From positions 1-64,000 of the forward strand of contig NMRA01000166.1 of the NCBI GenBank assembly GCA_002633005.1: a stretch of 64,000 nt of DNA, read 5' to 3'. The DNA is from Phoronis australis. Its lineage: Eukaryota > Animalia > Phoronida. The notes under the pieces were generated by a model. The model did no database searches. It was not told the origin of the DNA and saw only the letters and a program-made list of their open reading frames with translations. A program made the translations under genes and the position numbers. This document shows positions 1 to 64,000 of this stretch, piece by piece (within the stretch, counting starts at the first letter, position 1; every line of letters starts with the position of its first letter).

Positions 1-963
1 GGTTCAATTCGGTGACATTGGGTTTATCACCCCTCTGGGCATTTTTGCCTGCTGTGAGCCGTACTTCACTCTTAAGGCAGACATTCATGCTAAGTGAAGA
101 CCAAAGAAAATTGCAAGAAGACTATTTCCAGATCACAATGTTGGTTTTTAATTTTCAGTCTTCCGAAATCAATTCAATTTTCGCAGTGGTTGAGCATACG
201 AACTACGCTTCCTCTACCTGTTGGCGATTTACAAAGCTATGCAAGGCGACGTGCCGAAATTCAGTTTAAAAAATAATTTTAAGCAGCCACGTATGCACAA
301 CATTGCGGACCCATTAGTACAATTATTGCGGTATCGTTTACTTGAGGCGGTTCTGATACAGGTGGAAAATGTCACTTAACAAGACATGCAATTAAATCAC
401 TGTCTCCATAATGCTTTGCTCCTGAATCAAAAGGAGACGGTATTCAATTTGACATTCTTTGGAGCCATTAGATTATAGCGAAAAATGTCAACAAAATGTG
501 TCCTATTAACAGTTTACAGGGATGTCAGATATAAATCCTTGTCATTTAGGCTAAAAACCGATGTTGAGTATACTCCATAACAGGTTGACTTTGGTTTTTG
601 CATTGACAAATTTCAGTCTTAGTTTTGGTCTTAAGAACTTTCATGAAATGAATTGGGCTTAAATTTGTCTGATTTTGGTCCAAGTGAAACCCTTCACACA
701 ATGGTCATGAGTGCTTGAATTCGGTTAACAACAATTTAAGCATGATATATTAAGCATTTCTTCTTCAATGTGTGTACTTGTCATCAAGAAACAAATGCAA
801 AAATTAAAAAATGTGTATGGCATCACCAGTGAAAGTCCGGTCTCCGCCACTCTCGTTGTTGCTCTACATCAATCGTGAGCCGGATGAGTCTCGAAACAAA
901 TTGAATGTTGCCCGAGACAAGTATTATGAAAGGGTGCATGTGCGGACGATACAGTAATAGCAA

Positions 964-1125
964 TTGGACAGACAATATTTCAGTTTTGCGTTTCTAAAAG
1001 ACCCTAAGATAGACCAGAAATGGCACAAGTTAGTTTATCGGACACCGGTGGAGCAAACGATCAGTTCAGAGGTCACATTTTGCACAGTCCGTTTTGAAGA
1101 TTCGTGCTTCGATCCGTTGCATAAA
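964..1125 (+). mobile_element. Degenerate THAP-domain fragment (DNA transposon remnant)
   Basis: Translation FAFLKDPKIDQKWHKLVYR...FCTVRFEDSCFD resembles the THAP consensus (F-P-K-D...W...C-x-x-H-F...CF) with key residues decayed. Confidence 0.55.
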
Positions 1126-2059
1126 CGGGGCTGTGAGGAAGGTTTCTCCAACCCTTAAGTGCATTTGATGGACAAAAATAGTTACTGATGGGAGCTAAAG
1201 AGTCGGTACTTACTGAGTAAAAGCCTCGACATCAAATTATGACTGAGATAATGAATAAGACTGCAGTAAGAAAGTTCTCATTAGTCTATTCTTGCTGAAG
1301 ATTTTGTGGGAATACATGTTATCCACATATACGTCAATGGCCAATAGGTGAGAAAGTGAAATTTAAATGCCAGGTAAAGTTTGATGTCACGACCGCAGCC
1401 AGCGCAGAAGCTGGAGTCGGGCACTGGACTTAAATAATTGACGCACCATGGCGCAGCACTGAAATAAGTGGGTGTATAGCCCCTCAGCCCCTATCGGGTG
1501 TGCCGCACATAGAGATGAGCGGAGCAGCACTGAAATAAGGGGGGGCTCTAGCCCCCCATCCCCCTGTGGTGCGCCACCCATGCAAATAGTACAGAGTTTT
1601 CATAATTTTGGATCAAACCAGACAGAAACAAGTATCATTTACCAGAAATAAAATCCAGCTAGCATCACAATTATTGGATGTGATCGTTCCTGCAAGCATT
1701 CGGCAGTCGAAGAAATGAAATCGATGTGGCCGCTGTTCGCAAATGAGCTTTGACAGTCAGGTTAAAACCTTTCGTTTATAAATTTACAGTTCAACACCAG
1801 TGGCGGATCTAGGATATCACAAGGGGGGGCCCAACATTTTGTCCGGCTGTAAGCATTTGCGCAAACTAAACCACGATTGTAGATGCGCATAGCACCGAAT
1901 GGGGGGAGGTCGGCAAACCCCCCTCCCGCTCAGGAAATTTTTCTGTTTTTACCTCTAAAAATCAAGCATTTTCCTTGATTCCTGAATTATTTTCCAAGAA
2001 AAAAAGGAAAAAAAAAAACAAAACACGGAGATCGTGTCAAACAGGAAAAACTGAACGTA

Positions 2060-2123
2060 CCAAAGACTCGAACTCACGACCTGGGTCACAGAGAGCGCAT
2101 GCGTTACCACTACACCACCACGA
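2060..2123 (-). promoter_or_regulatory. tRNA-like Pol III A/B boxes inside the TIR element
   Basis: Minus strand reads TGGTGTAGTGG (A box), 31 nt, then GAGTTCGAGTC (B box). No convincing acceptor stem. Confidence 0.65.
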
Positions 2124-2377
2124 TTAACTACAACACTCATACTAAAAGACCTACTTGTTTATGGTCCACAGCGTTTGCGCGCAAAACCTACTTCTTTTCG
2201 TAATGCTTATTACACGTTTTATATTTTGTGCCATCAATTGTTAACAAATTTGTCGTATTTAAAATAGTCTTCAAATGCCCAAAAGACCAAATCCGTTTTT
2301 CGTGTTGGCAATAATGACGGGATTGCTTTGGAAATCGTCTTAAGATAAGGTTTGACAAAGAGAGTATTGCGAGTTTC

Positions 2378-2714
2378 NNNNNNNNNNNNNNNNNNNNNNN
2401 NNNNNNNNNNNNNNNNNNNNNNNNNNNNNNNNNNNNNNNNNNNNNNNNNNNNNNNNNNNNNNNNNNNNNNNNNNNNNNNNNNNNNNNNNNNNNNNNNNNN
2501 NNNNNNNNNNNNNNNNNNNNNNNNNNNNNNNNNNNNNNNNNNNNNNNNNNNNNNNNNNNNNNNNNNNNNNNNNNNNNNNNNNNNNNNNNNNNNNNNNNNN
2601 NNNNNNNNNNNNNNNNNNNNNNNNNNNNNNNNNNNNNNNNNNNNNNNNNNNNNNNNNNNNNNNNNNNNNNNNNNNNNNNNNNNNNNNNNNNNNNNNNNNN
2701 NNNNNNNNNNNNNN
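2378..2714. other. Assembly gap (N run)
   Basis: Run of N. Confidence 1.
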
Positions 2715-2951
2715 NGGGCCCGGGCCCCCTGGGCCCCCCCTAAATCCGCCTATGAACACTAATGCATATTACTCGACACTAAATTGGTTAGAAAATTAAA
2801 TCGTGATTCAATAAAAAGGCTATGTACATTCTGTTAAGACTTAGATTAAGTTAAATTCTGTGCACAAACAAACAAAAGTACGTTCTCGAATGTGCATTAC
2901 CACAACTTCCACATCTGCGGGCTAACACTCGGTGGTACACGTCATTTGCAG

Positions 2952-3096
2952 ATGTTACTATACAAACTGACGAAAAAGCCCAAGTACAGAAAAGATATTA
3001 GCGCGTACATCGACAACTGGTTACCGACAGGAAAACTTAAGTACACCCCAAAAGGTCTGGCTTTCCGATTGAAATGGGGTTCTTTACGGTACGCCC
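2952..3096 (+). CDS. GH9 endo-beta-1,4-glucanase, internal exon (upstream exons not found in window)
   Basis: ttgcag acceptor at 2951 and gtaag donor at 3097. Encodes MLLYKLT...KYTPKGLAFRLKWGSLRYA, the GH9 'YTPxGL...WGxLRYA' motif. 145 nt, ends in phase 1. Confidence 0.93.
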
Positions 3097-3585
3097 GTAA
3101 GTATTGCCATCTTGTACCTCACATATCCGGCATCAGTTAGTTTAGTTACCTACAGTAATACATTTCAAGTTTGTGCACTATAAAGAAATAACACATGATG
3201 TGACAATTTAGTTTGTGTGTCGCGAAAACATACTTTCACGCATGCGTACATTTCTATCGAAAGAACAAATGCATGCCCTGAGTAAAATTTTCAGTCAAGT
3301 GTACCCCTAATTAGTTTCGAGTTGAAATGCAAATACTGCGACAATTTGAGGTTCATCACTCTATCGATGTTAGTTAAACAGGTGCACCCAGTACCTTACA
3401 CCGTCCCGTATGAGCTTGCGGTTTTCTTCCCCATCAACACATTCATTTTCTTCTTTCATAAAAGTTTAGAATCATTTAATCCGTTGGCTATTTTGTGATG
3501 TACCACCATTACCTTTCAGCTGCGATCATACTGTTTCGTCATATGACCCATGACCGGTGACCTAAATTAGTTTTCATTATTGCAG

Positions 3586-3751
3586 AAAACACAGCATTCC
3601 TCGCACTCTTAGCTGCCGACTTGGGCATCAAGCCTCATAAATATCGGAAATTTGCCGTCCGTCAAGTTCACTACGCACTCGGTGACACCGGAAGAAGCTT
3701 CGTTGTTGGGTTTGGCAAAAATCCTCCACTCAGGCCACATCATCCCGGAGC
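3586..3751 (+). CDS. GH9 endoglucanase exon
   Basis: ttgcag acceptor and gtatgt donor. Joins in phase and encodes [14 protein letters not shown]...[30 protein letters not shown] (GH9 'YxLG...SFVVGFG.NPP..PHH' motif). Confidence 0.95.
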
Positions 3752-5630
3752 GTATGTATTCCCAAATGTGCTATGAGACCCTTCTCATGCCAACATCCAG
3801 GTGACGTTATCAGCCAATACAAGAGTTCGCACTTTCGGCCACCATCTTTAGTACTAATGAAGCATCACTTCACATGCTTTTCCCGTGGAAATGGACGGTG
3901 GAGTAAGAGTTGGGCTGTGTGTTATAGACGCAAGTCCACCTAAAATCCTTCATCGGTGTTTAAACAAATATTTTTGAAAAACGCTCGATTTCGTTCCCAT
4001 TCTCTCTTTGGCTCTTCGCCTTCGGAATTATGGCGCTTAGCAACAAAGTGCCAGCCCGGGGCTCACACAAGAGCAGACGTATGAAAGGTAACGTCAAGAA
4101 TTATCTTAAAGGCTACGTATGTAGTAAGCTAGGAACATGTCTGAAATGGCTGATCGAATTCACATGAAAATTTCAGATACCATGCTTTATGCACTGTTAG
4201 CCAAAACCACTGTGAGGATTTGTTTTCAAAATTTTCCATTATTGCATGGGGACTATCAATAATAGGACTTCAATGATTTTCATGAAATTACATAAAATAA
4301 AAACGAAATGATGATTTAGAAAACTGTAAAAGCTTTTTTTTGACATTTCATCTTGATTATTTATATCGAACAAAATTTGGTCATGATATTGATACTGTTG
4401 TTTTGCTATAGAAGGACCGTTCTTTTTGTTAAACTTTATAAGAACGCTGACACGTGACCCAACAGATTGGTTTCAAGTCAAAAACCAAATTCTAAAGGCC
4501 TTCTGTTTTGAGAAAATATATATTTTTACTGAACTGAAATGTTTAGTTTTGTAGATATTTGGCCACATGTTTCACACCAGCACTCAAGAACATCCTACAT
4601 AATCTTAAGTTTTATTTTCAAACTATTTCTGGAAGACGGGAGTGGAATGCAAAGCCACACGACTCTCAAAACCTCGACATTCTTTTAGTGTTCAAATCAA
4701 CTCCCACCGCAGTCAAGCGTTCCATTTCGTTCCCATTCTTCCTGTGGCACTTCGCCTTCGGAATTATGGTTCTTAGCAACAAAGTTGCAGTCTCGATTTC
4801 ACTTGCCTGTTATTCGATAATAAAGTGGTTCCCGGGGCTCACACGTCACGGATAGCGTGTGAGACGACCCCACCCAATTTAGAGAGTCTTTGTTGAGACA
4901 GGTGATTTGAATCATATTTTGGAACCGCAGCTTTGTAACGAAATTGCAACAAACAAAAATAGATATTGCTCCTTTAAAGTACTGGTGAAAGATAATGATG
5001 TAAGATCACGAAGTCTAATCTTAACCAAAAATTATCCCAAAAATGGGTTTTGTGGCCATAGAAACGATCGTGTCCTCTTAAAGTGATTGACACTGGGGAC
5101 GGAGACCAGGGCTAGTTTGATCTCTGGACAAGAAATTAGACGAACCTTACACAAAAGGCAAAATACATCGTGGTTACCGCTTTTCAAAAACCACGCGATG
5201 TTCAATGCCATTGTCAGCTCAAAATACTAGACTTCTTAAACTACACTGCAGATTAGGATGCAAAAGTTCACTTTTTTCATTCCGTATGAAATTTCCAGCC
5301 TTCATGACGGTTTCTATTCCTCGCAAGATGTCACACGTTTCACTGAAAAACATGTTTGCATTTCGATAGCTTCTCCGTGTACAATATTGATTTATATTCG
5401 TGAACCTTACGAAGAGATGCCTTGCGATATTTCATGCAACCCTGGCAGGGTCTAATTTGGCATTTTTGTAGGTGCACGATCGCCCCATAGTTGATCACTT
5501 TTTTACATGAAAACGTTTTTGGTGTTGGGTGCTTCAAACACTACAGTTATACTGTTATGTTCAATTGCATGCGATGAAAGCGTAGTTGTTAAAGGTTTCA
5601 GTCTATTGTCTGGTAGTGCTCACGGAAACA

Positions 5631-5921
5631 CAGTGGCGAAATTAGGGGGAGGGCAAAATTTTCCCAGATACCATTTGGCAGTTCGTGGTGCGAATTACTG
5701 ACTAGCGCATGCGCGCACCCAGGGAGCTCGGGGGGCGAATGCACAATGCATAGGCGTTGAACAAACCCCGTTTATCGTTTTTTTTTAGTAATAAGGTCCA
5801 CAAACCCAAAAATTCGAGACCTCTGCATCCCTACATTTTAGGCTGGGCGCGCACATGTGGCGAAATTCTGGTTATTCCTGTGCCCTGGCCCACCCTAGCT
5901 CAAAATCCTGGATCCGCCCTG
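5631..5921. mobile_element. MITE with 5-bp TSD, containing a nested MITE (5708-5857)
   Basis: CAGTGGCGAA...GGATCCGCCCTG flanked by AAACA/AAACA. Inner element CATGCGCGCACCCAG...CTGGGCGCGCACATG is flanked by TAGCG/TGGCG. Confidence 0.75.
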
Positions 5922-6270
5922 AAACACACATACACGAATGCGCCATGTGCCTGCACAAAATGATTAGTCACTTGTCAATGAGTCTGTATAGTGATGAGAA
6001 CACTTTTCTTGACATGCAAGCGTGAAATTACGCGCCATTTATGGCTCCGAGCCGTAGACCTCTAGCCCTAGAAAGCCAACTTCGATCTAGCCGGTTGCTG
6101 ATGATGCGCCGCGCATGGGTGTCATTTGTTTGCATCCGTTTGTTCCGGTGTTAAGTGGTTATTTGCTGCAACTAAAGCTTTTCGCAACTTCGCAGTTTTT
6201 CAACCGAATTGCACAAGATTCATATAATTAGAAAGTCCTTAGTCAGTTCTTGATGATGTATGATTATAGC

Positions 6271-6857
6271 TATGGTGGGCCGTTGAGGGGAAAGTGTCGC
6301 CGTAAAATTACGCTCGTAATTACGAGCGTAAATTAAATTGCAGGAGTGTCGCCGTACAATTACGCTCGCAAATTAAATGGGGAAAAGTTTCGCTGTAAAA
6401 TTGCACTCGTAATTACGAGCGTAAGTTAAATTACAAAAGTGTTGCAGTAAAATTACGCCCGTAAATTAAATGGGGGAAATGTCGCCGTAAATTACGCTCG
6501 TAAAATACCTTAAGAACGTTCCAAATTTAAACCAATCAGTGATGACCTAACATACACGACTGTTGCTAGGCAGCTCGTTCTTGCACAATCGCTGACATGG
6601 CAGCAGCGATTTGATCCGCCATGATTCAGCGCTCGTATCGTAGACATGAAATCCGTCAGTATATAAGTATTTCTATGAGCGCGCGCCAACGTCATTGGCT
6701 AAGAGATTAAACTAAATTACGAGCGTAATTTTACGCCGTAAAGAATTAAATTACGCTCGTAAATTTACGGCGTAATTAACGGCGTAAATAACGACGTAAT
6801 GTACACAAATACGCTCGTATTTTTCCGGCAACACTTTCCCCCCAACGGCTCATCATA
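6271..6857. mobile_element. IS3EU-like MITE with palindromic subterminal repeats
   Basis: ~32-bp TIR TATG(G/A)TG(G/A)GCCGTTG.GGGGAAAGTGT.GCCG and a 6-bp TSD TATAGC (6265-6270, 6858-6863). Contains many TTACGCTCGTAA/TTACGAGCGTAA units. The empty site is present in the paralogous copy near 15770. Confidence 0.75.
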
Positions 6858-7196
6858 TATAGCAGAAGTAAACGATTCACATTTTAATTCATAAATAATA
6901 ATTTAGCATACCTGACAGGTTTAAAAAATATTTTTTGTTACCAAAATGCGAAAAATAACAGCGTATAAAGAAAATGAACCAGAGAGGGTATATAAATGAC
7001 TAATGAAACCAGCAGGGAAAGAATTCCAATGATTCAAAAGATTTCTACCCTATTGTACCGTTCCTCATATTAGTAGTTTGTCCGTGATTTATAGATGGCG
7101 ATGCGATTTGCGAGATTCTCATTTTCGTGTGCATGATTCGCAGTACGGTCAAACGATACTACTTTCGTGAGTTTTATAGCTACTTTTATTGTACTT

Positions 7197-7450
7197 CATG
7201 CGCGCACCCAGGGGGGCTCGGGGGGCTTGAACGACCCCCCCCCCATTTGGCGAATTGGTCCGCCTCAGCGAACCAAAAAGTCCGAGAAAATGAGACAAAA
7301 GTCCACTAAAAAGGCGCAGACGCACGGTTCTGAAAGTGGTACCCCGTTTTTTATTTACTTTTTTTAGTCCTCCCGCTATTTTGTTAGCAAAAGGTCCACT
7401 TAATCAGAAATTCGAGCCCCCCCCCATATTATAGGCTGGGTGTGCTCATG
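7197..7450. mobile_element. MITE with 5-bp TSD
   Basis: CATGCGCGCACCCAG...CTGGGTGTGCTCATG flanked by TACTT/TACTT; same family as 5708-5857. Confidence 0.8.
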
Positions 7451-8149
7451 TACTTACCGTCATTTAGCCTTACGATAAGTATTTCTGTCGTGAATTAAGC
7501 TTACGAACACTCATCTATAAACGTCGGTGACTATAGCTTTAGCGTTTTAATAGATTCTTTGAGACAAAGTCGAGCTGTTTGTATCTGACAAACGTGACAA
7601 ACCACAGTCGTTGATATTGGGTTCTGTAAATATGTTGCGATTAAGTTAGAAAGCAAAGTACACGAAAATCCACCTGTGAATACTTCATCTTTTCACACAA
7701 ACAGCTACATCTATCGAGACAAAGATTTTAGAATATAGATCCCTCACAGTTGCTGTGAAGAATTTAGTCAGGCATTCATTCAAAATTATTTATCTTTATG
7801 TAAGCCTATAAATTGGTCCTTTGGTGCCGTTTGATAATCAGTTCTTCAGTAAAAACTGAGGATGCAGTGAGATTTACAAACATGTGATCAACTAATTGCT
7901 TCACCTAGCTATACAAAATTTGCAGATAAAGGTTCTCTGATAGATAAAAATGAGCAAACATCTAACAGTGTAGGTTTGAAACGTAGTGTGGATACAAAAG
8001 TGGGTCCCGTGTATGACTTTCCACAGTAGTTTGTAAGTAAACTCAATTCTTAAAAAATGGCCCAGAGTACAATAAACAAAAATTAAACAGGCACATTTGC
8101 ACACGCAGTCAACCCATTTAAGAGTTGTTCTCTTCGTTTAAGGGCAGAA

Positions 8150-8410
8150 TACACATATTTAATAACAGATTAGCTAGCAGACGTATACAGGATTCTTGAG
8201 ATGGGTGCTTTCATTGAACTTCGTTCATAAAACGTGACCTAAGTTCATAATATCCCTTGCAAATCAACAGGAAGGCATTCATCCTCTATAAGACCATCAT
8301 TGCAAATCAAACATAATCTATCACAATATTCCACTTTCTCGTACCTTCCCACTTCCACTTGAAGTCTATGGTTGGGGCAACGCAACTGAGTAAACGCTTG
8401 AATAACACTA
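8150..8410 (-). mobile_element. Non-LTR retrotransposon ORF2 C-terminal fragment
   Basis: AFTQLRCPNHRLQVEVGRY...RLCLICNDGLIEDE matches the LINE C-terminal 'LR.S.H.L.IE.GR...R.C..C....EDE.H' zinc-finger pattern. Confidence 0.75.
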
Positions 8411-9138
8411 TTATGTAGCGGCAATATCTGCTCGGTCATTCCACTTGACGAGACATGCAGTCTCGAAATATAGCTAGTAAGTGTTTTAATTTGTTTGTTT
8501 ATGTCTCTCGGTGTTTTGCTACAGCTGCACAGCTGAAGAAAGGAGATTGTTTCGACACTTCGAGCGACTCCATATCAAGCTTTCAAACAAAAAATTTAGT
8601 GGTGTTTTCAACGAAGTTTCCTTAAAATAATGTAACTTGATTTTTAACACCCCCAAAATGTCTTGTTGAAAAACTTCTAGCATGTAGTTTGATAGGTTGT
8701 CGAAAGAGGTTTTAAGACTGGAGATGAAAAGGTATGAGAGGCCAGACCATCCCCGGTAACCGGCCTAAGGCCACGGGTCGGTGCGTTTAAAGAATGGCCG
8801 TTACAATTGTCAGCTTTGTTAACTATAATTTTGCCAGGAAATCGCTGGTTGTCTAGAACCGTAGCTCAAGAGTCTCGCTTGATGAACAAAAATGACAAAA
8901 TGAAAATGAAGCAATGGATTTAGGCTTGATTTGATAACTACAACACGTACTCGATCAAAAATCAGTCAAGCGGACTGCCGGAAATTTTCAGTGCAAACTC
9001 TCGCGGCTATAGTCTCGGGTTCGCAAGCTCTAATTATAGAATACATTGGTCACGTGCGGAAGTTGGTATTCCAGGGCTAGAGTTCTATGCTTCGAGCTTG
9101 TTGAACAATGTTGTTGGCGTTACGCCAACAATCAAAAC

Positions 9139-9297
9139 AGCCTCCCGTTCAGTAACGATAGGACCTCGCTAAAAAGCAAGACTTCGCGAGATTACGTGAG
9201 ATATTGCCGTGCATTTTAAATGAGAGCACGTGACTTTGACTAGGTTTTGGCTAGGTCCTAGCGTAGGTCCTAGCGTCTACTGAACGCACGCCAGGCT
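9139..9297. mobile_element. AGCCT...AGGCT short MITE
   Basis: Terminal AGCCTCCCGTTCAGTA / TACTGAACGCACGCCAGGCT. A near-identical inverted copy lies at 60771-60918. Confidence 0.75.
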
Positions 9298-9850
9298 TCA
9301 ACATTCATGAAACAGCCCCCGATCTCGCGCTGTTGAGGTTGCGCTGCGCATGAGTGGAATTTGTTTGTATTCGCTTGTTCCGGTGTAGGTTAAAGTCATA
9401 TGATCTGTTTTAAAACGTTTTAAGAACATCGTGAATCTGCATAAAAACCATTGAAACATACTCTCTGATACTTAATTAGAACTTTTCGTAAGTATGGGGT
9501 CGATCTACTGCCGGTACATATTTTTTCTTTTATTTTTTATTTTCTAAAAATCTGCGTGATCAAAACGAAGGAATGTTACCCATAATGCTGTGCTGTGTGA
9601 CCCTTTCGGCAACTCGAGACAAATTGTTAGCTGTTTCCGGCACTGCTTCGAAGAAGAGGAGTTCGCCTTAACCAGGTAATTTATTCATTTCTTGGACATT
9701 TTGATGACGATATTGTCCCTGTATGAGCTGAACAGTCTAACTATTACGCTTAGAATTAGATGAAACCATTACCTGCGGGAAAATTACGTACTGAATTCAA
9801 TAGTAATCGTTGTGCTCATTCGAGTCGAATCTGCAGTGGTACTCTAGCCC

Positions 9851-10738
9851 CACAGGCGTCCTCAGCTTATGATCACGCGTCCCCAATACACTACATATAA
9901 GTAATACTACAAGGTATGGCACTCGGGACTAGAAATTCCACGGGTGCTTCGATTCAGCCGTCCATATCAAACACAAAACTCAATAAATTTACACAAAACA
10001 GGGATTCAACAAACCATGAGCAATTTTTCTTTCTTATAATACTATTCACGGTATCCTGCTCCGGCGAGTTCGCAAGAAATTCGTAGTCAAAGCACAAAAA
10101 TGTTCCCTAAAAGCCCAAACACACCTCGCACTTTGACGGTTTGAGGTTAAGGACGGAACGGAAATTACCGATGAGTTACGGATGGACGGCGTTATCGACA
10201 TCTTGACTGCGCGTGACAAACCGGCAATTTCCGCCGAAGCAGGACATCTTGAATGGTATTATAAGAAAGAACGATTGCTAATGGTTTGTAGAACCCCTGT
10301 TTGTGTAAATTTATTGAGTTATGTGTTTGATATGGACGGCTTTGAATCAAAGCACCCGTGGAATTTCTAGTCCCGAGTGTCATACCTTGTAGTATTATAC
10401 ACAGGCGTCCTCAGCTTCTGATCGTCCCCAATACACTATATACATACTACAGGATATGACACTCCGGACTAGAAATTCCTCGGTTGCTTCACCTCAGCCG
10501 TCCATAGCAAACACAAAACTCTATAAATTTACACAAAACAGGGGTTCAACAAACCATGAGGAATTGTTCTTTCTGCGAACACCATTTACAGTGTCCTACT
10601 CCACCGAGTTTGCAACAAATTTGCGGCAGCAACTTTTAGGGAAGATTTTTGTGCTTTGACCGCGAATTTGTTGCGAACTCGGTGGAGCTGGACACTGTAA
10701 ATGGTATTAGGAGAAAGAACAATTCTTCATGGTTTGTT
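9851..10738. repeat. Alternating direct/inverted ~170-230-bp blocks (tandem foldback MITEs)
   Basis: The block 'cactcgggactagaaattcc...aaaccatgag' occurs forward at ~9905-10070, inverted at ~10235-10397, forward at ~10445-10625 and partly inverted at ~10660-10738. Confidence 0.8.
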
Positions 10739-12298
10739 GCTAGGTATCACTAAAACATGCCACATGAAAGACTGAAAGTTATACTGTCTTAAAACTTTAT
10801 TAATAATGGACCACTAGCTTTTTGAAGAACAACCACCAGTTTGCAACTATGCAGACACCTACAAGAATGTTGTTGAAAACAACATTCCCCTTCATGTTGA
10901 GGTCATGTTTAAACTACAAATCAAAATTAATGTGGTTTGTTTTTTTTTCAGCCTCACCTAAGCATATCTGAGGATGAGCGCATTGCATTTAACTTGCTGT
11001 GTCCATGCTCACTGGGTGGTGGTGAGTATTACCTGTCCAGTTGTGATTGTCATCATGGTGTACGTGTGGCAGATGCTGAGGAATGTCCACTACAGTGAAA
11101 AGATCTATAAGAAGAAACCTGTGACCTGTATTTTACTTATGTCTGTGAGTATTTCTTATATAAAGACAGTTAAGCACCCTCACTATACACACGTGACTCC
11201 GTGAAAGAAAACACTACTAACATGACACTTGGAATAACCTTATATCATTTCCTTCCAAAGCTCTGGTTATCCCCCTCCCCCCGAATCATCCTAGATCCAC
11301 ATGTGTGCAGTCTGTGTCAGAGCGTTGTTTCACTTCAAAATGGTGCTTAGTTTTGTCAATGCACCCTTGAGTTTGTAACAGTTAGCAATAGGTACAACTA
11401 TCTCAATTTGAATTGTGAGAAACGTAGTTATTTTTGTTGTCAGTTGAACAGCCAATAGGCTTTGAGAATAACAAATAACAAATATGCATAGACTGAGAGT
11501 GTGCTATTTGGGAATACTGACAGGGCTACTGGTGTGCATTTATTCATGTTTACTACTGTATGCAGTACGTATTATTATTTAGCTAAATAAGCTACTGGTT
11601 GGGGCCCTGTACAAAACATGGTCCACATCTCGTCCTCGCGGGTGTGATTCAAATTTTTTTGCAAGCGGGGAATGCACTGACATAAACATGATAAGCTTAG
11701 GGACATGCAGGGACCCCTGTTTCGTCGCTTTATGTGCCTCTCGACAGTGGTGGTGACTGCGGAGGGAGAGGGCAGTGAGATAAATGTGACGACATAATTT
11801 AAGTGCTAGTGTCCCGGGGGTCTGTTTCATCAAAAGTGACTTAAAACGGAGAGTTGGTCTTGCAATCAACAAGTGTTTCAGACAAATACTCAAAACTCAA
11901 TTTAGCAAATAACTAAATTATCTGAAATTATACTCATAATTGTTACTTATTGAGAAAATTTGAACAAATTATTTCCAGGCTATTATGTATTAATGATTAG
12001 TGGATTAAACCTTCACTTGACAATTGTGAAGTGCTAACATTATTACAGCCCTGACAGTACGCCTGTGACATGAACATTCATTAAAGTTTATCTATGGATT
12101 ATTGGCAGGTTCATAATAAGGTCCGGTTTTAGTCAAACTAAACAAAACACAATAAAACACATTCATTATTTGAGTTTTGTTTTGTGTTGGTCTGAAATTT
12201 AAGCATAAATGCCAAAATAGTCATGACAATGGATTGTCAACAGTGCATTCTATAAGGTATGTATAAATATATCTTTTTCAGTAAGGCATGGAAATACT

Positions 12299-12482
12299 TT
12301 GCGAACAGTTTGTCCTGTCAGCACGCCATCTTTTTGGTCACATCATGTGACCTAATGAATATCAGTCCAAAAAGATTTCTGCCCCCGTCCCGGTTAAGGG
12401 CAAAAGTCTTTTTGGACTTACATTTATTAGGTCACGTGGTGTGGCCAAATAGATGGCGAGCTGACGGGACAAACTGTTCGCA
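12299..12482. mobile_element. Palindromic MITE
   Basis: TGCGAACAGTTTGTCCTGTCAGCACGCCATCT...GTGACCTAAT is mirrored by ATTAGGTCAC...AGATGGCGAGCTGACGGGACAAACTGTTCGCA. Confidence 0.75.
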
Positions 12483-15400
12483 TTCTATAAAGTATTCAGC
12501 ATTTGTAGTTCACTAGACAATGAAGCATTTTTTCTCTTATACATGGCTATGAAGAAAATTGTATTTTTATTTTTGATTCAGGACTTTTGGTTTCTTCGTC
12601 ATCAATGAGGAACTGGCAAGAGTATACTGTAGTGACGTGCTGACCTTTGACAAAGGTGCTGACTACAACAGAAGGCGCCTACCCCAACATATTTTGGCAA
12701 TAAAAGGGTTATGTCACAAATCATACTGCTTTATCCACTTTGCTTGGAGTCAAACAAATTACCGGTATATTATTTTCGCAGGCACCGTATTTTATGTGTC
12801 TAATGCATATATCCGTTTTGCCTACTACTTAGTACTCAGATAAATGTGATTTCTTTATGGTACTAATAAATAAAATTGATGACCAATACCATTTCTTAGT
12901 TTCATACTGAAAATCGGATGAGGATTTAAATGACTAATGAAACAGAATTAGTAAACTTGCTACAAACCAACATTCCATCAACAATAAAGTAACTTTTGAT
13001 TTACAACATTTTCAGCATCAAACCTCCTATTAGTAAGTTTCTTTACCTAGGTGAGGATCGGTTTCGTGGCTTGTAACGAATTCACCTACAAAAAATGACA
13101 TGCTGTTTCAAGCCAACTTGATAAGCTGAGACTTGAGCTATAACAAACTGTCAGTTCTTACTTATTCCAGGAATCACCTGTATTTTGAGTAAGGATCGGG
13201 CCGAGAAAATAAATAGTTAAAATCAAGAGTTGGTTTATTTGAAGGAAGGCAGGTTTATGGCAGCTTTAACAACAATGACGTAATCACATTAACAAGGAGA
13301 ATGGATGTTCAGTGCCAAAGTTTAACTTGCCCAACATCAAAGGCATTTCACACAACAGAAATGTAAATGCAAACAAGAGTTGCTACATGACATGTAATTA
13401 ATCGAAATATGCTTGAAGTTATGGACTCATTTATTTTAATTACGTAATCAATTTACACTACCACGTGGATCAACAAAAGCAGATGATGCGAGTTGATAGA
13501 CACAACAAGGGTGAAAAATAGCTCTGAATCCCTGCAAGATTACAATAGTGACATTTGTAAGAAGACATTCTGTTCAAAATTCATTTTGAGGCTTCTACAC
13601 TGAAAACTCAGACCTGTATATATGAATATGAAACAGTGACATTGAATCGACAGATGGAATCATACAAAGACGAATTTTCAAAATAAGGTTTTTGGAAATC
13701 GTGATTACTCCCAACACTTAAATTATGCACAGAATTTCAACCAGCAGCTGGAGTTAGCTTGCAGTTATACTACAAGCGTAAGCCAGTTGGAAAGTTTAAA
13801 ATGCAAATTAGTTACATTACAACTGTTCCTTGCTCAACTGGACATCCTCCAATTAAAGCACTGATACATTAGAATAAAAACATCACACTGATATGTTTGA
13901 AGTAGGGTTTACACAAACCTAATATAAATAACTCAAACGAAACACTGTTTCATGCATTTCAACGTGCATTTTCATGTTTTAATATGGCACAGCAGTGTCA
14001 CCTGTTGCCAAAATATAAACCACGCATCATCTGCGAAGTGCACTCATCGTTCAAAATATCTGACTAATATTTGTTGTCTGGTACGCTGCTTGGCTGTGAT
14101 CATAAATTTAGACGTAGAAGTCTAGGTCCAAGTAGTTTTTTAGTAAAAGTCAGCTACAGGTGGTTATTTTGAAAACTCAGATGTAAACGCTTTGATCTAT
14201 GTATTTTTGTAAAAAAATCAATGTGTTGGGGGTTGCTGGTGCACGGTGGTGGCGGTAATGAGTCGTCGGATTCACGGACACCCTGAAATATTGGGAACTC
14301 CATTTTGGACACCATTATTTCGAAATCCTGGATGAGTCCCTGAATAGAAATTGAACGTGGAAACTTTAAATAATGTAAAGGAAACAGTGATATCTTTGGT
14401 TAGGATTGTGAGTTGAATAAAATGTGAAATGTCACTGCATGAGATATTAAAGAAATGAAATGGAAAAATACCTTAAGGTTTGTTCTGGTGATCTTTTTCT
14501 ATGACCAGTATGGGACTCTTCTAAAGACGTTTGTACAGGAGGTTCATTTAAACCACTCATTATGAAAGTACAGATGACGAAGGGGGTTTAAATACTACAA
14601 TTTGACTCGTTTTACCATGAAGTATTCACAAGACTTAAGAATGTACTTTCAGTCAATTTGTCACACCTTTACGCTCAAAACAACTTTGATTTTATTACCA
14701 GAAGGCAAAATTTGTAGCTGAGACAGCATCATTCTAAACTGACAGCGACTTAAGAGACTTATAACTGATGAAAATTCAGGCTTATATTAGAGCCCGTAGC
14801 CTAACCTCTGAATTTGATACACAACTTGAAAATTGAGCAAGTCCATGACATGAACAAACATAAAGATTTGCACTCCAATCACACGACTTGATTGCTAATT
14901 TTCTGAGGTTGTGGGTTCAAGTAATGTGCTTGGACCATGCATGCTGCAAGTAACCATTTTCTCCTAACCCGCTGCATAATCTAAGATGGAAATACAGAGA
15001 AAAGTGGCTATCAATAATGAATAAGTTTGGCACACCTATTATTTCTTTTAAAACTTAATGGAATAAGAGAGATCAACTTACGGTGACATGGGCCCATGTA
15101 GGTGCTCAATATTCTAATAACTGGAAAAAGTAAAGCAAAACTAATTAGACGTTCTCAAGTATAGCCATCTTGACCTAGGCTTACCATCCACTGTACTCAG
15201 TACGACCAACACGGACATGAGCTTTTTAATAAAGCTATTGGCATTGGCATGGCCAGTTGATGTCTCTAACACATCCTACAAACGTCTCGCCCTACCCCAG
15301 GACAATTTTTATACCAAACCCTTCACTGTTTTGCTAGCTGAAACCGATATAAAATCCTTTTCGTACTGACTTAACTCCGTTCTGAGCAGAGGGTCGACGT

Positions 15401-15679
15401 GAACTGCGAAGTTAATTGAACTGTTTATACCGGCTTCGATAGATACGGATATGGAAGTAAACTGTAGCTGACGATGTTGTCATCAAAGTAATTCGACTGG
15501 TGATTATTCAAGCAAAATCTGAGTACCTATTATAGACGACGCTCCGCTGTTAAATCTACCTGTCTACTGCGAAGTTAACTGGCGATCCAGGACCGACGTT
15601 AACCTTCATACTGACTGCATTTCCCCAAGAGGTTTTTTCGTCTATAACTCGGACCATAAGCCTTTAATGCCATGGAATT

Positions 15680-17268
15680 TGTCATTTTTGCAACTCCGCC
15701 GTTCTTGAACCGAATCGCATCACAGTCACATCATTAGAAAGCCAATTATCAGTTCTTGATCATACAATGATTATACCGGAAGAAAAAGATATATAATGTT
15801 ATCCATAAGTAATTATCATTTCGCATATCTAACAGGCTTAAAATATTTTAATACGAAAAATAACATAGCGTAATGGTAAGAAAATGAACCAGAGAGGTAA
15901 TATGAATTACTAGTTAAACCAGCAGAGAGATAATTTCAATTATTCAGAAGATTTCTACCCTATAGAAATAAAGATTTCATAATATGTATCCCTCACAGTT
16001 GCTGTAAACAATGAAATCAGGCATTCATCCAAAATGATACGTCCTTATGTATTAATTGGACCTGTGGTTTCGTTTTATACGATTACATTCTGTAGTAAAA
16101 ATGTAGTATCCAGTGACATTGACGCAGCATGTTATAAACTAATTACTCTTACTACCCACACTGTATCTGAAGTTTGCAAATAAAGATTTTCAGCTAGATA
16201 AAAAATGGGCAGCATCTTTGTCAATCGACAGACGTAACACCCAAAAGTGCAAGACGGCGTTTGCGGTTCAGTCGAATGGGAAATTATAGGTCCCGCAAAC
16301 CCTGGAAACGTCCTGTTTTTCTTTTTAGTTGAATAGGAAAATAGGGCAACGTCCCGTGGAAAATTACAATAGCATATTGATAACGCCAATTTCGCCTGAT
16401 GTGGCGGGATGGCGGGAAAAATCAAACGGTATAGGTAAATATCGCAGATAACAGTACTGCTCAGAAATCGGATTAACAAAAATGCATCTGGACAACAGGT
16501 TAACATTGCACAAATGACTTATTATAGAAACAATTGAAAGTTATCAATAATTTATCCATGCATTCACAAACACACACACACAAACATTACGCAATTACGA
16601 ATAGTTTTTCGGAAGATACCTAAACATACCTGCTGCTAGGGCCTAAACTTTTCATTTACAGTTGCAGAACAAACACTCAGAAACCGAATAATACCTTATC
16701 CCGCAAAATACTGTAGCATGATTTCAACACCCAAAATGTTGAAAAATTCCTGGCATGTAGTTTGATAGGCTGTCGAAAGAGGTTCTAAGACTGGGGTTAA
16801 AAGATATTAGAGACTAGACTATTCCCGGCATGATCCTGCCACGGCCACAGGTTGGTGTGTATAAAGAATGACCGATGTAATTGTGGAACTTGTTAACTTT
16901 GTTGAGAAATCTCTGGTTGGCTGGAACCGTGCCTCAAGAGTCTCATTTAATGAACCAATGAAATTAGGCTTGACTCAGGGGTGGATCCAAGATTTTGAGT
17001 TATGGGGGCGGGGCACAGTATTAGCTCCAATTTTGCCCGTCAGACATGCGCACCCCCGAACTGACAAATAGAAACTTGAAGAATTTTAGGGGGGCATTAG
17101 CCCCTTTCTAAACCCGCTACTGTGACTTGATAACTGCAACTCTCGGTCAAAACTTATTCGAGCTGACAGCCGGGAAGTCACAGTGTAAACTCTTGCGGCT
17201 AAGCTCGGGTTCTCAAGCTCAACGTATGAAGACTACATGTCACGACCAGGAGTTGTCTAGAGTTCTAT
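15680..17268. mobile_element. Second, diverged copy of the 6055-9087 element
   Basis: Colinear similarity, e.g. aagaaaatgaaccagagagg, tccctcacagttgctgt, catgtagtttgatagg.tgtcgaaagaggtt and the end ctagagttcta. Confidence 0.7.
16976..17122. mobile_element. MITE with 5-bp TSD
   Basis: CAGGGGTGGATCC...AAACCCGCTACTG flanked by TGACT/TGACT. The empty site is at ~8925 in the paralogous copy. Confidence 0.8.
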
Positions 17269-17524
17269 GGTAGGACGTTGATTGAGAGTTCATGGGTACT
17301 GTCCAGAACTGCATAGATTATCGGTTATAATTACCAGATTGTCAGCTTTTCAAAGCGAATGTGGCAATTTAGGCGTAAGACCAAATTTCTTTCTTACGTC
17401 TGGTAAAGCCACTTTCATGTAACAGACACCTGGAAGGCGTTTTCTGGACGTGAAGCGATAGTGTTGCTTGACAACGCTAAATTTGATCCCTTTGCAAATC
17501 ATTGGATTCAACCTGAAAATTTAA

Positions 17525-17531
17525 TTATATT

Positions 17532-17562
<31 letters not shown>

Positions 17563-17692
17563 TAATAATAATTGTTATTATTATAATAATAATGATAATA
17601 ATAATAATAATAATAATAATTGTTATAATAATAATAATAATAATAATTGTTATTATAATAATAATAATAATTATTATTATTATTATATATTA
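17525..17692. repeat. (AAT)n/(ATT)n microsatellite
   Basis: Imperfect AAT trinucleotide run of ~165 bp with embedded inverted ATT tracts. Confidence 0.95.
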
Positions 17693-18219
17693 TTTCTGCG
17701 CTCGTCGTAGTATGTCGTTGTTTCAGTTCCAAACAAGTGGACCCTTTCTTCTCTTTGAATACTGAGTTTTGGCACGCACCTTATGCACTGTTGCTGGCAA
17801 TCTGTGTATTTTACAGTCAAAAAAGCTTGAGAGCACGAAGTCAATGTGATTTTAGAATGTCTTTCGGAGTGAATCTCCTGTGCTAGCCGTCAGCAAAAAC
17901 AGAATCGTTACATTTTCGTGTGGTTACGTGCAATTTTCAAATGTTTTAGAAATATTTTCGATAAACTTACAAGTTCTTTTTATTATTGAAATAAAAAAAA
18001 CTCTTTCCAAATACCGTAAATGCCAATATCAAGAGCCCAGAATCTTGTAATGAGCCTGTTACCACCAACGTACTGCCAAATGGAATCTGGGAGAATTTTA
18101 GGGGGGCATGGCCCCCTTGCCCCCCCCCCCCTTAAATCCGCTACTGGTTGGCGCTAGTAACAGCGTGAATAAGTTCTTTGTCGAAACACGGTCAAACTGA
18201 AAAAATGTTAAAAATATGA

Positions 18220-18525
<306 letters not shown>

Positions 18526-19079
18526 TAAAATGCATGTATTAGTGACACGTTGAACTTTATTTTAGCAAATGATTGTGTTCCCTATATGCCACTGAAGCTG
18601 AGTTGAAATGCTTTGTTTCTAAATCTAAATATGTGAGATAACTTAAAATCTGCCGTCAACATACATGTACATGCAATTGTTGATTTTATTGTTGAAAACC
18701 AGTCTCAGTAAGAAAGATGAGATTTCCGTTATAATGAATCGTAATTCTATCGGAAATGTTGGTGCTCGCGTTATCGTGGTACTGAATGTTGTAACTTTAA
18801 ATACAGTTTAAACGCCGCCATACTGTTAATTCTTGCCGACGTTGATAGCATGCAATCTCATGACTACTGAGGATTCAGGAAGAAAAACTATATCAATGGC
18901 CTTTGAATAAGAATCTCCCACCTAATTCAAACACGGGTCGTTGACTGCGTATCTGGAATATAAATCGCGTGTTCTTAAAACTTGAACTATTGACCCCAGA
19001 AGACACGTCTCGTGCCAGAGGACGCGATTCACGAGGTTTTGGAAGCAAAGCTTTTGTTCGATTGGACTCGCCGCTTATA

Positions 19080-21890
19080 CACCCCGGCCAACCCGCGATC
19101 GAGAACCGACGCCCTGAAGGCGATCGAGAACGCGACCTTGCACCAAAAATGGCAGACGACAGTCACGTACCCGGTGAGTTTAAGTGTCATTTTCTGGTTA
19201 AATGGAGGCCACTTTGGTACGAATGTCCACACAGAAAAGCGTCAGGGTGTAACCTTTGTTGTGGATCTGAAATAATACTTGGCTTTTGCTTGTTTTTTAA
19301 AATATAGAGCTCAGAAAGCAATGGCTTTCGGTAAAATGCCTTGCGCCTCGTAGAATCGACAATTTCTACCTGTTATTGGCAATTCCAGAGTTCTTAAGAA
19401 GAGACGTGTGACGTTTATAGTTTAATCGTCCCTGGTGACACCTTTGTTAGTTATGATTTGTGAAACAATTTGAGATATTTACCAATACAAGCAGGTCCTT
19501 GTGTGAGACGGCGATAGGGAACGATGTCGTTAATTCCCTATGGCGATTGTGAACGTAAGAAAGGCGATCGTGAACGTACATTTTTTCTCTGCATTGGCCT
19601 GAATAGTCGTTCAAGTTACGGTATTATGTCAATAATTTTAGAATACGGAGCCTGAATTAGTTGATGGTTTAATTATTAATTACACTTCATCATTATTTCT
19701 AAGTGAGATTTAGTCTAACAAACATAACTGAATGCGTTTGATTTTTTTCAGTTGAACTCATAGTGTAGCCACACGATGAGTCCTTCAGGGTGTAAACGTC
19801 CACGCCTTCAAAAAAGAGTAGTACAACTGCTGCATGTCACAACAGAGTGTGTGTGTGTTGTGGTGCCTCGTTCAGGAACTTAGAAATCGACTTAGTGTGA
19901 CCGCATGGCAATAAAATACAGTGACACTACAACAAAGCAAGACCTTTACCAGCCCTGTGATTGACGCGTTGCATGCGTTAAGAGTTTTTTACCAATATAG
20001 TAAAACACAGCACGAAGCATCGTGCTCAGGAACCAAGTCGATTCAGTGTCCTATCTGTGATCAACGTTTCACGGAAAGAGTAAGCCTGATGCGACACTGC
20101 GTCACAGCACCAGGACACTCCTTTTTGTGGTGAATGTGGCATGTCATGCAAACAGTATGTCTCCTTCTACAGGCATAGGAAGCAGAAACGTAATGAATGA
20201 AATCATTAAGTCCAGTGCTGAAGGTTATTAAGTCACTATAGTTTATTCAGATTTACAAAGTCTGTGGTTGGTAGTTGTCTGATGTGATAGTATTTTGACG
20301 TTTTGTTTTGAACCTTTTTTCCTCAAGTTTCTTTCTATATTCGTGTTATTTCAAAAGGATTTTTAACAGAACCAGTACATGTACATTTTTGTAGTGTTTA
20401 GGTAGATTTAAATGGCCATATTAAGTGTCAGTGGGCAATACTTACATACAATTGTTCTGACCAATGAGTATTTTGAATGAAAATATATGTCTATGATTAT
20501 TGTAGAAAATGCTTTCATGTTCTAGTTGATTTCCTGTGAGAGACTGTTATACTATCAAACGTTGTCTATGATTCAGTGATGATTTAGTCATTCCAAAAGT
20601 AATTCGTTGGAAATGTTCAACGGATTTGTTTTGTTGATTTCCCTATAAATAAATTAATATATTTTTGTAAGACCAATTTTGAGGTATGTGTTTTAAAAGA
20701 TTAATATAGAAATGCTATAATATTGTATCGATGTTATCAGTAAAACATCAAGTAAAATCCCACCCGTTTTTTCAGCACACCAGTTTACACAACTTCTGGT
20801 CAATTTTTTTATCCCAGACGTTTATGAGTGAGAATCTTTGAATCATCTCGTGAAGTGTTGCCGCACTCCCCTCTCTCCCCATGGGCAAGCTCATCGTCAT
20901 TCTTTGACTTCACTGGCTATTTGTTTTTTTTTTTTGCTTTTGCCGTCACAATTTTACAAGAAGATTCTACACTCGCTTTCATCTCGGTGCTGCAACAATT
21001 TGTTTACCCCTGGCTGACAGGCCGCATGGAAAAACTTCTGGGTGAGTCTTCAGTTTAGAAACCCTTGTTCTCAGTGGTTTGGTCTAAAAGTAGATGCCTG
21101 GCCTGTACTTTTCAAAACCCTGATCAGGTGTACCTTCACGTCGTGGGTAACATGTTCGTTGAAGCTCGCCAGTGAACTTGTTTCCTGTAATGAGAATAAA
21201 TTCGTTTGTGAAACTAAACTTGAATTATGCTTGATGTACATGTAGTGCTCATGGCAATTTAATGGAAATATGCTATGTTGTTGTTCAGTTTCGATACGAA
21301 AGTAACGCAGTAACGACATAAAATGTGATTAAATCATTGCACCACACTTATTTTGGAACCTTTTTCACGTTTTATAAGTAAAAAGTTCATTACTGTTCGA
21401 CACATCACAATGCGTTCCCGATCGCATAAACAAACACAAATTTGCGTTCCCGATCGCTTATCGTTGCGTTCTCGATCGCATCTTTCAACAGAAAATCGTC
21501 GAAAAATCAGAGATTCTGATGAAACTGCAAAAAAACAGGCGTTGCGTTATATTTTCACTCCTCATTTCTTCATAACTCCATGGTCAATTTATTGATTTAG
21601 TGCCAAAAATAACGGCAATTTGCCAAAATGACATTCAAATCACCTTCGGCTTAAGCGATGCCTCTGTCAACGTAACTTTTCTCTTATAATTGGGAGAGAC
21701 ACTAGCCCAAACCTCTACGTGCCCTTCCTAAATGTGTTACGCCTTGAAGTCATGTCTCTGTTTTCACATTGGAAGTAAAAATGAAACGAAAATTCATCAA
21801 ATTTACTCACCTTGCCTGGCTTCTCTTCTCGCGCCAAATTTCGTTCTCGATCGCCTTCCGGTCGTTCTCGATCGCGGGTTGGCCGGGGTG
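19080..21890. mobile_element. 2.8-kb CAC...GTG TIR element with 5-bp TSD and C2H2 zinc-finger remnants
   Basis: 26-bp perfect TIR CACCCCGGCCAACCCGCGATCGAGAA, flanked by TTATA/TTATA. Subterminal CGATCG(A/G)GAAC repeats. Internal CPICDQRFTERVSLMRH at ~20047-20097. Confidence 0.85.
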
Positions 21891-22783
21891 TTATAGTTTT
21901 TTCGCTGTCATGCTGTCACCGCGCTGACAGCTTGGAATCTTATGAACACTGGGGATTCAGGAAGGAAGACTGAATCACAATTCACGAGGATGTGCTGCTC
22001 TGCGTTAACTTAGTTGGAGTCCTGCTTCATCTCAAGATCGCGTATGGAAATGAATAGTTATTAAGGCAATTGGGTGAATTTTTTGTTCATTGTAAAGAAC
22101 TTTTCTAATAATTGGCTTTACGATCACCCATTTTCTCCTTTACCGGAACTTGTGTCACAGAATAGGAGGACTATGCGAATGGTTAATTAATTTTTGGTTC
22201 GGTGAATAAAATCACCAATAGTTGAAATGAGTTTGGTTAAAATTTACATTGTTTTATTAACATGTAATTTGCTTTAGTGTAGTGCAAATTTTATCAACGT
22301 GAACGTGATTATTTGAGTGAACTTGCCACGTTCCTTGATGTATTCCAAGTTAACGTGTGTGATTAAGCAGGATTCCAAGTTCAGACACAGCAGTGCAACC
22401 AGTGCCATTCGCTATTGCGTATAATCGTTTCAAACTCTTCAAATGAACAGCAGAAACAAGACAACGTCAAATGGATGTTAGTCGAAATAAGCGATTCAGT
22501 TCTGGAGCTATTTGATTTATAAATTAAAATCCGACGTTCTCTTATGGGTCTGGCGTCCGTTTTACGTCCTTGGACGTCATATGTGTGCTTTTTTCAGCGG
22601 AAATTGGAAATGTTTGTATGGAATGTTTTGCTTATCTAGGTAAAAATGAATTTTATTGCTGAAAATGGCTAACAAGTGCTTTACCATTCGGTAGTCAGTA
22701 TTTGAAAGGTGTCATTGTAATGAAAAATGAAATTTATTAACATTCAGACGTTTTGGAGAGAATTTTGAAACTTTGCATTTCAG

Positions 22784-22839
22784 GTTTGGATTCGCTATCT
22801 GCAAGGGGACTGCTGAAGAAAGAGTACGAACGTATATAA
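22784..22839 (+). CDS. GH9 endoglucanase terminal coding exon
   Basis: tttcag acceptor. The phase-1 join gives ...ASVA-GLDSLSARGLLKKEYERI*, fitting the usual GH9 end 'A.AGL..L'. AATAAA at 23359-23364. Confidence 0.75.
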
Positions 22840-24699
22840 TTTTCAATTTTGCGACATGACCAAGGTTCACAAATCAATGAAAATCGTGCTGTTGAAAGTG
22901 TGCCACCATACATGTATGTGTTTGTACTGCTGTAATCTACTTAAACCTTTCAGCGAAACGGCTTTAATTACAATAACTTCATCAGGGTTCTGTTTATGGA
23001 CCACTCAGTTGGCTTCTGCATAAAAATCATCCTACATGTCTGTTTCACATCATCAGACCTAGGCTGAAAGAAAAATATGTGCACAACTCGAAACCATTAA
23101 AGACAGGTATCCATAGGCTGCTCCGAAGCACACTAAAATCCAAAGTTAAAAGATAAAAATCGACTTTTGGATACAAATCTTACGACTGAGAAACAGGCTC
23201 TTGTGCTACTGTGTTTACTTGGAAATGTACAATATACATGTACGTTTGAACCATTAAATGCCGTTTGTCCCATTAAATGTGTTGTAATTTGTTATTTATA
23301 CAGTGTCACCCATCTGTACTTTAAAACTTGCCATATTGTTACTGATTTAGTCGTCGTGAATAAAATATATACACACAAAAGACAGTGCAAATGAAGTTTG
23401 GTAAAATTGAACGTTCCCGGGTTCGTTCGTCTGCGATGATATGGCATGGGTGAACTGTGTTCTCTATCACATACTGCACTGACGTTTTCAGTAACAGCGT
23501 TCTTTTCTCCTAAATCCACTTCTTTTCTCACAACCTGTAGCTTGTTTCTCGTTCAACCTCAATTTAGCTCTTAGTCAGCCTACGCTTAATCTTAGTCATC
23601 AATGATACCGATTTTATTGACAGTTTGACATTCGCCATCCATGCTCAATATATATTGTGCTGTATTTAGTTTGTGCCAAACTGCGATGGATCTTGCTCTA
23701 GCCTTGAACGAAAAACGCCTTAAAAGAATAAACAAAAGCGACAAATGAGTTCAAGAATTGCGAGACAATGATGTGCTAACACTTGGTGAACAAACAACCG
23801 GAATTTACAATTCAAACTCTTGCGGCCAGTCCCGTGAAGGGGTCACAAGAATGCATGGGTCACCTCTGGGAGGTGGCATTCCAGTTCTACAGGCCTACAG
23901 TGTGTTAATAACCAGCCGGCCATAACTCGATAAGGGTTATAAATGAAGTTTGCTAGTAAAGTCATGCTAGAAGCAAACAACACTAATAGGCGATGAGTTT
24001 TGTAGGGCTTCTACAAAATACTTTTGTGAGTAATTTAGGGGGCAATTTTATTTTGGTGTTTTTAATTCATTTACCAGTGTTTTCAAAATCTAAAAACTTC
24101 CTGCATATAAAGTTCCACATTTTAAAGAAATTTGAGCTTGAAGTTACTATTAGTTACCAAAGAGCTTAATGAATTTATATTTGTAAAAACAGCACTTTTC
24201 CTCCTTTTTGTAAGACAAGTAGTCAGGTCTCATCCATATCATTGAATTCAACAATAATACACCCTCATTAAATGTTCACTTAAGTAGAGGAGTTGCAAAC
24301 ATTAAAATTTAAAAATACAATGTGACAACTAGCGGCAGAAAAATGAACTAAGTCTGGATGTAACAAGGAGATTATTCCCGCATTGTCTGACAAAGTAACA
24401 CAGTACACTTAAGGTAATCAACATTTGACAGAATAGGCAAGGGTTAGTCTTCTATAGCAGGACACGTTAATAAGCCAGTGAGGCAAAGCAGCTGTTTTTC
24501 CTGCACAAACGCTTGTCACACCTCCAGGGCTGAGTTGCATAAAGCTTCAAAAGATATCCGCTGGATAAGTTTGATTGTTGCATGACGTCATGTGCATTGT
24601 TCAACAATAACAACGTGTCGCGTGCTAATGCGACGTCATTGTTGCTATACGGCGTATAACTTTTATGCAACTGGGCCTATTTATTTCATCAGTCCATCA

Positions 24700-25073
24700 G
24701 CTTCAGCCAGAATGCTTCTGTAAGCTTATTCAGGCTCTAGTTATCACAATTTAGTTCTGTTTCATAAACCTTGAATTATACAGGCATCTCACTCCTGGGA
24801 AGCTGCCACATTGAAGCTATTCAGCACAATAGTACTTCTGGCTCTCGAGTGGTTGGTCAATTTAATAGTAAAGCGCCACCAAGTGGCAGAAATATGCATA
24901 ACATGTCTTGCAACAAAAACACCTTTTTAAAATAAAATGTGAAAGTGTAAACTTGTGAATTTTTTGAAATTTGAATTCTACATGTAGGTGTATTAGCGGT
25001 CACTTAGTGAAAATTAGGTAACCCCCCAAACGTACTCACAACAATGAATGCTGTGAGCTACGGCCCACCGCCT
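24700..25073 (+). repeat. Dispersed ~370-bp repeat, copy 1
   Basis: Colinear with ~45000-45350 (taaaccttgaattata.aggcatc, aaagcgcca.caagtggcag, gcaacaaaaacaccttttt, ggcccaccg). Confidence 0.75.
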
Positions 25074-25164
25074 ATTTCCATAATCACCCAAAACTATCAC
25101 TGATCAATGTTTGGAGAATTGCCAAGCTCAAAATTGCGAATTTTCAAAGTTATTAACGTTTTAA

Positions 25165-26832
25165 AGGAGAATGCCACCCGACTTAATCAACCTTTTTTGC
25201 CGTCTTAATCGGTCTATATCCACATCGCCTCGCATACGGTCGACCTTACCTTGCCAAGAGGTGTCGCGTTAACCTGTGAGGAAGGTGAGAAACGACGCTA
25301 GCGACGTCAGTGGTTCATATGCGGAGTGAATGCCGCTATGTTCCGGTTCCCGTTTGTCTGAACTAAACAGCTGCGAGGAAAGCGGGCATATCATTTTTTT
25401 ACTTCCTCGAGAGTCCGAAATGCTTAGGAAGTGGCTCATGGTAGTGAAGAATGCAATGTATGCTGTAAATAGCAAGTATGAGGCCGTGAAACATCTCCGT
25501 GTCTGTGGCCTGCAGACGTAGACAGTGCCTGACGAATGCCGGCTTACCAAATAACTCCATACGTACCATTGTCTGAGCTTGTTCACGGCGCCTCTCTAGT
25601 ATTTCTCCATCACTGTATTCCTGTTCGAATTGATAACCTGTAAAACTCAACGATCCACCTGCGAAGTCGGGACTGATGAGCTCTAGCTCGTCCTAAGTCG
25701 GGATTGCGAGTTGCCATGTTGGCGTTTATTACTGAGCGTTCTGTTTCAAAATGAATTATTCTCACCCTAACCAATACTTATATAAAACTGAAACAAAGTC
25801 TGTCTCATTAGATGCAATTTGTAATGCCTTTAGAGTGTTCGTGAGTGCAAATGATTTGAGAAGCCAGCAATGAATAAATCACTGCGTTACCGGCTTTAGG
25901 TGCAATAAAACTAATTGACGGGACACCTAGGCCGCCGGTGTGAGCTCATGCTAATTTAGTGTTAGCTGGCAGAAACTGTTGTGAAGCAACTCGATTTCCA
26001 ACCCACGGCCAGGTGTTAGGGGAATCTTTATTTACATTTACATTACTCAAATAATGATTGTCAATGTACAACTTCTGCCCTGACGGTGCTGTGGCCAAAG
26101 CGGAACCTAAATTCGCGGCCCCCGACGAGTAAGTAGATTTGCAGTTTCGTGGCTAATTCACCAACATAATCAGGTGCACATTACTTTGGCTCACTAGTAT
26201 AGTATTTTCTTGACTGGAATTTTAGTTTCCACTGAACTTTGGCTGGTTTATGTTCGTGATGTCTGATCAGTCTCCGAGCCACTGGCGGGGATAACGAGGC
26301 CGGCCGGCCGCGACGGGCCTGATCGGGCTCCGAGCCACTGGCCAGGCTAACAAGCGTTTTGTGTTTAGAACTAAAAAAATCACAAGTCTAAAGAACACAG
26401 ATCTATGTTCTCCTGTCTGAATCTCACGGAAAATACTTCGAAATTATCTCCGAACAGACCCCAAACTCCTGCTACGGACCTTATTGGCCTGCCGAACTTT
26501 GTAGGCTACGGTGTGTCCAAATACCAATAAATCCGTAACAGCGAAATAAAACAACACGTTTTTATAAGAACTCGGTGTATTTTTAAGGGTTTTACATCGA
26601 AGTTTGATGATTTATTGATGTTAAACGATGACTTCAAGCGATGAGCTGACACCAGTAACCCGTGTTGTTAACTGCTGAACAGACTGCGTGCGAAACTGTT
26701 GACGTCATTGGATAATTTCAACATCCGTCTGCCGTCAGGTGTCAGGTAACGCAACCGTACGTGTCGTTATGGAGTAGAACTACTCGATCTAAATTGATAC
26801 AAATTAGGTTGTTTTTTGGGTGGCATGTTCCT
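25165..26832. mobile_element. Kolobok-like non-autonomous element with THAP (+) and KolX-like (-) remnants
   Basis: TTAA on both flanks; TIR AGGAGAATGCCACCC / GGGTGGCATGTTCCT. The + strand at 25330-25521 reads FLLPRESEMLRKW...HLRVCG (THAP-like). The - strand at 25399-25650 reads GYQFEQEYSDGEILERR. Confidence 0.7.
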
Positions 26833-29399
26833 TTAAGCTAGCCTGATTCTCTTTAAACTTGCGTTACGATAATGAGGCAACTAAGCAGGTGTGTTTAGGC
26901 CGTGCAGTATAAGCACCACTCTCATTGGTGAATGTGTGGCTAATATGATTTAGACTAGCCAATGAAAAGCAAGGTCACATACATAGAGCAACTTCCTGTA
27001 TGTCAGCTCTCAGGGAAGCCATGCACTTCTAAATGACCTGGTCATTTGTATAAATTGGTCATTATTTAAATTGGTAAGCTGAATTTCACACGACTTCTAT
27101 TACAAGTATTTTAGCCCTTGCAATAATTCAATTTTTAGTGTCTATATATATTTATTCAAAATTTTCGACACTGACTCCAGTATCTTGACTAGTAACTCAC
27201 ATTTGAATAACAATCTCATGATTCAGTACGATTCGCATTGGGGTGTGTCACTGTTTTCTGACTTCACTACATTCACAAGTTGTTAGTTAGTCTTATGTCT
27301 CTCGTGCACCTCAAATATTCTTCTGTTACCATGCTAGGAATCTATTAGTGATGAGACCTCAGCTCAACAGGGATGTGTCACGTTGATTTTGGCCAGCTGA
27401 CTATAAAGGCTTTTGGCATACTAGAAATTGTCCTGTATTTCGGGTCACCTGGTTGACCTTTTCTAGCTGCCGCAGCAGTAATACCGATTTACCACGCGGT
27501 ACTCATTTGACTGTCCAACGCGGCTCTACAACAGACAGACGATTTTGTACAGCTAACTTATACCGCATCACACTGAGTCCCGCTAAACGGTGTATTCCAG
27601 CGCGCCAACTTCTTCTTTTTATTTATGTGTACATGCAATATAATACCACATTATAACACAAGTGAATAGTTTTTTACATAAGAGCACTCACACTCACTCG
27701 CGGGGCCTTCCAAAAATTATGCGTTTATTAGCAAATAAAAGGTCCGTGGGAGTCCTTCAAATGTTAAAATTAAAATATTAGAATTTTTTGTTGATTAGGT
27801 TTTTTCTGTTTTAGTAATACTAAAAAATTTCGACTTTTAAGAATTTGCCATAGACTTAAGATTCATTAATCTCCTGCGAAAAATCCTATTCACAAAGAAT
27901 TAATATTATATTCGGTACACGTGATTCTAACAACTTCTCGAGGGTAACATAACTTTATTTCAAGTTCCTGTTTTCATACAACTGGGACATTAAAGAATCA
28001 AAACTCACTTAATCTTTCTTATTGCAAAAGAAGGTATTGGAAAAAAAGTTGAGAAAAATTCGGTAAGATGCGCCAATTTCTGTACCAGACATTTGCGAGG
28101 TGCAAGTGAATCGAATCATCAGTGGAAAATGGCAGCAGCATGCCGTCTAAGAACTCGGAAAACAGCTATCAAGTTGCCGTCTAAAGTAAAATTGGTAATT
28201 TTTCTCATGTGATACTGATTACAAAGGAAGAATACTTTTACAAAAAACTTTGAAATTGTCTGCAGACAATGCATGCGTAAGTCATACTCCTGACGTGCGG
28301 CACCTGTCACGTGAGTAGTCATGACAATGGTACTTCCTATACGATACGCACACCAGAGATAAATAATAAAACTGTTTGGTTTTTCTTTCCAAAAAAGAAC
28401 ACAAACACTGTACATGTACGTGTAAATGAAACGGAACAGTAATGACCCTGTTTATTTCCGATATGAATGCAGTGGTCTGCAGACACCGACGAGTCACATG
28501 ACCAATTTAGCGATTATGCAATTCGAATCCAAAAATAATAACGGTGGAAATCAAATTAAAATTCTGTATTGCTAAACAAGCTGAGATGTGATAGCAACAT
28601 TTAACCACTACAGTAAGACAACTTTTAATGTCCTATTGTTAAATATATGTAGCTAGTTTACCTTAAAATGGTTCAGAACTGTGTTTAGGGATTTTAACCA
28701 ATCTTCGTTCTGTTCCCTGCTAATTCACTATTTGTGTCTCATGACTGATCAAACCAGGATTCATCTAAAACAAATCACTGTGTCATCAGGTGATCCAGCC
28801 GTTCTCGATGGAAACACTTTCCCCACACTTGTGTAACTCGTTAGTCACGTTTGCCGGTTTAGCAGATGTTTCTCAAACATTGGGTGTAGATAAGGGTTAT
28901 AGGGCATTCTTTTATTATGAGAGTTAATTGGGAAATCAGTGTTCATACAATGTATTTATTCATAGGTCAGAACCGGGTTTAGTTTCTGCAGTGGTACGAT
29001 AACAGCAACATTCCGCTGCGTATTTGCGATCCAAGAATATTCTAACGTTCAATACTGTGGTTGTGAGGAGTTCTCGATAAAATTATAATCTCAAACCCTC
29101 AAATGGTGAATAGTGCACCTGTCTGACACCTTATCGTGGACAACGCAAAAGTAAAATTCTAGTCTCAGATTACAAGTGGAAATTTGAGTAATAATGATTT
29201 CCTCTGTAGCACATTCGTTCCATGCCCATCGAAATGGCAGAAAATTTGAGGAAGTTTTTTATAATGTTTATTACGAAATCATCGATACAATGAATATACA
29301 TAACCCAGAAAGCGCCAAGAGGCATTATATCTGAACGGTTAAAAAAGTACAAAGAACTCTATATACAATTATTTTACACAAATACATAAATTAAAAAAA

Positions 29400-30360
29400 A
29401 CTGTTGTTAAGATTACAATGACATATGATTACGAAAGTAAATAAATCATTTTCATACACATGTATACAATTCTATCCACTCACACAAAGAGATTTAATGT
29501 TATAAAGAAATTTTGATACTATTTCGAATAAAACTTTATTTTCATTTGGGTTGAGTTCTTGGCTTCCATATAGAAAAAAAATTAATTTTGTTGTACACTT
29601 GTGGAATTTCAGAATATCTGTTATAAATATTGGGGTATTGTTCGAGTGTCTGGAAAAGCTGTCCCTTCTGCTCCTTGCATACCTCACAAGCAAGGAAAAC
29701 ATGAGCATTTGTCTGTGCGTCTCCACAGCAACACAGAGGCGAAATATTATTAAAATTATGTCTTAATTTCTTGATGTTTAGGAATAGACCGCATCTTGAT
29801 CTATAAAGGATTATTTCGTGGTTGCGAGGATGTTGGAACGATGTCAATGGGACTGGCAACTCTTGAGTAGTCCTATGCATTTTGAAGTTATTTTGTAGAG
29901 TGCCCACTGAAGTGCCGCGAAGTGCTTTCTTTTATTTTGGATGGTAAGGAATTATTCCAGTTGTCAATACAAGTTAATATGGTAGATTTCCTGAAGCCTT
30001 GGCTGAGGAAAGATGGAACAGTGTGCATATTACTTTGCCGCAGTCCTGGTCTCGTGTTAGGTCTTTTGTAGGTGTCAAAGAGGATTTTATTTGAGTAATT
30101 GTTTATGTTGGTTAAGACTTTGAATGTATACATGGACAAGTGGAGTTTACGACGGGTTGCTAGTTTGCTCCAGTTGAGACTGTTTAGAACCTTGATTGTG
30201 TTGGATCCTTTGTATGCTCCTGTTATGGCTAAAGCTGCTTGGTATTGTAGTCTTTCTAATTGAAGAAGTATGCCAGCGTTTGCCGATTGGTAGATTATGT
30301 CACAGTAATCTGGATGTGGAAGAACAAAAGACTTGAATAGAGTTTCAAGATGCATGGAGT
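29400..30360 (-). mobile_element. 5'-truncated LINE (CR1/L2-group) ORF2 3' end
   Basis: LFKSFVLPHPDYCDIIY...LERLQYQAALAITGA...LNWSKLATRRKLH (RT C-terminus), followed by frameshifted RSRCG...SPLCCCGDAQTNAHVFLAC zinc finger. Confidence 0.9.
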
Positions 30361-32629
30361 TGAGATGACGAGAGACAATTCTAATTGGATAAATTTTGTA
30401 CTTTTTGAACGAGTTCGCGACATTTGAGGAAGTGCGTTGAATGCTTTAAATAAATAGCCGTATAAAGGTACGTTACGTATCTTAGATTTGTTGGTCCGTA
30501 CTTTTGAAACTAGACCAGCGAGACTCGTTTGCACTTGGACATGGATTTACTGCACGCCACAGTATGACGATTTTTACAATTTGCACACAGTCTCTTACAA
30601 TGAGCGTAATGGGCCTGGTCTGGGTCAGAGGATGCTCTTTTCACTTTAAAACTGAGCTTTAATCCATAAACGGTGCAGATGCCTTGCGCTTAGTATTCCA
30701 GGCAGTGACTTATGGTCTATTCTAAGGAATTAATTGGATTGGGAAGGCAAAACACCAGATTTAGTAGTGATGATAATGAGCTATTCAAGGTCGTTGATCC
30801 CCGTAGAGTTTAGCAAGGCCTCCATGTAAACGACCTCGAGCATTTCACCCCCAGATGGTCAAATGGCCTCTGGTAGTCGACTTCAACAAAGTTTGTGTTT
30901 AAAGTAAAAATGACCTGTGCTTCGGGATACGGACGCTTTTGGTAGAGTGAAATCATTGTTGTAGAAATCATACGGTTGTCGTATAGTACACGCCTAATGC
31001 AATGATCCAGTGATGGTTTTAGAGAAACGTTGCTGTGGGACAGTTTATAAGACCAGCACGTTAGTATTTCTGTCTTTTTTCCGATTCGATTTTCGTAGGG
31101 AGCAGGCATACGCGATTTCTTGTGCTACCTCACAGCGATTAAGTAGTGATTGGTCAAAACGTGTAATTAAACCGAACACATACATTCCTAATTAGATTCG
31201 TATGCTAGATCAGACCTCGCTAACGTGGTTTTGGTTAGTTTTGACCAGCCATTCGGCATTGTTCTTGTCTAGAAATCTTAATGCACTGCGTATTGTTTAA
31301 GACAAAATATGGTATGATTGCAAAACATAAAGCCCGTTCCGGATTACAAAGCGGTAGAACTATCCTTTGCCCCACAGGTAAAAAAGCGCGTTGTTTTTAT
31401 TGACCTATTTTAGAATGTCAGACACATTTCCACAGGTCATTTCGGAAACCGTCGAAGAACGGTATGGTCATGCAAAAATTTTCAATTATTTAAAACCGGA
31501 ATTGAAAAGCTATTTTCAAGAAGGGGGCTTCTGTTCGGTTCAAAATTAACCCGACGAACTTGCTTTATCAACTTTGCATTTTCTTGTCTTTTGATGTCAG
31601 AAAGGCAAAGATCATAACACACGTACCCACGGATATTTGTTACATCTATCCAACAATTGCACCCCAGACCCACGCCACAGTTGTACTACTCGGTTGGCAT
31701 TGTAAGGCCGAATAAAGTAATGCAGCTTGTTAAAAACACCACAACAAGAAAGAACATTCGGAACTCCAAAGTGGCGCGAAAACACCAGGCTCCAAAAAGA
31801 TCTAGACGGATATCGCGGTATACGTAATGTAGGTAAATACAGCGAGATTCGCGTGCTGTTGTGTAGTCCGAAACGGCAATATTGTAATGCGGTCATAAGC
31901 CCGAGTTTACCATATTGCAGCCTAGTGGGCAAATGAGAATTTCATACATCAATGACGCGGGGCACGCTCCTATAATCCCCTTCCATTCAAGTGAGATGGG
32001 AATGGCGGATTTGTCATTGCTAGCGCCTCTTTTTTCTATACGGACGCCCTCGTGATCTTCTGTTAAACTGGAGCTTCGCCCAGCACTCTTTAATGCACTA
32101 ATGTTTTGCCTGGATTAAAACTGCATATTGTTTTTCTTAGGTGTCCGAGAAACAGAAGTCAAAACTAAGGCACTCAGTTTAACCAAATCGGCTTCAAAAA
32201 TTCTCTACTTACAACCAGACTTTATTTCCTTTGCCAAGAACAACCGTCCTCGAAGCCCTTGGGTATAAAAAGCTCTTTGAAAATTGGGGGTTGGCATGCA
32301 ATTCTAAAGTTTAACCTCCTCAAATTTATTCGCAGATTTTAACCTGGATAAATGTTAAAAACATCCTGGATTTTGAAAGTGATTTTATCACGTCCAGTAA
32401 CATATTTCTAAGACACCACAGCAATTTTCATTCACGATCATAATTCGTATGCCCAGAAATGCAAAAACTGACGCGAGTGGGCGTGAAATGCGAGTGAAAC
32501 TGTTACCTTTGATTAGATCATCCATAAAGCTAACTAAGCTGAAGGATAGGGTCCCTACATACAACACGACCAGGCCCTGCCTTGCAGCAGCAGTGCCCAG
32601 CACACAATGTTTTTTTTTCTGGGAAACAT

Positions 32630-33440
32630 ATTAAAGATACTAGAAATATTTATGCAGATATAATTAGGAAATGGAAGGATTTGTAAATAAATTGCGGTTG
32701 GTTTAAAAGAAAACGATAGTTGATACTGACACTTAAAAACAAGTGTGAACATATGAAACTTCTTAGTAATTCCCAATATTACGCAATCATTATTTGATAG
32801 TGAGAAAGAAACAAATAATAAAAACTGTGCCTTGTTTCATTAGGGTAACGACAATGTTGTGGGGGTTTCCCAGGGATTCCCGTGTCGTCCTAAGAAATAT
32901 GGACGAGAAGTGTGTGGAAATAACAAGAATTTGCACTACCAGAGGCGCAAAATGACATGATGCTGAATATTTTCCAAGGTAGGGGCAAAATGAAATTACA
33001 GAACGAATGCTTTCGTTGTGGACAACAAGAGGTAGTGAGGACTGCTGGCCGATTAGCCAGACCTCATTGGGTGGTGGCGTTCAGCTTCTGTAAACACTAA
33101 GAGCTTGTAGCCATTGGACTATCGAGACAATTAAGGGCATCTTTTTGGATGCAGAGTGCTACAAGAAAAGTAGGATACCTGCACATTTACAGAGTAATTC
33201 CAGGTAAAAAATCATGACACTTTAAACAGTATTGTTCCAGAGCGTCACAAAAGGCAACCTTTCAGAGTGTTAATTGTTGTTTTGTTTAGTTCACTATCAA
33301 AAAGCAGTAAACTGTTGCGTAATATTTGGAATTACTAAGGTTTTATATATGTTTTCATTAGTTTTTAAGTGTATAAATTGTAGTGTTTTCTTTAAATTCG
33401 CAATTTACTTACAAATTTCTTTTCCTGGTGATACATGTAC
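32630..33440. repeat. Diverged ~180-bp inverted repeat pair
   Basis: ttgtaaataaattgcg...ttagtaattcccaatattacgcaa...tttgatagtg (32630-32800) is mirrored at 33292-33430. Confidence 0.6.
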
Positions 33441-33569
33441 ACAGTTTCCAGGAAGTCACTAGGTGGCGCTTGCTCCAAATTTGAATATTCACGGTTATAA
33501 TGAGACATGACATCTTCAAGCGCGAGCACTATTATGTGGCTACACTTCAGTAGGCCAGCAGCTGTTATC

Positions 33570-34548
33570 CATAGGCGGATTTAGGGGGGGGCCCAGGGGG
33601 CCCGGGCCCCCCCCCTTGGCTGCCGCAAACTTGAAAAAATAAAACAGTAAGAGCGTAGGGAAATGTTGAGTTTATTAATTAACCCCGGTAATTAAAATTA
33701 TGCGGAAGAAAAAATATTTAAATGTGTGCAGTTTTAGTGTTGTGGGGGGGGGTCTCAAATTCAATTTCAAGTGTCAAATTCGGAACACGGCGCATTCGTA
33801 ACGGAAGTATGGCTAAGTATAGGCTCTCCCGCGATATCCCAGGCGACCGGCAGTGGCGCTGTGCACTACGACTCCTTTTCCGTCGTCTGCTCCACTGTGC
33901 AATGAAGAAAATTTACTTCATTTTTTAAAGAAATGGAACCTGAGTGACGATGAAAAAACAGTGGCTGCTGGTAAGATGTGAATTTTAATCGAAGCCTTAG
34001 TGAATCACTCAGAAACTCGCAATACTCTCTTTGTCAAACCTTATCTTAAAGCAATCCCGTCATTATTGCCAACACGAAAGACGGATTTGGTCTTTTGGGC
34101 ATTTGAAGACTATTTTAAATTCGACAAATTTGTTAAAAATTGATGGCACAAAATATAAAACGTGTACTAAGCATTACAAAAAGAAGTAGGTTTCGCGCGC
34201 AAACGCTGTGGACAATAAACTAGTAGGTCTCTTAGTACGTGGTTGGTAGGTCGTTCGTGGTGGTGTAGTGGTAATGCACGTGCCCTCAGGCCGCCTGTTC
34301 GTGAGTTCGAATCTTCAGAAGTCGCAGTTTTTCCTGTTTGACACGTTCTCCGTTTTTTTTTTTTTTTTGCTTTTTTTCTTGGATAACATTTCAGGAATCA
34401 AGGAAAATGCTTGATTTTTAGAGGTAAAAACAGAACCCCCCCCCCCTCCCGACCTCCCCCCATTCGATGCTATGTGGTTCACTTTACGCAAATGCTTGCA
34501 GCCGGACAAAATGTTGCCCCCCCTTGGGATATCCTAGATCCGCCACTG
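33570..34548 (+). mobile_element. Complete copy of the ~980-bp TIR element with tRNA-like A/B boxes
   Basis: CATAGGCGGATTTAGG...CCTAGATCCGCCACTG flanked by TTATC/TTATC. A box TGGTGTAGTGG at 34261-34271 and B box GAGTTCGAATC at 34303-34313. Confidence 0.88.
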
Positions 34549-36272
34549 TTATCAATGGCACTTTTGTAATGTTCACAGCACATTTTGTTGAATGCGTCAA
34601 AAGAACAAGTTTACTATCGTGAAGGTGATACACTTAACTAGTCAATGTTGATTTTATCTCGATGACAGCCTCGTCGGCATGAGCGTACGTCAAACATATT
34701 AACTGGGATTCCCTTCGTTGATGAAAAGAGTACCCTCGAACAGCCGAAATACGAGCAACCAAATGACTTTCAAGAGTTCAAGGATAGCTCTTTGTTCAAA
34801 TGGTAAATGAAAAATCCTCACTTACAAACTGTAAAATAAGCGTGCATTTTTGAAAATCTATGCGTACTAATCATGGCAGAAATATGTTTAATAGACGTAT
34901 GTCCAGAATACAAATACCGGTAACCAACATTGGTGTTTTTAAGCCAAATATCCGATAAAATGACCACTGCCAGTGAATGCTTTCACACCCTTACACCGAA
35001 AAATAACTGTCAGATAGTCACGTACGCCGCATCCAGCCACACGGCGGCTACTAATGCGAGACAAATGTCGAACGTTTTTAGCACATGAGACCGGCAAGTG
35101 CTAATTTCTTTAGATACAATGCACATCTAGCTCGTTAGATTGCGTGGCTCTGGCCAAAAGACGGTATCTGCTCTGGCAAATGAACTCTGGTGACACGCAC
35201 GCGCTCGCTTACTCACAAACGCAGACAACTTCAAAACAAACGCCACGTGACAACAACATGTGTGTTCATCCAGACATTTTCTCATGTTGCCAATCATACA
35301 TATAGATGGCACAATGTACTAGCACAGATTTGTACCTGCCGTGATCCCGACTCCACGGGAACTTAAAAATCTTAGGGACGCTACTTGGAAAACTTAAGGA
35401 GAATTTCAGGTCATTTGCTTGAGTCGAAACTATATTTTTATTCAAGTATTCAAGTCGCCATATCGACGATTGCGAGGCAGGTAGTCGGCAAGTTTTCGCC
35501 CTGGGATTTCAGCACAATTTTCTGTAAAATGATCGTAATTTAGGTTTGATAGCAATGCACCACAGTTTTGTAGAAAGCCTTTCATAGATTACAGATACGT
35601 CACTGAGCGTTAATATGATGAATCTTAGCTTCCGATTTCACCCGTTTCGGAGACCGTGTTTCAACGGCCTTGGGTTATAATAAGCGCCCCCCCCCCCCCC
35701 NCCCCCCCAGAAACGAACTTTTCTAAGCGCCCTGGGCGGTTATTACGGCGAATACGGTAAGCGTGTCGGAATTTGTTGTCAGAAATAGAATGGGAGACTT
35801 AGGGAGTGTGCAAAAATAAGTCAATTCAAAACAATTACGAGGAACTTTAAACAACAATGTAAAACATCTAATCTCTGGAAAGATGGAGAATCAAAAGCAC
35901 TAACAAGAAGCCACTTACTGGGAAGAATTGGGTGTGTTAAAATTACAAGAGCTCATATCATGACAAAACTTTACTACGGCTGCAAACAAAGGAAAGTGAA
36001 CTGAACATCACTTTGTGAGTTTACAAAATAAAAACACTCCTAAGGAAATGTGACAATCATCAACCAATGGCTACGGGAATTCGGCAAATTACCGGAAAAT
36101 GATAAAAGATTATCAATAAGTCAGCAGATCATGTGTACATGCTCCCATTGGGTTACATAAAATTAGCAAATTGCTACGTAGACAACCATTTGAAACCAAG
36201 AGTATTTATAGCTCAAGGTCCTTTCTTGAAACTAGTCGAAGTACTGGCTAGAGCACAAGATACCAGAAAAAG

Positions 36273-36798
36273 ATAGGCATTTGTGCTTTAACTTCAATAG
36301 TTATCATTAGTTGTTTGTTACCATTCCACCTGTCTGCTGACAGAGCTCGCTTGCCGCCTGGTTGGAACAATATTAGTAAGAAAATAATTTTCACTGGAAG
36401 TCCAAGTAGAGATGAATGCTCCACCGAACAAGAGTGCAGACGAAACTATTCTTGTAAGGATGCACTCGGCTGTGAACGATTCGGCATAGGAAAGAAGCGA
36501 TCTGGCAGACTCAGTATTGGTAAGAAAATAATTTTCACTGGAAGTCCGAGTAGAGATGAATGCTCCACCGAACAAGAGTGCAGACGAAACTATTCTTGTA
36601 AGGATGCACTCGGCTGTGAACGATTCGGCATAGGAAAGAAGCGATTTGGCAGACTCAGTATATAAGAAAATAGTTCTCATTAGAAGTCCGAGTAGATATG
36701 AATGCTCCACCGAACAAGAGTGCAGACGAAACTATTCTTGTAAGAATGCACTCGGCTGTGAACGATTCGGCATAGGAAAGAAGCGATCTGGCAGACTC
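36273..36798 (+). pseudogene. Paralog of the Cys-rich repeat peptide precursor with lost start codon and a frameshift in unit 3
   Basis: taccagaaaaagATA corresponds to taccagaaaaagATG in the 47-kb gene. The signal region (I)GICALTSIVIISCLLPFHL aligns with MTIFALTSIAIVSFLIPFHL. An in-frame TAG upstream (36249) excludes another ATG. A 2-nt loss creates TAA at 36663-36665. Confidence 0.8.
36377..36798 (+). repeat. Three tandem 144-bp coding repeats
   Basis: Units start at 36377, 36521 and 36663 and are near-identical. Units 1-2 encode KKIIFTGSPSRDECSTEQECRRNYSCKDALGCERFGIGKKR...; unit 3 differs slightly and is out of frame. Confidence 0.95.
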
Positions 36799-37619
36799 CG
36801 ATTCATTTCTTAAAGACTTCATAAAACGGATCTTTACGATCTTTACGCAAACTATTTTGTTCGTGTCGTGAAATCCATAGTTTATTCATGATATATTTTA
36901 CTTAGCATGTTGGTTTTGATGGTATTTTCAATATTATTACTTGACAAGTGGATTGTTGGTATTTAGATTAACTTCTTTTGGCTTTCATTTGAGTCAGTGG
37001 TCCATCCGGTGAAAGAACACGTTTCGATGAACCACGTAGCAAACTAGATTATGTAACGATCGTTCACAGAATGATTTCCCTGAGACAGCTGACTATTACC
37101 ATATGTGGCAAACAAAATAGAGAAGTTCTTATGATTGTTGTGAAAGTTCTTAGAGTTGTTTATTGTTATTTCCTGTAGAATCTTGAATCATGAAGTTTAA
37201 TGCATGCAACTTACATATATGTTACGTATATATAAACCTTTCACTTTTCTAATAAAGACAGTCCTCACGTTGCTACTGCCGGCTGCTGCTACTAGAGTAG
37301 TTCCGTGTTCTGCACTTTGTTACAATTGCAACCACCTCATTGACGGACCGAGACGTATCACACAACAACGCGTCTGCTACGTTCTCTCTAATCCCCACTC
37401 ACGTTATACTACAATTCGAAACTTTTAAGCTTAGGAGCTCTTTCAACAACATTGATTTAAAAAAATAAACTGCATTGATATCGATTTTAATTTAATATTT
37501 AAATTTGTTTAGTGCACCAACAGAATGACTACCGAACTAAATGATAATTCGAAATTTGTAATTGTTGAACATACACAGTAGAACTTTCAAATTGGGTTAT
37601 AGACCGGCAGCCCAGAGCA

Positions 37620-38350
37620 CTTAGAATAGATGAACGAGGTACCAACATCTGACCACGACAGCATTTAGACTCTACCTCAGTATGTACAGAAATAGACGTC
37701 TGCCGTTATGTGCACTCTGGGTGTGACACCTGGGGGCATTAAAAGATTAGATATTCGAGGTACCGACCAAAACCGATTTAAAAAGAACAATAGTACAGCA
37801 CTGAACACCGACTGACCCTATGACAGACAAATTGCACTCTGGAATGGGTCCGGCAGAAACCAAAAAAGGACCCCCAAAAATGAACTAGCACATACATTCA
37901 AGGTACCACAAAAACAATTTCATGTGATTCAATACATGCCACTGACCACTAAATCCCCTGTGACAGACAAAATACACTATAGATTGTGCCTGGCAGAAAC
38001 CCCAAAAAATCACAACCACGGTATATGCCATCGAAATGTTAAGCTACATTAGATACCCCAGGTACCGGCTAAAACTGACTTAAAACCAATAATTGTGCCG
38101 CACCAGATGACACATGACACACAAATTGTGCTCTTGAAAGCGTTCGCCAGAAACTCAAACTGACTCCCTAAAAGGAGCTAGGTCATCATTCGAGGTACCT
38201 CTACAAACAATTCCATGTGATTCAAACAGATGTTACGTACTGCTTGCTAAATGACCTATGACAGATAAAACCGACTTTGGGTTGTGCTCGCCAGCCCCAG
38301 AAATCTCAACCACGTAATTTTGAAAATCTGGTACACATGAAGATGCCGGT
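37620..38350. repeat. Degenerate ~120-bp tandem repeats
   Basis: Recurring (g)aggtacc ... tgacagacaaa ... ggcagaaacc motifs near 37637, 37757, 37900, 38060 and 38192. Confidence 0.6.
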
Positions 38351-38929
38351 TAAAACTTGGTAGAATTTAGTAGAATATAAGATTTCAATAAGGAAGGTGT
38401 TGTGATCACTTGGGGTTCAGCTCATGGCGAATTCCTATATTTTCGTAATACTTTTGCGTCCACTGAGCTCTCATACTGAGTGTCAAATTGATGATGATGG
38501 AAAGTAAGCATTGTAGAAACTACCTGATGACAGCAAAACTTTGTGATACCAAGAACTGTCAAAAACCAACCCATTAAGTGATGTTTAAGACCGCAGCTAT
38601 TGTGGTATAATGAGCTATCAAAACTGCCAGCAGGAAAGATACGTCAGCGGCAACACATGTCCCCTAAATTTGCACTTGATCGAGGAACCACGAAAATGAT
38701 TTCCAAAGAGACCTTTCATTCCATTGACTAGTAAACAATACGTTGAAATAAGAGCAACAGACTGTTTTCAAAAATCTTCTTTAATCAAAATAAACTAGAA
38801 ATAACAACACCTAGAAACAGCAACCCATCAACTAGTAACAGCATAATAACAGACAATTAAAAGCACTACATCGACAACATCCGCTATTATATTTTAAAGT
38901 CATAGTAGTTTCCTGTTAGTTTTAATACG

Positions 38930-40780
38930 TTTCAATATCAGATTCGTCATTGCTACTCCAGCTTGATTCGGGCTCGCTTGTTTTGTCGTAGTCCATTTCC
39001 TCTACTTCTTGATCGGTTTAGTTTTCTTGTAGAAGACCAGAACGTTCAAAAAGGACATCAGGAATGGCAGATGAACAGAACCATTCGGAAGTAAAGTATC
39101 CATATTATATCTTCCAACCGTAGGTCAGAGGATCCAAACCGTTTCCCGGATCGGCTGAATCAGCTTGACCCCAGAGCATGGCATTATAATGGGCTCGTTT
39201 GAGCTTGCTCAATAGAGTCTTTCGGCAATGAAAACATTTGAAATTATTTTATCAATTACAGTTATTACCTTGTTTTTTTCCGGTCATCTCGATCAATTTC
39301 AAATATCTCGCTTAATTAACGTCTTTGACTCCTCCATTCACTCCGTATAGGATGTATATGAATTCTTCTAACTTTCATTCGTCTGGGACATCTACGCTTG
39401 TTAACTCTAAGAAGAACCGGATAAGTGTCCCAGATGAGTCTTTCATCAGAATTTCGAGAGGCCTTAATTTCCCTTTTCTATACAGTGCTTCTGAAACGTC
39501 ACACCCTGTCATTGCATGCAGACCGGGCAATGATGCAGGGAGGCCATGTTGTATAGACTCTAAAGTCTGGACAATAGTGGTGACGTCTATACGTCTGCGG
39601 CTATTACCAGATCCACAGTCCATTATTACACGTTCGAAAGGCATTTCTCTGCCGCTCTTCACTTGTGTTGCTATCATTCCGATGACAATTACAATAACAT
39701 CTGTGTCAGAAGCCCTAATTAATGCATTGCCATTTGTAAGTGGAAGGTAAGAAGCGTGTCGTCTCCTTCGTAGGAGCCTTACAGATCCCGTGGATGATCA
39801 GCTGCCATGGTATCACAGTGCGAAAGGCGAATGCAGTTGCCGCCATGCGAGATAACAAGTGTTTTCTCCCTAAGAATTGATCCATATCAGTCTTTTTGCC
39901 ATTCTTGTAGGAGGAAGGCTCCCAAACTGTCCTTAAATGTCCCGTTCTGCAACAATGTTTGACTAGTCTGTCTAAGTGTTTGCTCTGGACCATTGATGAC
40001 GAAAGGTTGGTCTTCTGTTCCACGCGATCGCCGTTCAATTCTCTTCAGCGAGAGCGTTTTGTATGTATCAAATAAGACATGGAGCTCCTTACTTGATCTT
40101 GAACAGAGTAGGCTAGAAGGTTTCGGGCCAGATTTCAATGATAAACAATGTTTCCACTTGTCAACAGAAACCAATGCAGCAAGAGTTCCCCATCTATTAA
40201 GGTCACCTCAATCAACGGAACAGGTGTTTCTGAGAAGCCTCCTTGGAAACCCTCAAGTTTACCTTGCAAACTTAACTGACAGTGTAATACTGCTTGAGAT
40301 TAGACTCGATAAGTTGGCTTGTCACGGTGTGTCACTTAATGCGACGAGTGTGGTCTCACTCAAGTACTACCGAATTACCAAGATCATTCCTCATCCGAGT
40401 AAGGAACAATGTGAGACTTATTTTGTAACAGATTAGGACCTTGACGGTCAAATGGAAAATGCAAATTAGATGTATGCTTACGATTTCAGAAGTAAATGTA
40501 ACGCCACTTGATGTTTTCCGCCGACATTTGACAAGTTACCGACTTTTGCTATCTTCAGATGTTCTTGTAGATGTTTTGTAAACAACGACGTCTTCAAGAA
40601 GGCAGGAAAAATAACCTTGGATGAGTGAATGGAAAGTACAACTGTATTGTGGTAGACTATAAGGTAGACACGAGGAAGCTCCGGACATGGTTTTTGCTCT
40701 TTGAGTAGGCTTAGGCTAACATCTATAAGGAATTTCAAAAAAAAAATTAAAAAGCCTCCTACAGTATTATCGCTCATTTA
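38930..40780 (-). pseudogene. Fragmented XPG/PIN-like nuclease-containing transposon gene (AcademX-like)
   Basis: Minus-strand fragments ASDTDVIVI, LPGLHAMTGCDVSEALYRKGK and KLKRAHYNAMLWGQA...DPLTYGWK, broken by several frameshifts and stops. Confidence 0.7.
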
Positions 40781-42184
40781 AGAAAAATCACATTTTCAAC
40801 TTGTTTCCAAAGTGTGTGATTCAAAAGAAGAACGCATGAACCGAATTTGTGATTTTTGTGAAAAATTTGCTCATGAGGTCACATTTTCAATTCATGATCG
40901 TGCATTTTCATCCAATAACTTCAACTTTGTTTCGTTTGTGACGATGAAGATGCTATATTGGTTTAAAAATTGTATTTGTTCATTCCAATCGCTGTTTCCT
41001 TATGTGTTGATGGAGTGACAAACTTGTTTTCACCCTTAAATGAAATCTAATTCTAATATCAAACAGCATACAGTTTAGCCTAACACTCTAAAGGTAAATT
41101 GTTTCCAAATAGTGCCCTTATTCAGGGATATTTTTAGTATCACGACCCGTGTCAATGGCGCAAAAAATATTGGCGCGCTATGTTTGCTTACCTTAGGTCA
41201 ACTGGCGCTTTAAATTTGTGTCGGCAATCACGCCTTGTGTTGTTTTGCCGCGGGAATGATTAGTACCAATTGCAAAACATCCGATCGAAACAAATGACCA
41301 AAATAATAATCTTGCAGTAAGTAAGTGATAGCGGGGCCTAACATACTGTAAAAATAAAAATTCAAATTGTGGATACACGTGATTTCGGTTTACGTTTAGA
41401 CCAATTATTAGCCACAAACAGAAACAGGAGACGAACTTACGCGCGTGAATGATGCCGCCGAAGAAATCACAATTCCTCCTGCGATTCATAGTCGTAATAC
41501 ATTACCTTTTATCGTGGACCCACTTGGACTACCTGTTTTCCATCACACGTCAACCAGTGAAACGCAAGAGATTATCAAGTCCAACATTTATCAAACGAAG
41601 CCGCTCCAGGCGTCTCTTCTAGCTGATAAATTGAAACTTTCCCTCTTCCAACATACCTTTAAGTCATGGTTTGAGAGTTTGGTGAATGTATGCAATTTTA
41701 AAAGATAACACTGACTATTAGACCTATTATTTTTTGTTCTGGGAAACAAGCTCAGGGAACAGGCTCAAAGGAATATTACTTGTATCAAATTCATCCTAAT
41801 AAAACATATAACATAATACTGGACCGGACGTGGAGCGATGGCCATTGATCGTCGACCTACGAATTGGAATCGGCAGACAATCTGCAGATCATCGGCCGAT
41901 TGCCGGCGGATTGAACAATATCGTCTGACCACCTCCATACTTCCTGCGACTGTAAAATCGGCCGGGCGACGGCACAATTTTAACTTTGCCATACATTGCA
42001 CCACTTGGGGTTTCTGATACCAATGTCCTGCCGACGCGCCCGATAATCGCCTGATGGCACTTGACTGTCTTAATGATACAACGATTTTAGCTCGGAAACT
42101 CATTTGTTCAGCGGAACCTTCATTTGACTGTGGCATAGGGTCTCTTGTCCTTTTTGATCCCATAAAAATTGCCTGGTCTTGCCA

Positions 42185-43205
42185 CGGTCGCTTATTTACA
42201 CTCACCTTTTCATTTACTCTTCATAAGAGGTAAAGGGCCTGTAACCCTCATTCACTCCATGTTGGATCGTCTTCTGACAAGTCTCGTTCAGTCTCCTCAC
42301 TATGTTTCACGGTTCTCGATATCATAGTTCCAGTCTTGTGACCGTGGATTGCTTTGATTGGCTACTCACAGACCTTCCATTGGGGGTCAAACAGCAGTCT
42401 GTGAAATGTCGCTAGCTCCCTGCGTGCCGATAGGTGGTAACCAGCACGCAGGTATCACTTAATTTTCTTCGGGATTTTTTTTTACACCGGCGTTTCTGAT
42501 TGGGTGGTCGAATTCTCAACAGACAGCGCTTTACGCAGACAAATTGGCATGACTAATGGAGTAAGTGTAAATGTGGTCTGTTGTACAGACAAACCTGTGC
42601 TTAAAATTCATGTTCAAGAAATGTGAATCCCATAAATTGTGGCTGCGCCTTTTCGGCCGGAGTGCATCTTTCTACTGTCGCTGACTTTTGTTTATGTTGC
42701 TGCCCTGTATTCACACAGTAGGAATGACACACAAGTTACACCAGCCACATGACGGCGTGTTTATTGTACATGTGTGTGCTTCAAGCACGCGGCTAATAAA
42801 CATTACTGCAGAAACGAAATAGTTGCTGCTATGACACTTGACAAGGCTAAAATCCGTTTGTTAGTCAGCCATTTTCTCACTTTGTTATAAAGCTAACCAA
42901 TGACTGCCGAGGTTACATCAACCAGTGATAAAGCGCGTACTATTGCGTGATACATGCGTTCTGACTCGGCACGCAGGGATCCAGCGGGTTTGCGAAATTT
43001 GAAACCGGCTGATCAAAGCAATCCACGCTCGTAAGACCGGCGCTTTGATCTCGAGAACCGCGACACGTAGTGACGAGAATGAACGAGACTTGTCGGAAGG
43101 CGATACAACATCATGGAGTGAATGAGGGTTACAACGCCAGTGGTTACAGAAGCTTTTTCCCTTATGATGAGTAAATGAAAAGGTGAGTGGAAATAAGCGA
43201 CCGAG
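42185..43205. mobile_element. ~1-kb element with ~160-bp terminal inverted repeats
   Basis: cggtcgcttattt.cactcaccttttcatttactc...tgtaaccctcattcactccatg...gacaagtctcgttca is mirrored at 43045-43205. Confidence 0.75.
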
Positions 43206-44108
43206 GGTCATGCTAGACATCGGTATACATGTAAATCTGGATTTCATTCGTCGAGATCGGCTGACCATCGTCTGATTTGTGACCAAGGCATCAGGTGTGC
43301 TGAAGTTCAGGTGTGTATTGTAGTGGTAGCTTGTCACCGTTATTTATTAGGGTTTGTATTACAAACTCACAGAAATCTTCGTGCACGTGGCTGCCACAGC
43401 TTGCTATGAGTAGCTTGCATAATAAAACGTCCACGTTCATATAATACATTAGGGCGGCCACAAAAATATCTAATGTCCAACAGTTCGCATAAATGTTTTC
43501 TATGAAAGCCCAATACAACGGAAACCCAATAGTGTCATTTTGAAATGAATAAAATACTTTATTATCTAGTTGCCGCCAAATAATTATCTGGAAGTAGCCA
43601 GATAATAAAAATATTTTCTTCACTTCAAAATGGCTCTATTCATAACGCAAAGTTGTCGTGAGGACTCGATTGGGACCTCAGGGGTCTCACGCTCCACCGG
43701 CTAAATTGAAAAGGCTTTGTCCAGTCACGCGTTGTGGGTAATAAATCGAGATAATGATACCAACAGCCGACGCGACAAGCAGAACTACTTTCTTTTACTT
43801 CATTTGTGCACTAACTGGAGAAATTTAGAATTAGACTTTTAAACACTATCCGATCTTCAACTTTTTTCGGGAGACTTAAATCTCAGTGTAGTTTGCGCAA
43901 AGACGATGTGCAATTTTTGGAGGTGTATTGACGATGATCAACGTTAAAACGGAGAGCAAATAAGTGCGTAATTGATCATCCAATCGGTAGTTTTGCGAGA
44001 AAGCGACGACCTTGCCGAAATTGAATGACGGAAACCCTTGAAAATCATTATAAGCGAGAAAGAGAAAACAAATATTTTCTGACGTTTAGGCTCATTAACT
44101 TTGAGTAA

Positions 44109-44612
44109 NNNNNNNNNNNNNNNNNNNNNNNNNNNNNNNNNNNNNNNNNNNNNNNNNNNNNNNNNNNNNNNNNNNNNNNNNNNNNNNNNNNNNNNNNNNN
44201 NNNNNNNNNNNNNNNNNNNNNNNNNNNNNNNNNNNNNNNNNNNNNNNNNNNNNNNNNNNNNNNNNNNNNNNNNNNNNNNNNNNNNNNNNNNNNNNNNNNN
44301 NNNNNNNNNNNNNNNNNNNNNNNNNNNNNNNNNNNNNNNNNNNNNNNNNNNNNNNNNNNNNNNNNNNNNNNNNNNNNNNNNNNNNNNNNNNNNNNNNNNN
44401 NNNNNNNNNNNNNNNNNNNNNNNNNNNNNNNNNNNNNNNNNNNNNNNNNNNNNNNNNNNNNNNNNNNNNNNNNNNNNNNNNNNNNNNNNNNNNNNNNNNN
44501 NNNNNNNNNNNNNNNNNNNNNNNNNNNNNNNNNNNNNNNNNNNNNNNNNNNNNNNNNNNNNNNNNNNNNNNNNNNNNNNNNNNNNNNNNNNNNNNNNNNN
44601 NNNNNNNNNNNN
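44109..44612. other. Assembly gap (N run)
   Basis: Run of N. Confidence 1.
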
Positions 44613-44999
44613 TTCTTGAAATGTGGCCCATAATGTACTTTTCCTGGTAACAAATGATGCACTCATGTTTCAGAATGTTCCTATCTTGTTCAGGTTAATT
44701 GGGTGTTTCAGATTTTGGAAGTAATTGATTTTCTTGGGAAATCTTGGATAACATCTGTATCACTTTCAGCAACTTCAGCTTTAGTACTACTGTTGGTGCC
44801 TTGAAACGTTGCTATGCCGTTCTATGTCCTTTCAAATTTTTGGTCTGACACTTGGTCTTCTAGTCTACAGCACTCAGCAGTATACTGTGTAGGCTACCAG
44901 GACATGCAGATGTTTTCTGCACAAACGTTTGTGACACCTCTTCTTCTTTTGATCTACTGATCTACAGAGTTCCACAGTCAATCAGCTTTCGTCAGGAAG

Positions 45000-45350
45000 C
45001 TCTCCTAAGCTTCTTTAGGCTCTGACATCACAATTTTGTGCTGTTTGATAAACCTTGAATTATAAAGGCATCACACTCAATGGGAGCAGCCATATTGAAG
45101 TAACTAAGCACAACAATACAATCTGGCTATCTGATTGGTCAATTCAATAGAAAAGCGCCATCAAGTGGCAGGAATCTGCATCATATTTGTGCAACAAAAA
45201 CACCTTTTTTTAAAAAAAATGTGCAAGTGTAGACGTGGGAACTTTTTGGAATTTGATTTATGGGTATATTATCTAGCCACATAGAAAAAACTAGGTTGCC
45301 CCCCCAAAGTACTCACAAGGGTGAACGCTATGAGATCTGGCCCACCGACT
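45000..45350 (+). repeat. Dispersed ~370-bp repeat, copy 2
   Basis: Colinear with 24700-25073. Confidence 0.75.
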
Positions 45351-45724
45351 ATATTGGGCTTCCGTAGTTTCCGTGCGGCATCAATATACATGTATGCTTA
45401 AATTACTCGAATTTGATTGTGATCGTCGAAAGTTGTGTAGTTGCCTTTTTATTATTTCTCTTTTAGTAACGTTACTTGGAAAAAAAACATCAATATTTTT
45501 CGTATTTGCCATTGTATCAACTCCGATAATTTTCTTTATGCTTTTGTGTTTGCCAAACGTTCGCTACTAGCTTGTAATCCATTCTTGATATTTTTGTTTT
45601 TGGGCCCGTAACTTCATATTGCGGTGCTTTGCAAGAAAATGTTTGGTAATTTTCTCTGACAACGGCAACTGTTACTTACATGCACTTCATCTCGTAAATA
45701 GTTGACAGATGCTTTTTGAACGTT

Positions 45725-46003
45725 GAAAGTCTAGTAAACTATTCAGTGCATGCGAGTCTGCGGAAGGTAAAAAAGAGTTGAATGATTACTACAATGCAGT
45801 TCAAAATTTATTGAATGTTAGTCTAACCAACCATTCAAAAGTCTAACTGATATCAATGAGCGTACAGTCTGAAAACTATTCACGGCTTTCGAGTCAAGAG
45901 AATGTAAAAAAGAGTTGAATAAATACTACATTGAAGTTCGAAACTGAATGAGTATTAAGCTAATCAACGTTTCTAAGTCAAAGTGACATCAATGAGGGTA
46001 CAG
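45725..46003. repeat. Two-unit ~140-bp tandem duplication in the putative 3' UTR of the peptide gene
   Basis: gtaaaaaagagttgaat...actaca...atcaatgag.gtacag occurs at ~45767-45868 and again at ~45904-46003. Confidence 0.6.
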
Positions 46004-46331
46004 AGAATATAAAAATCATTCAGGTTAATTTTCCATTGAATAATACCATGCTTGAAGTCTTCTCGTTTTGCCTAAATTTTACATCCATTTTAGTAATAAA
46101 ACTTAACATCCAAGTTGTCCTTGAAGCCCTTGAACTCAGAGACAGCTAGGCGAGGACTGCAATCGACGTATAAATGGGTTTGCATTTGGCGAGCTTGGAA
46201 TTGCAGACGGTAAAAGGCCGGGGGTGGGTCAAAGTGTTTTATATTTAAACTTTAGTTCATCGGAATGTTCTACACTAAACTTTAGCTCATTTTGCTAATC
46301 GGACAAACTTCTAGCTGGTTTCTCTTCGATG

Positions 46332-47126
46332 TTAATTTGGATATAGCTTCTTTCCGAGGCGAAATCGTTCACAACCGAGTGCACCGTTACAAGAGTAGTT
46401 CTTCCTGCACTCGATTGCGGTGGAGCATTCATCTTTACTCGGACTTCCAATGAAAACTATCTTTTTACCAATACTGAGTCTGCGAGATCGCTTCTTGCTT
46501 GTGTCAAATCGTTCGCAACCGAGTGCATTTTTACAAGAATAATTTCTCATACACTCTTGCGCGGTGGAGCATTCATCTTTACTCGGACTTCCAATGAAAA
46601 CTATTTTTTTAGCGATACTGAGTCCGCTTGATCGTTTCCTTCTTGTACCAAATCGTTCATAACCGAGTGCACTCTCAGAAGAGTTGTTCTCCTTGCACTC
46701 TCGTGAGGTGGAGCATTCATATTTGCTAGGACTTCCGATACTGATTCCACGAGGATTACTGGCAGGCACTGCCGTAATTTTTTTCACTATATATGGGTCT
46801 CGTTTCAAGAAAACTTCGTTGCTTTTTCTGTTGAAATGATGAGGCGCTTCATATTGACCTGCTACTTCCGCGACTTCATGACCAGACGACGTCAAGCTTA
46901 TTGTCTTCCAGGCTGCTTTCTCGCAATGCTTCTTCAAACGACTAAATAACCTCCACGTCAGTGGGCGAGATGGTGAGATTTCAAGACTTACGCGATTAGT
47001 TTCGCTTTGGTCACCGTCATTCAAGATGAAGTTCCTACCAGGCACCAAGTTGGTACCATCAAAAGCCAGATGGAATGGTATCAAAAAACTGACGATGGCT
47101 ATGGAAGTTAAAGCGAAAATGGTCAT
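46332..47126 (-). CDS. Secreted multi-copy Cys-rich peptide precursor (264 aa), family unknown
   Basis: Uninterrupted 795-nt ORF with a hydrophobic N-terminus (MTIFALTSIAIVSFLIPFHLA). Three units at a 144-nt period are bounded by KK / KKR / RRKR. Cys spacing is C-x5-C-x5-C-x5-C, and the last unit ends ...RFRL-G-KK. A homologous paralog lies at 36273. Confidence 0.8.
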   Translation of the reverse strand: MTIFALTSIAIVSFLIPFHLAFDGTNLVPGRNFILNDGDQSETNRVSLEISPSRPLTWRLFSRLKKHCEKAAWKTISLTSSGHEVAEVAGQYEAPHHFNRKSNEVFLKRDPYIVKKITAVPASNPRGISIGSPSKYECSTSRECKENNSSESALGYERFGTRRKRSSGLSIAKKIVFIGSPSKDECSTAQECMRNYSCKNALGCERFDTSKKRSRRLSIGKKIVFIGSPSKDECSTAIECRKNYSCNGALGCERFRLGKKLYPN

Positions 47127-47184
47127 CTTTTTCTGGTACTCTGCGCGCCAGTCACTGTTTCTACTAGAGTTTTAAGAAATACCA

Positions 47185-47197
47185 AACTATATAAATC
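47185..47197 (-). promoter_or_regulatory. TATA-like element of the peptide precursor gene
   Basis: ATTTATATAG lies ~65 nt upstream of the ATG; the paralog has TATTTATAG at the equivalent position (36203-36211). Confidence 0.45.
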
Positions 47198-48060
47198 CAC
47201 AAGACATCACGTGGTTGCCTACGTATCAATTACTTATTTGACGGGTTAACTAATATTAACGTGTACACGCCAAGTTCCACCTTAAGGGTTTAAGGTGCTT
47301 CCGTCCGCAATGTGCGCTCGAACATAAATGAAATATAACACTTGAATGAACACGCGATATCTGAGGTAATTGAACACGACATCCCGCAGATGGCGTATAC
47401 TAAATATATCCTAGAGTTAGATTTCATCTACCTCTTAAACGTGAATTCAAGAAAATGTCGTCATATCTATCAAACTGGACTCCATTTCTTACCATGATAG
47501 CACCAGTTTCAACATTTAATGATAGTGACTAAATTTAAAGCGGCTTTAAACCAGAGTCAAGGTTTGATTTCAGCATACCATTTGCTGTAACTGGTTTTAT
47601 CCTGTTCATTATTATGGTAGTTTGAAAGTGATCTGTTAGTTCCGTGTCAAAATAAATGTTAAGTAATTAGAAAGAATAGATCCATTTTAAGTAGCCCAAA
47701 ATTTGTGCATATGTACTTTTAAGTCATGGGGTCAGACTTCTTGACATGTACTTTAACGTCAAAATCTATTTTTAAATGGTGTTTACAACTTTGGGTTCTG
47801 AGGTCAAAGTACTGTAGAGATTCTAGAAAATTCTGAGAATAAACTGTAACAGCCAATGATGTGATTGAATACGATCATGTGGTTTTTATTAACCAATCAC
47901 TAAATAAGTAGAATATTATAATGTGGGCTTAAGTCAAAAAGAAATTCAGATGCGCTATAGAGTTGAAGCATAAAGACTTGCTACAGTGTACAGAGGAAAT
48001 TGTACGACAGAGCCATCTCGTGGAAGATTCTAGAAAGGACCTTGGCAAGGGCAAGGGTTA

Positions 48061-48721
48061 GGAGGCACAGAACAGTTCTCACTGGGTTTTGCCCAGTAAA
48101 ACCGACATCATTTGATTTGTCGCCTTTTCTTCACTCTACAAAAACACGATGCAAAGAATGACATGTTTTCAGTTATTTCACATAAAAAGCCCTGCAGATG
48201 AGCGCAGACACTTTATTCTCTCTTGTATTTTTGACCCTTTCAATCCCACTGAAAACCAAGCCAGACTAAGAAAAATAGGGGCAAAAAAGTGCAAAATCGG
48301 AACTTTTCACCCCAAAAACACCACACTTCCCTGCCGATGCACGACTAAAACCAACAATAGGTTCTGAAAGCAAATTTTCTTCAGATTCCGAAAATGTGGT
48401 CCAAAAGTACTGTCAACCAACTAGTTTTTTGGCAATTATGGCTTGTTTGAGGGCTACCTAGAATCGCAGCCAATTTCTCAGTCGCTACCCAGCAATGCAC
48501 AATTGCAACAGGGGGCCGCCATCTTGAAGAAGAGTGCAGCTACAGCCGAGAAAGTGGCTTTTTTATTCTCAGCATATGTTAACAAATGCAAACAAACCAC
48601 ATTCACTGAGCCTACATGCAATGCCCTCCTACAAAATGCCCCCAAACTTGGCCTACCCCAAAATTTTAATATTTTGCCGTGCAAATTGGCCGCGGCCGCA
48701 GCCTAACTATTCCGTGCCACC
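48061..48721. mobile_element. Kolobok-like MITE
   Basis: GGAGGCACAGAACAGTT vs right-end reverse complement GGTGGCACGGAATAGTT; flanks are TTA and TTAA. Confidence 0.6.
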
Positions 48722-49269
48722 TTAAATAAAATCACATTTTCCAAATTTTGTTCAGAATAGTTCCTCTCCACCTGCTGACTTATTTTGCAAAGTAAAAACT
48801 TGAAGCGATGACCGGTTTTGATTTTTCAAGCCGATTGCATGTGCCCATCCAAAAACCGGGATTTTTAAACTAGGGCCATTTAACAGACAAAGACACCAAA
48901 TGCAATGTCTTGCCCTGTTTTGCCCTAAACTGACTTTTGATTGAGGGAATTGGGGAAAATTGATAATTAATTAGAATATGAAAATAACAATAAAACTTTA
49001 ATTTAATTTACATGTAATTTCCTGACCCCACAAGTGGAACATGTTCTCACCAAGGCCCATTGTGTATAGGGGACATATTTATTAGAGTCGATTTGCATAA
49101 CCACAAAAGCACACACAATGTATCCTGAAAAGACACGCAGTTTCACTAGGAGCAGAGGGAGAAGAAAAAGCCAATTTAAAAAAGGACACAGACCCTCCAA
49201 CATGGACCACTGCAGCTCCAGCATGCCAAGGCAGCCCTAGGCAGCAATAGACGGTTGCAGGGCTGTGCG

Positions 49270-50390
49270 TCTCACACATTTCGAAGCTGAGGATGTCACC
49301 TACCTAACTGACAGTGATGCTGCTGCGACAGCTTACAGGTTTAGGCCAAGTACTGAAAAAGAAAGAAAAATTCGTGACAGCAAAGGACTGGATGAGAATA
49401 TCATCATTAACGTGTGTCGCTTAACAGACCTGGTGGGACATGTGCATCAGGTTGCATGCAAATTAGGAAAACTAGAACTAATTGTTGAAAAAAGACTGGG
49501 ACTGTGAGTCTATGCATCATTGCACTGCAGAGTTTGCAAATATAAATCGCCCACTGTGCCACTGTCAGATGAGGTCAAGCAGCAGACGACTGGGCCACCA
49601 GCTGGAGCCTTGAACAGCCAGGCTGTATTGCCTGTGCTAAAGTCAAAAGTGGGAATTGAGGATGTAATCAACATCCCGACATGCTTGAATGTTGTGCCAG
49701 CATCCAATCGCTGCCTGCAGAATAAAATGAATGCCATGAGCCCAACACTAACTTAACTGAACAAAGAACAAATGATTGAGAACCAGCGCTACGTTAAAAA
49801 AGTCACCACTCTGGCTGGCGGTGAAGGTGTTGCAGACGTTCAGTTTGACGTTTCCTACTCTAGTAGGCCACAGGGTGGCTGCGAGAAAGCTAAGCAGAGC
49901 TTCGGTGGACTTGTTGAGCACACAACGACCCGAAAACTTCCACTGGCCCTTGCCACGGCGAACAAACACTGCAGGATTCCCGGGTGCAAGCATGAACACT
50001 GCAGCAAAAACTTCCCAGCTGAGAAATCAATTGCATTAAGTGAACGCACACTGTTACAAGCCAGCCTCATAACAGTGGAAAACAGTGGTGTGGACCTGAA
50101 TATCAGGAGCATTACGACCGATGCCAGCAGCCAAGAAGCAAAGGCCATCCGCGATTTCTACAGTGCCAAAAGAAAAAAAAAACCTAAACACTACAAATGC
50201 TTCATTCACAGACTGAGGCGAATGGAAAAAAAGCGTTAACGAAGCGGACTTGAAAAGTTTGCCCAGGTCACATAACAAGACTTGTTACAAGAGGAAACTT
50301 TCATCTGCTGTACGAGCCAGAGTGCGAAAAGAGCTCATCAACCTAAAAAACAGAAAAATCGAAAGAGATGAATTTTTGCATCACCGGAAA
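49270..50390 (+). pseudogene. DDE transposase remnant (Kolobok/Mutator-like, CxxH type)
   Basis: DVQFDVSYSSR ... KHCRIPGCKHEHCSKNF ... IRSITTDASS ... KCFIH gives two catalytic Asp motifs, a Cys/His insertion and CxxH. Interrupted by stops and frameshifts. Confidence 0.75.
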
Positions 50391-51829
50391 CGGTGACCAA
50401 CAAGTACACTGTCGCTATACAGTGTGTGTAGTTCGAAGATTCACCAACAGGACAGTCATCCAACAAGTGGAGAGTCCTAGCTTGGATAGCAGATAAGACA
50501 TTTGATTATTTTGGTTGATTGATTGAGGTAATCTTTAAAGAGGGCGCTAGTGTAGTTACTCTTCTTTGTAGTTGATTACTTAACTAACAACATGTTTCAC
50601 TTGTCTAATTAGAGCTTATCATGTAATAAATTAATTACTGGATTTGATTATTCACTTTCCATCTACGCACAATCTCAAAGCATAGCTACCTTTTAAACAA
50701 ACCCACAGTCAATCGTCTGACTCTCCGTGACCTGGAAAAAATTTAATACCGTTCTTTAACGTCAAAGTTGGAAGGTCTGACCTACACCTGATTTTCTGAA
50801 GCGTTTTTGAGTCGTTAATGCTGTAGAAGCATTTACTACGTAAGCCAACACTGCGTGTATTATCTTACTCACATGGAATACATTTGCCTGCGCGAAAGTA
50901 GTTCACTTCTATCGTTTTGCTCGGTAGACGGCGCTTTTGTAAACATGGTGACTCGCGATTTCTGATTTAGGCAGTAGGCCTATCGCGTTTCAGCATCAAT
51001 GTAAATGTTACTGAACAACTGTTGTAAATGCCTACTCAGATCAATTTCCAAACCGAGAATCTAACTGGGGCCAGTCATGTACGCCTGTACGGTTGTACTT
51101 GCATAAAAAGTGAGTGAAAAGGAGTCTGAAATGAAGGTAAATTAGGGATTTTCGACACATCATTGTGACTGTGGCCGCTTGGACTTCGACTTCAGAGTTC
51201 AGTCTTATCACACCTAACTACTTTGGAAACAAGTCGCATATAATGCTTCCTGATTTTGAGAATGACGCTATCGACATGTTGCAATATTAACTTCAGTGCA
51301 GGTTCACTAGTTATAGCTCACAGAGTCAGACTGTTAGTGTTAGCCAGATGGAACACACCAGCGACAGCAAATGTCTGGACTTGACCAGGCAAATACGTGT
51401 TGTTGGTCACTTTATACTTGGGAAAAATGGGAAACGAACAACAGGACAAGGACATGGTCGAAAAAAGTTGAGGAATGTAACAACTGAATAACATTCCTAT
51501 TATTCAGTGGATTAGACAGTGACCACCGTCTCAATCTGGCATTTCATTTTGTTCAAAACTCACACAGCTGCAGAAATCAGCAAGAATGGATGTCAGCAAT
51601 CTCATTGCTCAGTCTTAAGATCGACAGAAACATGTACTAATGGATTGATTCGCCATCTGTTTCTAAGAAGCCAACAGGAGCAAAAAGTTAGTTGACCATG
51701 GGCATTCAGTATCTGAGAATTATCAACAATCCAACCCTTTCTTGTCAAACATGTCTGAAGATTCAACCGAGCAAGTTGATCGGAAACTGTTTTTTAAAAT
51801 CAGTACATCTTTGGATGACCTTTGCAAGA

Positions 51830-52060
51830 CTTCAGGAAAAATGTGCTTAGACTTCCCATGAGGAACCTGGATGACAAGCCGCTTCTTTGGAAAATTGTAA
51901 AAGAAGTGGAAAATCGTCCACATGGGCTATCACTGCCGTTACTATGTGTCATTCACTACATATTGGTATGACTAAGAATGAATTCACTGTAGCCATAATG
52001 TATGGGATACATGTAGATGTTTGCCAAAAACCCTCAACTCTGTGCTGTACAGAGGCTATT
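51830..52060 (+). mobile_element. Possible tyrosine-recombinase (DIRS-like) remnant
   Basis: CHSLHIGMT...AIMYGI resembles the YR box-II motif 'HSLRIGxAT...A...G'. Highly decayed. Confidence 0.3.
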
Positions 52061-53435
52061 GACTGCTGCGTGCATTCGTCGTGCTAGCAATGGTGTATGT
52101 CTGAACATTTTTCATGGCAAGAGATGGATCACGTTTATAGCATATAATTGTTTTTAGCATATATGTCCCAAACTAGAGAATTTTTGCGTAATTAATTTTT
52201 TTAAATTCTTATGTAGTTATCTGTAAAACTGATGGATGACTGTTCTTGTTTATGAGAGGATCTGCTTTAAGAAAAAAGGTTGTAAAAGTGATGGCAATTT
52301 ATTGTTTAGCTTTTGATCTTAAGTGATGGTGTGGTAGTTTTCACCAGCTTTAAAAATGCCAGTGACAAAAGGTAGAAATCATAAGTGACAACAGATATCA
52401 ATAGCCCATTTCAGTTAGTGACTCTGAAGCAGATGATAATAGTGGCAGTACCCGTGTGGTTAAAGAGTCATGACATAATGCTTTCGATTTAAAAATCTTG
52501 AGGGACTCTGATATGTAAGCTACAAGTGTTTTTCTCACAAGAAATGATGTTTGTGTGTTGTCAAAATCAGTTGCATACTGAGTTAGCCACTGAATGATCT
52601 CAGTGCTTCATATGGTTAAGGGGGTTTTAATCAAAGAATAATATTTAATTTAATTGGATAGACTGATACATACCAAGGGAACTTGCGCCATGTGATAAAT
52701 GTTATTGTTTACCTGTGTTTTGAAAAAAATAACGTCAATGCATAATACAGGATTACTTTCACATAAACATTTAAAATGTTATAGATTTTGGATATCCTAT
52801 ATATAGTTAAGGTTAAGAATGCATGCCTACGTGATGTTCTCTGTACATTTGTTGCTTTGATAATACTATCAATGATAGTGTTACTCTTTCAAAAATCAAA
52901 AATTAAAGGGCAATTTTGACAGTAAAATTACCCATGAAAATCTTATTTTAATGATGTGGATTTCCGACTCTGTCCCAATTTTTGTACTTTAGAGTGACCT
53001 AAAAGGGCTGCTGGGTTCCTTGTTAATTCCAGGTTGTCATATCTCTTGGGAGGCATTTTTTATTTAGTGCACCTGCATTGAATAAATTTATGTTTTTGAT
53101 TATTTTTTGCAGCTTTTCAAGATTTCCGTAAAACTTCCAGGCTCAGATTTGGAAATTCCTGGTATTAGAAATGGCATAAAAATTGGTGCTGTGAAACCTG
53201 TTGTGATACGAATAGATGTTATTGAAAGTATTTTTTATCTGCATTAAACTCATCATTCTAACACAATGTGTCCTTCGTTGATTATCACAATTGCCACGTT
53301 GGAAGCTAATTCCTTGTTTTGGAAGCTAATTCCTTGTTTAGCAAGCGTTTCACACCATCACTTGTTGATGTCAGAGCCTCGGGGTTAGCATACATTACTT
53401 GATAATTTCCTTTAGTTATATCACTAATTGAAACA

Positions 53436-53750
53436 CATAGGCGCATTAAGGGGGGCAGGGGCTGCCGCAAGCAAAATGAAACAGCAACACCGCAACGCGT
53501 GAGGAAATATAACTAGGACCGGTACTGGAGAAGGGGAGGGGAGGGGGACTCAGACCCCAGATCGTGGCTGGCTCTCGTTCCCGTTTTTTATTTTTTCAAT
53601 TCTTTTTAGTTGATAGATTTCCCGAACAGAAGGTTCATACTCCGGGCCACCGCAACTTTCGGGACACCTGTACACATACAACCGTGCTCTGCTCAATCCC
53701 CAAAGGCAACATGTTGGGGCCCCCCTCTTCTGGTCCCAGATCTGCCACTG
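53436..53750. mobile_element. MITE of the 5-bp-TSD group
   Basis: CATAGGCGCATTAAGGG...CCCAGATCTGCCACTG flanked by AAACA/GAACA. Confidence 0.65.
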
Positions 53751-55032
53751 GAACAGTACTACAAAACGTCACCACTAGTTTCTTCATCATCAGTATCATC
53801 ATCACTAATGTCTTGCAAAAATGTTGCTATTCTGGTATTGTAATTAGTGCAAGGCAAAGATTCACTAAAGTTTGGTGAACTACAGGGCTAAAAGCAAACG
53901 AATTGCAGTTCAGTGTGGGAACGTCAATGCTGCAGTTAGTTGGCCTGTGCTTCTTCTGCTAGTTTTATTTCAATCGCACAGTGAAACTTTTATGTTCACT
54001 TAGTGATAACTAAACCGTTTCAATGATGTTTTTCGTTTTAAAATTGCTTCAATTATTAATACTACAGGTACTCCAATATCGTCCGCATTAGTCACGATTA
54101 TACTCGGGGATTCCATTGACAGGGAATTCCCCGGGTATGCATGACAAGGGAGATAAGTCTTTATTTTGATACGTAAACGAGTCGACAAATACGGATTTTC
54201 TCATTTACAAGGATTATAATTACCATTTTTAAGAACTTAGTCCTAACTGCTACAAAACTCATTCAAATTACTACAGTGAGGAAACGTTTTTCTGCGCTTT
54301 ATTTGGCGCGGATACGAACCGATATGATCTCGCGAGATCCAGCCTCATTACCCGTTTTTCGCGGTATTTTGTAAATGTGATGTGCCATGTGTGAAAGAGT
54401 AGTCGCCAACCGAGTAGAGCGACGTCTTTCGTAATATGGCTGTAGAAATGGTCCTTGGCAATGGAAATTAAGTTTTGCGGAAGTAAGAAAATTTTGACAC
54501 CGATTTGGTTGAACTAAATGCTTTAGTTTTGATTTCGTTTCATTGGAGAGCTGTGTTGGAAGAAATGTTATTTTAGCTAGAAAAGGTAACGGTGACATGG
54601 TGGGAGATGATATTCAGCCTCAGTTTTATTGACGATTACCGAGGCGATTGTTTGTTAATTTGGGAAGTGCTGTTAAACAGGACAGCCGTTCTACACTCAT
54701 ACGAGTGCATGATTGGTATACGACAATCGCATGACTGGTTCGAAAAGTTCAAATTACCTCGTAAGACGGTTGATACAGTGCCTTAAAGTGTAATTTGAAA
54801 GGTCCCGTATGTTAAATTGCAATAAAATCTTCAAGGTATTGCTATTTGGATGTATTTCATTGAAATTTTTTGTATCTTTAGTTATTTCAAAAAAGCGAAA
54901 ATAAAAAATCCGCGAAAAGTTGACCTTTGACACCGTGACATGGTGTTGGGAACACAATGCAGTTCACCGCCATTATAATCGCGTCTCGTCACACGACGAA
55001 CAAAGACCGTTCAATCTTGGCGTGTTTTAGCA

Positions 55033-55263
55033 ATGATGCATCGTTGTGTGCTAACACCATCCAGGTAGAAGGCGTGAGCCCATGTAAATTCCCAAAAGAC
55101 ACGCATCAGGCCGCGTAATGGTACGTTTCGTGTGCACTGCTAGTCTTCGGAAAATTACTGTCGAGTCAGCCATCTGTAGGAGCCGAAATATGCCCGACCA
55201 TTTCGAGGACGGCTGCTTCGACGACAAACACATCATGAAGGCTGAAGCTGGTCTTATGAAAAG
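55033..55263 (+). mobile_element. THAP-domain remnant followed by a splice donor
   Basis: Frameshifted CANTIQVEGVSPCKFPKD ... ICPDHFEDGCFD, then AG|GTAAGT. Confidence 0.6.
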
Positions 55264-56742
55264 GTAAGTTACCTTGATAATTTTGATGTCTAAGAATTTA
55301 TGACGGTTTCGCATTGCCTGAAGAAATAACGTTTTTTTCACAATCACCATCGTTCTCAATTGTTTAAAATGTGTTGTTTTTCTGTGAAAGATTTAGTTAT
55401 CAATAGATTAGTAAAACTAAGAACCACAGCAAATAAATATGATCTCAAAAGATGCATGTATTTTGAAAAAAACACAGACTATGAATAAAGTAATACACGA
55501 TGGTAACTTAATTCCAAGGTTTTGATTTGTAAAGTAATCTGCTTCAAAAAACAGCCGAGGATTAAAATCTAGCCATTATAGCGTTCTGTCGTTCAGTAAC
55601 TTTTCCAGGCGTGAGGGGTGCTGAACGTGCGATAACATCTGGCTCTTTTGTTAACTGCCCAGCTCACTTCTTTTGTCCCGTGTGATAACAAGCAGGCCAA
55701 TTATCTCCCAGGCTATTACCGAACGCGTATGAACACAGTCAAACCCAATGCGTTGGTAGTCTGTTTGGACAGAATAGATTGTCTTAACTTCTGTTGTAGT
55801 TGAGCAATTTTGGTGATACAAAAACGGAACATGATCAGCATTTGACGAGGAATTCAGAAATGCTATTGGTTTAAGCTCACTTATGTTATAACTTAACTTT
55901 CATTTTTATCAGCCCAGCCCAGTCAGGCTATATACGATCTGCTCGGGAATTAGAGCATTTATCGAACAAAAGAGCGCGGGTCTCCCAACCATAAATGCCA
56001 GAAAGGAGTTAATTAATAAGTCGTGTAAGATATTGGCTACGGGGGTAAACTTCCCAACTTGTTGTTGGGCTATAGAATCGAACAAGTTGGGAGCAACGGG
56101 ATGTCGCCGTCATGTCTGGCTTTTGCTTGAAGGTGAAAACTTGCAATTAGATATCGTCGTGTTTTACCGAGGGATTATTTTGCAATGAATGTAGGTTTCT
56201 TAAACATGGAATGTTGACTTAAAAGTTGTTAAGGTAATAATAATAATAATGACACATAAATATATTAAACATATTTTCAGAAAATATATGCTTTTACTAG
56301 TTGCAAAAGCTTATTTTTTGATATACGAGTTAGAATGGAGACCACTAAATAAGGTTTGAGATTATCTTAACTTCCAACCAAAGATATGCAAGTAACTGTC
56401 ATGCGATCGAAAACTTGTTGATCATCGGAATAGCTGTGGGGTATCGTTCGGAAACCACTAAAGTAACATTTGAAAACTGAATTTGTCAGACCCAGGGTGA
56501 TAAAGAAATGCATGTCTAAGCCCAAAAAGTGGATGAAACAAATTAAACTGAAATTTTATTATGACTGATGCGGTAAGTGTACTGATATGTGTACAGCTAC
56601 CGCATATACGCACAGGTACGACAGCAGCACATCTGTCGTTTCTAATTATTACCGCAACACGATGAATGCGGCAGGAGTTACAGCCTCTATGAGCACTGAG
56701 TAAAAACTAGACCACCTCGTGCACGTATAACTCGAATGTTAA

Positions 56743-57692
56743 ACAGTACACACCATGGATTTTTGCACATTTCGAATTACCGGTGGCCACAGACTAAATG
56801 TATGACGTAAAATTTAGCCAAATCCATGATTATTTTGTGTCATTAGCTCGAAATTTTGATTTCTCTTTCAATTTTGCCAATTTTCACATTTCCCGCCATG
56901 TGACATCATGGGTTGAACACAAGAGATCAGCGACTAGCATTGAATAACGGCGGAGAGTAGGGAATTTGAAAGCGACAACGATTATGAGCAAGAAATGAAC
57001 AAATACTATGAAGAAACGTACGAGAATGGTGGCCAGGATGACGAAATGGGGTTGCACGAAAGCGAGAACGAGTTTGATATGTTTTCAGCTGCGTACTTTT
57101 CTATTTTGAGGCCTTACGAACTGGATCCTCCCGCTAGAGAAGCGGCCTCGGGCTCGGCCAGTCAACCCAGTCATCCAACAGACGATCCTGAATAAAGAGC
57201 CGATGTTTCTGAATAGTAAATATTGTCCTTTATTGAACCAGGCCTTCATCGTAACATCTCCTCTGATTGGAGTAGTGTTTCGACAGAACACAGAGTGGCT
57301 CCGGACAGAATCGCTTGGTCCACGCTGAAGTCCCACACTCTCGTTCGGCGCACGAAGCGATGCCACTACTGCGCAACTTTGGCGTCCTTCGGAACACCGA
57401 GACGTTCTCCGTCTGACTGCTGTTGCTGCAGCCTCCGCAAACACATCTTTTCATCCCTCTACGAACCTTCTCGACGCTAAATATACTTTACTTTCACTTC
57501 ACTCTATACACTTAGTTGCTGATCCGAACAGTGTGCCGAACGACTTGGGTTCAACCCATGACGTTGTACATAATTGTTATTTTTTTCAATTTTTACGTGT
57601 TTCTTTATGAGCTGTGCACTAAAGGCACTGAAATCAAGTAAGATATAATAATAAAATTTATTTTGAGGTACTAGAGTCATGTTACGTACACT
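56743..57692. mobile_element. Kolobok-like non-autonomous element with KolX-like (+) and THAP (-) remnants
   Basis: TTAA flanks and a weak TIR; internal inverted pair tcatgggttgaac.caag (56906 / 57544-57561). The - strand reads MKRCVCGGCSNS...VSVFR (THAP start). The + strand has an acidic ORF with RPYELDPPA. Confidence 0.65.
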
Positions 57693-60600
57693 TTAAGCAG
57701 CTGTGTGCTAAGGGCTGAGTAATCGGTGCAAAATTCTGGATCGACTCGGTAAAATGTCATACGATTGCGTAAATGGGTCAACCAGGGTAGAGTTTCTTAG
57801 ACGCGAGGATTTCGCTCAGTAATCTAGTGTGTATTCACATGCTTCCCTTGTAATACATAGTAATATCACGTATGGTCTTGTATTTTCGCGAAAGTTGTCG
57901 CCCGCACGAAACGCACGCCTGGAAATAACTTATATTTAACAGATACGCCACGGTCACAGCGACGATAGATGACGTGCACAGTTGACACAACACCTGCTGA
58001 ATCACCGTATGTTTAACATTTTTTGACTTGCACAGGTGTTGCGGGTCATATGACACGGTGAACAACGAAGCAACTGCAAGCACGGAAATACAAACATAGG
58101 TAAGAGAATTTATCTTTAGTTATCACCGAAGATGAGAAAACACTGACAAATACCAATCACGGTGTGCTAAGGATTCAAGAGAGGGGGCTGTTTTAAATAC
58201 AATAAAAGAGCCTAAGCGGACTACCAGTAACGCTTATGGCAATGTGGAATGGCGAACGCATATGGAGTCGATTTTCAACAGTTGAGTACTTAATTGCTTA
58301 TGTTACATTTATCACCGAAGATCACGTCATGTGTGGAAGTGGTTCCGTGCACGAAGGCAATCTTGTAGACTAGTTTGTAAACTGAACACTCATCGTGGCA
58401 TTGGTTTGGACGTACGAGCTCACATATTTTCTGCTTTACACGACAAACAGAGCACACCTTTGTACACGTAATGTGTAGTGTGCTTTAGTGTATGCTATAG
58501 TTTACAAGTAGGTCTCCATACGTTGATTTGTTTTTCTCGTGAGCAGAATCCTTCGTCAGATTCTAGTAGAAAAAGGTCCCTCCCCCGTGCATCCCCTGAC
58601 ATTAAACTTCAAAATTGCATGTTGCAAAGGAAATTGGGTGAGGCAATGGAATTTGTGTTTAACCAGTCAAAAAATTTCACACGTATGCTTTGCATGCAAA
58701 TGTGTCGTTATTTTGCAATAACTTACTGTCGGACTATTCCATAAAAAAACGTTAAGTGTCTTTATCTATATTTTGAGGGTACAGCAACGCAATTTAATCA
58801 TTGTTAAGCAGTTAATTGTATCAATTATGTACTAGACTACAGAGTAATGGTTCTTAATTGAGGGATCGCTTACAAAACACGGTCAAATTTGGACATTTTC
58901 CATAATCTTAAATAATTTTGTCACCATTAAGTTCCACCATTTCATGTCACTTTCGTCACTTTACGTGAAATTTTCACAAAATAATGGCCGTTCTTTCCTC
59001 TTCGTCCACTTCACAAATACCTCCCAGCAGAAGATCAGTCGAGGAGTTGGCTAAAATAGGACCACGTGACACTCCTTTATCATTCCCCATCATCTACACT
59101 TTTCGTAACAAGGTTTTTACGTTTAGCACTGAAGCGTCAAAGGGTTCTTAAACGAGTACTGCGCATTGAAATGTGATTATTCAACGCGCACTTTAACGCG
59201 TGGTATTAGATATCCAACGCCCTGAGATGGTTCTTTTAAGAACAAAAATATCTTTCTGTACTTAATCAACGCACAGAATTGCATGTTCAACGAGCACTAT
59301 TGCTTATTCAGCGCGTGCTTTTAATCACGTTAGATATCCAACCAAGACCGTGCTCTCAAACCCCAATGGCGGAAGACTTTCTAAGATTGTTCAAGTGAGC
59401 ACATAAATGATAGCGCCGTTAACTTTGGACTGACTGTTTTAAAACTTGTCTTTGATTGGACATAACGAATAACTAATTCAGGTCTTTGAACATGGAATAC
59501 CACGCGTCGATTAAGAAATACTGCACGTTGACTAAGAGCAGAAAGCATAAACGTTTAAAAACCAATTAGCTGTAACCCGTGCTTGGCACGAGTAAGGTAG
59601 TGTACGGGAATCAGTTATGACTGTGTTTATGCCAGACATGGGAGTTTTCCTGAGAAACAAAAATATCATGTAAAAATGTGCTGTTATCGATGCTTTTTTA
59701 AATATCATTTGGTATTGTAAACAATTTTGTGTTCTGAAACAACGCATTTCATTTTTTTTCCTTGAACGTCATTTCGCCGTATACAAATGTGATGGTGATG
59801 ATACCACTACGTACATAATGTAATATGTCTTTACTAACGTGCCTCATCGACGGAACTTCGTAATTTCAACCTTCAATTCAAGCAAATTTGACAACAAAAA
59901 TATAAGAAATCTAATAGTTTACGAAAAGTGCATATCTATCGGAAGCGACTTAAAATACGAATTCTAATTTGTAATATTTCATTTGAAAGGTGTTTCCCAA
60001 CTTTCAGCCAGTGGGAATTACTAAATGTTATGACGTCAGTTTCATTCCTTTAACCAATGAGAAGCCATGTTGTTAAACAACATACGACAGTGCTGCCTAA
60101 CCAGTGAAAGAATGTAAGTGTTCGCAGACAGAAAAGTCCAATTCCCTTCGGACCAGCAAAGTAAATAATAAGTTGTTATTCTGTACCAGTCCACTGAAAC
60201 AAAGGATTACTGTCGGCACCAGTTTCGAAATATTCCTTCAAGTTCATTAATGACCGCCATCTCGGTTGCCTGCCGAGGTAAACACCTGACATGATGGGGA
60301 CACCCCGAACACTTGTTTACAATTGAACTTGAACCCAAAATGCAAAAATGTGGTGATCTACTGTTTATGACCATAATATTCCTCAGCAGGACTGAGTCCA
60401 CAAAGAGCCTGACGCGGCAAATACCATAAGTAATGATTAAACGGGAAAACAAAACTTTTGAACACTTTACTCAGTGGGCTACTACAAAGATAAAGCCCCG
60501 GTGTGACAGTGCCCGGGCCTAGTTCCATTTATGCAAAAAAATGGACCTATCTGTGGCACTGAGCTAAAATTGGAATAAAGGTGGAGGTCTTGGCCGCTTA

Positions 60601-60770
60601 CCTCTAATAGAAGAGTACTTTTAACAGGAGGAATATCTGAAGAACACCATCAGCCGATTTCATAAAGGTGGTTTAACGAAACCAGGTTTAAGACTTAAAC
60701 CTGGTCTTCCTAAACCTGGTCTAATTTTAGACTTGACTTACATTTCACAAACATAGTTTAAGAGTTTGAA

Positions 60771-60918
60771 AGCCTGGCGTGTGTTCAGTAGACGCTAGGA
60801 CCTAGCTAAAACCTAGTCAAAGTCACGTGTTCTTATTTAAAATACACGGCAATTTCTAACGTAATCTCGCGAAGTCTTGCTTTTTAGCGAGGTCCTAGCG
60901 TTACTGAACGGGAGGCTG
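60771..60918. mobile_element. AGCCT...AGGCT MITE, copy 2
   Basis: Reverse complement of 9139-9297. Absent from the sister host element at ~63945. Confidence 0.75.
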
Positions 60919-61424
60919 GTTTTGCTATACCAGGGAGCTGGTTCATTAAAACCAGGGTTAAAGTATTAAAGGCACCACACTGTGTCGAGCTGGGTAAACC
61001 CAACAAAGAAACTATTGAAGTACTTCAATGAAACCTTGATCACGTTGGGTGTAGAATGGCATACACTAGTAGAAACAATTCAGGCATTTACGAAAAAGGT
61101 CCCTAAAGCTTTTCTCATGAGGAAAAATGTAATTTCTGTGCCCAACACACACACATTGAAGAACATGCTCACGATTAGATGTAACATGATAAATGCCCAA
61201 ATTTATTTCAGTGTCATTAAGTGTTAATTTTTCGCGACCAAAGAGGGGGCAAGACCCCTTCCCGGCAACATTAAATCGGAGAACAGTGGAGGTGGAACTC
61301 AGTCAGAAGAATCAGAAGATGCTGTCTTAAGTCAATTCCGTAGCGCTTACGACGATGACGCCCAGCTCGACCAGCTGTATTCTGAAGAATCCGCAGGACA
61401 CACTCCAGCATGTACTGGTCTACG

Positions 61425-61581
61425 CATAGGCAGATCCAGGGGGGTCAAGGGTTCCGGAGCCCAGTTTTTTCCCTGGATTTTAGTGATACCAAATCTATAA
61501 TTTTCAAACTGTTGACTTGAGCCCCCCTTTCAAAAAGTCCTTGACCGCTCCCCCCCCTTAAAAATCCTGGATCCGCCCCTG
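61425..61581. mobile_element. MITE with 5-bp TSD
   Basis: CATAGGCAGATCCAGG...CCTGGATCCGCCCCTG flanked by CTACG/CTACG. Confidence 0.85.
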
Positions 61582-62924
61582 CTACGTTTGATCTTGCGTC
61601 GTAGTAAAGCTAAATATTGAAAACAGTCCATTTTCGCTCTAAAACTGGGTCGCAAACGCCATCCACGGCATCATTCAGTTGTACCCTTACCATGCAAGTC
61701 TGACATATTTAACAGTTAAACCTGGATCTGACCAAGTCTAAAGTTAAACATGGTTTAAGATCTTAATACAGGTCTAAAGAATATAGACCTCATTGGTGAA
61801 ATGAAAATTGACTTAGACCAGGTCTAAACTGGTGTTAAACCAGGTTTTACTAGACCACTGGTCTAAGAGTTAAACCACCTTTATGAAATGCAGCTTATCT
61901 TTAAACCTGGTCTAAGTCCAGTTTAAACCAGGTTTAACTTTAAACCACGTTTGTGGAGTCGGCTGCAACAGTCTAGTCATTGTAGTTTTGAAATATCTGA
62001 ATGGACGCGATTGCTGCACTCTGTACTCGTACGCGGCGACGAACAGGTACGCGTAAAATACCAAGGTCGCGCATTTGCTTTACTCGTTTCGAAAAAATAT
62101 TTCACGTTAACGTCGTTTCTTTGAATTCTCTCACCGCCGCCTATTGAACACGCATCCCAATAGGCGTAAACGATAAACGTAGGCGGCGGATGAAGGCCCC
62201 GAACAGTACTGAGGGTGGCTTGGAGAAAGAAGCGCGTTCGTTGGATCGAGATCAGCGGACTGAAGCCACGACTTGTTAAAAAAAGGAGAAAAAAAAACGC
62301 GCCAAAGCTTTGCAGCCACAAAACTTGACGCTTTACCGCCATGGGAACTAAAGGAAAGGACGCGTCTGGTGGGGGCGAGTGTCCAGGCGGCCACTTCAGA
62401 ATTTTTCTTGTACGATGGACGGGAATCCAACATTGGGGGCTCGTTATTGTGAATTATATATTGGAATTAGCGCGTTGAATAACTAATTTAGCGCGTTGAT
62501 TAAGCAATATTACGCGTTGGTTAAGCAAAAGTCCCCGTTGAATAACACATTTGGACGCGCAGAAAGGTCGCGAAAGCTCGTCCTTTTAACAATCTCTACT
62601 ACAGGTTTATTCACTTTCCCTTGTGAGGGAATTTCCAGGAAAAAATAAAGAAATCACGATTTTTGATATACGCTCGAAAGAAATACTCTGTAGTCACTAC
62701 TTATGATAAATGCGCGCATTCGCTTAAATTCATTCGATGAACGGCTGACTGACAAGCAATTCTCAAAGAATAATTCCAAGTGCATTTTAGAATGTATTTG
62801 AATACTACGATAATTTTTTAACTAATTTTAAGCAGTTAGAATTTACACCAGTTGCCTCTTAATCTAATTGGCTGCTGGTAAAGTCCCCGTGTTTTGTTTT
62901 CACCAAAGATCAAAGTTCACATTT

Positions 62925-63800
62925 TGCTGTTTCTTAAAAACAGGCTAAGGCCGAAAGTTAGACGATCTGTCTACCACTCGAAGTCAAAAGACAGAAATCC
63001 TTTGCTCAACAAAACGTTTCGAGAAATTCAAAAGACAAAAAGTCAATTTTCGGCTATTCGTAGTCACATTTCTGACTTTTGGCTAAAGGCAAAAGCCAGT
63101 AGTCAATTGCCGCTTCAATAAACAGGTCCATAGTGAAAGTGTAGTACAGCTGATGTTGAGTTTGATGTTTTTGACAAAATATGCATGATCCAGTGACAGT
63201 TGCTTGTTTATGCAGTGACAGACTTGGGGCTAAACATACATATATATATATCATGTCTTGATTTTGTTGACTAGTAGGCTTTAATACAATAAGTGGCCAT
63301 GGGTTTGCTGTTTTTTGTCTTTCGCCTAAAAGTCAGTCTACGGATGGCTTAGCCTGTTTTACGAAATCAGGCTACTAGTTAGACTAAAATTCAAAAAAAT
63401 CTGTCTACAACTTGAAGCCAAAAAACTCGGGAGCAGACTAAAACCCAAAGTCAAAACACAAAGTCGACTTTTGGCTTTTGTCTTTAGAAAGAAGTCAGAA
63501 ATCTAACTCAGTGTAAAGCGCCAAAAGTTGATTTTTGGTCTTTTAAAAGCGTTTCTCGAAACGTTTTGTCTTCTCGGCCCGTTTCTCGAAGAGATTTTTG
63601 TCTGTTGTGTTTTGACTACGAATAGGCAAAAGTTGATTTTTTGGTCTTGTCTTTTTCTTTTCTCAAAAGGTTTTGCCTTGTGTATATTTAAGCAGCTGTG
63701 GATTTATGTTTTTGACTTCGAGTTGTAGACAGATTGTGTGACCGTCAACCTCATCCTGTTTTCGTAAAACAGGCTAAGTCGTACGTAGACTCATTTTTTG
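62925..63800. repeat. Foldback-like region of nested inverted repeats
   Basis: Palindromes (TAG)CCTGTTTT.CG.AAA.CAGGCTA at ~62930, 63350 and 63755. The motif tctgtctac.actcgaagtcaaaa occurs at 62966 and 63400, and inverted at 63710-63733. Confidence 0.65.
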
Positions 63801-63819
63801 CTGAAAGGTGAACGCCCAT

Positions 63820-64000
63820 ACAGCCGATTTCATATTTTAAAGGTGGTTTAACAAAACCAGGTTTAAGACTTATACCTGATCTTCCTAAACCTGGTCTAAT
63901 TTTAGACCTAACTTGCATTTCACCAATGTGGTTTAAAAGTCTGAAAGCCTGGTTTTGTTCGACCTGGGAGTCGGTTTAGTAAAATCAGGTTTTAAGTATC
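63820..64000. mobile_element. Second copy of the CAGCCGATTTCATA element, runs off the window
   Basis: Matches 60650-60770 and 60918-60966. Confidence 0.7.

Follow-up and report, generated by a model that had tools for sequence, protein, structure and literature searches.

In prohormone processing, a precursor enters the ER and forms its disulfides, PC/furin enzymes cleave it, carboxypeptidases trim the products, and PAM amidates those that end in Gly. Several systems of small cysteine-rich or multi-copy peptides come close to the locus described below. The sea anemone peptide Am-I has 27 aa and four Cys and is present in six copies per precursor (PMC3447340, PMC9863223). KARTESH (KASH1/2) and CHUPA of Asterias rubens possess a signal peptide, a convertase site and four Cys within 28-48 aa, are induced by injury and restricted to their lineage, and carry a Gly-Lys/Arg amidation signal in some members and not in others (PMC11891777). 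A LaIT1-like DDH peptide of scorpions consists of 36 aa with the spacing C-x5-C-x5-C-x5-C (PMC4447460; further background on DDH peptides is found in PMC4942781 and 10.1101/485722), and the CCAP precursors of spiralians are multi-copy and contain C-x5-C rings ending in GC (PMC8557429).

Here we describe two genes, A and B, in a window of 64,000 nucleotides of Phoronis australis (contig NMRA01000166.1), which almost certainly represent a real family of secreted-peptide precursors, now or recently, and one that probably still works. The precursor architecture has close precedents in Am-I and KARTESH/CHUPA, and the sequence family has no database match. As in Am-I, a four-Cys peptide occurs in multiple copies within a single precursor (PMC3447340), but Am-I has 27 aa and six copies against 35-36 aa and fewer units in A and B, and the likeness is one of description; the passages of PMC4772807 and PMC9863223 contain no match to the A/B peptides. 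With KARTESH/CHUPA, A and B would share a signal peptide, predicted from the hydrophobic N-terminus, along with a putative convertase site, a four-Cys peptide of similar size (35-48 aa in CHUPA), a patchy amidation signal and restriction to a lineage (PMC11891777). However, KARTESH/CHUPA have an acidic spacer, which neither A nor B possesses, and one mature region, whereas the units of A and B are in tandem and their pro-region is non-acidic (A) or missing (B); a unit profile retrieved no chain of this kind from the PDB at E<=10, CHUPA being compared by description only.

The units have the LaIT1-like DDH spacing of four Cys, and resemble LaIT1 and phi-liotoxin-Lw1a in their length of ~36 aa, the 5-5-5 pattern and an N-terminal arm of 10-11 residues (PMC4447460, PMC3873696, PMC5086648). 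LaIT1/Lw1a differ by a single-copy precursor and a basic loop 1, which is neutral or acidic in A/B, and sequence homology was not detected, with no chain of that family in the PDB at E<=10. With CCAP the units share the C-x5-C ring ending in GC, predicted amidation and the presence of several copies per precursor (PMC8557429, PMC7179676), but they are three to four times longer, have a second Cys pair and lack the F-C-N start; membership in CCAP was rejected, since FC occurs in 0/5 units and CN in 1/5, with GC in 5/5. A cationic antimicrobial peptide was also rejected because the net charge is only -1 to +2.

A reading of this DNA from its sequence only had recognised no known family at the locus, and this was borne out by protein, Pfam, PDB, viral, prokaryote and metagenome searches. 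Five Pfam families were returned for A, none at cut-off, and the five units likewise had no match at cut-off. The best match, over the Cys core, was to DUF7107/EB module (E 0.0014; 19.3 bits, the cut-off being 24.6); it covers about half of the model below threshold and is likely cysteine-driven. Word-indexed searches of a 5.8-billion protein set, which considered near-length proteins only, gave 745 candidates for A (0 at E<=0.01) and 41 for B (0 at E<=1). No match was obtained by phmmer with two units against 1.84 billion representatives at E<=0.001, no usable one in ESM Atlas with residues 170-264 of A, and none in Rfam; the sole match among PDB sequences, over 10 residues of RepB, is put down to chance. 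None of the 20 pattern matches in viral contigs or the 79 matches in metagenome contigs was confirmed, and the one of 12 prokaryote matches that passed (L001) was rejected as 11 residues without the Cys pattern. The searched collections are mostly microbial, so the blank is compatible with presence in related animals. Five peptide motifs were absent from the literature text searched, and descriptive literature searches found no description of the family (figures, subscription journals and bioRxiv supplements lay outside the scope of both). The AlphaFold models are helical and not beta-hairpin, at low confidence (pLDDT 60 and 57), and fold searches with these low-confidence models gave 0 matches at E<=0.001 in Foldseek and 0 at Z>=2 in VIA-align. 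The DDH hairpin (Cys1-3, Cys2-4) is without a fold match among these searches, and the paired loss of Cys3 and Cys4 in one unit of gene A leans against it.

Gene A and its convergent paralog

Gene A is an uninterrupted ORF of 264 aa on the minus strand (46332-47126), recognised by translation and by comparison with shuffled sequence; no other ATG ORF of the window is as long, 30/30 base-shuffled versions of the window reached <=160 aa at most, and the plus strand of the segment contains stops. The sequence-only reading, which had called this ORF intronless, was right as to the reading frame, although a 5' exon may still exist. The N-terminus is hydrophobic, with 11-residue Kyte-Doolittle means of 1.9-2.5 in windows starting at residues 1-12, and its hydropathy predicts a signal peptide of ~aa 1-21/23 (47058-47126, minus strand) with a putative cleavage site. 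It is followed by a pro-region of 91 aa (46785-47057, minus strand) that has no counterpart in B, is not acidic (10 D/E, 13 K/R) and would remain open by chance with a probability of ~0.004. The pro-region was considered as an intron on account of an in-phase GT..AG pair and rejected, since its frame stays open, the GT and the AG motif both persist in B ~20 nt apart, and the few RNA reads of gene A fall within it. A TATA-like motif with a putative promoter function is located ~65 nt upstream of the ATG (47187-47195, minus strand). Downstream of the stop of A there is a 138-bp direct duplication (77%, 45728-46003) without coding resemblance to the units.

Paralog B, which the earlier reading had overlooked at 36.3-36.8 kb, came to light when the window was compared with its own sequence by tblastn and blastn; it lies 9.5 kb from gene A in convergent orientation. 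It consists of a 130-codon frame (36273-36665, plus strand) in which the hydrophobic leader leads directly, with no pro-region, into two identical units ending in Gly-Lys-Lys-Arg, with the stop codon at 36663. The predicted signal peptide of A aligns gap-free with the N-terminus of B, and the 5' region common to both genes (71% over 200 nt) includes the TATA-like motif, which in B is found at 36203-36210 (plus strand, function putative), so that the motifs of both genes sit ~65-70 nt upstream. An Ile codon occupies the position of A's start codon in this assembly, and no AUG is present in it between the TATA-like motif of B and the first unit. The signal-like N-terminus noted earlier for A stands as a hydrophobic stretch kept in both copies, that of B being without AUG, and the product of either gene is predicted only.

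Just before the start position both copies carry CAG and two in-frame Lys codons (47131-47136, minus strand; 36263-36268, plus strand), which might act as a splice acceptor with a tiny exon 5' of it, though no pyrimidine tract is present. A 45-codon ATG-started frame (36139-36276, plus strand) begins upstream of the TATA-like motif of B and has its stop overlapping the start position of B in a different frame, which may be chance.

The rest of the window contains the final exons of a GH9 cellulase of animal type (2931-3134, 3573-3770 and 18289-18522, plus strand). A search with one GH9 exon gave 28 matches, to mollusc, crustacean, insect and mite enzymes at 54-65%, without a close relative, and no further exon was detected in the gap of ~14.5 kb between the cellulase exons. 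Fragmented frames at 29542-30445 (minus strand), without Pfam match, resemble a LINE reverse transcriptase in its C-terminal portion. A broken Mutator-like transposase (Pfam PF20700) lies at 49508-50236 (plus strand), and an inverted duplicate (1798-2377 / 34012-34548) is 82% identical over 580 nt, one copy adjoining an N gap.

Repeated units, predicted processing and constraint

A 144-bp repeat makes up the units in the 3' half of gene A (2.6 copies at 81%) and is open in one of three frames, the coding one. Three four-Cys units bounded by basic sites had been proposed for A from its sequence, and the pattern C-x5-C-x5-C-x5-C is present in two of them. Unit A1 (46644-46778, minus strand) is degenerate: Cys1 and Cys2 are kept, Cys3 is replaced by Ser and Cys4 by Tyr, RRKR follows, and the nearest upstream KK lies 11 residues further back. 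The two peptides predicted earlier are both encoded. That of unit A2 (46497-46604, minus strand) has 36 aa, lacks the amidation Gly, would be a free acid and is followed by KKR, and that of A3 (46353-46460, minus strand) has 35 aa and is the only one of gene A with an amidation Gly, followed by KK instead of KR. In B, the unit alignment delimits B1 (36384-36488, plus strand), a predicted 35-aa amidated four-Cys peptide followed by GKKR; B2 (36528-36632, plus strand), identical in peptide and also followed by GKKR; and B3 (36670-36780, plus strand), a four-Cys unit out of frame behind the stop codon. RRKR, KKR, GKKR and KK thus occur at equivalent places around repeated units, as in a multi-copy precursor.

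The four Cys are invariant in 5/5 complete units, as are 21 of the 37 columns and ERF near the unit C-terminus. An internal dibasic pair between Cys2 and Cys3 is present in four of the five (RK in A3, RR in the B units) and absent from A2, and the net charge is -1 in A2, +2 in A3 and 0 in B1. The predicted peptides have calculated monoisotopic masses of 3964.8 (B1/B2, amide), 3860.8 (A3, amide) and 3984.7 (A2, acid). B units are 94-98% identical to one another and 71-83% to the A units, from which they differ at 17-29% of bases.

By established secretory-pathway processing, the leader would bring the precursor into the ER, where each unit would acquire two disulfides; convertases (PC/furin) would cut at KKR, RRKR and RxxR, followed by carboxypeptidase trimming, and PAM would amidate the Gly-ended units. 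A cut at KK would give an N-terminus for a 35-aa peptide, and one after RxxR a 41-aa peptide that keeps the conserved LSI[AG]KK. KK is a less reliable convertase site than KR, so the N-terminus may include LSI[AG]KK, and amidation would be surer for B1 and B2 than for A3. KR is given as the usual cleavage site and KK as an occasional one in passages of PMC7179676. Repeated units would raise the dose per transcript, and the peptides would likely be stored, released and act on a protein target, which the net charge of -1 to +2 favours over membrane lysis.

The evidence for purifying constraint on the peptide core is modest. By the Nei-Gojobori method, 12/12 diverged pairs (those including an A unit) gave dN/dS of 0.19-0.58 over 40 codons, the pairs being non-independent. 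Values near 1, which would have weakened the earlier proposal, are not seen among diverged units; changes are too few within the B-B pairs (0.27, 1.73 and undefined). Amino-acid changes were fewer than in neutral simulation in the four pairs tested (P 0.028, 0.097, 0.005 and 0.038). Third positions were not significantly enriched in changes (p 0.15, or 0.09 when A1 is included), the signal-peptide region was not different from neutral (P 0.24), and no sign of positive selection was seen.

Transcripts of the two copies

Three raw RNA runs (X5, X6 and X7, under the same species label; ~18-19% of each sampled, ~35 million records) and one DNA run (X1) were mapped on 45601-48600. RNA reads were found on 46401-46700 in X5 and X6 and not in X7, in sense orientation throughout, assuming a standard stranded library. 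At the best-covered sites, B-type sense-strand reads numbered 37-41 in X5 and 31-33 in X6. Essentially all of them carry a letter other than that of gene A at the 11 variant sites listed, agreeing with B1/B2 at 11/11 and with B3 at 7/11, and their loose end at 46418 fits B and not A, simulated B reads breaking off at the same base. The B alleles and this break indicate transcription of B, or of a nearly identical copy at another place, in two of the three samples. Within the region unique to gene A, two bins of X5 alone had reads, at depths of 1.9 and 1.0, which amounts to about one read pair, and no RNA data set was listed as carrying the A stretch. Among these three runs the transcribed member is therefore paralog B rather than gene A: transcription, whose absence would have weakened the earlier proposal, is seen as sense RNA of B-type units, but the gene first singled out is nearly silent and appears to be either expressed at a low level or fading.

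Contigs of X1 cover gene A without differences at depth 3-8, versus thousands in the adjoining repeat from 47660; X1 may be the source of the assembly and hence not independent of it. This very high-copy repeat (47660-48600, summed contig depth in the thousands) is covered by RNA reads of either strand in each of the three runs, and low-depth X7 reads on A's strand flank its coding region at 45601-45800 and 47301-47600.

Candidate roles and implications

The family is young and of fast turnover, showing unit gain, loss and decay. On the analogy of the systems above, the chances are about even that A and B are a duplicated orphan pair of predicted secreted precursors which would yield repeated ~35-residue, two-disulfide defence or wound-response effectors. 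An effector rather than a classical neuropeptide is favoured by the conserved folded core, the variable C-terminus, the orphan status, the copy turnover and the on/off expression.

A neuropeptide or hormone is rather unlikely. Extra cuts at the internal RR/RK would give two one-disulfide C-x5-C rings per unit, of which the second would be amidated and loosely resemble CCAP, and their targets would be host GPCRs. The dibasic pair in four of the five complete units and the invariant ERF near the C-terminus are in keeping with it, and the joint loss of Cys3 and Cys4 in A1 fits 1-2/3-4 pairing weakly, since it has a 1/3 chance at random. Unit A2, however, has neither dibasic pair nor amide, and orphan status and copy turnover are unusual among neuropeptides. 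Multi-copy spiralian CCAP precursors with C-x5-C rings ending in GC offer a precedent (PMC8557429), but the CCAP-type F-C-N start is absent and the 3.9-Mb neuropeptide supplement of that paper has no meaningful motif match to the units.

The precursors of speract and asterosap release multiple peptide copies, and a gamete attractant or pheromone released in this manner is an unlikely alternative. The signal present in X5/X6 and absent from X7, within one study, could reflect sex or gonad state, and lineage restriction and the homogenisation of the B repeats agree with such a role; against it, positive selection has left no sign and no family match was found. It is unlikely, too, that the copies are decaying remnants, A silent with a broken unit and B a transcribed pseudogene without a start, the working member being elsewhere or extinct. 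The lack of an AUG and the out-of-frame third unit of B, the two Cys lost from A1 and the near absence of A transcripts would all be explained; yet the 264-codon frame of A is intact, no Cys and no GKKR is missing from B1 and B2, B-type RNA is confined to one strand and to certain samples, and the start of B could come from an allele that has an AUG, from a 5' exon or from near-cognate initiation. A non-genic repeat whose frame is open by chance, whether a minisatellite or the inside of a transposon, as might be expected in a window rich in repeats, is largely refuted and highly improbable given the single-copy DNA depth, which also answers the transposon repeat raised in the sequence-only reading, the hydrophobic leader and 5' region common to A and B, the one open frame of three, dN/dS <1 and the lack of a Pfam transposon or Rfam match.

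A bolder form of the secreted-effector reading is quite improbable: the peptides would have a new helical scaffold, or an independently evolved polyprotein DDH fold, and act as secreted ion-channel or receptor ligands, the expressed copy, without annotated AUG, being translated by near-cognate initiation or from a hidden 5' exon, in a lineage without described peptide effectors. Such an AUG-less start of the expressed copy would, if true, explain why annotation pipelines miss genes of this type.

Orphan Cys-rich peptide families are common in invertebrates, and one more is unsurprising in itself. The locus nevertheless provides three defined, synthesisable peptides of 35-36 residues from a family absent in the searched databases, a lead for peptide discovery, and it bears on the open question of how frequently four-Cys folds of the DDH kind have originated beyond the arachnids. 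The A/B pair captures birth-and-death evolution at one locus, with units that are homogenised or decay and with the loss of a pro-region and of a start codon.
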